DNA of 64,000 nucleotides from Macrostomum hystrix (lineage: Eukaryota; Animalia; Platyhelminthes): positions 9,176,001-9,240,000 of the forward strand of contig CATNEN010000007.1 of NCBI GenBank assembly GCA_950097015.1, given 5' to 3'. This document shows positions 1 to 64,000 of this stretch, in pieces. Position 1 is the first letter of the stretch. Each line of letters begins with the position of its first letter. The position numbers and the translations under genes were made by a program. The notes beneath the pieces were generated by a model. It was not told the DNA's origin and searched no databases. It saw nothing but the letters and a program-made list of their open reading frames with translations.

Positions 1-7
1 TATTCAA

Positions 8-575
8 CACTCACGGGACTATGCCTCAGGCACTCACGGGACTATGCCTCAGACACTCACGGGACTATGCCTCAGACACTCACGGGACTATGCCTCAGAC
101 ACTCACGGGACTATGCCTCAGACACTCACGGGACTATGCCTGAGACACTCACGGGACTATGCCTGAGACACTCACGGGACTATGCCTCAGACACTCACGG
201 GACTATGCCTCAAACACTCACGGGAATATGCCTCAGACACTCACGGGACTATGCCTCAAACACTCACGGGAATATGCCTCAGACACTCACGGGACTATGC
301 CTCAGACACTCACGGGACTATGCCTGAGACACTCACGGGACTATGCCTCAGACACTCACGGGACTATGCCTCAAACACTCACGGGAATATGCCTCAGACA
401 CTCACGGGACTATGCCTCAAACACTCACGGGAATATGCCTCAGACACTCACGGGAATATTCCTCAGACACTCACAGGAATATGCCTCAGACACTCACGGG
501 AATATGCCTCAGACACTCACGGGAATATGCCTCAGACACTCACGGGAATATGCCTCAGACACTCACGGGAATATG
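8..575. repeat. Minisatellite, 23-bp unit CACTCACGGGACTATGCCTCAGA
   Basis: About 25 tandem copies. Confidence 0.95.
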
Positions 576-615
576 CTTCATATACTCCCTGGAATGTGTG
601 AAATCACCAATACAG

Positions 616-729
616 GCTAGCGCTCACATGGACGACCAGTTGGAGGCTGCAGGCGCCGACATGACCGACGTGAGCTCGAGAAGCTTCAACTCATTCGAGT
701 CCGCACTCGCTCAGCTCACTTTGCTCAAG
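616..729 (+). CDS. GABBR2: GABA-B receptor (R2-like), first exon visible in window (Venus flytrap region); gene starts upstream of window
   Basis: tacag|GCTAGC...CTCAAG|gtattc; ASAHMDDQLEAAGADMTDVSSRSFNSFESALAQLTLLK; phase 0, continuous with the next exon. Confidence 0.65.
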
Positions 730-805
730 GTATTCTCACAGAATTGCGAATAAATGCCACAAAGTTGCTTCAGTCGGTTTTAAGAAGCATCAAACCCAAT
801 TTCAG

Positions 806-871
806 ACCAGCGACTTCCGCGTCTTGTCAGCAATGACTAGCGGGCCATTGCTGGCCCCCCTGTTTTGCGCC
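806..871 (+). CDS. GABBR2: GABA-B receptor exon (VFT)
   Basis: tttcag|ACC...GCC|gtgagt; TSDFRVLSAMTSGPLLAPLFCA resembles the GABA-B 'DARII...VFC' segment. Confidence 0.75.
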
Positions 872-877
872 GTGAGT

Positions 878-1012
878 ATCAATCAGTCAATCAAGCAATC
901 AATCAGTCAATCAAGCAATCAATCAGTCAATCAAGCAATCAATCAGTCAATCAAGCAATCAATCAGTCAATCAAGCAATCAATCAGTCAATCAAGCAATC
1001 AATCAGTCAATC
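878..1012. repeat. 20-bp TCAA-based tandem repeat
   Basis: ATCAATCAGTCAATCAAGCA, about 6.5 copies. Confidence 0.9.
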
Positions 1013-1130
1013 GATTGATCAACTAGCCGATTTGATAAAACGCTAAATTATTCACTCAATTTGCCGCCTTTTAATCAATGAGGCATTTTATCAATCAATG
1101 AATCGATCAATCTATCGATTCAACCCGCAG

Positions 1131-1364
1131 GCCTATAATACCGGAATGTTCGGCTCCAGACACGTGTGGATTGTTTCCGGTTTCCGCATTTCCGCCGATC
1201 TGTGGGCCGCGACTAGCGGCGACGGCGCCAGAAATTTCAGCTGCACTGAAGGCCGCTGCAACTGCAGCAGGCGGGAGCTTCTGGCTGCTGCTAACTCCAG
1301 CCTCTATATTGACTTTGTGCGCTACTCCGAGCACAGCCGCCTGGTGAGCACCACAGACCTTTCG
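1131..1364 (+). CDS. GABBR2: GABA-B receptor exon (VFT)
   Basis: ccgcag|GCC; AYNTGMFGSRHVWIVSGF resembles 'AYK..LFG.KYVW..G'; donor TCG|gtgggg (alternative in-frame donor after 1343). Confidence 0.75.
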
Positions 1365-1427
1365 GTGGGGATGGGGGGAGTGGCTGAGTGTTTCCAATCT
1401 ATTGAGGTTGTTTGGAGTGGTGGTTGT

Positions 1428-1855
1428 CAGGAGTGAGGAGGGTTTCTGGAGTGAGGAGGGTGTCTGGAGTGAGGAGGGTTTCTAGAGTGAGGATGGTGTC
1501 TGGAGTGAGGTGGGTGTCTGGAGTGAAGTGGGTGTCAGGAGTGAAGTGGGTGTCAGGAGTGAGGAGGGTGTCTGGAGTGAGGTGGGTGTCTGGAGTGAGG
1601 TGGGTGTCTGGAGTGAGTGGGTGTCTGGAGTGAGGTGGGTGTCTGGAATGAGTTGGGTGTCTGGAGTGAGGTGGGTGTCTGGAGTGAGGTGGGTGTCTGG
1701 AGTGAGTGGGTGTCTGGAGTGAGGTGGGTGTCTGCAGTGAGGTGGGTGTCTGGGGTGAGGTGGGTGTCTGGAGTGAGGTGGGTGTCTGGAGTGAAGTGGG
1801 TGTCTGGAGTGAATTTGGTGTCTGGAGTGAGGTGGGTTAGAGTGAGGTGGTGTTT
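1428..1855. repeat. 18-bp G-rich minisatellite GGAGTGAGGTGGGTGTCT
   Basis: Tandem copies. Confidence 0.92.
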
Positions 1856-2179
1856 AGATTCAGGCTGTTTCTGGAGTGATATGGTGAACCATAACATATT
1901 GGTGATACATATTCTGTTCACCGGCTGCTTAGAAATGTATTTGATATTATTTGATAATATCAAAAATGATTTGATATTAGAAATGTATAGATGCGCATGC
2001 TTTCATTTCTGACGGTTAGATATTTCACATTTCTTTAGAATTCATTGATTCCTGCACAATGAAGGATTAAATATTAAGATTTGCTTCCGTCTTGAGAATT
2101 TAATTTTTTCAAGAACCGACCTGCGAAGCATCAATCGGTTGGTTTTTCCTAAATTTCTATGGCCAAAACCGTCCCGCAG

Positions 2180-2368
2180 CTGAGGGAATTGCCTCCAACA
2201 GCAGTGGCGGACAACCCGTTCAGTGCGTACGCCTTCGACAGCGTCCTGGCCGTGGCGGAGGCTGCTTCCGCTCTCCTGAGAGCGGCCGGACCAGAGGCGT
2301 CGGGGCCGTTTCTTAGAAATCTTAAATTCAAATCCGCGCTGGAAAAGACTAATTTCAGTGGCGTAACT
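2180..2368 (+). CDS. GABBR2: GABA-B receptor exon (VFT)
   Basis: ccgcag|CTG...ACT|gtgaga; SAYAFDSVLAVA and KTNFSGVT resemble 'AYDAIWA' and 'T.F.GVTG'. Confidence 0.8.
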
Positions 2369-2504
2369 GTGAGACTCCTGTTATCGTTATCTCTTTCTCT
2401 GGCGCTCCTTGCACTGGCACTTCCTCTGTGTTACTATGCAAACTAGTGCCAATCACGAGATTCTGAAACGCTAGCTCTAGCCATGCATTCTTTCAACACT
2501 GCAG

Positions 2505-2583
2505 GGCCCAGTGCATTTTAACAAAGGATCTCGGCTCGGATTGCTGGCTCTCTACCAGCTCACAGCTGACTTCTCAAACACCG
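2505..2583 (+). CDS. GABBR2: GABA-B receptor exon
   Basis: ctgcag|GGC; GPVHFNKGSRLGLLALYQL resembles 'G.V.F.NG.R.G...I.Q'; donor G|gtgagg. Confidence 0.8.
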
Positions 2584-2766
2584 GTGAGGTCGCGAGCTCA
2601 CTGAAGACTAGCCAGAAATGATTAAAAGGAAACATTTCCTATCGCACTGCTTGATTGACATTCTTCTTAATTACTTCCCACATCAGACAACTGACAGAAT
2701 TCTCAGCCCCGCAACTAATCTCCTTACTCATCAGCTGAGTTTCCTTCCGTTAATCCCTCGTGGCAG

Positions 2767-2862
2767 AGTTCCTGACCCGGCTGAATCTGCTGTCCAACTT
2801 TGACTGCCGCAACCGCGACTTTCTCAACGGAACCGCCTTGATCGACAGGATTGCTTGGCCAG
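2767..2862 (+). CDS. GABBR2: GABA-B receptor exon
   Basis: tggcag|AG...CCAG|gtgagc; ends ...RIAWPG; phase 1 at both ends. Confidence 0.75.
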
Positions 2863-2867
2863 GTGAG

Positions 2868-3030
2868 CTGACAGACTCACTGACAGACACCCAGAACAGA
2901 CTGACAGACACCCAGAACAGACTGACAGACACCCAGAACAGACTGACAGACTGACAGACACCAAGAACAGACTGACAGACTGACAGACACTCAGAACAGT
3001 CTGACAGACACTCAGAACACACTGACAGAC
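2868..3030. repeat. ~21-bp minisatellite CTGACAGACACCCAGAACAGA
   Basis: Tandem copies. Confidence 0.88.
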
Positions 3031-3507
3031 GGGCAGCATTAAACGCATGTCGCAGGCATGAGAGCAAGCTCCAATCCAACAATATTGAGCACAGCGGGCA
3101 GTCTCAAATCCGCGTGTTCCCGCGGCGACACTTGCAGAGCCGCCCTCCCGGCTCGCATTCAGCGGGCAATAATTTTTTCCTTCTTTGAGAACTCCGGACT
3201 CAGGAGGAGGGGGTGGGGATCGAATGGGAAAATATGCCGAGTAGGGGAAATAGAGACGATTGAGTGGCCCTCGGAGTCCCCGGGGTCCGCCTTGACGACC
3301 AGATCCGGGATGCGGTCTGGGATAATCAAATCGAGTCCCCGCCCGGTGAGGCTAATGCGACCGGACTTCGCGCGCGGGCTAATAAACGCGGAACGAGGCG
3401 GCCAGAATGAATGCGGGGGGTTGGGGGGACTCTTGCAATCCGGCCTGGCCGGGCAAGCGGATCGGAGAGGCGCCGCCAACTTCTGCGCCGCCGACGCCAC
3501 TTTGCAG

Positions 3508-3658
3508 GAGGCTCGCCGCCCCGGGACCGGACGGAGATCGAGAAGCGCCTGGTCACCCTGCAGCTGTGGCTGTTCGTGCTGTTCGCCTGCCTGGCCTGCC
3601 TGGGCGTGGCGCTGTCCCTGGCGCTCATGGCCGTTAACATCCGCTACAGGGGACACCG
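3508..3658 (+). CDS. GABBR2: GABA-B receptor exon (linker + TM1)
   Basis: ttgcag|GA; GSPPRDRT...LACLGVALSLALMAVNIRYRGHR matches the 'WPGGSPP.D.T' linker plus TM1. Confidence 0.9.
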
Positions 3659-3756
3659 GTGAGGACTTCGGGGACTGGGACCTCCGTGATCCTCGGCTGC
3701 GGTTTACTGCGAATTTTTAATGCTCGTGAATGAATGAAATGTGGCTTTTGAAAACC

Positions 3757-4015
3757 AAATTGGGATCTTTGGGATTTAAATGTGTTTTTATATTGCATCG
3801 GCAACTTTGGGATGAAAATGCATATTTCGGGATCAAATAGGGAATTTTGGGATTTCGGGATTTCTGGATCAAATGTGGAATTACTGGATCAAATGGGGAA
3901 TTTCGGGATCAAATTGGGAATCTCGGGATCAAGTAGGAAATTTCGGGATCAAATAAGGAATTTCGGAATCAATTTAAGAACTTCGGAATCAAATTGGGAA
4001 TTTCGGGATCCAACT
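3757..4015. repeat. Degenerate ~21-bp array GGGATCAAATTGGGAATTTC
   Basis: Diverged tandem copies. Confidence 0.75.
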
Positions 4016-5479
4016 GTAAATCGATTGATGTGATTCTTCGAAGCCCCAGCGCCGTTCCTGGCCGAGAGCGGTGTCGCTGGCCGTTGCTCGGTGGAAGCTG
4101 GTCACAGCCCCCATTTGGCGCCAATCAACCAAAACCATTTTCTATGCAGGTGCAGTCACTCTCGGCCTCCCAGTTCGGTGTCTCACTCCCAACTCCACTT
4201 TGTCCCCAGTCCCATGTCGCTCGGCAAACCGAAAGCCGCGGATTCTTCAGAGAGTCCCGCAGTCCTCCAGCGATCGTGCCGAAGTGGCGAACTGGCGAGG
4301 CGAACCAGCCACCCACCCGATTCCCCTGCCGTCTCTGCCAGCCCTCGGCAATGTTCCCCTCCCTAGGGTGCGAAAACTCGGCCCGGTCCGCTTCTTTTGG
4401 AGGCTCGAGCGCGGCTGCCCAGACGAGATAAGCGCGCCCAGCAACGCCTCGCCTGTCATCCCACTTTCTGACTCCCCTCCGCAGTCCGCATTCGGGTGCA
4501 TTCGCACTTTGACGCTTTGTTTCCCACATGGAGCGCCAAATCCTCTGATCCGTTACCAATTTCCGAATCCCAGTCAACTTCTTTATTGACAAATCCCCTT
4601 CATACTATAGCTGCGAAAAATCACAGAGCGTGATTATCCCGAGTCGGACAAGACGCTCAATGGATTCCTCATAGTTTCTGGCATCGGCCAGCATGAAAAT
4701 TTCATGGCCGCAACAGAAGTGGTGCTTATTTAAAGTGCTTCATAAGCAAGTTGAGCGTTTTGATTTATCGGCAACATTGTGCGCAGAGCAGGATGGGATC
4801 CCGGCACCAGTTTGGCTGCGGACAAATATGCGAGAGAGGGTGGCACTAATTGATGGCCTCTATTTTTAGAAATTGCTTGCACTTGCAAAAGCAGACAAGA
4901 CAAGAGCAGAAATTGAGCAGCTGTTGCTGAAGTCATTGGGGGGAGCAAACTGTTGATGCTGGGATTGCTTGGACTGCTCAGCAGTCAAATCACAGCTCAG
5001 CTCATGCCAGGTTGAGCAGTTGATAACTAGCCGTATAATGGGCTGCCCCAGGCTTTGGCAAACTCATTCACGACACACACACAATGAGGGAATTAGGTGA
5101 AAGCACTTCACGGAGAGTTTCCGATTCCATTTTCCGAGTCGCTGAGCATGTTGCTGTCTTAGCAACAACAGTGGCAAAATAGCGGAGAACATATGAGCAG
5201 GCAGGAGTGGAGTTAGGCAAGAGGCCGAATGGCACAGATAACAGGCGTGATGGCTTTGGATGACAGCTCCGCGTCTGTGCTCAAATGGAGAATTTATATT
5301 AATGGGACAGCGAGATGGGAAGAAAGTAGGTCAGTTCAGAGTAATGGGGAAGGGGAGACTGGAGGATTGATGGGGAATGAGAGGGAGAGAGTCAGAGGCC
5401 GAATGAGGAGAGAAATAGGGAACAGGGAGAGAGGGAGAGGAATCGAAAGAAGAGCGCGGTTGGAAGAGTGAGAGAAGTA

Positions 5480-5803
5480 GAGAGGGACAGAGGGACAGAG
5501 GGGCAGAGGGGCAGAGGGACAGAGGGGCAGAGGGACAGAGGGACAGGGGGGCAGAGGGACAGAGGGGCAGAGGGACAGGGGGGCAGAGGGACAGAGGGAC
5601 AGGGGGGCAGAGGGACAGAGGGACAGGGGGGCAGAGGGACAGAGGGACAAGGGGGCAGAGGGACAGAGGGGCAGAGGGACATGGATAGAGGGAAAGAGGG
5701 ACAGAGGGACAGAGGGACAGAGGGGCAGAGGGACAGAGGGGCAGAGGGGCAGAGGGACAGAGGGGCAGAGGGGCAGAGGGACAGAGGGGCAGAGGGACAG
5801 AGG
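5480..5803. repeat. 8-bp purine repeat AGAGGGAC/AGAGGGGC
   Basis: Tandem copies. Confidence 0.92.
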
Positions 5804-6442
5804 AACGGATATAGGGATTTAATCGCCTTTTAAACAATATTTGGAATATCAATCGATGCTGTCAGAACTCGCAGCAAACCGGGGAAGTTCTTCCAATGGT
5901 TCTTTCAATTCTTCCAAGGGCTTCTCCAATACGGAGCATTTTCGGTGGAGTTTCGAACTGGCAGAGTGAAGGCGCTAAGGCCACTTAGTCAGTTCCAGCC
6001 TAACGGAATGCGAGACCCAAGGGCTGGGTGGGAGGGAAAATATCACGGCTAAAAAATGCTTTCGCTGCACTTTTCCCTGGAGCCATCATCGTTCTCCTGT
6101 CTGTTGCTTTTGGCGGGAATTTTTGGTGCGGTAAAAGTGGAGAGGGATCGAGAGAACAGGTTGAGCTAACAGACTGGCCAAGGATGGGCAGCTCACATGG
6201 GATAACTGGCTGGAGAGGGGAAGAGCTTGCGCTGGGATGCCGGGGCGCGATGGTGGGTTTGAGGTGGCGTCTAATGGACCGATCTGTCTCTCATCTGTCT
6301 TGCTCTCAGACTGCAGCACCAGATTCTGCTGGGCTGGCCAGAGAGTCTCGAAATCAGCAGCCAGCGCTGGGACTCACGTGACGATTGAAACAGCCGCTGC
6401 CAGATTTCATGCCTGCTAGTAACGACTTCTACATGACTTTTC

Positions 6443-6738
6443 GAGTGGGATACCAGTGGGATGCGAGTGGGATGCGAGTCGGATGCGAGTGGGATACGAG
6501 TGGGATGCGAGTGGGATGCGAGTGGGATGCGAGTGGGATGCGAGTGGGATGCGAGTCGGATGCGAGTGGGATACGAGTGGGATGCGAGTGGGATGCGAGT
6601 GGGATGCGAGTGGGATGCGAGTGGGATGCGAGTGGGATGCGAGTGGGATGCGAGTGGGATGCGAGTGGGATGCGAGTGGGATGCGAGTGGGATGCGAGTG
6701 GGAAGTGGGATGCGAGTGGGATGCGAGTGGGATGCGAG
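6443..6738. repeat. 11-bp minisatellite CGAGTGGGATG
   Basis: Tandem copies. Confidence 0.93.
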
Positions 6739-6943
6739 TAAAAAGCAGTTTAGGATGCTCAAACAAACATTAATCTGTAGAATATGTTAAAGGTAAAGTA
6801 TGGGGCATGTTTGCAATGCCCAGGGTTAACGTGCGATGCGATGCTCATTGCAACGTAAGCAATCCGAAAAGTACATCGGACGATATGTAAAAAACGTCGC
6901 AATCAACACATCATGCCCAAACCTTCCGAACTGGATCCCGCAG

Positions 6944-7082
6944 GTACATCAAAATGTCCAGTCCGCAGATGAACAACCTGATTGTCCTTGGCTGCGCCAT
7001 GTGCTACCTGTCTGTGATATTCCTGGGCATGGACAGCGGCATTCTGGCCTCAAGACCCGCCCTGTTTGTCCACATCTGCTCA
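6944..7082 (+). CDS. GABBR2: GABA-B receptor exon (TM2)
   Basis: YIKMSSPQMNNLIVLGCAMCYLSVIFLGMD; IKMSSP.MNNLI is the R2-type signature; ag/gt boundaries. Confidence 0.93.
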
Positions 7083-7782
7083 GTGAGTTGCTTGATTTAA
7101 TAATGAGGACAATGAGTGTGCCCCTTGGCCATTGTGAACAGCTATGCTCAAATCTCTGCGTCCATCTCACATTTCTTGCGAAATCGTTTCCAACACAAGA
7201 AAATTTTGCTCAACAACTCCGGCCCGCCAGTGAGAGCATCGATCGCGCCGAGAGTTTCAAATCCCACTCAGGAGCTCAGCTAGCCTTGTGACTCTGGCTG
7301 AGGTAGTCTGTGTGGCTGCGCTCCCAGCATTTTATCATTCCAAAATTTGCCTCTTTACAAATGTATTGAACCCGCCAGCTCAGATCCGCGCGATCTTCGT
7401 GCAGACACGCATTGGGTATCGGATCCCAGCCTACCTAGGTAGAATGTTGGCGAGTGCAGATTAGAGAAATAGGGGATTTTTATCCCATTCTCCATGGGGC
7501 CAAGGCTTTTGCCCAGTCAGTGGGAACCGGACCTGCCTTATTCGGCAACTATGAGGATCTCAGAGCTGCCCTCGGGACAAAACTGAGGGGAGAATCGAGA
7601 ATGGAACGGCATGACGGTCTTGTAGCGAGGGATTTTTTAGAGCGAGAGAGACGCAGACGAAAGCGCTTGTAAAATGAATTAATTTTTTGAGCAATTCTTC
7701 AATATATTTAGTGAAACATTTTTCACGCTCTACTCGCAGTAGATGAGTTCGAATTTTTGTCACTGATTTTTTCCGCGCCCAG

Positions 7783-7890
7783 ACTCGCGCCTGGGTGCTG
7801 TCCATCGGCTTCACTCTGTCCTTTGGCGCCATGTTCAGCAAGACCTGGCGAGTGCACTGCATTTTCACCAACATCAGCATGAGCAAGAAG
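7783..7890 (+). CDS. GABBR2: GABA-B receptor exon (TM3)
   Basis: [36 protein letters not shown]. Confidence 0.95.
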
Positions 7891-7979
7891 GTGAGCAGCT
7901 ACTCTATACCGGCTTCTTTTTGAGGAGGTTCATGCTGTTTGAAGAAAAAAACTATGATTCGTAAATCTGGCGATTGCAG

Positions 7980-8102
7980 ATAATCAAGGACTACCAGCTC
8001 ATGCTCATTGTGGTTTTCCTATTGCTCATTGACATCGCAATCTTGCTGGCATGGATGATCAGCGACCCAATGTGGCGCGAGCGGGGCCGCCTCACCGTTC
8101 AG
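7980..8102 (+). CDS. GABBR2: GABA-B receptor exon (TM4)
   Basis: IIKDYQLMLIVVFLLLIDIAILLAWMISDP. Confidence 0.93.
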
Positions 8103-8224
8103 GTTGGACTTTAGGTCTTACGATTTCGCTAGTAAATTAGAAAAATGAAGGACTGAGTAGGTAACTTGGAACTGGAAAATGTGCCCTGCTTCATTTAGAC
8201 CTAAGTGCAAGTGCATAAGAAATT

Positions 8225-8465
8225 GAGTTCGCGAGTACCTTAGTTCGTGAGTACTTTAGTTCGTGAGTACTTTAGTTCGCGAGTACTTTAGTTCACGAGT
8301 ACATTAGTTCGCGAGTACTTTAGTCTGCGAGTACTTTATTTCGCGAGTACATTAGTTCGCGAGTACCTTATTTCGCGAGTACATTAGTTCGCGAGTACTT
8401 GAGTTCGCGAGTACTTTAGTTCATGAGTAATTTATTTCGCGAGTACTTTAGTTCGCGAGTACTTT
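8225..8465. repeat. 16-bp minisatellite TTAGTTCGCGAGTACT
   Basis: Tandem copies containing TCGCGA and AGTACT palindromes. Confidence 0.9.
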
Positions 8466-8611
8466 ATTTAGCGATTATCTTACTTTTAGACTTCGTGAGC
8501 ACCTTGGTTTGTGATTTTTGAAAAAAAACGGAAGGAATATATGTAGTCATTATCTCCTACAAAACTAACTTAACAAAATTTATCAAAACAATACGACCAC
8601 TTTATCCGCAG

Positions 8612-8716
8612 AAACTGAGCAACGATCGGGAATTGCACTTTTACCGCGAGGTATGCGACAGCCACCGGCTGACCCTGTGGCTAGGCCTGCTGTTCGCCTA
8701 CAAAGGTCTCCTCTTG
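8612..8716 (+). CDS. GABBR2: GABA-B receptor exon (ECL2/TM5)
   Basis: EVCDSHRLTLWLGLLFAYKGLLL; ag/gtgagt. Confidence 0.93.
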
Positions 8717-8783
8717 GTGAGTGCTCAGGACAAAGTCCACACATTTGAAGGGCGCTCGTTTAATTATTCTCGTCGCCTCGCAG

Positions 8784-9008
8784 ATCGTGGGCTGCTTCTT
8801 CGCTTGGGAGACTCGCCACGTAAGTATCCCGGCCCTCAATGACAGCAAGTACATCGGCATGTCTGTGTACAATGTGCTAGTTATGTGCATCGCGGGGGCT
8901 GCGGTCAGCTTCGCTCTGAAGGACAACAACTCGGCCTCCTTCATAATTTTGTCGACGCTGATCTTCTTCAGCACAACCATCACCCTGGGCCTGGTGTTCT
9001 TCCCTAAG
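8784..9008 (+). CDS. GABBR2: GABA-B receptor exon (TM6-7)
   Basis: [29 protein letters not shown]...LVFFPK. Confidence 0.95.
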
Positions 9009-9064
9009 GTAAGAAGGTGAATGTACCAGCCAATGAGCCATTAGTGCACACTGGGCTGGGAAGG

Positions 9065-9433
9065 GGGGCGCCAACCAATTAGCATCGAATACTGGTCAAT
9101 CAGTGTACACAAAGCTGGAAAATGAGGAGGGCGTCAACCAATAAGCATCGAATACTGGTCAATCAGTGTACACAAGGCTGGAAAATGAGGAGGGCGCCAA
9201 CCAATTAGCAACGAATACTGGTCAATCAGTGTACACAAGGCTGGAAAATGAGGAGGGCGTCAACCAATTAGCATCGAATACTGGTCAATCAGTGTACACA
9301 AGGCTGGAAAATGAGGAGGGCGCCAACCAATTAGCATCGAATACTGGTCAATCAGTGTACACAAGGCTGGAAAATGAGGAGGGCGCCAACCAATTAGCAT
9401 CGAATACTGGTCAATCAGTGTACACAAGGCTGG
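9065..9433. repeat. 63-bp tandem repeat, about 6 copies
   Basis: GGGCGCCAACCAATTAGCATCGAATACTGGTCAATCAGTGTACACAAGGCTGGAAAATGAGGA. Confidence 0.92.
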
Positions 9434-9467
9434 ATTTTTATTTCAAACCCATCGAACTGAATTCCAG

Positions 9468-9632
9468 CTAATTGAGCTGCGCCGAGATCCCCACGGAGAG
9501 GAGAAGCGGGTGCGAGCGACCCTGCGCAAGGTGCCAAAGCGGCCGGTGGACCTGGAGGAGGACCAGTGCTCCATCGCTAGGCTCAACAAAATCGTTGAAG
9601 AGAATGAGCAGCTCCGGCTTAAGCTCGAGAAG
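9468..9632 (+). CDS. GABBR2: GABA-B receptor exon (start of coiled coil), ends at a GC donor
   Basis: LIELRRDPHGEEKRVRATLRK...EENEQLRLKLEK|gcaaat; read-through meets TGA after 7 codons. Confidence 0.8.
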
Positions 9633-9659
9633 GCAAATAATATATGCAGCTTATGAGAA

Positions 9660-9966
9660 TACCTGACCCAAGGATACCTGACCCAAGGAAACCTGACCCA
9701 AGGATACCTGACCCAAGGATACCTGACCCAAGGATACCTGACCCAAGGAAACCTGACCCAAGGATACCTGACCCAAGGATACCTGACCCAAGGATACCTG
9801 ACCCAAGGATACCTGACCCAAGGATACCTGACCCAAGGATACCTGACCCAAGGATACCTGACCGAATGATACCTGACCCAAGGATACCTGACCCAAGGAT
9901 ACCTGACCCAAGGATACCTGACCCAAGGATACCTGACCCAAGGATACCTGACCCAAGGATACCTGA
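9660..9966. repeat. 15-bp minisatellite TACCTGACCCAAGGA, about 20 copies
   Basis: Tandem copies. Confidence 0.94.
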
Positions 9967-9999
9967 GGTAGTAACTCGTGATTTTCTGCAATATTACAG

Positions 10000-10138
10000 A
10001 AAATGGGCGAGATCCGCAGCCTTGAGGACGAACTTCGGGTCTACCGGCAGCAGGACTCCAGCAAGGCCAGCTCCTGCAGCAGCGACCGCGGCTTCAGCGA
10101 GGACCGGCCAGCTCGAGGAGTTCGATTTCTCACTGACG
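10000..10138 (+). CDS. GABBR2: GABA-B receptor exon (coiled coil / C-tail)
   Basis: ttacag|AAA; KMGEIRSLEDELRVYRQ continues the heptads; donor G|gtgagt. Confidence 0.75.
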
Positions 10139-10213
10139 GTGAGTTCCGACTCGGGAGAGTTTGAGCATGCTCAAGGTTTATGCCTTCGACTGCCATGACC
10201 ACTCGGCTTGCAG

Positions 10214-10421
10214 AGCCGTCGGCAAAGCCTCCAGCGGAGCGCAGATCGGCAGCCCTCACGTCAGCCACTGTCAGTTTCCACCGGGAATCCTGCGAGGACG
10301 CCAAGTCGGCCGCGACGGCCGCATCGGCGACTGCGGCGACAACCGAGCTGGCCGATGAGCCGGACGATGAGCAGGCTGAAGAAGAACAGCAAGTCTGGGT
10401 TCGCCGACGTTCAGGGGACAG
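10214..10421 (+). CDS. GABBR2: GABA-B receptor C-tail exon
   Basis: ttgcag|AG...AG|gtgagg; phase-consistent, GC-rich coding-like sequence. Confidence 0.65.
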
Positions 10422-10518
10422 GTGAGGCGCAAACTCACAAGACGCCTGCATCTTTAGCGGCTTCAAAGCTCCTTGAATCTAACTCTCAATTGGCTCTTGA
10501 CACGAGTCAAAACATTCA

Positions 10519-10642
10519 TTGGGTCACAGCCTCGACCTGCCTGACCCATTTCCTTCAGTGGGTCACAGCCTCGACCTGCCTGACCCATTTCCTTCAGTGG
10601 GTCTCAGCCTCGACCTGTCTGACTAATTTTTTGAGTGGGTCA
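10519..10642. repeat. 39-bp tandem repeat, about 3 copies
   Basis: TGGGTCACAGCCTCGACCTGCCTGACCCATTTCCTTCAG. Confidence 0.8.
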
Positions 10643-10790
10643 CCCTTCAACCAGCCTGACCAACCGTATCCAATCCAATTCTCTCCAACACTGAGCAATG
10701 TCCACTACAGCAAAATCTTCGGTTCTAAAGATATTTTCAGCTCCATAAGCCAATTATACTACTGCCGCCTACTCATTTCGGGTCAATCAG

Positions 10791-10901
10791 CGGCGGGCTC
10801 TGCAAACGCCTTGAGGGTGACAACGCTGGCTGCACAGCGGAGGAGGCTTTCGACAGAGACATCGCCGACCTGCAGGAGCGGCTGCTCTCCCAGTTGCCAA
10901 G
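10791..10901 (+). CDS. GABBR2: GABA-B receptor C-tail exon
   Basis: aatcag|C; GGLCKRLEGDNAGCTAEEAFDRDIADLQERLLSQLP; donor AG|gtaaac. Confidence 0.6.
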
Positions 10902-11259
10902 GTAAACACCGCATTTTTAGTACCTTCAGCTACGCAGTCTTCTTGCTTATACTCTCAGAATCTTAAATGTTTATCGAGCCTATCTGAACTTTCGCTTGTT
11001 TAAACTTTGAGCACTGCCCTCATGTCCTCACAAAGAATTGAGTACAAATTGTTAGAGGTGCTATTTTTAGGAGACTTTTTGCTTTTTTAATCGCACGAAA
11101 TCTCGCTTTCCTCTGCATTGCGGACTGTTTGAGTAGACTCAAACTCACAGAATAGCCACAGTTTAGATTTTAATTCTCACTCCAGCTTTACAGTAGTTGA
11201 GAAAAATTTTCTATGACTTGCTAAACGGATGAATTCAGTTTTACTGGTTATGCATGCCG

Positions 11260-11585
11260 CGTCAGCTGATCTCACAGTGCAGTCAGCTGATCTCACAGTG
11301 CAGTCAGCTGATCTCACAGTGCAGTCAGCTGATCTCACAGTGCAGTCAGCTGATCTCCCAGTGCAGTCAGCTGATCTCACAGTGCAGTCAGCTGATCTCA
11401 CAGTGCAGTCAGCTGATCTCACAGTGCAGTCAGCTGATCTCCCAGTGCAGTCAGCTGATCTCACAGTGCAGTCAGCTGATCTCACAGTGCAGTCAGCTGA
11501 TCTCCCAGTGCAGTCAGCTGATCTCACAGTGCAGTCAGCTGATCTCACAGTGCAGTCAGTTGATCTCACAGTGCAGTCAGCTGAT
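11260..11585. repeat. 21-bp minisatellite GTCAGCTGATCTCACAGTGCA
   Basis: Tandem copies. Confidence 0.94.
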
Positions 11586-11845
11586 GCCCGCACCGTTTCT
11601 TTCTTTTTTCCGGATTTTACTGCATCATTTTATCAAATCTGTCTGCAGCCAGCTTTTTGAAAAGTAGATCGAGCTTTTCTAATTAAAACGGATGTCTTTT
11701 TGTAAAAACTAAATAGTAGGCATCAAGTATTCTAGTATTTTGTACTTAGCTTCTAGAGACTTGCCATAGGCCTGCTCCCAGTCTAGTTGCATCCAATAAA
11801 CCTGACTGACTTCACCTGTGCGGCATCCTAATACGAATTTGTCAG

Positions 11846-11858
11846 CTGTGATTTAGCC

Positions 11859-11901
<43 letters not shown>

Positions 11902-12015
11902 GCACCGTGGTGCGGACTCCGTCCTACCCGGGCCTGAAGGAGTTCCCGCGTCTACACTTCACCCTGCGCGAGACGGCCATCCTTGATGGCGACAGCGCGA
12001 CCGCAGCCGGCCAGG
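11846..12015 (+). CDS. GABBR2: GABA-B receptor C-tail exon with polyQ13
   Basis: tgtcag|C; CDLAK(Q)13STVVRTPSYPGLKEFPRLHF; donor G|gtaaac (or reads on to a stop at 12128). Confidence 0.55.
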
Positions 12016-13964
12016 GTAAACACGTGGCACCGCCCCCAGCCCTGCCCCACCCACGCTGTCAATCAAGCTGGCAGCACCGAGCTAGCCGTTTCCCAAGAGC
12101 GACTGGTTCGCTGATCAAATGCGATTAATTTAAGGGGCTGCAGTTGGCTACCACTCGAAGCTCAAAGATGTCAGAAAGTCATAGCAATACAGTCAACAGA
12201 ACTCCTACCGCATGCATGTTTTATTTCGCTTCATTTTTTGTCGCTTCAACATCCCTTATTCCTGAACAGTAGAAAGACCCCTTGGCAAATACGGCGGGAC
12301 ATTTCAAATACCCAATTCCTACTTCACAATAGCCGGCATGATCGTAAATTGTACCACAAGCTACCTAAAATTAATCGGGCATCACGGTAGAATCGAGCTC
12401 GGGGTCGTTGGCGATAAGTGTCGTTACTAAAGCGCGGCACGATGCTGTGGTTGAAGTTGAATGCGCCAAACCTGCATGCTGCCAGTTGAAACCCCACCAA
12501 ACTACGAGCTGACTGTTGTTGCCGTGTTCCCAAACACCCACTTTACTAAAATTGCATGCACCGAAAACTAATTTCCGCTTTGTTCATTCATCTGTGATTT
12601 TTGCTTTTTCTAACTGCTTAACCAGCGGTTAGAGATGAGTCTGCCATCAGCGTAGACCTGGCACCTGCCACTGCCTGACTGTAGACTAGATTGACTGCTC
12701 AGACTTACCTGCAAAACCGCCCCTTGACTTTTTTGAGCTGACAAAAAACAGACAGACATACATGCAGACAGACAGATAAAACTTGTGCTGCCTCGCTAAA
12801 TCGATTTTTAAGGATTGACAGGCATAGCCAATCTTCACCCTGCCCTTCTTGATGTCTTCCCATTTCAGGTGGTGAGGATCTCGTCCGCAGGGACTATAGT
12901 CAAGAGCAGGATGAGGATGAGGATTCTGACGAAGCCAGCAGTCGCAACGCGCCCTCGGCCCGGTTACTAACTTGACCTTCGACCTGACCCCGGCGCTTGG
13001 CTGAGGCCGACTAGCAGTCCTCGGACTAACCGCGGAATTACCGTGGGCTATCCGCGGAATTTCCGCGGACAAGCCTGCTCTGCGCACAAAGCGGCACTGC
13101 CCGGACCAAACGCACTAAAACTAACAACACTCACTCCGCTGACAATTCTCACTTCATGTTCTCTCTCAATGTCTCTGATTGGATAGATGCTCTTCTGCCT
13201 AAAAAGTCAAGCCTAAAATTGTGAACGCGTTAATTTCTAAATTGTCCTCTTCTGGTATTCGTCTTTCCACTGACCTTATTCGTTTATGTCAGTGCAGACT
13301 CTATGTACCCCGGCACCTGCATACTGGTGCATCACTAATCTCTCATATTCTCTTCTGATGAGAACTCCAAAAAGGCTGAGCCAGAAACCACCAAGCATTT
13401 ATCACTGCCAAACCCCGACCTCCCTACTTGATCGAGCACTGTCAGTTGGTGAGCACGCTTCCACACTTCTCTTTCTGCACCGCAATATTTGCACCACCGC
13501 CAAGCAGTCGACGGACGGAACTTCTCACAAAGTAATTGAGCAGCTATATCCGACTCAAAATTAACAGCGGCTCGACTAACTCGTAAGTCCTTTGTCAATA
13601 AACCACTGGATGAATATTCTTCAGCTCGAGGTTCTGGATAGAATTTCCCATATTAGCCTAGGCAAAAAGCAACCCACAAAACTGCTTTCGAACGCAAAGC
13701 GATTTAACAACAGCAGCAGCGAACTTCATTTACTAACCACTTCGTGTTTTATATTAGACAGAGTAAAAATGTAACGCAAAACCAACAAATAATATTTCTG
13801 CAGCCATAAAATTGCGTATAATTATTACTAACTGCTGGCTTCGGATCGGAAATGGATTCTATCGAGTTTGGCACCCAAATTTTAAGCAGTCAAATTAAAT
13901 AATTGTTTCCATGAATCGTTAGTGATTGCGGGATACATTTCAATAACATCAACATATTTCATAG

Positions 13965-14560
13965 CGTCTTCAAACTACGAGCCCCGATCCGTCAGAACGT
14001 CTTCAAACTACGAGCCCCGATCCGTCAGAACGTCTTCAAGCTACGAGCCCCGATCCGTCAGAACTTCTTCAAACTACGAGCCCTGATCCGTCAGAACTTC
14101 TTCAAGCTACGAGCTCTGATCCGTCAGAACGTCTTCAAGCAACTAGCCCCGATCCGTCAGAACTTCTTCAAACTACGAGCCCCGATCCGTCAGAACGTCT
14201 TCAAACTACGAGCCCCGATCCGTCAGAACGTCTTCAAACTACGAGCCCCGATCCGTCAGAACGTCTTCAAACTACGAGCCCCGATCCGTCAGAACGTCTT
14301 CAAGCAACTAGCCCCGATCCGTCAGAACGTTTTCAAGCTACGAGCCCCGATCCGTCAGAACTTCTTCAAACTACGAGCCCCGATCCGTCAGAATGTCTTC
14401 AAACTACGAGCCCCGATCCGTCAGAACGTCTTCAAGCAACTAGCCCCGATCCGTCAGAACTTCTTCAAACTACGAGCCCTGATCCGTCAGAACTTCTTCA
14501 AGCTACGAGCTCTGATCCGTCAGAACGTCTTCAAGCAACTAGCCCCGATCCGTCAGAACT
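13965..14560. repeat. 33-bp minisatellite CGTCTTCAAACTACGAGCCCCGATCCGTCAGAA
   Basis: About 18 copies. Confidence 0.94.
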
Positions 14561-14686
14561 AATTTAAGCTTCTAGCCCCAACTCAAACTACTGCTATTAC
14601 CCTATTGTTCATGGTACTCAATCATCTTAAAAGGAGCTCCATTTTGTGCCCATTTTTACTCTATAACGGTTGAAATCGTGTCGCAG

Positions 14687-14994
14687 GTACCGTTTCCGGT
14701 TGGCTGCGGCTCTTTTTTCAACGTCACCGGCTGTGGCGACGTCGGCATCGACGTCTGCAGAGGCGTCGTCGTTTAGACAGCCTGACGGAGGTCTCTGAGG
14801 GCACGGAAGCCGCCACAGATGCTGAAGCCTCATCAGCAGAAGCGCACGTCGCCAGCCGACTGCGACCAAGCCAGTCGCGGACGCCGCTGCTGGCCGCGGT
14901 GACGCCGCAGTCGTTTGCGTCAACAGCCTTGGAAGCTTCATCGAATGTCGATTGCCCCAGCTTTTTTGTTATCGAGGCCAGCGTTCACATTTAG
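14687..14994 (+). CDS. GABBR2: GABA-B receptor putative last exon
   Basis: tcgcag|GT, phase 1 matches the upstream donor; 102 codons ending ...CPSFFVIEASVHI*. Confidence 0.5.
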
Positions 14995-15744
14995 CGTAAA
15001 ATTTGCATATTGAGGAAAACATGGAGCTGAGTAGTGCTTAGATCAAGGACTCTAGATTTCGTAACTTTAAGATGACCTTATTCGAGCGTATATTAACAGG
15101 CAACGAAGCTTAACCTCACATTTTTATAGTTACTCTCGTCTAAATTTTCACTGGCATTTTAACTAATGTTAAATTCCAAATGCGTACTTTAAATAGTTAC
15201 TTTTTAGAGTGCATGTACTTTTAAGCAAAGCGGTGTATTTCGTTTAAAATAGTGCAGATTATTGTTGGTAATCATCTCAAAATAAGTGAGTCGATTCCAA
15301 CCGTCGGCAGATATCACAAGCCCAGAACCATGAATCTCCATTAGATCTTACTAGACAATGCTGGATACACTAATTTTCATTCGCAGTGCGGTGGGCCAGC
15401 TGCTTCATTCGAACTAACCATGTATGTTTTTGTAAAACTTTGTTCCAGATGCGAAGAGACTCCGAGCTCCAACTCGCTTAAATCGAATTGCCCGCGCCAA
15501 AGTCCCACTGCTCCTATGCATATCATGCTGGTGTATTTACCTAGGTCTCACACCTGCTGAGACTATGAAATACATGCATTAATTGCATATCAGCTGCTAG
15601 CTGACTACTTTAGAGATTTTAATAGTTATGCTTGTATTGTGACTAAGAGAACAAGCCCCTAAGTGCTGCCTCAGTGCCTTTCTTATCGGTACAGCTGCGT
15701 TTGGACTTTTTAAAACTTTCCTCCTGCATTTTTTCTTTCATTTA

Positions 15745-16065
15745 TACTTCTTTCCCTTCTCTCCACCCAGCAATCCCTTCCCTCCGCCATTCTCCCCTTC
15801 CCTTTCCACTTTCTCCCCTTCCCTCTCCGCTTTCTCCACTTCCCTCCGCCATTCTCCCCTTCCCTTTCCACTTTCTCCCCTTCCCTCTCCGCTTTCCCCT
15901 CTTCCCTCTCCACTTTCTCCCCTTCCCTCTCCGCTTTCTCCACTTTCCTCCGCCATTCTCCCCTTCCCTCCGCCTTTCTCCCCTTCCTTGTGCCACTCTC
16001 CCTTTCCTCCGCCTATATCCACTTTGCTGCGGCATTCTCCCCTTCCCTTCGCCTTTCTCCCCTTC
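15745..16065. repeat. Pyrimidine-rich degenerate ~21-bp array
   Basis: CCGCCATTCTCCCCTTCCCT-like units. Confidence 0.8.
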
Positions 16066-16188
16066 CATAAGAGACTCAGACAGTCCGGAGCCCGCGGCTC
16101 AGAGAGCCGTGACTGTTCCTTAGCAACACGCATTGCAAGTTCGGGGGGTACAAAAGGCCAAACGAAGCCGTGCTGTATTTGCTGACGC

Positions 16189-16194
16189 AATAAA
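16189..16194 (+). terminator. Candidate polyadenylation signal for the GABA-B receptor
   Basis: AATAAA about 1.2 kb after the putative stop codon. Confidence 0.25.
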
Positions 16195-16459
16195 AGTGCA
16201 CTCAGAGAATCATGCAGGAAGAGCGATAAAAACAGCTAAAATGAACAAGCAGAACTCACAGACAGCCAGTAGAGGCTAGCAGACGCGGACAAATACTTGA
16301 CAGTAATGAAAGCAGCACTTTAAAGCTCAAATGTGCTTGCGAAAATGAGTATTCAAAAATGTGTACGCAGATAGAATGAGAGCGATTAGGTAAAAGCAGC
16401 TGAACACGGAGCACAGAAGCCTGTAGTCCCATCGAGTGCCAGCACCTGCCAGTTCAAGT

Positions 16460-18920
16460 GTTGCTGGTGGGTGATGTAGGTTGGTGGGTGATGGGACAGG
16501 TTGGTGGGTGATGTAGGCTGGTGGGTGATGTAGGCTGGTGGGTGATGTAGACTGGTGGGTGATGGGACAGGTTGCTGGGTGATGGGGCAGGTTGGTGGGT
16601 GATAGGACAGGTTGGTGGGTGATGGGACAGGTTGGTGGGTGATGGGACAGGTTGGTGGGTGATGGGACAGGTTGCTGGGTGATGGGGCAGGTTGGTGGGT
16701 GATGGGACAGGTTGCTGGGTGATGGGACAGGTTGCTGGGTGATGGGACAGGTTGCTGGGTGATGGGACAGGTTGCTGGGTGATGGGGCAGGTTGGTGGGT
16801 GATGGGACAGGTTGCTGGGTGATGGGACAGGTTGCTGGGTGATGGGACAGGTTGGTGGGTGATGGGGCAGGTTGGTGGGTGATGTAGGCTGGTGGGTGAT
16901 GTAGGCTGGTGGGTGATGTAGGCTGGTGGGTGATGTAGACTGGTGGGTGATGGGACAGGTTGCTGGGTGATGGGGCAGGTTGGTGGGTGATAGGACAGGT
17001 TGGTGGGTGATGGGACAGGTTGGTGGGTGAAGGGACAGGTTGGTGGGTGATGGGACAGGTTGCTGGGTGATGGGGCAGGTTGGTGGGTGATGGGACAGGT
17101 TGCTGGGTGATGGGACAGGTTGCTGGGTGATGGGACAGGTTGCTGGGTGATGGGACAGGTTGCTGGGTGATGGGGCAGGTTGGTGGGTGATGGGACAGGT
17201 TGCTGGGTGATGGGACAGGTTGCTGGGTGATGGGACAGGTTGGTGGGTGATGGGGCAGGTTGGTGGGTGATGGGACAGGTTGGTGGGTGATGGGACAGGT
17301 TGCTGGGTGATGGGACAGGTTGCTGGGTGATGGGACAGGTTGCTGGGTGATGGGGCAGATAGTGGGTGATGGGGCAGGTTAGTGGGTGATGGGGAAGGTT
17401 GGTGGGTGATGGGACAGGTTGGTGGGTGATGGGGCAGGTTGGTGGGTGATGGGACAGGTTGCTGGGTGATGGGACAGGTTGCTGGGTGATGGGACAGGTT
17501 GCTGGGTGATGGGACAGGTTAGTGGGTGATGGGACAGGTTAGTGGGTGATGGGGCAGGTTGGTGGGTGATGGGACAGGTTGCTGGGTGATGGGACAGGTT
17601 GCTGGGTGATGGGACAGGTTAGTGGGTGATGGGACAGGTTAGTGGGTGATGGGGCAGGTTGGTGTGTGATGGGACAGGTTGCTGGGTGATGGGACAGGTT
17701 GCTGGGTGATGGGACAGGTTGCTGGGTGATGGGGCAGGTTGGTGGGTGATGGGACAGGTTGCTGGGTGATGGGACAGGTTGCTGGGTGATGGGACAGGTT
17801 GCTGGGTGATGGGGCAGATAGTGGGTGATGGGGCAGGTTAGTGGGTGATGGGGAAGGTTGGTGGGTGATGGGACAGGTTGGTGGGTGATGGGGCAGGTTG
17901 GTGGGTGATGGGACAGGTTGCTGGGTGATGGGACAGGTTGCTGGGTGATGGGACAGGTTGCTGGGTGATGGGACAGGTTAGTGGGTGATGGGACAGGTTA
18001 GTGGGTGATGGGGCAGGTTGGTGGGTGATGGGACAGGTTGCTGGGTGATGGGACAGGTTGCTGGGTGATGGGACAGGTTAGTGGGTGATGGGACAGGTTA
18101 GTGGGTGATGGGGCAGGTTGGTGTGTGATGGGACAGGTTGCTGGGTGATGGGACAGGTTGCTGGGTGATGGGACAGGTTGCTGGGTGATGGGACAGGTTG
18201 CTGGGTGATGGGACAGGTTGGTGGGTGATGGGGCAGGTTGGTGGGTGATGGGACAGGTTGGTGGGTGATGGGGCAGGTTGGTGGGTGATGGGACAGGTTG
18301 CTGGGTGATGGGACAGGTTGCTGGGTGATGGGACAGGTTGCTGGGTGATGGGACAGGTTAGTGGGTGATGGGACAGGTTAGTGGGTGATGGGGCAGGTTG
18401 GTGGGTGATGGGACAGGTTGCTGGGTGATGGGACAGGTTGCTGGGTGATGGGACAGGTTGCTGGGTGATGGGACAGGTTGCTGGGTGATGGGACAGGTTG
18501 GTGGGTGATGGGGCAGGTTGCTGGGTGATGGGACAGGTTGCTGGGTGATGGGACAGGTTGCTGGGTGATGGGACAGGATGCTGGGTGATGGGACAGGTTA
18601 GTGGGTGATGGGACAGGTTAGTGGGTGATGGGGCAGGTTGCTGGGTGATGGGACAGGTTGCAGGGTGATGGGACAGGTTGCTGGGTGATGGGACAGGTTG
18701 CTGGGTGATGGGACAGGTTGCTGGGTGATGGGACAGGTTGCTGGGTGATGGGACAGGTTGCTGGGTGATGGGACAGGTTGCTGGGTGATGGGACAGGTTG
18801 CTGGGTGATGGGACAGGTTGCTGGGTGATGGGACAGGTTGCTGGGTGATGGGACAGGTTGGTGGGTGATGGGACAGGTTGGTGGGTGATGGGGCAGGTTG
18901 GTGGGTGATGTAGGTTGGTT
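16460..18920. repeat. 20-bp G-rich minisatellite GGGTGATGGGACAGGTTGCT (~2.4 kb)
   Basis: About 120 copies, with internal block duplications. Confidence 0.96.
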
Positions 18921-19554
18921 GGTGAAGCGAAACCAATTGATCCCTCATATTCAACCGCAAAAAGAGAATATTTGATGATTTCAGCATTGGCATGCAAGAT
19001 ACGCAGCTGGTATGCAGTGAAAGCGTAGTTGCGCAATTGAACAGGTGGCATAGCAACTGATGCCACCAGCAGAAGGCGTGCGTAGTATCAGTAATTGAAT
19101 ATGCATATAATTGATAAAAGTCTCGAATCTGTTAGTGCACATAAGTAAGGTAGGCGTGTACTTACGAATAGTCAAATCAGAAGTAAATCAGAGTAGGCAT
19201 GGCCCAACCCAGAATATGTGCGACAGGAAAACTCTAATTATATGTGAGCTAAATATAAACTGATATAATAATAAGCATACATTATTCATGCATATTCATG
19301 AATAATGAGACATGAGACACAGGCATATTCTGTGTCTCAGCTAGGAGTGGTGTAAGACAATGGCTAATGATAATATTGCATTGCAGGAAGACGCAGCGAG
19401 AACAGAAAGGGCGGCAGATCTGAGCCGGATGTGTTGGAAGCTGAACAAACACTTTGATTTTCAAAGTTGCTTCAAAAAAGATCTAGCTTCAAGCTTTACT
19501 CCGCTCCAAGATACTGATTGGGTGGCCAAGCAAAAACTTTGCGACACAGACCAT

Positions 19555-20350
19555 GTTGCTGGGAGATTCTCAGGTAGGTTGCTGGGAGATTCTCAGGTAG
19601 GTTGCTGGGAGATTCTCAGGTAGGTTGCTGGGAGATGCTCAGGTAGGTTGCTGGGAGATTCTCAGGTAGGTTGCTGGGAGATTCTCAGGTAGGTTGCTGG
19701 GAGATGCTCAGGTAGGTTGCTGGGAGATTCTCAGGTAGGTTGCTGGGAGATGCTCAGGTAGGTTGCTGGGAGATTCTCAGGTAGGTTGCTGGGAGATTCT
19801 CAGGTAGGTTGCTGGGAGATTCTCAGGTAGGTTGCTGGGTGATTCTCAGGTAGGTTGCTGGGAGATTCTCAGGTAGGTTGCTGGGAGATTCTCAGGTAGG
19901 TTGCTGGGAGATTCTCTGGTAGGTTGCTGGGAGATTCTCAGGTAGGTTGCTGGGAGATTCTCAGGTAGGTTGCTGGGAGATGCTCAGGTAGGTTGCTGGG
20001 AGATTCTCAGGTAGGTTGCTGGGAGATTCTCAGGTAGGTTGCTGGGAGATGCTCAGGTAGGTTGCTGGGAGATTCTCAGGTAGGTTGCTGGGAGATGCTC
20101 AGGTAGGTTGCTGGGAGATTCTCAGGTAGGTTGCTGGGAGATTCTCAGGTAGGTTGCTGGGAGATTCTCAGGTAGGTTGCTGGGTGATTCTCAGGTAGGT
20201 TGCTGGGAGATTCTCAGGTAGGTTGCTGGGAGATTCTCAGGTAGGTTGCTGGGAGATTCTCTGGTAGATTGGTGGGAGATTCTCAGGTAGGCTGGTGGGA
20301 GATTCTCAGGTAGGTTGGTGGGAGATTCTCAGGTAGGCTGGTGGGAGATA
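19555..20350. repeat. 23-bp minisatellite GGGAGATTCTCAGGTAGGTTGCT
   Basis: About 34 copies. Confidence 0.95.
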
Positions 20351-21094
20351 TTAAGGGATGTTTGTCCCAACTGTCTTAGGCAAGGCCAGCTTTTCTGTAT
20401 TTAGAGGAAATGCAACAAATCCAAGCTGTAAAAATGAAGTTTAGCGATAAGCTGAAAGTTTGCAATAAAAAGAGAGTATAGAAGCAGAAATTCTAGCTCA
20501 GCAGTCTCAGCAGGGCTGGGTTGCAGTTCGTTGGAGCCAAGCCACTAATTTGAAAACAAGCCACACGCAAACAAAGCAACTAAAAGGCCATTTCATTGCG
20601 ATAATTAAACTAGTAGAATAAAAAATGCTTTCGCTGGCATTTCTCAGAATCTGATAACAGTTGTGAGCGAGTGAAATAACAATGAGCAGTCCAGGCCAAC
20701 TCGCGCGATGTCGGAAGTCACTGCAGCTGTTGCTGTTGCAGCGCTGAGAAATTGCACCCAAGAAAATTGCTTCCAGTCAGTTAGGATAGACAGCGGCCCC
20801 TGGATACAAGCCCGGCAGAATATTTGCACACAATGGCATTCTCTTTATTGCAGTCGGTGTCCGCCCAAGCTTCTCAGTTGCTAGGACAACGGGCAGAGTT
20901 AGGCACGGTAGAGACGGGAAAGAGGAGAAAGGAGATGAGACTCTGACGGAGACAAAAAGACAAGAATAGATAGTGGTAGAGATAATGGAAGAGAGAAAAA
21001 TTGATAAGGATAGACACAAGAGGACAAATGTAGAGACAAGACAAGAGGACATAAATATTGGGGAGATAGAGACGAGTGAAATTGATGATAAAAA

Positions 21095-21365
21095 AGAGAA
21101 TGGGGGATAAGGATAAAGAGAGAATGTGAGATGAGGATAAAGAGAGAATGAGAGATGGGGATAAAGAGAGAATGTGAGATAAGGATAGAGAGAGAATGAG
21201 AGATAAGGATAAAGAGAGAACGAGAGATGAGGATAAAGAGAGAATGAGAGATGGGGATAAAGAGAGAATGTGAGATAAGGATAGAGAGAGAATGAGAGAT
21301 AAGGATAAAGAGAGAACGAGAGATGAGGATAAAGACAGAATGAGAGATAAGGATAGAGAGGGAAT
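21095..21365. repeat. Purine-rich ~22-24-bp array GATAAGGATAAAGAGAGAATGAGA
   Basis: Tandem copies. Confidence 0.85.
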
Positions 21366-21913
21366 GGCTACGTCAGATAAGTATAAAATGAGAAGGGATA
21401 GAGATTAGAGATTAGAGAGAAGGGTAGATAAGAACAGAGGTGTAAGAGGAAAGGGAGAGAGGGGGAGGTCACAGTCAGTCGTTGTCCTCCTTGCGACTCC
21501 AGCGGTTGAACCTCTGTAAGTGCAGTGGGTGTGTTGGTTGTTTATGAAGGCCAGTCATATTGTCCAGTGAAACAGCACGTTAGCACCAATTCCTAGGCGC
21601 AGTTAAGTAATGTGCGGAAAATCAATGATATGAAAGCTGATTATTGCACAAAATTGATTGCTGAAATTTGTTAACCAATAGTTGTTAAAGAGAATTAATA
21701 ATATTCACAACTGAATCAGCAATAATGCATTATTCACACCAGCTGCAAGTATTGCGTGTTAAAAAATTAGATAAATTTAGTGCAGTTTGTGAATGGCTAA
21801 AGCTGAGTGTGCGGCTGACTTAAACTGTGCCACGGTGGATTGCTAGATAGTAGTCCGTGGCTAGACTAGCAATCCAGAAAGCATTTCCCGGTGCCTAATG
21901 ACACAAATACGAA

Positions 21914-22156
21914 TTAAATATTTATTTCACTAAGGACTGCGACATCTGCCGCTACCCGGGAGAAGGACGCGTAGAGGCTGGCCCGCTTCAGCCGGGCGGT
22001 CTCTCGGAGGGTCACCGGCCAGCCACCACCAGAGGCGGCAGCGGCTGCGCCCGAAGGGAGGGCGTCGGGACCGCCGCCCTCTGAATCCATATCGTCGTCG
22101 TCTTCGAAGCTGTCCGAATCGGCAGCCAGTGAGTGCCAGCGGGTCGGCCTCTGCTG
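21914..22156 (-). CDS. BicD: Bicaudal-D putative terminal exon
   Basis: Pyrimidine tract plus catcag|CAGCAG tandem acceptors; phase 0; 80 aa QQRPTRWHSLAADSDSFEDDDDMD...SEINI*; GC-rich. Confidence 0.6.
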   Translation of the reverse strand, partial: QQRPTRWHSLAADSDSFEDDDDMDSEGGGPDALPSGAAAAASGGGWPVTLRETARLKRASLYASFSRVAADVAVLSEINI

Positions 22157-22179
22157 CTGATGCGGAAGTGGCGGAGAAA

Positions 22180-23425
22180 GGATGAAGAATGGTGGAGAGG
22201 TAGGGGAGATTTCAGGATGAGGAAGAGTGGAGATGTAGGGGAGATTTCAGGATGAGGAAGAGTGGAGAGGTAGGGGAGATTTCAGGATGAGGAAGGGTGG
22301 AGATGTAGGGGAGATTTCAGGATGAGGAAGGGTGGAGATGTAGGGGAGATATCAGGATGAGGAAGGGTGGAGATGTAGGGGAGATTTCAGGATGAGGAAT
22401 GGTGGAGAGGAGATTTCTGGGTGAGGCAGGGAGGAGAGGAGATTGCAGGGTGGGGAAGGGAGGAGAGGAGATTGCAGGGTGGGGAAGGGTGGAGAAGAGA
22501 TTGCAGGGTGAGGCAGGGAAGAGAGGAGATTGCAGGGTGAGGCAGGGAGGAGAGGAGATTGCAGGGTGGGGAAGGGAGGAGAGGAGATTGCAGGGTGAGG
22601 CAGGGAGGAGAGGAGATTGCAGGGTGAGGCAGGGAAGTGAGGAGATTGCAGGGTGAGGCAGGGAGGAGAAGAGATTGCAGGGTGAGGCAGGGAAGTGAGG
22701 AGATTGCAGGGTGAGGCAGGGAGGAGAGAAGATTGCAGGGTGAGGAAGGGAGGAGAGGAGATTGCAGGGTGGGGAAGGGAGGAGAGGAGATTGCAGGGTG
22801 GGGAAGGGAGGAGAGGAGATTGCAGGGTGGGGAAGGGAGGAGAGGAGATTGCAGGGTGAGGCAGGGAGGAGAGGAGATTGCAGGGTGAGGAAGGGAGGAG
22901 AAGAGATTGCAGGGTGAGGAAGGGAGGAGAAGAGATTGCAGGGTGAGGCAGGGAGGAGAGGAGATTGCAGGGTGAGGAAGGGAGGAGAAGAGATTGCAGG
23001 GTGAGGCAGGGAGGAGAGGAGATTGCAGGGTGAGGAAGGGAGGAGAGGAGATTGCAGGGTGGGGAAGGGAGGAGAGGAGATTGCAGGGTGGGGAAGGGAG
23101 GAGAGGAGATTGCAGGGTGGGGAAGGGAGGAGAGGAGATTGCAGGGTGAGGCAGGGAAGTGAGGAGATTGCAGGGTGGGGAAGGGTGGAGAAGAGATTGC
23201 AGGGTGAGGCAGGGAAGAGAGGAGATTGCAGGGTGAGGAAGGGAGGAGAGGAGATTGCAGGGTGAGGCAGGGAGGAGAGGAGATTGCAGGGTGGGGAAGG
23301 GAGGAGAGGAGATTGCAGGGTGGGGAAGGGAGGAGAGGAGATTGCAGGGTGGGGAAGGGAGGAGAGGAGATTGCAGGGTGAGGCAGGGAGGAGAGGAGAT
23401 TGCAGGGTGAGGCAGGGAGGAGAGG
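22180..23425. repeat. Compound purine array: 34-bp unit, then 29-bp unit GGAGATTGCAGGGTGAGGCAGGGAGGAGA
   Basis: Tandem copies; unit switches near 22410. Confidence 0.94.
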
Positions 23426-23967
23426 TAAGGTAGATAAAAGAGCATTCTTACATAATGCATGAATTACTGAGTTCAAGAGATTCCTATGAATCAAGCAGTC
23501 GTTGGGCAGACACCAATGAGTAATCGTCATAATAAAAAACATCTATGTTTCGTGGCACTGCTGCCTACCGGCCTACTAACAGTAGAGCAAAAAACGCATT
23601 AATGAAAAAATGGAATTTCGCAATTACAAAGCACCGCGAGACAAACCGACAGAAGTGGAAATGATAAAAATTCTTACTCAGAGCTGAGCAGAGCTAACAA
23701 AGGAGCGAGCTAGACAAACACGCTGCTCAGTTTGCTCAGACGCCATCTGACGCACTGAAAGTTTTCAATAGCGAGAACTCCGAGGAGTCACTCCTTCTTG
23801 TAATAGCTTGCGATAGCACCACCAAGACTAAAATATAAAATACGACAACACTAACTACATAGATGTGCGATAACAACACACAACAACATACATCCCACAG
23901 CTAGTGAAGGTTTAATATTTTAATTATAAAACAAAAATACTCACAACATATTACCGTACGGAATAGC

Positions 23968-25330
23968 AAATCCTCAATTCCTTGTATCCCATTCAGCACC
24001 TGAGATTTCAAATCCCTAATTTCTCGAATCCCATTCAGCACCTGAGATTTCAAATCCCTAATTTCTCGAATCCCATTCAGCACCTGAGATTTCAAATCCC
24101 TAATTCCTTGAATCCCATTCAGCACCTGAGATTTCAAATCCCTAATTTCTCGAATCCCATTCAGCACATGAGAGTTAAAATCCCTAAATCATTTAATCCT
24201 ATTCAGCACCTGAGAGTTAAAATCCCTAATTCATTTAATCCCATTCAGCACCTGAGAGTTAAAATCCCTAATTCATTTAATCCCATTCAGCACCTGAGAG
24301 TTAAAATCCCTAATTTCTCGAATCCCATTCAGCACCTGAGAGTTAAAATCCCTAATTCATTTAATCCCATTCAGCACCTGAGAGTTAAAATCCCTAATTT
24401 CTCGAATCCCATTCAGCACTAGAGAGTTAAAATCCCTAATTCCTTGAATCCCATTCAGCACCTGAGAGTTAAAATCCCTAATTCATTTAACCCCATTCAG
24501 CACCTGAGAGTTAAAATCCCTAATTTCTCGAATCCCATTCAGCACTAGAGAGTTAAAATCCCTAATTCCTTGAATCCCATTCAGCACCTGAGATTTCAAA
24601 TCCCTAATTTCTCGAATCCCATTCAGCACATGAGAGTTAAAATCCCTAATTCATTTAATCCCATTCAGCACCTGAGAGTTAAAATCCCTAATTCATTTAA
24701 TCCCATTCAGCACCTGAGAGTTAAAATCCCTAATTCATTTAATCCCATTCAGCACCTGAGAGTTAAAATCCCTAATTTCTCGAATCCCATTCAGCACTAG
24801 AGAGTTAAAATCCCTAATTTCTTGAATCCCATTCAGCACCTGAGATTTCAAATCCCTAATTTCTCGAATCCCATTCAGCACATGAGAGTTAAAATCCCTA
24901 ATTCATTTAATCCCATTCAGCACCTGAGAGTTAAAATCCCTAATTCATTTAATCCCATTCAGCACCTGAGAGTTAAAATCCCTAATTCATTTAATCCCAT
25001 TCAGCACCTGAGAGTTAAAATCCCTAATTCATTTAATCCCATTCAGCACCTGAGAGTTAAAATCCCTAATTCATTTAATCCCATTCAGCACCTGAGAGTT
25101 AAAATCCCTAATTTCTCGAATCCCATTCAGCACCTGAGAGTTAAAATCCCTAATTCCTTGAATCCCATTCAGCACCTGAGAGTTACAATCCCTAATTTAT
25201 TTGATCCCATTCAGAACCTGAGATTTCAAATTCCTAATTCGTTGGATCCGATTCAGCACCTGAGATTTTAATCCCAAAAATCTTTGGATATCAACCAGCA
25301 TTCTGCACCTGAGATTTTAAATACCCAATT
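23968..25330. repeat. 42-bp minisatellite AATCCCATTCAGCACCTGAGAGTTAAAATCCCTAATTCATTT
   Basis: About 31 copies. Confidence 0.95.
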
Positions 25331-25507
25331 CAGAATAATATAGAAATTAATTACAACTATGGGATCACGATACGCAGAAATTCCTCTGCATTATGTTTAC
25401 TATCCCAGATGGGGCTCAAGGAATTTTCCATGCTATATGCGAATTCGCTATATTTGTGCACAAAACTGAAGCTCAGACAATCCCACTTGAATCAGAAATG
25501 AAATTAC

Positions 25508-26621
25508 CTTGGATCCGGGCGAGGTGCGAGACACGCCCTGCCTCTGCTGCACGGCTGTGCCAACTCCACCCTGCTGTTGCTGCGACTGCGCCGAAGCTGG
25601 CAAAGATGGCAGCGGCTGCGACCCTCGCGCGGATGCGGCCCCGCTGTTGACCTCCGCACCGCCGCCGACTCCGGGCGTAACAACTCCGACGGGTGGCACC
25701 CGGCGCACCTCGCTGTCCATCTCGAGGTCCTCCAGGCGCTGCGTGAGCGCCAGCTTCTGCTGAATGGCCATCCGCAACAGCGAGTTCAACGTCTTTCTCT
25801 CATCGTCGGCGGCCTGCAGCTGGCGCTGCATCTCATCGATCTGGGTCATGTACTCCTCGCAGCGCTGGCCGAACATGTTGCGCAGGTTGGCGAAGCCGGC
25901 TGCGTCGTCCTTCAGCGCCTTGAGCTCCGAGCGCAGCCGCAGCATGGTCTCGCTCACCACCTGCTTCTCGTTCTCGTATTTCTGCTTGAGATTGGCAAGC
26001 GCCGACTCGGCCGTGGACTTGTTGGTCTTGAGCACGGCGCGCAGGGTGGCCATCTGCTCCCGCTTGGTGTTCAGCAGCGCCCGAAGCCGAGCCGCCTCCT
26101 CGCGCTGCTCGGCCGCGCTGGCCGCCGCCGCCTCGGTCGTGGAGGCTGCGGCTGACGCGGCTGCGGCGACATCGGCGAGATGACGCCGCAGCAACCGTAG
26201 ACAGTCAGCCTGGCTGGCGAGCTCGTCCAGCGCCGTTTCCATGGAAACGGATGCGCCGGAAGTGCTAAATGCAGCGCTGCTGTGAGCCTCGATCAGCTCG
26301 GCCAGTCGGCGCTGCGGCTCCTGACCTGCCCGCTGGCACAGCTGCAGGTACAGGGCGCCAAAGTCGGCCAGAGCCTGGCGCAGCTCAGCAGCAGTTCGGC
26401 CGCATCGTTCGGTTGCCATAGCAACGCTGGCGCCATTCTCCTCCAGCTGGGCGCGCAGGCGGGAATTGGCCAGCTCGAGGTCGGCCTGGGCGGCGACGAG
26501 GCGGGCGGCGTCGTCCGGGCGCTGCTGGAGGGCCTGGGCGCTGCGCAGGCGGTTGAGGTCGCGCTGAAGGGCGGCGATCTGCCGCAGGGCCACCAGGTAC
26601 TTGTGCTCAAGGGAGGCGTAG
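25508..26621 (-). CDS. BicD: Bicaudal-D exon 6 (CC3 cargo-binding domain)
   Basis: [38 protein letters not shown]...[27 protein letters not shown] is the BicD hallmark; donor AAG|gtaatt. Confidence 0.96.
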
Positions 26622-26959
26622 CTGCGTTGGGCGAATGAGGGCGAAGTTCACCTGATATCTTATAAATATAACTACCTTAGCGATGCCGGCTTGTCTTAAA
26701 TGGCATTACAGAACAGATTACTTTACACAATGCAAAGAGGAAACTGAATCACCGACCTTATATCACTTTTAAATCGAAAATGTTCATTCTCAAAATTGCA
26801 ATCCGCTTGAAAATTACTAGAAAAGCTGTTAACAGAGAAAACTGACTGTCAGACATCCGAAACTGACTGTCAGATATCCGAAACTGACATTCAGAAATCC
26901 ATAAAAGTCTGAAATCTAAAACTGATGACTTCAAAACTGATTGTCAAACATCTAAAACA

Positions 26960-27558
26960 GACAATCAGGCACCCAGGACAGACAGACAGGCACCCAGGAC
27001 AGACAGACAGGCACCCAGGACTGACAGACAGGCACCCAGGATTGACAGACAGGCACCCAGGACTGACAGACAGGCACCCAGGACTGACAGACAGGCACCC
27101 AGGACTGACAGACAGGCACCCAGGACTGACAGACAGGCAACCAGGACTGACAGACAGGCACCCAGGATTGACAGACAGGCACCCAGGATTGACATACAGG
27201 CACCCAGGACTGACAGACAGGCACCCAGGATTGACAGACAGGCACCCAGGACTGACAGACAGGCACCCAGGACTGACAGACAGGCACCCAGGACTGACAG
27301 ACAGGCACCCAGGATTGACAGACAGGCACCCAGGACTGACAGACAGGCACCCAGGATTGACAGACAGGCACCCAGGACTGACAGACAGGCACCCAGGACT
27401 GACAGACAGGCACCCAGGACTGACAGACAGGCACCCAGGACAGACAGACAGGCACCCAAGACAGACAGACAGGCACCCAGGACTGACAGACAGGCACCCA
27501 AGACAGACAGACAGGCACCCAGGACTGACAGACAGGCACCCAGGACTGACAGACAGAC
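26960..27558. repeat. 21-bp minisatellite GACAGACAGGCACCCAGGACT
   Basis: About 28 copies, preceded by degenerate AAACTGACTGTCAGA units (26838-26960). Confidence 0.95.
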
Positions 27559-28234
27559 AAGCTCGCTAGAGGAAGAATTGAAACGCTGTTACCGGCAGGA
27601 ACAGCCCTGGGACCCTCGCAGGCACCAGCAAAAGTTTCAGGCCAATAAAATTTGAGATAAATGCAGCTGTTACTGTTGTTTGCTAGAGTTGAAACTGGCG
27701 TCAAATGCATATTTTGCAGTGGTCAGCATTCAATTACTAACTAAGTATTTGCTGGTTTGTTTGTATTAGAAGACATAGATAAGTTGTTTCAGTTCCTAAG
27801 CTGACAATGGGGACGTATGTTGGTTACGGATTGTGTAATTTAGTCTCGAGATACACAAATTCAAGGTGCACATTATCTAAAAGTACAAAATAATTTTCAA
27901 CTGGACCTTAATGATTCATTAGGTCCTGTGAATTTTTACTTTGAAGTAGCGCTTAATGTAGTGTTAAAATGGTTCAGTCAATAGTACTGGAAACTGGATA
28001 TTCATTGATATCGGTAAAAACACAGCGGGTTAATGAAGGTCAAATGCAAAGTTTACCCATCTGCGTCCGCAGTTTCGCACCTGCAAACGGCGTATTCATT
28101 TTTGCATGCAAATTAGCAACAGCAGATTTTTATATAAGGCTTTCGCAGTGCGCTACTACAAGTAATAAAGTAGTAAACATGTTTAACTTTTATAGCCTCA
28201 TCTACGGTATTGAGGTCTCACAAGCTTTTTCATT

Positions 28235-30487
28235 CTGATCAAATATTTCTGTGAGCAGCATTCTGATCCCATATTCCTGTGTGTAACATCCTGATCAAAT
28301 ATTCCTGTGTGTAACATCCTGATCCCATATTCCTGTGTATAACATCCTGATCCCATATTCCTGTGTGTAACATCCTGATCCCATATTCCTGTGTGTAACA
28401 TCCTGATCCCATATTCCTGTGAGCAGCATTCTGATCCCATATTCCTGTGCGTAATATCCTGATCCCATATTCCTGTGTGTAATATCCTGATCCCATATTC
28501 CTGTGTGTAATATCCTGATCCCATATTCCTGTGAGCAGCATTCTGATCCCATATTCCTGTGTGTAACATCCTGATCCCATATTCCTGTGTGTAACATCCT
28601 GATCCCATATTCCTGTATGTAACATCCTGATCAAATATTCCTGTGTGTAACATCCTGATCCCATATTCCTGTGTATAACATCCTGATCCCATATTCCTGT
28701 GTGTAACATCCTGATCCCATATTCCTGTGTGTAACATCCTGATCCCATATTCCTGTGAGCAGCATTCTGATCCCATATTCCTGTGAGCAGCATCCTGATC
28801 CCATATTCCTGTGTGTAATATCCTGATCCCATATTCCTGTGTGTAACATCCTGATCCCATATTCCTGTGTGTAACATCCTGATCCCATATTCCTGTGTGT
28901 AACATCCTGATCCCATATTCCTGTGTGTAACATCCTGATCCCATATTCCTGTGTGTAATATCCTGATCCCATATTCCTGTGTGTAACATCCTGATCCCAT
29001 ATTCCTGTGAGCAGCATTCTGATCCCATATTCCTGTGTGTAACATCCTGATCCCATATTCCTGTGAGCAGCATTCTGATCCCATATTCCTGTGAGCAGCA
29101 TTCTGATCCCATATTCCTGTGTGTAATATCCTGATCCCATATTCCTGTGAGCAGCATTCTGATCCCATATTCCTGTGTGTAACATCCTGATCCCATATTC
29201 CTGTGTGTAACATCCTGATCCCATATTCCTGTGTGTAACATCCTGATCCCATATTCCTGTGTGTAACATCCTGATCCCATATTCCTGTGTGTAACATCCT
29301 GATCCCATATTCCTGTGTGTAACATCCTGATCCCATATTCCTGTGAGCAGCATTCTGATCCCATATTCCTGTGCGTAATATCCTGATCCCATATTCCTGT
29401 GTGTAACATCCTGATCCCATATTCCTGTGAGCAGCATTCTGATCCCATATTCCTGTGTGTAACATCCTGATCCCATATTCCTGTGTGTAACATCCTGATC
29501 CCATATTCCTGTGTGTAACATCCTGATCCCATATTCCTGTGTGTAACATCCTGATCCCATATTCCTGTGAGCAGCATTCTGATCCCATATTCCTGTGTGT
29601 AACATCCTGATCCCATATTCCTGTGAGCAGCATTCTGATCCCATATTCCTGTTTGCAAGATTCCAATCGCATATCCTGTTTGCAAGATTCCAATCCCATA
29701 TCCTGTTTGTAAGATTCCAATCCCATATCCTGTTTGCAAGATTCCAATCCCATATCCTGTTTGCAAGATTCCAATCCCATATTCCTGTTTGCAAGATTCC
29801 AATCCCATATCCTGTTTGCAAGATTCCAATCCCATACCCTGTTTGCAAGATTCCAATCCCATATCCTGTTTGCAAGTTTCCAATCCCATATTCCTGTTTG
29901 CAAGATTCCAATCCCATATCCTGTTTGCAAGATTCCAATCCCATATCCTGTTTGCAAGATTCCAATCCCATATCCTGTTTGCAAGATTCCAATCCCATAT
30001 CCTGTTTGCAAGATTCCAATCGCATATCCTGTTTGCAAGATTCCAATCCCATACCCTGTTTGCAAGATTCCAATCCCATATCCTGTTTGCAAGTTTCCAA
30101 TCCCATATTCCTGTTTGCAAGATTCCAATCCCATATCCTGTTTGCAAGATTCCAATCCCATATCCTGTTTGCAAGATTCCAATCCCATATTCCTGTTTGC
30201 AAGATTCCAATCCCATATCCTGTTTGCAAGATTCCAATCCCATACCCTGTTTGCAAGATTCCAATCCCATATCCTGTTTGCAAGTTTCCAATCCCATATT
30301 CCTGTTTGCAAGATTCCAATCCCATATCCTGTTTGCAAGATTCCAATCCCATATCCTGTTTGCAAGATTCCAATCCCATATCCTGTTTGCAAGATTCCAA
30401 TCCCATATCCTGTTTGCAAGATTCCAATCGCATATCCTGTTTGCAAGATTCCAATCCCATATCCAGTTTGTAAGATTCCAATCGCAT
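28235..30487. repeat. Compound minisatellite: 28-bp unit (to ~29650), then 27/28-bp unit
   Basis: CTGATCCCATATTCCTGTGTGTAACATC, then GTTTGCAAGATTCCAATCCCATATCCT. Confidence 0.96.
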
Positions 30488-30601
30488 AGTTTCTTTAAAT
30501 CATTTGTGAGCTGCTGCTAATTCAGTTAAAAACGACACTCAGGTAAGAAAAAGCGAGAGACAAGACTAAACAAAGCGAGTTGAGCCAGTCGCAGCACTCA
30601 C

Positions 30602-30798
30602 CGCTTGGCCGGAGCCTCGTCTGGACCGCGGAACTCGGACAGCTCGGACACGGACTGGCTCATGAGGTCAGCGGGGCCGCCTGGCGGGCCCAGATAGGCT
30701 GCGGCAGCGGCTGCAGCGGCGGCTGACGCAGCTGCGGTGGCGGCCGAGTCAGCGTCAGTTTGGCCGAGCCTGGAGGCGAGCCGCAGCTGGTCCATGGC
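30602..30798 (-). CDS. BicD: Bicaudal-D exon 5
   Basis: tcgcag|GCC...CG|gtgagt; phase-consistent, poly-Ala. Confidence 0.75.
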
Positions 30799-30854
30799 CT
30801 GCGAATGCGGCCAGAGCGCATTAACAAATTCACACACGTTATAATAGAAAAATT

Positions 30855-31105
30855 ATGTAGGTCATTGGCTGACCCAAACACTTCTATGAGCTAGGTCATT
30901 GACTGACCCAAACACTTCTATGAGCTAGGTCATTGACTGACCCAAACACTTCTATGAGCTAGGTCATTGACTGACCCAAACACTTCTATGAGCTAGGTCA
31001 TTGACTGACCCAAACACTTCTATGAGCTAGGTCATTGGCTGACCCAAATACTTCTATGAGCTAGGTCATTGGCTGCTGTAAAAACTCGAATGAGCTAGGT
31101 CATAG
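30855..31105. repeat. 34-bp minisatellite CTAGGTCATTGACTGACCCAAACACTTCTATGAG
   Basis: About 6-7 copies. Confidence 0.9.
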
Positions 31106-31121
31106 GCTCTTGATCACTCAC

Positions 31122-31267
31122 CTGCTCGTGCTCAAACCGGTTGGTCTGTAGCTCCCGGCGCAGTCGTTCAATTGTGGCTTCAGCCTCCTCTGCGCGACGC
31201 CGGGCCGATTCGCGCTCCGACTCGCGCTCGCGCAGCTGCCCGGCCAGCTCGCTGTACAGGTCATGAC
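31122..31267 (-). CDS. BicD: Bicaudal-D exon 4
   Basis: ttctcag|GT; HDLYSEL resembles the BicD DLFSEL motif; donor gtgagt. Confidence 0.85.
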
Positions 31268-31387
31268 CTGAGAACACGGGGGGGGGAAAGGTCAACATTG
31301 CTCTGGGCAAATTGGCTTACCTAATGACTATCCCAAACTAGCAAGCCTAGGGTCTTGAGTTGTCGAGTTTTAAAGCTAAATTAGAAT

Positions 31388-31722
31388 CAGCTAATGACAG
31401 CCAAGAATAGGCTAATGACAGCCGAGCATAGGCTGATGACAGCCAAGAACAGGCTAATAGAAGCCAAGAATTGGCTAATGACAGCCAAGAATAAGCTGAT
31501 GACAGCCAAGAATAGGCTAATGGCAGACAAGAATAGGCTAATGACAGCCAAGAATAAGCTGATAACAGCCAGGAATAGGCTAATGGCAGCCAAGAATAGG
31601 CTAATGACAGCCAAGAATAGGCTAATGACAGCCAAGAATAGGCTAATGACAGCCAAGAACAGGCTAATTAAAGCCAAGAATAGGCTAATGAATGACAGCC
31701 AAGAATAGGCTAATTAAAGCCA
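31388..31722. repeat. 21-bp minisatellite GCTAATGACAGCCAAGAATAG (copy A)
   Basis: Tandem copies. Confidence 0.93.
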
Positions 31723-31755
31723 ACTCCTCCATCGCAGCCGGCATTCCCAGCTCAC

Positions 31756-32119
31756 CGGGTGCAGCCGTGGCCTCCAGGTCTCGCTGCACGCTGGTGCTGA
31801 ACTGCTGCAGACTGTCAGCGCTCAATCTGGCGTCCAGCTCCCGCCTGAGCACGTGCTTGGCCTCCCGCTCGGCCTGCAGGGCTTCCTGCGCCTCCTCCAG
31901 GCTCTTCTCAGACACGGAGCGCAGGCGGGCGAGCTCCTCCAGCTGGCCAGACAGGATCTCCGTCTCCTCCAAGAGCCGGCGGCGCTCGTGCTTGACCAGC
32001 TCGAAGTCCAGCTGGGCCCGCTGCGCCTCCAGCAATTTGCGCTCCAGGGCCATGTTTTCGTCGGCCAGCTCGGCGTGGTCGGCCAATTGGCGGGCCTCGC
32101 GAGACTTTAACTCCTTCAC
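31756..32119 (-). CDS. BicD: Bicaudal-D exon 3
   Basis: VKELKSREARQLADHAELADENMALE...FELVKHE...SEKSLEEAQEALQAEREAKHVLRREL. Confidence 0.92.
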
Positions 32120-32195
32120 CTTGGCGGGGAGACGGGTAGGGAAGCGTTAGAGAGCTCATAATAAAAATGTCTCATTAATGGGAGCCTCGAACTAG

Positions 32196-32351
32196 AAAAT
32201 GGGCACCAGCATTAGCAAGGGTAGAAATTTAGCCGTGTGTGACAGCCCACCGCAGTCCATGGACTGAACAGCTGTACGCAACGTTTGGGTGCGCCACACA
32301 ATAGCTGCAGCTGTGCCAATGGCTGCACAGCATGGAAAAAAGGGAAATTTC
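32196..32351 (+). mobile_element. 5'-truncated SINE related to 37978-38275
   Basis: Shares AAATGGG.ACC, CAGTCCATGGACTGAACAGC and CAATAGCTGC.GCTGTGC. Confidence 0.6.
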
Positions 32352-32681
32352 ATAATAATTTGTGGGAGGGCTGCGGGCAATGGCACATCACTTGGTGACA
32401 CTAGACCCGCCGCCAGCGAGGAGGCAATTCTGCCCATTCCGCTGACTCCTGAGCACAAACTCACACAGGTGTGTACATCTGCCCTGACTTTCTCATCGTC
32501 AGGCAGTGTACACTCTCCCTGCGCCTTGGAGGTTGGCCCTCAAGGGCGTAAATTGCACGACAAGCCCCCAAGCCTTCTCTCCACGGCTGCGCCCCAAATA
32601 AATGTGGCCTCGCCGCCGAATCGAGCTCAGGGACCTTGGTGCGAGGGGCAAATGCGTCAGACCGATCTGCCACTCACCCCC
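32352..32681 (-). mobile_element. Putative second tRNA-derived SINE family member
   Basis: A-box-like TGGCAGATCGGT (32672-32661), B-box-like GAGCTCGATTC (32628-32618), structured body, ATTATTAT tail. Confidence 0.5.
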
Positions 32682-33027
32682 ACCGGACAAACAGGGTTAG
32701 TTGTTATGTAATTAATAGGCATCTACAAGTTGTTTAGGAAAAGAATCTACTAAAAACAACACCAAAGCCTCCCCTGGATGCTTAGGTATAAAGTAATGAA
32801 GTACAGTATAGAATATGTGCCCTTTGTTTGATTATTTCAAGCGCTGCGGCTTGCAAATCTTTCAGAAGATCGTCCTGGAAGACGCTATAACAACGACGCG
32901 ACGACTTGGACGCGATGACAAGGATTTTGGTCACCTCTTCCTCCACCGGCATATTCCGGTCTGAATATGTACAGCCGCTTGTCACAGACACAGATAAATT
33001 GTATCTTCATCTGATAAACTATGCGAC

Positions 33028-33441
33028 ATAGGCTAATGACAGCCAAGAATAGGCTAATGATAGCCAAGAATTGGCTAATGACAGCCAAGAATAGGCTAAT
33101 GACAGCCAAGAATAGGCGAATGACAGCCAAGAATAGGCTAATGATAGCCAAGAATAGGCTAATGACAGCCAAGAATAGGCTAATGATAGCCAAGAATTGG
33201 CTAATGACAGCCAAGAATAGGCTAATGATAGCCAAGAATTGGCTAATGACAGCCAAGAATAGGCTAATGACAGCCAAGAATAGGCTAATGATAGCCAAGA
33301 ATTGGCTAATGATAGCCAAGAATTGGCTAATGACAGCCAAGAATAGGCTAATGATAGCCAAGAATTGGCTAATGACAGCCAAGAATAGGCTAATGACAGC
33401 CAAGAATAGGCTAATGAATGACAGCCAAGAATAGGCTAATG
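33028..33441. repeat. 21-bp minisatellite GCTAATGACAGCCAAGAATAG (copy B)
   Basis: Same unit as 31388-31722. Confidence 0.93.
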
Positions 33442-34104
33442 ATGTAAATGAGCTAGTTTTTTTGCTCGTTTATTATATACTTTATAGTCCTGGAATATAC
33501 ATTAGCTCCAAACTGAATGTGCAAGTGCTCAACGGTCATGAACTTTAGTTGAGAACTGAGTCCAGCTCAGCATAGCCCAGCCTAATCAGATAACTGAGCT
33601 CATTATTCACTGCTCAATTTTTTCTACTCTTGAATTCTTGGTTTGCTTGCCAGTTGACCGAATCAGTTTGGCTGGGACAATAAAATTATAGAATTTTCTA
33701 CCGCATCTCAATAGCAATTTCGGCTGTGGTCCTCTACTCATATTTGCAATATTTGAAATATTTTCGCAGGGCTAATGTGAGTGGGTACAGTAATTGAGGC
33801 CTTATCAGCGAAAGCTGCACTATTATTGTCGTGGCTGAATCGAATGCGTTTTTTTCTAACTAGAAATGAACCTACAAAAAACTTTAAACTCAAGCTGAAA
33901 AATGGACTGAAATTGCGCATTTGAGACAAAAACGCTAAAATTTCAGTGGAGTAGCAATCCTATTTTAGGCTCGGAAATTAAACTCAGCCAGAGCCTCCTA
34001 ATGGGTCGGAAAGAAGCTCTCGTAATGTGAGCTCAAGCTCAACATTCGACTCAAGTATCAGAGTAAGAAACAACAGGGCTCCGAGCCTCCCTATCAGTGT
34101 CTTC

Positions 34105-34257
34105 ACTGTCTGACACTTACTACTGTCAGATCGCTATAATCTGACACATTTCTACTGTCAGATCACGATAATCTGACACATTCTACTGTCAGATCACTAT
34201 AATCTGACACATTCTACTGTCAGATCACTATAATCTGACACATTCTACTGTCAGATT
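34105..34257. repeat. 31-bp hairpin-unit tandem repeat CTACTGTCAGATCACTATAATCTGACACATT
   Basis: About 4.5 copies; each unit holds a TGTCAGAT/ATCTGACA inverted repeat. Confidence 0.88.
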
Positions 34258-34408
34258 GTTAGAATTTCTGAGTGGCTGACAATTTACAAACACCATTGCT
34301 TCATTTTGTGCATGTTGTTTCAAGATCAGGGAACCACTTCCATGGTGGTGATAAAAGTGCACATATATATTTTTTTTTAACAGAGGTTAAGTGAGGACGC
34401 CGCCTCAC

Positions 34409-34666
34409 CTCTGAGCGCAGCGAGCGTTTCTCGGCCTCGAGCGCGTGGACAGTCTCGGCCAGGGAGGCGGCCTCCTCGGCCAGCCGGTCCATATCGGCGA
34501 ATCGGCGCTCCTGGTCGGCTGAGCGGGCGCGCAGCTCCGCCTCCAAATCGCCGATGCGCAGCTGAAGGGCGCCCTCGCGGCTGGCGGACTCGCTCAGTAA
34601 TGACTCTTCGCCGGCCTCGCCAGCCTGGGCCTGCCGGCGTTGCTGTACGCTGGCCGACTGCAGCGC
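34409..34666 (-). CDS. BicD: Bicaudal-D exon 2
   Basis: tggcag|GCG; GEAGEESLLSESASREGAL matches BicD 'GE..EESL..ESA.KE'; donor gtgagg. Confidence 0.9.
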
Positions 34667-35944
34667 CTGCCAATGGGCCGGATTTCACCAATGGATGTAG
34701 GGGTTTGAGGATCTTGTCAATAGTCCGGAAGAAGAAGTAATCAACAATTGGTAATTTCAAATAAATTACTAAAATAAGTAAGCCAATTGGTTTTAAATTT
34801 AATCATTTTATTTGTAAAAAAAATACAGTTTTGCACTGTCAATATTTTTATATGTTTGTAAGCATTCTATCATTTTTAATATTATTTATTATGTTCTATA
34901 TACAAGCATATTTATTTTTTATTAATACTATTTTGCTTCATTCCATTATGTGTCTGAAATTCACTTTTTAATATACTTTTCAAAAGCCTCATAAATTTAC
35001 AAACTAATGTTATGTCATTAAATTCGAAATTTCTGCCAAAAAAAGGAAAAAGCCTATATGTACTAACTAGCATATAGTAGCATATTTCTAAATCAAAACA
35101 TGAAGCTCACAAGTTATCCAAAAAAAGATCCAATCAGGCACATCATGTCAGGCAGGATTTAACTAAGGACCACTAAGAGAAGGACAGGACACTTGGGTTT
35201 TTAGAAAATGTATTAAATGCTGATTTTCACAAAAAAATGCACTAGCAAGATAGGAACTTTTCATGTTTTTTTCACATTAAAATGTTGCTAACTTTTTATT
35301 GGAAACAGATTCAATGCTGTTCTTTTAACATAACTTGCAAAATATGTTGGTTTAATGAATGTTAAAAAGCTTTATTTATGAATAATTGATCTTCATTTTT
35401 TTTGTTTATTTATTACTTACACAGTGTATTGAAGGCCTCAAGTTGAGTTTTATGTTTTATACATTTTATCACGTCTCACACTGGAACCAAAATGTATCCA
35501 ATTGGTACCAAAAAGTATAGGCACCAAAACACCCAGCAACAAATAAGACAGATAATCTATACAAATTGATATAATTAACATACAAACTAGTTTTTTCTGT
35601 TTTTGCTTAAAATGTATATTCAGTGTGCCTAGCTCAGCCTATTCTTCCCTAATTTGGTACTCAACTAGCTATGTCTAAGATGTTTGCAATCTTCAATATC
35701 TAGAAAAGTAGCCATTTATAAATCCACTAGCTATTGTAATCTATAATTAGATCATACATAAGCCATTAGGCATACATAGCCTTAAAGTCTTAACAAAATA
35801 TTAAAAATGCCTAAATTTAGGCAATTGCACAACATGTTTCCTATGTAAAAAAATACTATCACTAGCTAGATATGGACACAGCTAAACTAAAGGACGAAAA
35901 TGGAAACAATTTTTGTAAATTTGCAAATACATTGAATAACCAAC

Positions 35945-36166
35945 CTTTCTTGCCAAGTCCAACTCTTGCTTGAGGGTTTCTGCATTGCTTTCAGACTCCT
36001 CTAGCGAGTGTTTCAAGCTACAATTCTCTTCTAGCAAAGCCAGCCCATGTTGGGCTGCTTGGATTTTTTCATTTATTGCATTATCCAGCTCGTTTTGTAA
36101 ACGAACTAATTCTTCTTGGAGAGACATAGCTGCAATGCTGCTATTAATAGTAGTTTCACTTGACAT
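35945..36166 (-). CDS. BicD: Bicaudal-D, coding exon 1
   Basis: ATG; EKIQAAQHGLALLEEN matches the BicD CC1 box (EKIQAAEYGL.VLEE); donor AAG|gttggt. Confidence 0.9.
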
Positions 36167-37977
36167 GTTATGATTATTAATACTATACTTTAGACTGTCT
36201 TGTGGAGGCTCAGTCAGCTATATTTTCTTTCAGTGCTGGCAGATCCCAGATTGTTGAAGTTAAAAATTGGCATGGGGATAAGTAGGAAACTTATTCAGTT
36301 TCTATGCTACTTATATTCTAAAAAGTTCGGTTTTACATTTTATAGACAATACAGACAACACAAATAGTCTAACAACAAATATGTGCCCAATTTCCCTTAT
36401 AAAAGTGCATAATGAGTAAACCAAACGAAACAGACTCTCCATATATCAACTTTATCGATAAATGCTTCCAGGAATTTGTGAATATTTGCTCATAAAATAC
36501 ATAGTTCTGCAATGTAGTATGTTGTGCCTCTAAAAAATAAAACGCTTCGTAGAGACAAAAAGGAGAGAATAATTTAGTCCTCAAATCTAATCAGTATTTT
36601 GTTTAATTGTATGGTTTCGTTAAGTGCATTTATTGAAGGTTTTGCACTCGAGCTTCAGAAAAAAGCATTAAACACGTTTGTACCGATTATGTAATAATGA
36701 TTTCATATGCATCAAGATCTTCATAATTGAGTTGAGTACCCATGTACATGGACAAACGTTGGAGCACAAACAATCTGAATACGATTGACAAATCCAACAG
36801 CCGTTGTATATATTGTCACCATAAATTGTCGCTGAATTTATCGTGCTTGATTAACTTTTTTTCTCGTCACTCAAAATAAAAAAAATTAGGGAAAATATTT
36901 AAACGGCGCAAATTTTCTGCCTGGACAGCTCTAAATTAAAGTAAAATGACGACGATACGGTATATTCGCGTGTGGTTTCTTTTTATGTCCATGTTCTACA
37001 ATTCAGCTCCTATATGCCTATAAGATAAGTACTATATGTACTTGTCAAGGTCTAGCGTATTGTTCTTGGAGCTATTCCGGTAACCACTGCGTATACTTCC
37101 TGATGCCTTCCGAGTGATGCACTGTACAATTAGATAATCACTAGCTGTGTAACTATATTCAGCGGTTATGTTCGAAGACAAATAAGTTGGATGAAATTTT
37201 AGAGTGAGTTTTAGAGCTGTCTGCTTAGTGCTAAAAAGTTATGTCGTAACTCGAATGGAGCGCTGCCGCTCTGGGCGCGCTTCACATTGATATTTATAAT
37301 TTGCTAGGTTTCCACGTTTTTTAGTTGCCAGGTCAGTTTTGACAATGGAATCCAGGGGTCGCAGCCCCATAGGTTTGACATAAATTACATTTGTTAGATA
37401 GGGGCCTACGTTGCCTCGTAGAGCTACCTCAAATTTGGGGAGAGCCGGTTAACGTATTGGTTGCGTTGGAGCGTGTTGAGGTGGATTTTAATGGTCGCTC
37501 TTAAATAGGTTAATTCTCTGTCTTTTAATTGTTCTTCGCTGACATCATTCAACCCCCGGGTCTGCTCGGTTGTCCTGCTCCCTCGGAGGTTTGCCGCCAT
37601 TCTTCTCCTTCGGGTCAGGTTGGCCTCGTGGCTCGGGCTCGTGTTGACCTCGCCTGCCATTGTCCGTAGGTCTTGTCTTTGCCTTTCGGTTGCGCTCTGT
37701 GGGAGATACTTAACAGTTGTACTACAATGGCCGTTGGTGACAAGGAGTCTGGAGGCATCTCATAAGCAAGGTCTGGAGACAGCTTGCAGTTGTGGAGGCT
37801 GCAATTTTCGATACAAGTCTGGAAGCGACTTGGCTGCTTGACAACCGCTTTTGAACAGGTTCGGAGGCAGATAAGCGGTTAATCTATTGGCGACTTTCCC
37901 AGAAGTGCTGAAGACAGCTCATTAATTTTTTTAACTTCCACGTATTGTCGTTGAATTGTGTCCATGTTAACATTATA

Positions 37978-38275
37978 AGGAGGAGCATGTTTGTAGCCTA
38001 CTAGTGATTAGAGCGTCGGACTAACGGTGTCCTTCAGCAAGACACTTAACTCTGCATTGCTTCAGTTCACCCAGCTGCTAAATGGGTACCAATATCTGCT
38101 GGGGCTGGGGTAATTAAGGGTGGGTGTAGCGTCCCCCAGTCCATGGACTGAACAGCCGTACGCAGCCTTCAGATGGGCCGCGCAATAGCTGCGGCTGTGC
38201 TGTCGGCTGCAGGTCTGGCCCAATTGGGGCAGGTGCAATCAGTTATTATTATTATTATTTTTATTATTAATATCA
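37978..38275 (+). mobile_element. tRNA-derived CORE-type SINE (B box deleted)
   Basis: A-box-like head; 38027-38090 GTGTCCTTCAGCAAGACACTTAAC...CAGCTGCTAAATGGG resembles the MIR CORE; (TTA)n tail; near-TSD TTAACATT(A/G)TA at 37967 and 38276. Confidence 0.7.
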
Positions 38276-39689
38276 TTAACATTGTACAGTTATTCTACTA
38301 TAGTGGTCCTTCCAGTGGCAACCTAAGGCTAGTTTGCACCGCCTGCAGCTGATGATAGCAAATTCTGAATCTTGTTGACTGGCTGGAACCTCAGCAAGGC
38401 GAAATACAACTAACTGCCCTTTGCAGTCCAACTGAATCTGCTTTTAAATACACCATTATAGCAATTTAATTACTCGTACCAATAAATCACCTGTGCTGTT
38501 TTGTGCCTTCATAACATTTATGTATTTATGAAGGCAAAAGGCTAGACTTCTGAAATAGATATACAAGTATGTATATACTCGCAGCATCGCACGCCATACC
38601 GTTTGCAATTGCGATACTATTGATTGTTCAAGCTGGCTAAGATAGCTTCACGCCTGCCACTTCAGAATTTATTTCTCTTTTCACCTTTGCGAAATCGCCA
38701 TACACAGATGCATTTTTTGAATAGTTATAATTTAATGCAACACTTTATTACGTTTGCATAATCAAAAATAACGGGACGGCCTCGGATCAGCGACCCACTA
38801 TCGGAGCCTTGCCTTCATTCATGACATTCTCCTAGAAGTGCCTAGAAAGTGGCTCCCACAGCAGCTTTGCAAGCGCAGAAGCGAGACATTTAGCAAGGGG
38901 AAATTGATAATGATCACACGATCATGCCGCACTGTGGGCACACCTACGGCTGCACGATGGTCACAGATTTAGTTAAAAAATAGTTGCGATTTGGTTGACT
39001 CTGCATGAAGGAGGGAAGCTACATTCCACGCATGATTCTGCCAGGCTTTCATTTAATCCACGGATTAGAAAGAGATCATTCGGGTGGTAGCGAAGTGCTT
39101 GAAATGCATTTCAATGAGACGCAGGGATGATACGCTCGTAGATCAAGGTAAGTGCAATGGAAGAGCTGGCTAGAAAGCCAGGCTTGGCTGAATTCTTACT
39201 TACTACATTGATGGCTGGTCGATTGCTCGTGGTTCTCGAGCAAAAATGGGATCGAAACACACGGACTCGGCTAAGCTGGAGGCTGGAATTGTAAGGTGGT
39301 TTTTGGAGAATTTGTGGATCACTTAGCAATCTAAATTCGTAAATGGGTACTCAGAATGTGATTCGCTGAGGCCCAGTCACGTGCTAGTAGATAAATAATT
39401 TTTCCTCACATTTCTAAAAATAGCAACAAGTCTTACATTCAGTGGCCAATCAAAACTGAAATGCCGGTTTTTAACTTTATGTTGATTTATATGTTCTCTT
39501 TCGTCAGCTGCAATCGATCAGAGAAAGGCAGGCGCGTATGCGCTGCGTGTACTATAATTGATTCACTCTATAATTGATTGAGTCTTTACTACGGTAATAA
39601 TCAGCCTTCCAAATACAAGCTTTGAAATAGTGCATGTATTTGGGTGTGGCCGCATGGCAGAATTTATATTTTTGCATCTATAGAAAAGA

Positions 39690-39719
39690 CTAGCAAGTTT
39701 TGCCCCCCTTCGGGGAGCA
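39690..39719 (-). mobile_element. Helitron-like 3' terminus
   Basis: Minus strand TGCTCCCC-GAA-GGGGGGCA hairpin, 7 nt spacer, CTAG, then T. Confidence 0.35.
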
Positions 39720-39781
39720 GAAATATTTTTAATTCGTCTTCTATATACTTTTTAGCAGCTAAATTTACTGCTTTTTAAAGC

Positions 39782-39938
39782 TACAATGAACCCCCAGTTG
39801 ACAATGATCCCCCAGTTGATGATGATCCCCTAGTTAATGATGATCCCCTAGTTGATAATTATCCCCCAGTTGACAATGATCCCCCAGTTGACAATGAACC
39901 CCCAGTTGACAATGAACCCCCAGTTGACAATGATCCCC
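39782..39938. repeat. 18-bp minisatellite GACAATGATCCCCCAGTT
   Basis: About 8 copies. Confidence 0.88.
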
Positions 39939-42900
39939 CTGCAGATATAGCTGCAGACTGGAGCATTGTCTGCAATCTTCGCAGCTTCTCGTGACACTCT
40001 TGCAAGCCCATGACGCTAATAACAGTTTCCCGATGCATGCTCAGCATTAGCAAACAGCGTTTCACCGATATGAAATTCAAGGCCTTACTATACGAGCTCT
40101 TAGCTAGTTAATTTTGAGAATACCAAAGTGCGATTACCTGCGTAACGTGAAATTAATGTAGCTGAAAGTAGCAAAAAGTCTGGTTTAGTATCCGTTCTCA
40201 GTATCCGTGCTTGCTGAACTCTCTAAAGACATATAATTAGGTCTGCATTTCGGATCAAATCTAATGCGATCTGAGCACATTTGTTGGCGAGCTATTCGGC
40301 ACAGAACATTTCCCTTCGCTTTCGCTAATGGGCCGCCTCTGAGCCATCTTTGGCAGCCACTCGGCACTCCCAGACTGCGTGGCTGGGTACAACCCTATTG
40401 AATATCCCGAGCGACCGAGTCAATAGCAACAGGCCGAATAATCGAGGCTGCAAAACTGAGACGAAAAGCGCCTACCTGAGATTCGCGTCTCTCTTCTGCC
40501 TGCCAAGGGATGAGAAAAAATTGGCATCGACCACCCGTAGCCGCTTTAACGATGTGAGCTGGAGACGTATCGGCGCTTCCCCAGAGCACAGCAGAAGCGG
40601 CATCAAATTCTGATCAGGCCTAGAAGAGGCTCCCCGTGCCCTGGTCGATAATTTGCAAACCGAAACCGTAAGAAAGTGAAGAAAGAGAGAGAGGTGCTGT
40701 GCTGGACCTGGCAGGTAGACGGCTGAAATTAAAAGGTACGCCCATGCGATCGTGGACTAAGCACAGGAAACAGGTAGGATAAGCCTTTTGAATAAATATG
40801 TTCCTGGAAAAGCAAGTTGTTATCGACAACTATCGACAATAGAGCAAACATTTTTCAAATAGAAGCTTCCGAAGTGTTCCCAGGTGTCAGAGACTTTCTG
40901 TACTTACGACTCATATTTCAGCTGTTTCCGCTCTGTCTAACTCTCTTCTTTTTGCTCCATTGAAACTACACAGGTTCTTGGGGAGCTTATCTTCATTCAT
41001 GTGCCGCCAGTTTTCTCACCAGTAATCTACAAGGCTTCCCGAGTATCTCCACCCGGCTTGTCAGTGAAGGTCGGCCCTTTCCTTGCCCGCAACACGTCGG
41101 CGTTCCCTCAGCTGCTCCGCGCGATTCGTAGCTGCTCGGCTGTGCCAAAGTAAGAGGCGGAGAGCGAGAGTTGGTGGGAAAAGATTTAGAAGGAGTGGTT
41201 GGCGGGGAAGCTCCCAATGGCCTAGAATTAGGCGCACTGGTAGGGCAAGGGCAGGAAGCGAGTTTTCCCGTCACACGACACCTCGCTTGAATCTCTTGGC
41301 TACAACCAGCCATTAAACTGCGCACGGCCCAACTCACGCGCGCGCTCACTATCTCCTCTCTTATTCCCCAAGGCACAGAAAGCCTCCGACTGAGTCAACA
41401 TCGGGTCCCCTAAGAAGCAGCGAGGAAAGAGACAGGTGGGAGAGGAGACACGGAATCGGTTAGAGTTGAGCCTGATACAGGAAGTACTGCAGCAGAGACG
41501 AAAGCCTTGAGGAAAGAGGGCGAAAAAATTGGGAATGATGGGATGACAAGAATGCAACGACCTGCAACGCTTGAAACCTAGAGAAATTGGGAGATTGAGA
41601 AGGACTTGGAAATGTTTCATAGTGCCGAAGGAATGTGTGACATTTTCAACGATAAAGCGTCACTTAAAGTGTCTTGGATAACAATTAGTTACTGTAATGG
41701 TGCTAGGTAAATTGCAATTGCAGTTCAAGCAGCCAAGGACGGAAGCGACTACAATCGAGACGAACACAAAAAAGAGAATTAACAAAGTGAAAAGCCAAAC
41801 GCTTGTTTGCAATTTGTGAAGAAAAATAACTGCAGATCCTTCGATCGGCAGCGAGAACACCGAATTGACTTTTATAGAAATATCTTTTTTTGACAATTTG
41901 ACGACCTGTAACTCTTTGGAAAGCGTGCGGGAAGGCGCCTGAAGCGGCAGGCGAGCTGGCACCTGACGCGCCAATTCAAACTACCTATCGGCTCTTGGCC
42001 CCTGCAGGCTAGACCAGCCTCTCTCGCTGGCTGGCCCACAGGCCAATAGGAAATATCGGAGCAAGAACATTTTACGGGGAGCATTCAGGGCACCCTGGCA
42101 AGCCTGTATTAAAACTTTTGCGAGGCCTACCTTCCTTGCTTACTCTTCACACAAGCAGGTGGAGAACAGACTGACTGACGGCAGGGTCAGGGCCATCAAG
42201 CGAGGAGTTTCACTTGTCTGCTTCTACACCTGCGGCTAACTGCTAAGGCGAGCACCCTCCGACCTCAGGACTCCAGCCTCCGGGCTCAGCAGAGCGAGCG
42301 ACCCTGAGAAGCGCAATTGTAAGTGTACACCAAACTGCCACTCAGCCCCCCTCACCCGCGCCCTCGGATCGAATGCTCCCGTTGTTATTGGCAACAAGGC
42401 GTCGCTCCTTCTGCTGCTGGAGAGCCTCCTTGGCCTGAATCCCATTGACGGATGGGGAGGCTAGCAGCTCACCTGTGAACATCTTTATGTTTTCACTTTC
42501 TTACCTTGCAGGGCCAGGCGGTTGGGGGTTGGGGTGAGACGCGGGCGATGATGAAGAATTGACAAGATAGCCTAAGAGATGGGGGCAATGCAGATGATTG
42601 CAATAGGGACGCTGCGAGAAAATTGCCCCCTCTCCACTGCCGCCAAGAATTTGAGCACGTCACTGAGGCTTGGCCATAAGTGCATTCAATATTTTCTTGC
42701 TGTAATTGGCGCTGCTGCATGGCGAAATCGCATTGAAAATACCGAACTATCTGCACAGGGAATCCATCTGGGCACGGTGGATCATGGCTGTCATTCGGCT
42801 GCATGCAGCGAGTCGTGAGTTGCCCGATCTCCCAAGCAGTATTTTTGTGTGGCGCCGTTGTGTCGCGTGTCAATCTTTGCTCGTGGTTCTGCAGTGCTCA

Positions 42901-45410
42901 CTATAGACCGATCTCTGTGGACATTGTCCAATGGGATATGAGAAAATTAGTGATTTTGTCATTTCTCCTGTCCATCCGCTATTAGCAAACGGGTACAATG
43001 GGTGACTGCGGCGCATTGGGCTTGACTAGACTGCAGAGTCACTTCGAGGTGCGATGGGGCCCACAAAGTAAGCACTGGAGCGCGCCAAACGCTGCGGTTG
43101 ATCAGTAGCCTGCCAGCTTGTTTGCGTGCCTCATCACTTCGCCCTGGCGCCTGCCCCCATCACGGCCAGCCACCCATTCTCACCGAGCTCTCAGCTGCTG
43201 CTGCCTTTGTCGCTGCAGTGTCACATTGAAAAGAACTGTACCACTGTGAATTCAGAATGAGAGGCTTTGAGAGAGCTGGGGCCAGACACTCCTCCCTCCT
43301 GCGGGCGGGGCAACGCGGAGTCTGCCCCTCTAAGTTCAGCCCGGGAATATCCAGCTGAGCCCTGCCGATCCCCTCAGGGAAGAGGGACAGCAGAAGAGAG
43401 AGGGAAGCTGAGGTTGAGGCAGCAGGCAGTGTGTTTTTATACGCTGAGGCAGCTCCGGCAGGGCACTCAAATGAGGCCGAGTGCTAGCGGTGCAGGTTGT
43501 GCCGCCGCTTCCGAGACCTGCCCCGCGCCACGCCCCTCAGCGCAGCCGATGCCGCCCTCCAGCTTTTTTTGTCAGCCTTGGCTGGCTCCGAGTATTTTTT
43601 GTAGGAACGAAATGAGGAGAAGCAATAGTGAGAGGGACAGCTGGCGAGGAACTCCAATCTCGGACTTGCTCAGTGGCTCAGAGAGAAACACAGGCTCAGG
43701 AAAGTGCGACGAAGCGATGAAGGGTGGGTTTCGGGTTTCCAGCCTCCCCTCTCTCCATCATGGCCGGCAATGCCGTTAAATGGGAGCTGTTCCCCCGGAA
43801 CGGAATGGTGGAGAGTTGAAGAAGAAGAATGGAAAGTGCCGCGGCCGTCTGAAAGAGGGTTGGAGGAGCTGCGCGAGTGCGTATCGGGTTGCCGGGCTCC
43901 GGTTCCTTCTCTTGATCCCGGCTGGACCGTGACAAAACAGTATGGAAAACGTTGTAATGAATGAATAAAGCATCGGTGAGAGCGGCTGGCCTAGCTGACA
44001 TGCTCAGCACTGCTTTCAGGTGCCAGACAGCACGATCTGAGGCGCCCAGCTCTCAGTTATGCAGCGCTTTGAAAAATGTCCCCTCTAATGCGGCGCAAAT
44101 CCGGCTCGTTATCGGGGGGGGGGGTGCATCCTGCTCAGAGATGGGAAATGATAACTGTGCTAACAATCAGATTAGCAGCTGCGATGCATCAGATCAGCCC
44201 CATTGTGCTGGCCTGGTGCCGTACGAAAGAGAAAAAAAGACAGACGGGGAGAAAGAAACAAGACAATGACAAGCTGGCGCGATTAACAATCGAAGCCTGC
44301 GCTGCAATTAATCTCAGCGATAGGCAAAAAAGTTCGGACAAAAGAATGGCAGAAAATACATTCAGGATCTCACGTCTATTTTTTTCACGAGCCGCAGGCA
44401 ATGGGAAATGAGAACTGGAGGCTGAAACAAGCGTATTCTCTCTCCCGGGAGCTTGCAGTGAAAAAAAGAGTTTCAAAGAACACAAAGTGGCATGTTTGGC
44501 CCTGGTAAATACTTCACGACGGAGCGCAATGAGAGAGCGCCCCAGATTTTATGCATTGAAATCCCAGCTGGGGACTACCGAGGGAGCCTGGCCACACGCA
44601 CGGCTTCACGGTTGAAAGAAAAAATGCGAAATCCTCAGAGCTGAAGCTCCCCTTATTTGATAATTTGCCCCAGGGAGCGGTGTGGCGCAGGGCAATTGTG
44701 TAATTGCCTGTTTCTTCCTGCCACATCCCCTCCTCCCTTTCCCAGCAGCCGGGGAACTTGGCCGCACTTTTCGCCCTCCGCCAAGCGTCCCGCTCGGTAG
44801 CAACGCCAGCAAGCCCCTTCTCTCCGTCATTGAATATCCGCCTCACACGTCGCTTCGGCCGCGCCAGTTGGGGCAGCCATCTGGAGCGAGTTGCCCTACC
44901 CCCATGGTCCCGCAGAACTTAGCAGCCGGGCATCGATCAGGTGCGCAGAGCAGGACAGACGGAGCTCCGCTAATGCAATTATTATGCCAGGCGGTAGCGG
45001 AGAGAGAAGCGGCACAGCAACAAAGTGTTGAGGCTGGGCGATTAACAACTTAGCTTTTAGGGACACAACTTCGATTAACGGGTGCCGATCGATTGTTGCA
45101 GCATTTGCTCTGGCAACACTCCGCCGCCCGTGCAATTCTTTGTGTAAGGGCAATGCTTTCCAATTAATTGCAAATGCAGAAGAGTGACTGCCGTTGGTTT
45201 GTTCGGTAACGATGCTGAACGAAAGCGGTCCTGTAGTTTAATTTTCAAGGGTCTTTTTAAGCTCGTCTCAAGAATACATTCACACAATTAACTATGCAGC
45301 CGTTGGCCCCAAGCATGGGCTAAGAATGTTTCACATTGTCCAGCAACTTTCCGCTCCCTCAGCCACACAGAGTCGCTGCAGACTGAGCCTGTGAACGTGC
45401 AGCTGCTGCT

Positions 45411-46490
45411 ATGAATGGCGACGGCGTCACAGTTCTGTGGCCGACAGACCCGACGACCCTGCTATCCCTGCTCCCACTGCCTACGGACGGCGCGCTAAGC
45501 AGCGACATCGGCAACTCGAGCCTCAGCTCTGTAATTAAATGCGACCCTTCCCCGTTCATGCAAATGTTCTCCTCTGCGTACTTGGAGGCACACAAGTACC
45601 TGTCTGTGGCTCTGTGCAGCTTTGGCGCTGCCACCAACCTCATCAACATTGCCGTGCTCAGCCAAAGGTCGATGCGCAATCCGACCAACACATTGCTGAC
45701 CGGCCTGGCCCTCTCCGACTGCGTCATGTCAGCCGTTTACCTGCCATTCTGTCTCTACTTCATCATGGGCGGCAGGATCAAGCTGGCCTGCCCGGAGCCC
45801 TACGGCTGGCAGCTGTTCCTGTCAATCCAGTTGAATACGGTAATCCTGGCTCATGCGGTCAGCTCCTGGGTAACAGTTGCCCTGGCCGTATTCAGACTGA
45901 TTTACATTAAACTGCCGGTGCGCAGCAAGCAGCTGTGCACTGTGCGGACCTCCTGCCTGGCCATCGGGCTCTCCCTGCTGGCGTCCATGTGCATGGTGCT
46001 GCTCAACATTGCGGCGCACAATATCAGCCCAGCGGATCCGGCCGATGTTGAAAAAAAACGAGACGTCTGTCGCTTTGGGATGACATCGAACGCCAGCTAC
46101 TATGAATTCCGTATTAGCGACAACACTGTCCTGAAAGACGTGAACTTCTGGGTCATCGGTATTTTTATCAAGTGCCTCCCGGTGCTGCTGCTGACTGTAC
46201 TCAGCGTTCTCCTTATTCGCTCGCTCCGACGGACTGTGCGCAGGCGGCGCACCCTACGGGCCAGCAGTCGGCGCGCTGGTCAGATTGCTTCGTCAAGCGT
46301 ATCTGCAACGGCAGCTCGCGAGGCGCTCGGTTCTTCCACTACAACTGTGGCAACGACAAGCGGCGGCGGTGGCGGCGGTGGCGGCGGTGGCGGCGGTGGC
46401 GGCGGTGGCGGTGATGATGCGCAGTCAAATCGAACCACCAAGCTGCTCATGACAATTATCCTAGTCAGTGTGTTCAGCATTTTGCCGCAG
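45411..46490 (+). CDS. Rhodopsin-family peptide GPCR (DMSR/myosuppressin-receptor-like), exon 1 (TM1-TM6)
   Basis: HKYLSVALCSFGAATNLINIAVL, NPTNTLLTGLALSD, HAVSSWVTVALAVFR, IKCLP, NRTTKLL...LPQ|gtgagt. Confidence 0.88.
46362..46412 (+). repeat. Coding (GGCGGCGGT)n encoding Gly17 in GPCR ICL3
   Basis: Read directly from sequence. Confidence 0.9.
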
Positions 46491-47741
46491 GTGAGTCATC
46501 CACTTTTTGGGGCTGTGTGTAGTAGACAATCGACTCAATGATTTTCAGTCAAGGATCTCTAGACGCATCTAAGAACGAGATTCCCATTCTTCCAACAAGG
46601 AGCGCCAATTACACAGCTGTGAGCAGTCCGCTACTCAGCGGTTTAAGAAATATTTAAGAATTTTCGTGATCCCAGAGCGATGAAGCCAGGCTCAGGAAAT
46701 TGCTACCGAAAAGTACACGGAAACATACGAAGAAAGCTGCGATTTTGTCCCCAGAAACTGCTTAGCTAACAAATTAATGATGCTTCCAGCCGACTTAACA
46801 ACAGCCGACTCAGAGGGCTTTTTATCGCTGCATCAGCACTCGGACTGGGGGATCAGTCACCGAGGAGCATCCCGTAGCGCTCACGAATGATCCTGTGCCG
46901 AAAAGCCATTTCCTCCAACATTGAGAGCTTTTTGCTCCCCTCCCTAAGTCTCCATGTAATTGCTGGTCGAATTGGGCTCTGCGATAATAGACCCGGCAGT
47001 CTGCACTTTTTCGAAGCTCTTCGAAGAGAATAAATAGGCTATTTCTAGGAGGGCCACACCGATTAGCGCCTCTTCCGCCTTTGAGTTAGACTTTCTCTTC
47101 TGCTTTCTCGATCCTTCCGTCGCCGAGCATTTCGATCTTCTGCGTGCTGGGCTCGGCTGAGAAAAACGCACTGCACCTCCGTGATGGTGGCCCGTCTCTC
47201 CGACTGCGTTGACCCAACTCATACCAAGGGCTAACTTGCAGAGCACCTGGCTGTAAAGAAATATGTTTTCTGTTTCTCTGCAGGACACAGAAAACAATGG
47301 TATATTCCCTGCCACATCACACCTGTACTGTTAACAAAATATATATTTAGGCATCAGTATCTTTATCTAACTATCTGATACATTTATTTTTCTTCTCATC
47401 AAAGTCACTCAATTTTTCCGCTATTTTCTGACTCTCAAAAGCAGCATTTCTTGCATCATTGTACCCTGCATTTCTCGAAGCTCTTAAGCCGGCCTGTCAT
47501 TCTGCCCGATTTATTTCCAGTCTTTATTTTCGTTGGTTTTGAGAGCTCTGAGAAAACAGGACAGTCCGGGATATGGACTTGAGCAGTAGAAGAGGTACTA
47601 CCATTGAGTGCATGTTACTTTTACAGCGCTGGGCACAGCGGGTAGAGTCATATCTGAGCTTGAATGCATTATAAAATCTTCGTGCAGCACCCAGCACAAC
47701 TATAGCAACTCGCTCTCTGCACCTCCTGCAATGCCCCTCAG

Positions 47742-48287
47742 GGCGCAGTTTTCCTGGTTCTCGGCTCGCTGTCGTCCCAGAAGGCCAAAATCTGCTTCAC
47801 CAGCCGCTTCTATGACCCGCTGGGCGATCTGTTCGACTTAATGACCCTCTTCAACCACAGCATTAACTTCATTTTCTACTACGGCATGTCCAAGCAGTTC
47901 AGAGCCGCATTCGACCGCCTGGTTCAGCTGACCTTCTGCCGCGGCGCTGGCGACGGCGGCGCTGGCGGAGGCATCGGCGTTGGGGCTGGCGGCGGCGGTG
48001 GTGGCGGCGGCGCTGGCGGGGGTGGCAGAGGACACGGAGGCGACTGGAGGAAGCGGCGGTGGCGGTCCGGACAGATGGACTCAGTCGGATCGTCACTAAG
48101 GTCGACGCTGAGAAGCTCAGCCTCAACGTCGGCCTACGCTTCCGTTCGGGGGTCCCGAAACGGTGGCACAGCGGCTGCTGAGGCGGCGGCCACTTCAAAG
48201 GCTGCGGCTGCGGCTGCTGAGATTGCCGAGGACCCAGAAGCTGGCGGACATGTTCTGGAACCACTGATTGAAGACAGCGCCGTCTGA
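47742..48287 (+). CDS. Peptide GPCR exon 2 (TM7 + C-tail)
   Basis: cctcag|GGC; YDPLGDLFDLMTLFNHSINFIFYYGMSKQFRAAF; TGA TGA stop. Confidence 0.88.
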   Translation, partial: GAVFLVLGSLSSQKAKICFTSRFYDPLGDLFDLMTLFNHSINFIFYYGMSKQFRAAFDRLVQLTFCRGAGDGGAGGGIGVGAGGGGGGGGAGGGGRGHGGDWRKRRWRSGQMDSVGSSLRSTLRSSASTSAYASVRGSRNGGTAAAEAAATSKAAAAAAEIAEDPEAGGHVLEPLIEDSAV

Positions 48288-50093
48288 TGATGTCCCAGTT
48301 TTTTTCATTACTGACTGGTCCAAGCCGGATCATTAAGCGGTACGCTGATTGCATTCATGGCTCTCTTATTGCCCTGGATTTTCGCCTTTTTGCTAGTAAA
48401 TTTCTCCAACAGAATCGACTAACATCGAAGAACCGCGGACACCTTTCGCTCGTAGAAAGAGGCTGCAATAGAAATGATTCGAATGAAACCGGCCTGAAGA
48501 CTAACCGAATGCGACTGATTAGGAACAGCAAAACAGGAGCAATATTGGCTGAGAAAGAATGGGGTCAGACAGACAGACCGGAGAGAGCGAAAGAGGGTGT
48601 GAAAACTTGAGGGCGCAAATGTCGGGGTTAAAAGCGATCGATAAATAATGGGGAAGAGAATTGAGGGGTTAGGTCAGGCTGGAGCCTGGAGGGGGTTTGG
48701 CGTGAACAGGGGGCTGGGGGAAATCGACAATCGATATTGCGCGGACGGGGCAGGGGCTAGAGAAGAAAGGGCACAAAGCGATAGTAGGATTGACTGACCA
48801 ATACAATATAGCACCAATTTACCCTCCGTACGTTTCCGCTACATATTGTGTACCTGTCTGAGCTCTCTCTCGTTTTTAGTGCCGCAACTACGCGCTCGTA
48901 CTTAGCCCCTAGAAGTTAGAGCAGCTCTAAATGAATATTTCAAGCCCTGTTAAAGACCAGCTATCATTCCAGGGTCCGCGTCTGCTTTTACATGTAATTG
49001 GCAAGTGCAATGCTCTAGTGCAAAGACTTTTTCTGCCAGATTTTTTCGACGTTCGTGCCCGCACATTTGCTGTCTATTCACCCGAGTCTTTTATAATACT
49101 CAACAAAGAGGACTCGATCCTCTCAAGAGCATTAGCGCCCCCCTGCTCCGTGTTATTTCCCAATTACCTCCCTTCCTGCTCGAGAGTTTCTTGCACTTTC
49201 ATTCTTGCACAAAATTGAACACTCGATAATTAGATATGAAGGCGCATAAGAGGGCCTTGCACGCGATCGCTCTGGCTTTGAAGGGACGGATGAAGGCCTG
49301 GCTAGCGGGCTACACTGGCAATGTAGCGGTCGCTCTAGCTTCCATCAAGGCTAGCGCAAATCTCAACCAGCTGTGTATCTGGTTACATTTATTCGGAGCA
49401 ACACTATATCTGGCTATCATGAGCGAGGGGTCTGCGTACCCTCAGCAACCCCAAATATTCACCGCAGTAACTCAGGTGTCATAGTCAAGACAGTCAATAA
49501 CTTGGCCCTGCAAAGTGTTAAATCCCAGAGTAAAAGCAGTCCCTTTGGTGCAACCTGACCTCTAACCCGAATAACTGTACTGTACACAAATAATGCCGTT
49601 GAGGAGACGGTTTGGGCTCCAAATCTGCTTTCAAAGCTGATCCCACTTGTGCATCTGCCAGTTCTAAAGTTAATATTCACAGTGCGTCCCAGCTCGATTT
49701 GTTTATCGATGCTTCAAACACCCAAGTACTGCAGCAAGATGTGGGAGCTGCGCACAGACTTAGATGCACACTTTTGTCACATTTCAACAGAAGTCACATT
49801 AAATAACCACAGGTTAGCACAAAATCCATCGAAAATTGCTTTTAGCACCGAATTTTCTCTTATACTGATCCTTGTTAAATTAGAGTATTTCCCGTTTGAC
49901 ATTGCTACGGCTGTTACTAGACTGCAGTAGCTAAGCTATTTTTACAGTCTACACAAGTGTAGAATGCTTGTGCCACAAATATTTCAATACCTTCGATTGA
50001 TGACCTGCTAGTTTCCTTTGTCCGACCCTGGAATGTACTCGTAACCGCTTGATAGTCGGAATCATTATATACTTCTAATAAATAAATTGTATT

Positions 50094-50427
50094 TGTTGTG
50101 GGTTTCGTTACGATAATTCCGTAAATAGTTTTCTAGAACTTTCTACCACTTGTTATAACACTCTGTTGTTTCCAGAATCTTCTCTGCGCCTCCCCCGCGG
50201 GCTATCTATGAGAACTTTCTAGAAAGTTCTCCCACTCGCTCCCCAGGCTATAAATAGAAACCCCCGCGCGGTGCGCACACTCAAAACCACTTTCCAGTAT
50301 TTAATAATACTGCTGTTACAAATATACGCTTATCCAGTCGACTGCCGAGTGCTCCTTTCGGCGCTATACTTACATTTACCAACACTACAATTGGAATCTC
50401 TGTATTCGTTACTTCAAGAATACAACA
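50094..50427 (+). repeat. 5' LTR
   Basis: TGTTGTGGG...TACAACA; identical by eye to 54828-55161. Confidence 0.96.
50130..50256 (+). promoter_or_regulatory. LTR promoter: three heat-shock elements plus TATA box
   Basis: tTTCtaGAActTTCt 50130-50144; tTTCcaGAAtcTTCt 50169-50183; aGAActTTCtaGAAagTTCt 50211-50230; TATAAATA 50249-50256. Confidence 0.8.
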
Positions 50428-50436
50428 GGGATTTTC

Positions 50437-50454
50437 TGGCGTCGCAAGCAGGAT
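50437..50454 (+). other. Primer binding site (probably tRNA-Ser)
   Basis: TGGCGTCGCAAGCAGGAT, 9 nt after the 5' LTR; complements ...ATCCTG..GACG-CCA type tRNA-Ser 3' ends. Confidence 0.7.
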
Positions 50455-50526
50455 CTTGATCAACTTCGAGGACGTCTAATCTACAACGACTGTCACTATT
50501 GACCGAAGGATCAAGCTACTACAATC

Positions 50527-53500
50527 ATGCCCGAAACGATGCAAGACGAGGACATAATCAGCCTCCTACGGCAGCAGATGGAAGAAGAGCGCCAACAGCG
50601 GAACGCTGACCGGCAGATGATGCTCGACCTCATTCGGTCTCTAAAGCCTGCAGCGGACCAGTCCCAGGCTGCAGCTTTGCCGACACATGTGACGACGTCG
50701 ACTCCGGGTTTCTCGCCATTCGACGCCACGTCCGAGCTCTGGCCCGACTACTTGGCCAGATTCTGCACCTTCACGGGCGCGAACTCCATACCCGACGACA
50801 AGAAGGCTCAGGTGTTCCTGACGAACCAGTCTCCGTCTGTCTACAAGCTTCTCTCAAACTTGGCAGCGCAGCAGACGCCGCGGAAGGAGATCAACAAGCT
50901 CACTATGGACGAGATTGAGAAGTTCATGGAAGAACAGTATGACACCAAGCGCTTCATCGTGCGGGAGCGTTTCCGGTTCTGGAGCGACATGCGGCGGAAA
51001 CCGGGTGAGACGATCCAGGAAATGGCTGCGAGAATCCGCCAGGATGCAACCACCTGCGATTTCTCTTCCATCAAAGATCCACTGGACGAGGCGCTGCGCA
51101 CGCGTTTCATCTGCTCAGTGAGGAACGAAGCAGTACTCAAAGCTTTGTTCAAATTAAAGGTGGAAGAGCTCACGTTCGCCCGGGCTGTCGAGATCGCCAT
51201 CGAGACAGAGGAAGCCGCCCGAGTCGCCAAGGAGACGGTTTACGGCGACAAATCCAGCCCCGTAAACAAGGTTAAGCAGAAGGTTCGGCGACCCGGAGCC
51301 ACTTCGGCGAAATTTACGACAGATTCTACTGCTTCCAGGTCTACTACTGACTCTGCGTCTGGTTCGTGCTACCGCTGCGGAGCGAAGAACCATCGGGCAA
51401 ACGATTGCCGATTCAATGACGCGACCTGCCGGCACTGCAAAAAGGTGGGTCACCTAGAATCTGTCTGCCGTTCCAAGGCCAAAGGATCTGCCCCTGCGGC
51501 GAACTTCAAGAAGCCAGTGAAACAGGTCGAGGAGCATGTGCTTGTACATGCTGTAGCCCGAACCGAGGACGACCTGCCTAAGCTGGAAGTGTCGATCCAC
51601 ATCCAAGGCAAGGCTCTCGCCATCGAGGTCGACACTGCGACAAACGGCAACTTCATCACAGAGTCATTCTGGAAGAAGCTGGGGACGCCGCCGCTCGAAG
51701 TAGCGATGTCACGCTACGAGTCCGCCAGCCGACACGACTTACCTGTACTAGGTACCTTCGTCGGGAAAACGACATTGCCTGGCTCGGCTCATGAGCACGA
51801 CATCCAGTACATCGTCACACAGGTGCCCGGCTTGAATCTACTCGGCCGGACCGCCACGAAGCTGTTGGGAATCTCCGTCGACAAACTGCTCGGCGCTGCC
51901 AGCGTCATTCAAGAAGTCAACGCAGTGTTTGACCACCTGCCGCCGGACGAGGCTCTTCAAAAGGCCTGCCGAAATCTTTGCGACGAATTCCCGGACCTGT
52001 GGAAGGACGAGCTGGGTTGCCTCAAGGACTTCAAGCTCGAGTTGCAGTTTAACCCGGATGCAAAGCCGGTGTTCCGGAAGGCTAGGCCTGTCCCCTTCGC
52101 CATCCGCGAGGAGCTCGAGCGCGCCTACGACGAGGGCATCAGGAGAGGCATCTGGGAGCCTACTGACTTCAATGACTACGGGACGCCCGTGGTCCCCGTG
52201 CGAAAGCCCTCGACCGGCTCAGAGCAGCCGAAACTGCGAGTCTGCGGAGACTACTCGTGCACTATCAACCCGCAGCTGGAAGACAACCGTCACCCGCTGC
52301 CCCTCCCAGAGGAACTGCTACAGAAGCTGGGAGGCAGCTACTGCTTCTCAAAGGTAGATCTGGCCGACGCCTACAACCAGATCGAGTTGGGACCGATGAG
52401 TCAGAGGCGCCTGGCACTGAGCACCCACCGGGGTGTGCTTCTTCAGAAGCGGCTCGCTTTCGGCCCGAAGTCTGCAGTGGGTGAGTTCCAGTTCATCATG
52501 GAAATGGTAGCCGGTGATCTGCCCGGAGTCGTTTTCTACTTGGACGACTACCTGGTCGGCGGCGCGACCGCTGATGAGCATCTCGCAAACCTACGCCGGC
52601 TTTTCCAACGCCTTTCTGACAAGGGACTTCGCTGCCGACGGGAGAAGTGCAAATTCGCCATGCCCAGCATCGAGTACCTTGGCTATGTACTGTCAAAAGA
52701 AGGCATCGCCAAGGGAACCAAGGTGGACGCTGTCCGCGAAATGCCTCCACCAAAGGACGTGTCCAGCCTCCGGTCATTCCTCGGCTCGGTCCAGTTCTAC
52801 GCGAAGTTTCTGCCGCCAAGCATGGCCACGATCTCCGAGCCGCTGTACCGGCTCACCAGGAGGGACACACCGTGGACCTGGAAAGACGCAGAGCAGCGGG
52901 CCTTCGACCAGATCAAGGAGGAGCTCTCGTCGGACAACGTGCTGGTCCACTACAATGCCGACCTCCCTCTCGGGCTCTCCTGCGACGCATCCAACGTCGG
53001 GATCGGCGCCGTCCTGTTCCACCGCTACCCGGATGGTAGCGAGCGGCCGATCGCCAACGCTTCAAAGTCTCTGACGGATGCTCAGCGCCGCTATCCTCAG
53101 ATTCAGAAGGAAGCCCTTTCAATCATCTTCGGCCTAAAGAAGTTTTTCCAATACTTGTTCAACCGCAAGTTCATCCTGGTCACGGACCATAAGCCGTTGA
53201 TTTCTCTATTCGGGCCCGAGAAGGAGACACCAGTGATGGCGGCAAACCGACTGGCTCGTTGGGCGAACCTGCTCCACAATTTCACCTACGAAATCGAGTA
53301 CCGCCAGACGAAGAGTCACGGAAATGCGGACGCCCTGAGTCGCCTGCCAGTCGGAGACGACCTAGACTTCGACGGGGAGGAGAGCACAGCCGACTTCGAC
53401 ATGGTCTGTGCGATCAAGGTCCTGAGCCTGCAGATCCGGCCGGCTGACGCCTCAGCCGTAGCCAAGGAATCATCGAGGGACCCAGTCATCTCCACCGCCA

Positions 53501-54789
53501 TGCGCTACTGTCGAGAAGGTTGGCCGCCAATCGGACGAGACGAGGACGCTGAGCTGGCCCGCCTGCGGAAGGTCAAAGATTCGCTGTCCTGCTGCAACGG
53601 ATGTCTTCTGCATGGCTGTCGTCTTGTGATTCCTCGGAACCTCCGGAATGAGGTGCTGAAAATCCTCCACCTCGGACACTTTGGAATACAGAGGATGAAG
53701 CAGCTGGCTCGATCGGCAGTCTACTGGCCGAACATCGACGACGACGTCGAGCACCTGTGCCACGGCTGCCACAGCTGTGCTGAGCACCAAAATCATCCGC
53801 CAAAGGCCGCCGTCCATCCGTGGATGATGCCTGAGAAGCCTTGGAGTCGCCTACATCTGGATCACGCAGTCAACTTCCTCGGCACCAACTGGCTAGTGCT
53901 CACGGACGCCTACTCGAAGTACCCGTGCATACACCCGACGCAATCCATGTCAACGCGGGCAACGATCGAGCTTCTGGAAGAAGACTTCGCCCACTTCGGC
54001 TACCCTCACGCCATCGTCACAGACAATGCAGCGGCATTCATGGCTGAGGAGTTTCAAGCTTGGTGTCGCGAACACGGCATCGCGCACCTCACAGGAGCTC
54101 CGTATCATCCTGCAACAAACGGAGCGGCCGAACGACTGGTTCAGACCTTCAAGAAGGCCCTGAAGAAATCCAGCCTGCCACCTGCCAGGGCGCTACAGCA
54201 GTTCCTGATGCAGTACCGACGGACTCCTGCGGTCAACGGCTACTCTCCGAGCGAACTCCTAAATGGCCGGCAGATCAGGACGCAGATTGATACTCTGCTG
54301 CCATCTCCAGCCCATCTCGCCCAGGATCGCCAAGTCAAGCAGGCCGAAGAGTCCAGAGCTCGGAAAAAGGTGTCTCGCGTCCGAGAAGGCTACAACGTCG
54401 GAGATCCGGTCTACGCTCGCTACTACGGACCACGCCGCGAGAAGGAAGGCCGCTGGGTTCCGGCAGTGGTCACCAAGCGGCACGGCAGCCGCAGCGTCAA
54501 CGTCAAGGTTGTCCCAAGCGGCCCGGTGTGGCGACGGCACTTCGACCAGCTTCAACCGCGACACGTGTCCGCGGAAGACAGCGAGCCAGGATCACTGCCG
54601 ACTCAACAAAACGAAACGGCCGGCCACCTGATGCTGCCGGCCACACCAGCGGTGGCACATCCAGGATCTCGACCCAGGCCTCCAGGATGGCGAGCGCCGG
54701 ACCAAGTCCAACACCCGCCGCCCTACGGACCAGATAATCCACGACGGTCGGCTAGGCAGCGAAAGCCACGGCTACAAATGGACTTATAG
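50527..54789 (+). CDS. Gag-Pol polyprotein, single ORF, 1420 aa
   Basis: Two CCHC knuckles (CYRCGAKNHRANDC, CRHCKKVGHLESVC); protease VDTA; RT YLDD; RNase H CDAS...TDHKPL; integrase HHCC plus D,D,E. Confidence 0.96.
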   Translation: MPETMQDEDIISLLRQQMEEERQQRNADRQMMLDLIRSLKPAADQSQAAALPTHVTTSTPGFSPFDATSELWPDYLARFCTFTGANSIPDDKKAQVFLTNQSPSVYKLLSNLAAQQTPRKEINKLTMDEIEKFMEEQYDTKRFIVRERFRFWSDMRRKPGETIQEMAARIRQDATTCDFSSIKDPLDEALRTRFICSVRNEAVLKALFKLKVEELTFARAVEIAIETEEAARVAKETVYGDKSSPVNKVKQKVRRPGATSAKFTTDSTASRSTTDSASGSCYRCGAKNHRANDCRFNDATCRHCKKVGHLESVCRSKAKGSAPAANFKKPVKQVEEHVLVHAVARTEDDLPKLEVSIHIQGKALAIEVDTATNGNFITESFWKKLGTPPLEVAMSRYESASRHDLPVLGTFVGKTTLPGSAHEHDIQYIVTQVPGLNLLGRTATKLLGISVDKLLGAASVIQEVNAVFDHLPPDEALQKACRNLCDEFPDLWKDELGCLKDFKLELQFNPDAKPVFRKARPVPFAIREELERAYDEGIRRGIWEPTDFNDYGTPVVPVRKPSTGSEQPKLRVCGDYSCTINPQLEDNRHPLPLPEELLQKLGGSYCFSKVDLADAYNQIELGPMSQRRLALSTHRGVLLQKRLAFGPKSAVGEFQFIMEMVAGDLPGVVFYLDDYLVGGATADEHLANLRRLFQRLSDKGLRCRREKCKFAMPSIEYLGYVLSKEGIAKGTKVDAVREMPPPKDVSSLRSFLGSVQFYAKFLPPSMATISEPLYRLTRRDTPWTWKDAEQRAFDQIKEELSSDNVLVHYNADLPLGLSCDASNVGIGAVLFHRYPDGSERPIANASKSLTDAQRRYPQIQKEALSIIFGLKKFFQYLFNRKFILVTDHKPLISLFGPEKETPVMAANRLARWANLLHNFTYEIEYRQTKSHGNADALSRLPVGDDLDFDGEESTADFDMVCAIKVLSLQIRPADASAVAKESSRDPVISTAMRYCREGWPPIGRDEDAELARLRKVKDSLSCCNGCLLHGCRLVIPRNLRNEVLKILHLGHFGIQRMKQLARSAVYWPNIDDDVEHLCHGCHSCAEHQNHPPKAAVHPWMMPEKPWSRLHLDHAVNFLGTNWLVLTDAYSKYPCIHPTQSMSTRATIELLEEDFAHFGYPHAIVTDNAAAFMAEEFQAWCREHGIAHLTGAPYHPATNGAAERLVQTFKKALKKSSLPPARALQQFLMQYRRTPAVNGYSPSELLNGRQIRTQIDTLLPSPAHLAQDRQVKQAEESRARKKVSRVREGYNVGDPVYARYYGPRREKEGRWVPAVVTKRHGSRSVNVKVVPSGPVWRRHFDQLQPRHVSAEDSEPGSLPTQQNETAGHLMLPATPAVAHPGSRPRPPGWRAPDQVQHPPPYGPDNPRRSARQRKPRLQMDL

Positions 54790-54817
54790 ACTTTCTATCA
54801 GCTGTACTCACAGTTTT

Positions 54818-54827
54818 GGTGGGGAGG
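54818..54827 (+). other. Polypurine tract
   Basis: GGTGGGGAGG immediately before the 3' LTR. Confidence 0.8.
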
Positions 54828-55161
54828 TGTTGTGGGTTTCGTTACGATAATTCCGTAAATAGTTTTCTAGAACTTTCTACCACTTGTTATAACACTCTGT
54901 TGTTTCCAGAATCTTCTCTGCGCCTCCCCCGCGGGCTATCTATGAGAACTTTCTAGAAAGTTCTCCCACTCGCTCCCCAGGCTATAAATAGAAACCCCCG
55001 CGCGGTGCGCACACTCAAAACCACTTTCCAGTATTTAATAATACTGCTGTTACAAATATACGCTTATCCAGTCGACTGCCGAGTGCTCCTTTCGGCGCTA
55101 TACTTACATTTACCAACACTACAATTGGAATCTCTGTATTCGTTACTTCAAGAATACAACA
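54828..55161 (+). repeat. 3' LTR
   Basis: Direct repeat of the 5' LTR, preceded by the PPT and followed by the TSD. Confidence 0.96.
54864..54990 (+). promoter_or_regulatory. Second copy of the 3x HSE + TATA module (3' LTR)
   Basis: Same motifs, offset +4734. Confidence 0.78.
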
Positions 55162-57008
55162 GTATTAAGGTACTGTGAGATTATAGATTGTTAATATAAA
55201 TTAAAATCTGGCGTGAATTCACTGAATTATTTACGAGTTGCTGTCCAGCATCTGGGCAGATCTAAGCCGAGAATATTGCGCAAGTGATTCCACTTCACAG
55301 CTTTTATGAGTCGAGTTTGTGCTGGACCATTTGCCATTCTAGCCGGTATCTGGGTCAATATCTTTGAATTGCCAATCAAGGCACTTGAAGCAGATAAAAT
55401 TCAACTGAACTGATTCGCGCTCATAAGACACCTGCCGCCAGTGCGGCCCCAACCTGCAGTGCGCAGTTGCACTCAGTTGCAATCTAGCGTGGGCAACTTG
55501 TGTTCTGAATAATGTTGCGAAAAATGGCTGAAAAAACAGTGCGGGAGACAGCAGCTCTGGCACGGCCTCTCATTACTAACCCGATGTGCCGCGTTAAAGT
55601 GCATGACGACGCAGCCTTGAAGGAGCTGCAGGCCCGCAGAGCACTCTCCAATTACCCGGTGGAAGCCGCCCCGGCGACTTTCAAATTAAGCAAAGAAAAA
55701 CCCGGGCAGCAGACAGCCTGCGTGCTCCAATCTGTCCCGCAGGATGGAGAGGCCACAGATGCATGAGAGGCGGCGTCCCTTTGAGAAACTCGCTACGAAC
55801 TTAATGGCAACGGAGTTCGGTGTCTCAGATGCGCCCGCTTTTACAACCGGCATGCAGCGGGCTTTGGACGCGAGAGATTATTTTATTATTTTATGGCGGA
55901 CTCGGCCTTGCTTAGTTACCTAACTAGCTTATTCCTGGGCCTGTGGCTTCCTGTTGGCGGCCTTTTAACATTAAGGCTAGTTCGCATGCTCTGCCTTTTG
56001 GGCTGAACTGACTGCTGCGACTTTCATCCTGATTATCCTGACCACAAACAATTTATATTCTAATACCAATGTAGGATCATTGTATTGCACTAAATCAATA
56101 ATTATGCCCTTATCCCAATTTATAAATTTATTGCTTAAAAATGACAGTTAAAATGACAATCTGACTTTTGTAGAAGCATTTAAATTTCTTTTCTAGCATA
56201 TCGAGTTTGCAGCTTTACCAAATGAGTGTAGTGTATTGCTACTAATGAGTAGTTTAACAATTAAGCCTTTTTAAATAAAGAAGAAAATACGACAAAGACA
56301 AACCTATATGCACATGTGACTGTATTCTAGAATAATGCCTCGGAGTTTGTGTACTTGAACAGTAAAAAATTGCGTCAAGGCCCGCAGGTAACACAGAAAG
56401 CGAAGCACTTTCCTATATTAAAGCACTTCTATCACAAAAATTTGAGGTTGTCGGCATCCATTAAAATACAAAATACTTCATCGCATCTGCTCAGCTTGAG
56501 TTCAATAGCTAGTAGCATTGTGTACTATCCGAATTAGAAGGCGAGAAACAGACAAAAAATAACTACGAGTACAAGGTAAACAAAAGTAGAGAAGTTTGAT
56601 AGGCCAAAGCGGATTAACAAGAGCAGAAGAGCAGAAGATGCAGTTGTAACTAAGCAGAGGAATTAGCCTGTAGCAGAAGATATTGTTACACAAAAAAGAC
56701 AAGTGGCGCTACTGCGTGGCTGCTTTGCCATCCTGGCTACTTGAAGTAGCGCAGTGTGCGGCAAACTGGGGCTGCGATAGGCAGGGGTGATTTAACACAG
56801 ATTTGCACAGTACAAAATTTCATTTGCTATGCATTTGGAAATCTCAAGTAATCAAGACGATTGTGCAGAGCTACATTGCAAATGAGAATACCTCTGTACT
56901 TAAATAGTTTTTAACATTCACGAGAACAAAGCTTTTTTGGGAAAGCGTGTTTTGGGGGCTCTTTAACAACGAAAAAACAAGTACCTACCTCTTCTAGCGA
57001 CCTCTAGA

Positions 57009-57283
57009 CCATAGACTATTAGCATTTTAAATACCGACAGATTGAAATCCCGTTGCCACACAAATCAGACGTTGGCCCATAGACTATTAGAATTTCAACT
57101 ACCGACAGATGGAAATCCCCCTGCCACACAAATGAGACGTTGGCCCATAGACTATTAGAATTTCAACTACCGACAGATGGAAATCCCGCTGCCACACAAA
57201 TGAGACGTTGGCCCATAGACTATTAGAATTTCAACTACCGACAGATGGAAATCCCGCTGCCACACAAATGAGACGTTGCCCAT
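57009..57283. repeat. 68-bp tandem repeat, 4 copies (innexin 3' region)
   Basis: CCATAGACTATTAGAATTTCAACTACCGACAG... at 68-bp spacing. Confidence 0.9.
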
Positions 57284-57806
57284 GAAAATGTACAGCGCGA
57301 CTGCGACCGGCAGGAATACTGCTTCGGGCAAGCGGGTGGACAGCGCAAAGCAGGCTGTGGGGAAAACTGCAAGTGACTCCGTTCAAATTTGAATTGCCAA
57401 GCAGATCGGCGTCCTTCAAATGGAACAGATGATTGCAAGAAGAATACTATTAAAAAGTTACTATTGAAAATTATTGCAAGCGAAACGTATCCAGTATACA
57501 AAGTTTCTTCACAGTTACAAGCATCATTTCAAGCAAAATTAATTTTAAAAAACTCAAAGCTAGTCTGCCAAGCGTGTGAGGCCGATTACGGAAGAAACTT
57601 TCTAAGTTGTTGTGAAAAGTTTGTTAAGCCTTCTTCAACGCACTAGAAACGCTCTGGGGTCTGTCCTTAGCCCGGCTAAGCGTCCAGAACCCGACGAGAA
57701 GTCTGCTGGCGACTCCTCACCGGTTTTTGGCTGCGAGATCAAGCTAGGGAATTCCTTACACACATGGATGTTGCCTCTTTCGCAAGGTTATGGACAGGCG
57801 CGTCAC

Positions 57807-58834
57807 CTAGACGTAGCTCGCGCTGTCATCGCCTGGCGCTGAGTCAGCTCTGGCCACGGCGGCTGAGGCGCGAGTGTCACTGGACGCGGAGGCGTTGTTG
57901 TGCCGCCTCTGCTTGGTAACGCGCGGTGGCCTCTCTGGCGGCATCAGCGGCAGGTCGGCTTCCGGCAGCTCCAGCTTCTTCGATTTGAATCGGTGCCAAA
58001 CTTCGCGGACAATCTCCGCCGTGATGAGGTCGCCAGCGTTGTAGCAGATCATCTTCAGGATGAAAATGCCATCGTAGCGCAGGAAGTTGTTCACGAATTT
58101 CTTGGCCAGGGCTTTTTCCTCGATGTGAATTGACGTCATGATTTTCAGGTACTTTTTTATGAAGGTGCGGCGCGACGAGCGCATGGTGGAGGATATGGTC
58201 CAGGAGAAGAATGAGAACACGGTGAGTGCCATGATGGACCAGGTCCAGAACCACAGGAACAGGTACATCTTCTCATTGAGCATGTTATTAGGCAGCACGC
58301 ACTGCATTGTGAACTCGTTGTTCTTGCCAACAAAGTCGATCTTCACGGTGCAGCGGGCAACGCGAGGGAAAATGCCGGTGCGCTCCCAGTCCCGCCGGCT
58401 GATCATGTTGCCCAGCAGCTGCAGGCCCCACATGGTGCCGTTCATGCCCAGGAACTCCTGCATGATGACCAGCTGCAGCACCGTGTTCTTTACGTACAGC
58501 AGCTTGATGAGCAGGTAGGAGCCGACCAGCACAAAGCCGGTCCGCTTGGTCAGCACAAAGCAGGGGAGCATCTGCGCGCAGCGGGTCTTGAACTGGTTCC
58601 AGCGACCGCGCCTGTATGGCTGCACGTGGTAGAGCAGCTTCTCAATGTGCGCCGCCAGGTACTGCACCATCCGCTGGCGCTTGTCCTGATCCACGGTGGC
58701 AGCCGACATAGCGAACCGGATGATGTCCATGATGCTGGTGCCGAAGCGGTCGCTGAGGAAGAGCCAGCAGATGCGCGGGAGGTAGAAGCAGACCGCCTGC
58801 AGGGCCAGCACGAACGGCACCCATTGGTAGTAGT
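57807..58834 (-). CDS. inx: Innexin (gap-junction protein), large 3' exon; 5' exon(s) not found in window
   Basis: ttgcag|AC; YYQWVP signature; FPRVARC...QCVLPNNMLNEKMYLFLWFW; FLRYDGIFIL. Confidence 0.95.
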
Positions 58835-58918
58835 CTGCAAGGTCGGTTTGAGCAGGTGAGCTTTGTACCGGCTGGGAGCCGTTAAATTGTCCTTTCCCAT
58901 TTTTCAACATAAATCCTC

Positions 58919-59101
58919 AGACCCGACTAACTTTTTGTCAGCGTTATCAACTCAGGTGCTGTCTGACCCACTAACTGACTGTCAGCGTTATTAACTCAGG
59001 TGCTGTCTGACCCACTAACTGACTGTCAGCGTTATCAACTCAGGTGCTGTCTGACCCACTAACTGATTGTCAGCGCTATCAACTCAGGTACTGTCTGACC
59101 C
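58919..59101. repeat. 44-bp tandem repeat, 4 copies (innexin intron)
   Basis: TGTCAGCGTTATCAACTCAGGTGCTGTCTGACCCACTAACTGAC. Confidence 0.9.
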
Positions 59102-60406
59102 ATAGTGATGGGAAGGGCAAATGTTTGTATGTGGGTGAATAGTACAATCGTGGTGCAATCGTGCTGATAAAATCTTTCCAATTAATTTAAGAAGCCAACC
59201 CATTAACCGAGCAGGTTTTCGGTGGTACGAGCAGCAGGGATGTTAGATAAGCAGGAAGAGACCCAACTAAATGGTCCAGCATATGCAAGCGCACGAACAT
59301 GGCAGCCAAACAAATGCGGGTGAATGCAAACAAACTGGGGCGGTGCGCTCTGGAATCCTAAAAACCCGGATGCAGAGAGCGCTGAGATGGGAGCCGCATA
59401 AATTTGCCCACCCGGACGGCCCTTCATCTTCTCGAATTGGCAGGCGGAGGGGTGCGGCCGGAGTTCTCGGATCTGGCTCTGACGGCGACTCGGCCGCTGA
59501 TTTACAAGGCTGGCTTCGATTTATCGGAAAGCCAGACGGCTGCACTCTTGCTGTTATTCATCGTGCGCGGCCTACCGAATTGAGCAGCCGAAACTGCACC
59601 GAATTAGGATTTCACATTTTCATGGAGGGCGATTGTGGATACATTAATTCTGCGCCGCTAGAGGATCGGATACAATGCGGATTGAAAATGATTTCGAAAC
59701 TATTGCAATTCCATTGCGCTACGCCCAGAATGTAGCCGAGAAACTGTGAGTTGAGACATTGCTGCCAACGTCAATCAAACTCATTAGGCATTTCCGGACG
59801 CTGAGTCGGCAGCTCCGTGGCAAGCAGTAAACAAGCGCACAAGGAAGTGTCTGCGGCAGGAAAATATTTTTCTGCAGACTAAAACTCGCCTCGTCTTACT
59901 GAGCTCCGTTGGAAAATATCGAAATATCGGGGGCCGATCACGCACAAGGAGACCCGGGGGACGGAGCTGCTCAAGACTACTCACCGCTGCAGGGGCGGAA
60001 GGCAGCAAAGGGGGAAATCAGTCTGTGCTTCTGCCTTTCTGCCGAGTAATTATTACTTCTAGTTGCCGCGTGAATACGGTCACAGAGAGAGGGAGAGAGA
60101 GCGGTTGGATAACTGCCTGGGCCAGGCGGGGCTCACACAGGAAGCCGCGGTGGCGACTAGAAGGAAGAGAGCGAAAGAATGAGCGACCTGAGAGTGCAGA
60201 CATTGTGACAATAATAGGAAGCAATAAAAAACTGCGGCAGACAAGACATTAAGGTCCTGAAGCCAGCGAGACAGGGCCAGATAAAAAAACTGCAGATTGA
60301 AAACTGATCGACGGGTGGTTAAGCAGCGAGCCCTGAGGGTCCGAGGAGCCGGAGGTCAGGCTGTCTCTTCCGCAAGATAGCCGCAGATTCTGCGACCCTT
60401 CATTCA

Positions 60407-61357
<951 letters not shown>

Positions 61358-61690
61358 TGGGATACAATATTGAAGTTCGTGTCTGTACCGCGGGCCGGAG
61401 GTTGCCTCTAGAAAGTGCATTACATTTTATTGCTCGCAATGCATGGCTTATTTGCCACTATTGGATGAAGATATCTGGATACGATGTCTCACGGGACACT
61501 GCAGGTCAGCCCCATGGAGTTGGGGTTTTATTATGCCCCAGCCCGTGCATTATCCCAGAAGCAGCCACTGCCTGGCAATATCCACAGCAAACACTCTTTG
61601 ATCCCTGATCGGCCGGTGTCGCTGCCAGCCGGGGTCAAGCAAATATTCGGTAGCTAATTTCCCTTGAGGGGCCGCTACACCAGCTTCCCC

Positions 61691-61893
<203 letters not shown>

Positions 61894-63047
61894 CGAGTAT
61901 ATGTCTATCTATCTATCTATCTATCTGTCTGTCTGTCTATCCAGGTGTGACTAAAACCTGCCACTGAGCTAGAAGTTCATCTCGGGCAGCCAGCCAGACA
62001 GCAACCTCAGCCACCCAGCAGCCGACAGTTCAATCAGCGGTGCAGGCGGGGTGTCTGCGGGGACCCGAAGTCGGTCTTCCCTCCCACTCCGCCAAATCCC
62101 GGCAACAAAAGTTGGGGATAAAAATAGATTTGCAGCGTTAAGAGGCCGCGCGCTAACGGCCTTCCCTTTAAAAGGGAAGATTTTTGGAAGAAGTTTAGCG
62201 GCCTCAGAAACTACTTCTTGTTATGGGGGCCGAGGGGAGGAGAGGCAAGGAAGGGAAGAATGCTAAATAGACGCCGCCGCGTCAGTCTCCCGGAGATCGC
62301 TGGAATCGGCACCGAGAATCTCTATCTCTACCCGCCCAGGCTGGCTGCAGCGGTGGGGTGGGGGTGCAGCGATGAGGCGGTGCCTGACTAAGCCAGGACT
62401 TGCAGGCTGGGGAAAGGAAGGGGGAGAGCGGGGGGAGGAGACAGCGTACAAGTTTTCCCATTTTTACTCTCTGGATTTCTTCACGTCAGCTTGCATGTTG
62501 GCTCACGCTGCAGGGCGACACGGCGAATGCCGCGGGGGCCCCACGGCTGGGGCTTGGCAAACCTGGGAAAAAGCAAACTGCCAGGGCCTCGGTGACTCAG
62601 GCCATGCGCTGGGGGAGGGGGTGGGGTGCCTGGCAACTCCGCCGCGCTGACTCACGACTAGCGGGGGTCCGGGATCGGTAAATCCCTTCGCGCACTTTGG
62701 CACGCAGGTCAGTCCAAGTCGCTTTGAAGTAGATTAGCGAGCCTTTCCCGACTGCCTGTCTGCGATGTTGACCGGGCCAAATCGTTTGCTCGCTGGCTGC
62801 TCAAACTGAAGACTAAGTGTAGCTTTGACTGTCTCTATTAGTGAGTTTCTGTATGTTTCTGCCGCGGCCAAGTAATTTCTTGCTTGTTGCCTCCCCATTA
62901 TTTGCTTAGCAGTTTTCCATGCCGTTTCCCCTGAGCTGAGTACCCCGGTAGCTCGCCTTAACTTTGCACCGATCAGCTAAGGAGCTCTAGATGAGTGGAC
63001 CGAAAACTCCTCACATAGTGGCGGGTTGGCTATTCAATATCGGGTGC

Positions 63048-64000
63048 ATCTTGTCTGCCCGTTCTGAGTGTCTGTCTGCCCGCTCTGAGTGTCTTGTCTG
63101 CCCGCTCTGAGTGTCTTGTCTGCCCGTTCTGAGTGTCTTGTCTGCCTGTTCTGAGTGTCTTGTCGGCCTGTTCTGAGTGTCTTGTCTGTCGGTTCTGAGT
63201 GTCTTGTCTGCCCGCTCTGAGTGTCTTGTCTGCCCGTTCTGAGTGTCTTGTCTGCCCGTTCTGAGTGTCTTGTCTGCCCGTTCTGAGTGTCTTGTCTGCC
63301 CGTTCTGAGTGTCTTGTCTGCCCGTTCTGAGTGTCTTGTCTGTCTGTTCTGAGTGTCTTGTCTGCCCGTTCTGAGTGTCTTGTCTGTCTGTTCTGAGTGT
63401 CTTGTCTGTCTGTTCTGAGTGTCTGTCTGTCTGTTGTGAGTGTCTTGTCCGCCCGTTCTCAGCGTCTTGTCTGCCCGTTCTGAGTGTCTTGTCTGCCCGT
63501 TCTGAGTGTCTTGTCTGTCTGTTCTGAGTGTCTTGTCTGTCTGTTCTGCGTGGCTTGTCTGTCTGTTCTGAGTGTCTTGTCTGTCTGTTCTGAGCGTCTT
63601 GTCTGCCCGTTCTGAGTGTCTTGTCTGTCTGTTCTGAGCGTCTTGTCTGCCCGTTCTGAGTGTCTTGTCTGCCCGTTCTGAGTGTCTTGTCTGCCTGTTC
63701 TGAGTGTCTTGTCGGCCTGTTCTGAGTGTCTTGTCTGTCGGTTCTGAGTGTCTTGTCTGCCCGCTCTGAGTGTCTTGTCTGCCCGTTCTGAGTGTCTTGT
63801 CTGCCCGTTCTGAGTGTCTTGTCTGCCCGTTCTGAGTGTCTTGTCTGCCCGTTCTGAGTGTCTTGTCTGTCTGTTCTGAGTGTCTTGTCTGCCCGTTCTG
63901 AGTGTCTTGTCTGTCTGTTCTGAGTGTCTTGTCTGTCTGTTCTGAGTGTCTGTCTGTCTGTTGTGAGTGTCTTGTCCGCCCGTTCTGAGCGTCTTATCTG
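63048..64000. repeat. 22-bp minisatellite GTCTTGTCTGCCCGTTCTGAGT (runs off the window end)
   Basis: Tandem copies. Confidence 0.95.

What the first reader, a model, noticed from the sequence alone, without database searches (positions are those of the whole stretch)
50094..50427. Retrotransposon LTR built as an hsp70-type promoter: candidate heat-shock-activated Gypsy element
Seen: U3 holds three perfect alternating nGAAn arrays. Two have 3 units (50130-50144, 50169-50183). One has 4 units (50211-50230) inside the perfect 22-bp palindrome GAGAACTTTCTAGAAAGTTCTC. They are about 40 bp apart, and the last lies 18 bp upstream of TATAAATA. Known: such arrays bind HSF trimers, a proximal HSE next to TATA is the hsp70 architecture, and the plant Copia element ONSEN is heat-activated through LTR HSEs. 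Inference: this animal Mag-like Gypsy has independently recruited host HSF1, so it would mobilise under proteotoxic stress and spread heat-inducible promoters through the genome.
Basis: partly seen in the sequence, partly recalled or inferred. Interest (0 to 1): 0.88.

Follow-up and report, generated by a model that had tools for sequence, protein, structure and literature searches.

The report
Heat-shock promoter in flatworm retrotransposon LTR
The end repeat of a young, intact jumping gene in a Macrostomum flatworm genome is laid out like the worm's own hsp70 heat-shock promoter, a trick already shown by experiment in the sister species M. lignano in 2025, so this is a real but known kind of element.

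Summary
The 334-bp LTR (50094-50427, identical to 54828-55161) carries perfect heat-shock-element (HSE) arrays of 3, 3 and 4 units. The last array ends 18 bp before TATAAATA. Every perfect HSE in the 64-kb window lies in these two LTRs.

The element is an intact 5,068-bp Ty3/Gypsy retrotransposon with a 5-bp target duplication and one 1,420-aa gag-pol frame. The genome has about 53 LTRs of this family, with no old copies seen.

The host is a Macrostomum flatworm; the assembly's size and contig count fit M. hystrix. Its four intronless hsp70 genes show the same 3+3+4 HSE layout before a TATA box. At least four HSF-domain loci exist.

This kind is already published. In M. lignano, a Mag family with three HSEs is induced more than 250-fold by heat, and mutating the HSEs kills an LTR reporter (Mob DNA 2025).

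Three points here go beyond that paper:
- the hsp70 mimicry;
- a hypervariable spot about 30 nt past the TATA, probably the transcription start;
- HSE-TATA modules in relatives at 55-65% identity from marine metagenomes.

No expression data could be obtained. The scan had noted other copies of this LTR elsewhere in this genome.

The parts
50089..50093 (.). 5' target-site duplication GTATT
   Evidence: Same 5 bases at 55162-55166
50094..50427 (+). 5' LTR, 334 bp, TGTTG...CAACA
   Evidence: 100% identical to 54828-55161. About 53 copies in the genome.
50130..50144 (.). HSE 1: three perfect alternating nGAAn/nTTCn units
   Evidence: Its 15-mer is the reverse complement of the distal HSE of hsp70 genes L035 and L038. 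The only variant among 30 LTRs is spacer base 50134.
50169..50183 (.). HSE 2: three perfect units
   Evidence: Invariant in 30 LTRs.
50210..50231 (.). HSE 3: four perfect units (50211-50230) inside a 22-bp palindrome; the proximal HSE
   Evidence: Its start is 38 bp before the TATA box. The host hsp70 proximal 4-unit HSE starts 33 bp before its TATA box.
50249..50256 (+). TATA box TATAAATA
   Evidence: It lies 18 bp after HSE 3. The gap is 13 bp in hsp70 and 19 bp in the second Gypsy family.
50283..50289 (+). Hypervariable A/C/G stretch, inferred U3/R junction (transcription start), 27-33 nt after the TATA box
   Evidence: There are 10 variants among 16 elements. Both LTRs carry the same variant in 14 of 16. 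Reading this as the transcription start is an inference.
50437..50455 (+). Primer-binding site TGGCGTCGCAAGCAGGATC
   Evidence: Complementary to the 3' end of a tRNA-like gene in the same genome, L154 1498-1591. Relatives keep TGGCG at the same place.
50527..54789 (+). Single gag-pol reading frame, 1,420 aa: two CCHC knuckles, protease, RT, RNase H, integrase
54818..54827 (+). Polypurine tract GGTGGGGAGG abutting the 3' LTR
   Evidence: The same GGGGAGG-TGTT junction is present in metagenome relatives.
54828..55161 (+). 3' LTR with the same three HSE arrays (54864-54878, 54903-54917, 54945-54964) and TATA box (54983-54990)
55162..55166 (.). 3' target-site duplication GTATT

Best explanation
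The stretch is the 5' LTR of a very recently inserted, structurally intact Ty3/Gypsy (Ty3/Mdg4) LTR retrotransposon. It belongs to the single-ORF group that NCBI labels 'K02A2.6-like', probably the Mag clade. The host is a Macrostomum flatworm, most likely M. hystrix.

Its U3 region is a compact copy, in layout, of the host's inducible hsp70 promoter. Arrays of 3, 3 and 4 HSE units sit about four helical turns apart, followed by a TATA box. After heat or other proteotoxic stress, host HSF trimers would bind these arrays and drive RNA polymerase II from a start about 30 nt past the TATA box. That makes the full-length genomic RNA, which is both the gag-pol mRNA and the template for reverse transcription.

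Shown here:
- the anatomy of the element;
- the match to the host hsp70 layout;
- the presence of HSF genes;
- the youth of the family, and intact HSEs in all copies examined.

Shown elsewhere, in M. lignano, for a Mag family with three HSEs: heat induction above 250-fold and dependence on the HSEs.

Inferred: that this element in this species behaves the same way, the position of the transcription start, and any link between heat and new insertions.
For: Anatomy: identical LTRs, a target duplication, PBS, PPT and one 1,420-aa frame with RT, RNase H and integrase.

HSE excess: 8 matches against 0.78 expected in the window, all in the LTRs.

Host comparison: four intronless hsp70 genes carry HSEs of 3, 3 and 4 units at -180/-99/-33 from TATAAAAG. 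The LTR carries them at -119/-80/-38 from TATAAATA. At least four HSF DNA-binding-domain loci exist.

Family state:
- The 22-bp palindrome occurs at 53 sites, and all 50 sites that were listed are perfect.
- 17 copies were examined. All have perfect 5-bp target duplications, LTR pairs differing by 0-1 mismatch and 0-2 gap positions, and every HSE intact.
- About half of them keep an open frame of at least 1,425 codons.

A replication-linked hot spot lies 27-33 nt after the TATA box.

Comparative evidence:
- A second Gypsy family with 29% aa identity has 3+4+3 HSE units and a TATAAATA 19 bp downstream.
- In metagenome relatives, perfect HSEs number 15 in 19.5 kb of 3' flank against 5 in 222.6 kb of coding sequence.
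- L074 has 4+3+3 HSE units before a TATA box. L058, L059, L105 and L068 have an HSE 9-12 bp before a TATA box.

Experiment in the sister species: PMC12801592.
Against: Identity with the tested M. lignano family Mlig-id115 could not be checked, because its sequence is not in the held text.

The copies are 98-100% identical, so HSE conservation within the family is not by itself a test: 0 core changes were seen where about 1.4 were expected.

In M. lignano, two Copia families with one HSE each were not heat-induced. An HSE alone is therefore not sufficient.

The M. lignano reporter appeared silent in the gonads. Heat-driven transcription therefore need not lead to heritable insertions.
Confidence: 0.85

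Rival explanations
1. The HSEs are real HSF sites, but their selected role is not stress. HSF activity in embryos, stem cells or the germ line at normal temperature gives the element expression where new copies can be inherited. Heat induction would then be a by-product.
For: In M. lignano the LTR reporter can be activated in embryos, though that was after heat. From general knowledge, HSF has developmental roles in other animals. The family is clearly successful in the germ line, with about 53 near-identical LTRs.
Against: The layout copies the stress-inducible intronless hsp70 genes unit for unit. The M. lignano reporter showed signal only after heat and seemed absent from the gonads.
Confidence: 0.08
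2. The LTR captured a piece of a host hsp70 promoter by recombination or read-through, rather than building HSEs of its own.
For: The unit counts match (3, 3, 4). A 16-mer, TTTTCTAGAACTTTCT, is shared with the distal HSE of hsp70 genes L035 and L038. CTATAAA(T)AGAA is shared around the TATA box.
Against: Outside the HSE units there is no alignable similarity between the LTR and 600 bp upstream of any of the four hsp70 genes. The spacings also differ: 39/42 bp against 81/66 bp. Relatives in other samples carry HSEs with different spacer bases in otherwise unalignable LTRs.
Confidence: 0.04
3. The HSE-like arrays are a chance or purely structural feature, for example a palindrome used by integrase or in reverse transcription, with no role in transcription.
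For: The proximal array is a perfect 22-bp palindrome.
Against: Shuffles expect about 0.004 perfect HSEs per LTR, yet four overlapping matches are seen. The arrays sit just upstream of a TATA box in two unrelated LTR families and in several distant relatives. Mutation of such HSEs abolishes promoter induction in M. lignano.
Confidence: 0.02

Closest known systems
Mlig-id115|Mag and the other HSE-containing LTR retrotransposons of Macrostomum lignano (Ustyantsev et al., Mob DNA 2025, PMC12801592; preprint 10.1101/2024.12.18.629116)
   Same: Same host genus and same superfamily (Ty3/Mdg4). Canonical HSEs lie in the LTR upstream of the start, and the Mag family there has three HSEs. Copy number is in the tens. 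That paper shows induction above 250-fold at 37 C and loss of induction when the HSEs are mutated.
   Different: This copy is in a different species' assembly. The assembly's size and contig count match M. hystrix, which that paper does not mention. Sequence identity with Mlig-id115 could not be tested. That paper treats HSE gain as independent events within M. lignano families. Here, HSE-TATA modules also appear in relatives outside the genome.
ONSEN (ATCOPIA78), heat-activated Ty1/Copia element of Arabidopsis (PMC3907296)
   Same: HSEs in the LTR recruit the host heat-shock factor, so the element is transcribed after heat. This is the same working principle.
   Different: A different superfamily: Copia has integrase before RT, whereas here integrase follows RT and RNase H. 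It is also a different kingdom. ONSEN mobility has been shown in plants with impaired siRNA production. No mobility data exist for the flatworm elements.
Host inducible hsp70 promoters of the same genome (loci L035-L038)
   Same: HSE arrays of 3, 3 and 4 units. The 4-unit array lies next to the TATA box (13 bp against 18 bp). One HSE 15-mer is identical in reverse complement, within a shared 16-mer.
   Different: The LTR version is compressed: 119 bp from the first HSE to the TATA box, against 177-211 bp. It shares no sequence outside the motifs, and it drives a retrotransposon RNA rather than a chaperone.
Helitron1_CE of Caenorhabditis elegans (HSE-carrying rolling-circle transposon, cited in PMC12801592)
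   Same: An animal transposable element that carries HSEs and becomes HSF-dependent and heat-activated, spreading HSEs in the genome.
   Different: It is a DNA transposon, with no LTR promoter or RNA-intermediate logic.

Membership tests
LTR retrotransposon, Ty3/Gypsy (Ty3/Mdg4) superfamily | Two direct LTRs ending TG..CA, flanked by a short target-site duplication | tested here: met
   334-bp LTRs are 100% identical, read TGTTG..CAACA, and are flanked by the duplication GTATT.
LTR retrotransposon, Ty3/Gypsy (Ty3/Mdg4) superfamily | Domain order protease - RT - RNase H - integrase | tested here: met
   Pfam matches: RVT_1 at 596-721, RT_RNaseH at 785-919, Integrase_H2C2 at 1035-1089, rve at 1123-1195. 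A protease-like DTA motif lies at about residue 369.
LTR retrotransposon, Ty3/Gypsy (Ty3/Mdg4) superfamily | Primer-binding site after the 5' LTR and polypurine tract before the 3' LTR | tested here: met
   The PBS at 50437-50455 matches the 3' end of a tRNA-like gene. The PPT GGTGGGGAGG lies at 54818-54827.
Mag clade of Ty3/Gypsy | RT groups with Mag reference elements (GyDB) in a phylogeny | not tested
   No reference Mag, CsRN1 or Gmr1 sequences were available in the tools. The only hints are the NCBI label 'K02A2.6-like' on hit P0109 and the paper's statement that most Macrostomum LTR elements are Mag.
HSE-containing, heat-inducible LTR retrotransposons of Macrostomum (PMC12801592) | Canonical HSE (nGAAnnTTCnnGAAn or its complement) in the LTR upstream of the start | tested here: met
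   Three arrays, 10 units in all, lie 18-119 bp upstream of the TATA box.
HSE-containing, heat-inducible LTR retrotransposons of Macrostomum (PMC12801592) | Strong rise of transcript level after heat stress | not testable with these tools
HSE-containing, heat-inducible LTR retrotransposons of Macrostomum (PMC12801592) | Sequence homology to the tested family Mlig-id115|Mag | not testable with these tools
   No supplementary sequence is held. The preprint text holds none of the motifs. No M. lignano protein appeared among the best 120 hits.
hsp70-type heat-shock promoter | An array of at least three alternating nGAAn units close to a TATA box, as in the host's own inducible hsp70 genes | tested here: met
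   In the LTR, the 4-unit array ends 18 bp before the TATA box. In host hsp70 genes L035-L038, the 4-unit array ends 13 bp before it, with two further 3-unit arrays upstream in both cases.
hsp70-type heat-shock promoter | Host encodes HSF; HSF binds the site | tested here: inconclusive
   At least four loci with an HSF DNA-binding domain score above the Pfam cut-off. Binding itself cannot be tested here.
ONSEN / Ty1-Copia | Integrase upstream of RT (Copia order) | tested here: not met
   Integrase follows RT and RNase H. The element works like ONSEN but is not a member.

The most novel reading that the evidence does not exclude
The HSE-TATA promoter may not be a Macrostomum invention. It may be a long-lived or repeatedly re-made hallmark of a whole sub-clade of Mag-like elements, living in many marine invertebrates. 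Relatives at 55-65% aa identity come from marine metagenomes, and the nearest named proteins come from a snail and from sponges. Heat-triggered retrotransposon transcription would then be widespread in marine animals.
Probability: 0.35. Interest if true: 0.6.

Novelty: new member of a known kind. Interest (0 to 1): 0.4.

Why it matters
The principle is that an animal Gypsy-type element hijacks the heat-shock factor through HSEs in its LTR. It was published for M. lignano in 2024-2025, so this finding does not open a new field. It still adds four things.

1. A second Macrostomum species carries such a family. The family is in a very young and probably active state, in a non-duplicated genome that is easier to work with.
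2. The LTR mimics the host hsp70 promoter unit for unit. This gives a concrete design rule for why this family is the strongest responder.
3. There is a sequence-only pointer to the transcription start.
4. HSE-TATA LTRs occur in related elements from other marine samples. This questions the view that each gain was a private event inside M. lignano.

If heat really drives new insertions, such families would link warming episodes to mutation rate in intertidal and brackish-water animals.

Tried and rejected
Tools that were not available:
The LTRs of the closest named relatives (Batillaria, Corticium, Ephydatia) could therefore not be read.
The probable third HSE-LTR family and the TTCTAGAAGTTTCTAGAA repeat were not inspected.

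Ideas rejected:
- Chance origin of the HSEs.
- Capture of an hsp70 promoter block: there is no similarity outside the motifs.
- The recurrent 5-unit HSE AGAACATTCTAGAACATTCTGGAAC as another transposon promoter. It sits before a TATA box and a HES-like bHLH reading frame, inside a multi-copy repeat longer than 3 kb.

Weak tests:
- HSE conservation within the family is not informative, because the copies are 98-100% identical.
- The tree cannot tell gains from losses. It needs at least 9 changes among 14 HSE-bearing rows and 34 HSE-free rows.
- My regular expression for the PPT-LTR junction failed on many metagenome loci. I replaced it with coordinates derived from the protein match.

Copies were only counted and described.

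Full report
**Observation.**
- There are three perfect alternating nGAAn/nTTCn arrays at 50130-50144 (3 units), 50169-50183 (3 units) and 50211-50230 (4 units).
- The third array lies inside the perfect 22-bp palindrome 50210-50231.
- TATAAATA at 50249-50256 begins 18 nt after the last unit.
- The patterns TTCNNGAANNTTC and GAANNTTCNNGAA each match 8 times in the 64-kb window. All matches fall inside 50094-50427 or its twin 54828-55161.
- Dinucleotide-preserving shuffles expect 0.78 and 0.73 matches, and none of 100 shuffles reaches 8.

**What the element is.**
- The two 334-bp copies are 100% identical, begin TGTTG and end CAACA, and are flanked by the 5-bp duplication GTATT.
- Between them lies one open frame, 50527-54789 (1,420 aa). 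It carries two CCHC knuckles, a protease-like motif, RT, RNase H, the integrase zinc domain and the integrase core, in the Ty3/Gypsy order.
- A polypurine tract, GGTGGGGAGG, abuts the 3' LTR.
- The primer-binding site TGGCGTCGCAAGCAGGATC (50437-50455) is complementary to the 3' end of a tRNA-like gene elsewhere in the genome. That gene is L154 1498-1591. ARAGORN labels it Gln(CTG), but its length of 94 nt and its long extra arm look like a class II tRNA.

**Host.**
- Neighbouring frames encode an innexin, a Bicaudal-D fragment and a rhodopsin-type GPCR.
- The innexin is 96% identical to Macrostomum lignano proteins.
- The assembly has 220,453,370 bases in 42 contigs. This is the size and contig number reported for the M. 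hystrix assembly (PMC10468722 abstract).
- The species assignment is therefore an inference from those numbers.

**The family in this genome.**
- The LTR finds at least 40 copies at 98-100% identity.
- The 22-bp palindrome occurs at 53 sites at up to 2 mismatches. All 50 listed sites are perfect, and the reversed control gives 0. They form 21 same-spacing pairs about 4.73 kb apart, plus about 11 single sites. No old, decayed copies were seen.
- I examined 17 elements. Every one has a perfect 5-bp target duplication, LTR pairs that differ by 0-1 mismatch and 0-2 gap positions, and all HSE arrays intact in both LTRs.
- About half of them keep an open frame of at least 1,425 codons. The rest are interrupted, and one carries an internal deletion.
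- This is a very recent burst or a recent arrival.
- Because the copies are so alike, the absence of any change in a GAA/TTC core among 30 LTRs is not significant. About 1.4 variable core columns were expected. The only change inside an array is spacer base 50134.

**A pointer to the transcription start.**
- Nearly all variation among LTRs sits in one short stretch, 50283-50289. It follows CACACTC directly and lies 27-33 nt after the end of the TATA box.
- There are 10 different variants among 16 elements, and both LTRs carry the same variant in 14 of 16.
- Variation that is created anew in each copy and then written into both LTRs is what one expects at the U3/R junction. This follows from established knowledge of strong-stop DNA synthesis and strand transfer.
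- I read it as indirect support for a start about 30 nt downstream of the TATA box. It is an inference, not a measurement.

**Comparison with the host's own heat-shock genes.**
- The genome has at least four loci with an HSF DNA-binding domain above the Pfam cut-off.
- It has four intronless hsp70 genes on contig 33, two of them a divergent pair.
- All four carry perfect HSE arrays of 3, 3 and 4 units, starting at about -180/-99/-33 from TATAAAAG. The 4-unit array ends 13 bp before the TATA box.
- The LTR has 3, 3 and 4 units at -119/-80/-38 from TATAAATA, with an 18-bp gap.
- HSE 1 of the LTR is the exact reverse complement of the distal hsp70 HSE in two of the four genes, L035 and L038.
- Outside the motifs the two promoters do not align. 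The likeness is therefore one of design, not a captured block.

**Other HSE carriers in the genome.**
- Four-unit HSEs are 4- to 7-fold over the reversed control genome-wide: 163 against 24, and 149 against 40.
- A second Gypsy family (L047, L048) has 257-259-bp LTRs and a 1,155-aa frame lacking the integrase core. It is only 29% identical to this element.
- That family carries arrays of 3, 4 and 3 units, and TATAAATA follows 19 bp later.
- A further motif, TTCTAGAAAATTCTAGAA, occurs 13 times, including four same-strand pairs 3.4-4.4 kb apart. This looks like a third such family, but I could not fetch it.

**Relatives elsewhere.**
- The closest proteins are only about 64% identical. They come from the snail Batillaria attramentaria and from many unnamed metagenome contigs, with sponges at about 56%.
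- I fetched 80 metagenome loci. In them, perfect 3-unit HSEs number 15 in 19.5 kb just downstream of the polyprotein, where the 3' LTR lies. There are 5 in 222.6 kb of coding sequence.
- I clustered the flanks by sequence. Five of 21 LTR lineages at 53% aa identity or more carry a perfect HSE. None of the 10 lineages at 34-42% does.
- L074 (62% identical) has arrays of 4, 3 and 3 units, the last ending 7 bp before TATATATA. L058 and L059, L105 and L068 have an HSE 9-12 bp before a TATA box.
- All of these share the GGGGAGG-TGTT junction, the ...ACAACA end and a TGGCG primer site.
- On a tree of 69 RNase H-integrase rows, HSE-bearing rows occur in every main branch of the well-supported 55-row clade that holds the window's element. 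They occur in none of the outgroups.
- The trait needs at least 9 changes on that tree, so gains and losses cannot be told apart.
- The hosts of the metagenome contigs are unknown. Some could themselves be small flatworms.

**What is already known.**
- Ustyantsev et al. (Mob DNA 2025, PMC12801592; preprint December 2024) report that LTR families of the Mag, CsRN1 and Gmr1/Osvaldo clades in M. lignano carry canonical HSEs.
- Four such families rise more than 250-fold after 2 h at 37 C.
- The LTR of the Mag family Mlig-id115 (three HSEs, 19 copies) drives a reporter after heat only when its HSEs are intact.
- The paper does not mention M. hystrix or M. cliftonense. No sequence of Mlig-id115 is held in the library, so I could not test whether the present family is its counterpart.
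- The paper also notes that direct HSF binding and mobilisation were not shown, and that the reporter seemed silent in the gonads.

**Verdict.**
The kind is already described and tested in a sister species.
- The present copy is a new member of that kind in another Macrostomum genome.
- The additions are modest but real: the unit-for-unit mimicry of host hsp70 promoters, the hot spot that marks the probable start, the extreme youth of the family, and HSE-TATA LTRs in related elements from other marine samples. The last point weakens the view of a private, one-off acquisition.
- Heat-driven transcription in this species and heat-driven transposition anywhere remain untested. The tools that could have shown transcripts were not available.
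- The scan had already noted other copies of this LTR on other pieces of the same genome. One is a solo LTR in front of a GTPase gene.

Noticed in passing
L047:1842-2098 and 5595-5851; L048:1509-1767 and 4764-5022: A second Ty3/Gypsy family in the same genome, 29% aa identical to the window's element, with a 1,155-aa frame that has no integrase core. Its 257-259-bp LTRs carry HSE arrays of 3, 4 and 3 units, then TATAAATA 19 bp downstream. Its PBS TGGCGACGAGG looks tRNA-Ser-like (from memory).
   Followed up: partly
L055:8229-8253 (also L049-L054): A 5-unit perfect HSE, AGAACATTCTAGAACATTCTGGAAC, lies about 60 bp before TATAAAAT and a HES/Hairy-like bHLH reading frame. It sits inside a repeat longer than 3 kb that is present at 20 or more places at 97-98% identity. 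This could be a heat-inducible multi-copy transcription-factor gene.
   Followed up: partly
G000 contig 1: 6367873/6372263, 10826217/10829636, 19527061/19531216; contig 7: 6776029/6780419: TTCTAGAAAATTCTAGAA occurs 13 times in the genome, including four same-strand pairs 3.4-4.4 kb apart. This is probably a third LTR family with an HSE.
   Followed up: no
G000 contig 1, e.g. 3998607, 11029619, 15625291, 15875784, 18150711: TTCTAGAAGTTTCTAGAA recurs at 10 or more single sites on contig 1 alone. This is an unidentified repeat carrying a 4-unit HSE.
   Followed up: no
L035/L036 (G000 contig 33: 3867893-3873260): Two identical intronless hsp70 genes stand head to head about 1.7 kb apart, each with its own 3+3+4 HSE promoter. 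Two more copies lie at 4.23 and 4.64 Mb on the same contig.
   Followed up: partly
window 50527-54789, residue about 369-371: The protease active-site motif reads D-T-A instead of D-T-G in all 17 copies examined. A loose pattern search suggests DTA is also common in the metagenome relatives.
   Followed up: partly
L138 (contig 31) and L139 (contig 16, 32 kb): These two copies share the target duplication GTAAC and the same hot-spot variant. The short contig 16 is probably a duplicate (haplotig) of the contig 31 region, so copy counts are slightly inflated.
   Followed up: no
L154:1498-1591: A tRNA-like gene whose 3' end, with an encoded CCA, matches the element's primer-binding site. ARAGORN calls it Gln(CTG), yet it is 94 nt long with a Ser-like extra arm and a poor acceptor stem. 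It may be a tRNA-derived repeat. The PBS 15-mer occurs 47 times exactly in the genome, more than the element's 5' ends would account for.
   Followed up: partly
window 56941-57280, 60468-61450, 61691-61900, 62941-63950: Tandem repeats lie downstream of the element: a 68-bp unit (4 copies), a 16-bp unit (about 46 registers), (CTAT)n, and a 22-bp unit (about 33 registers).
   Followed up: no
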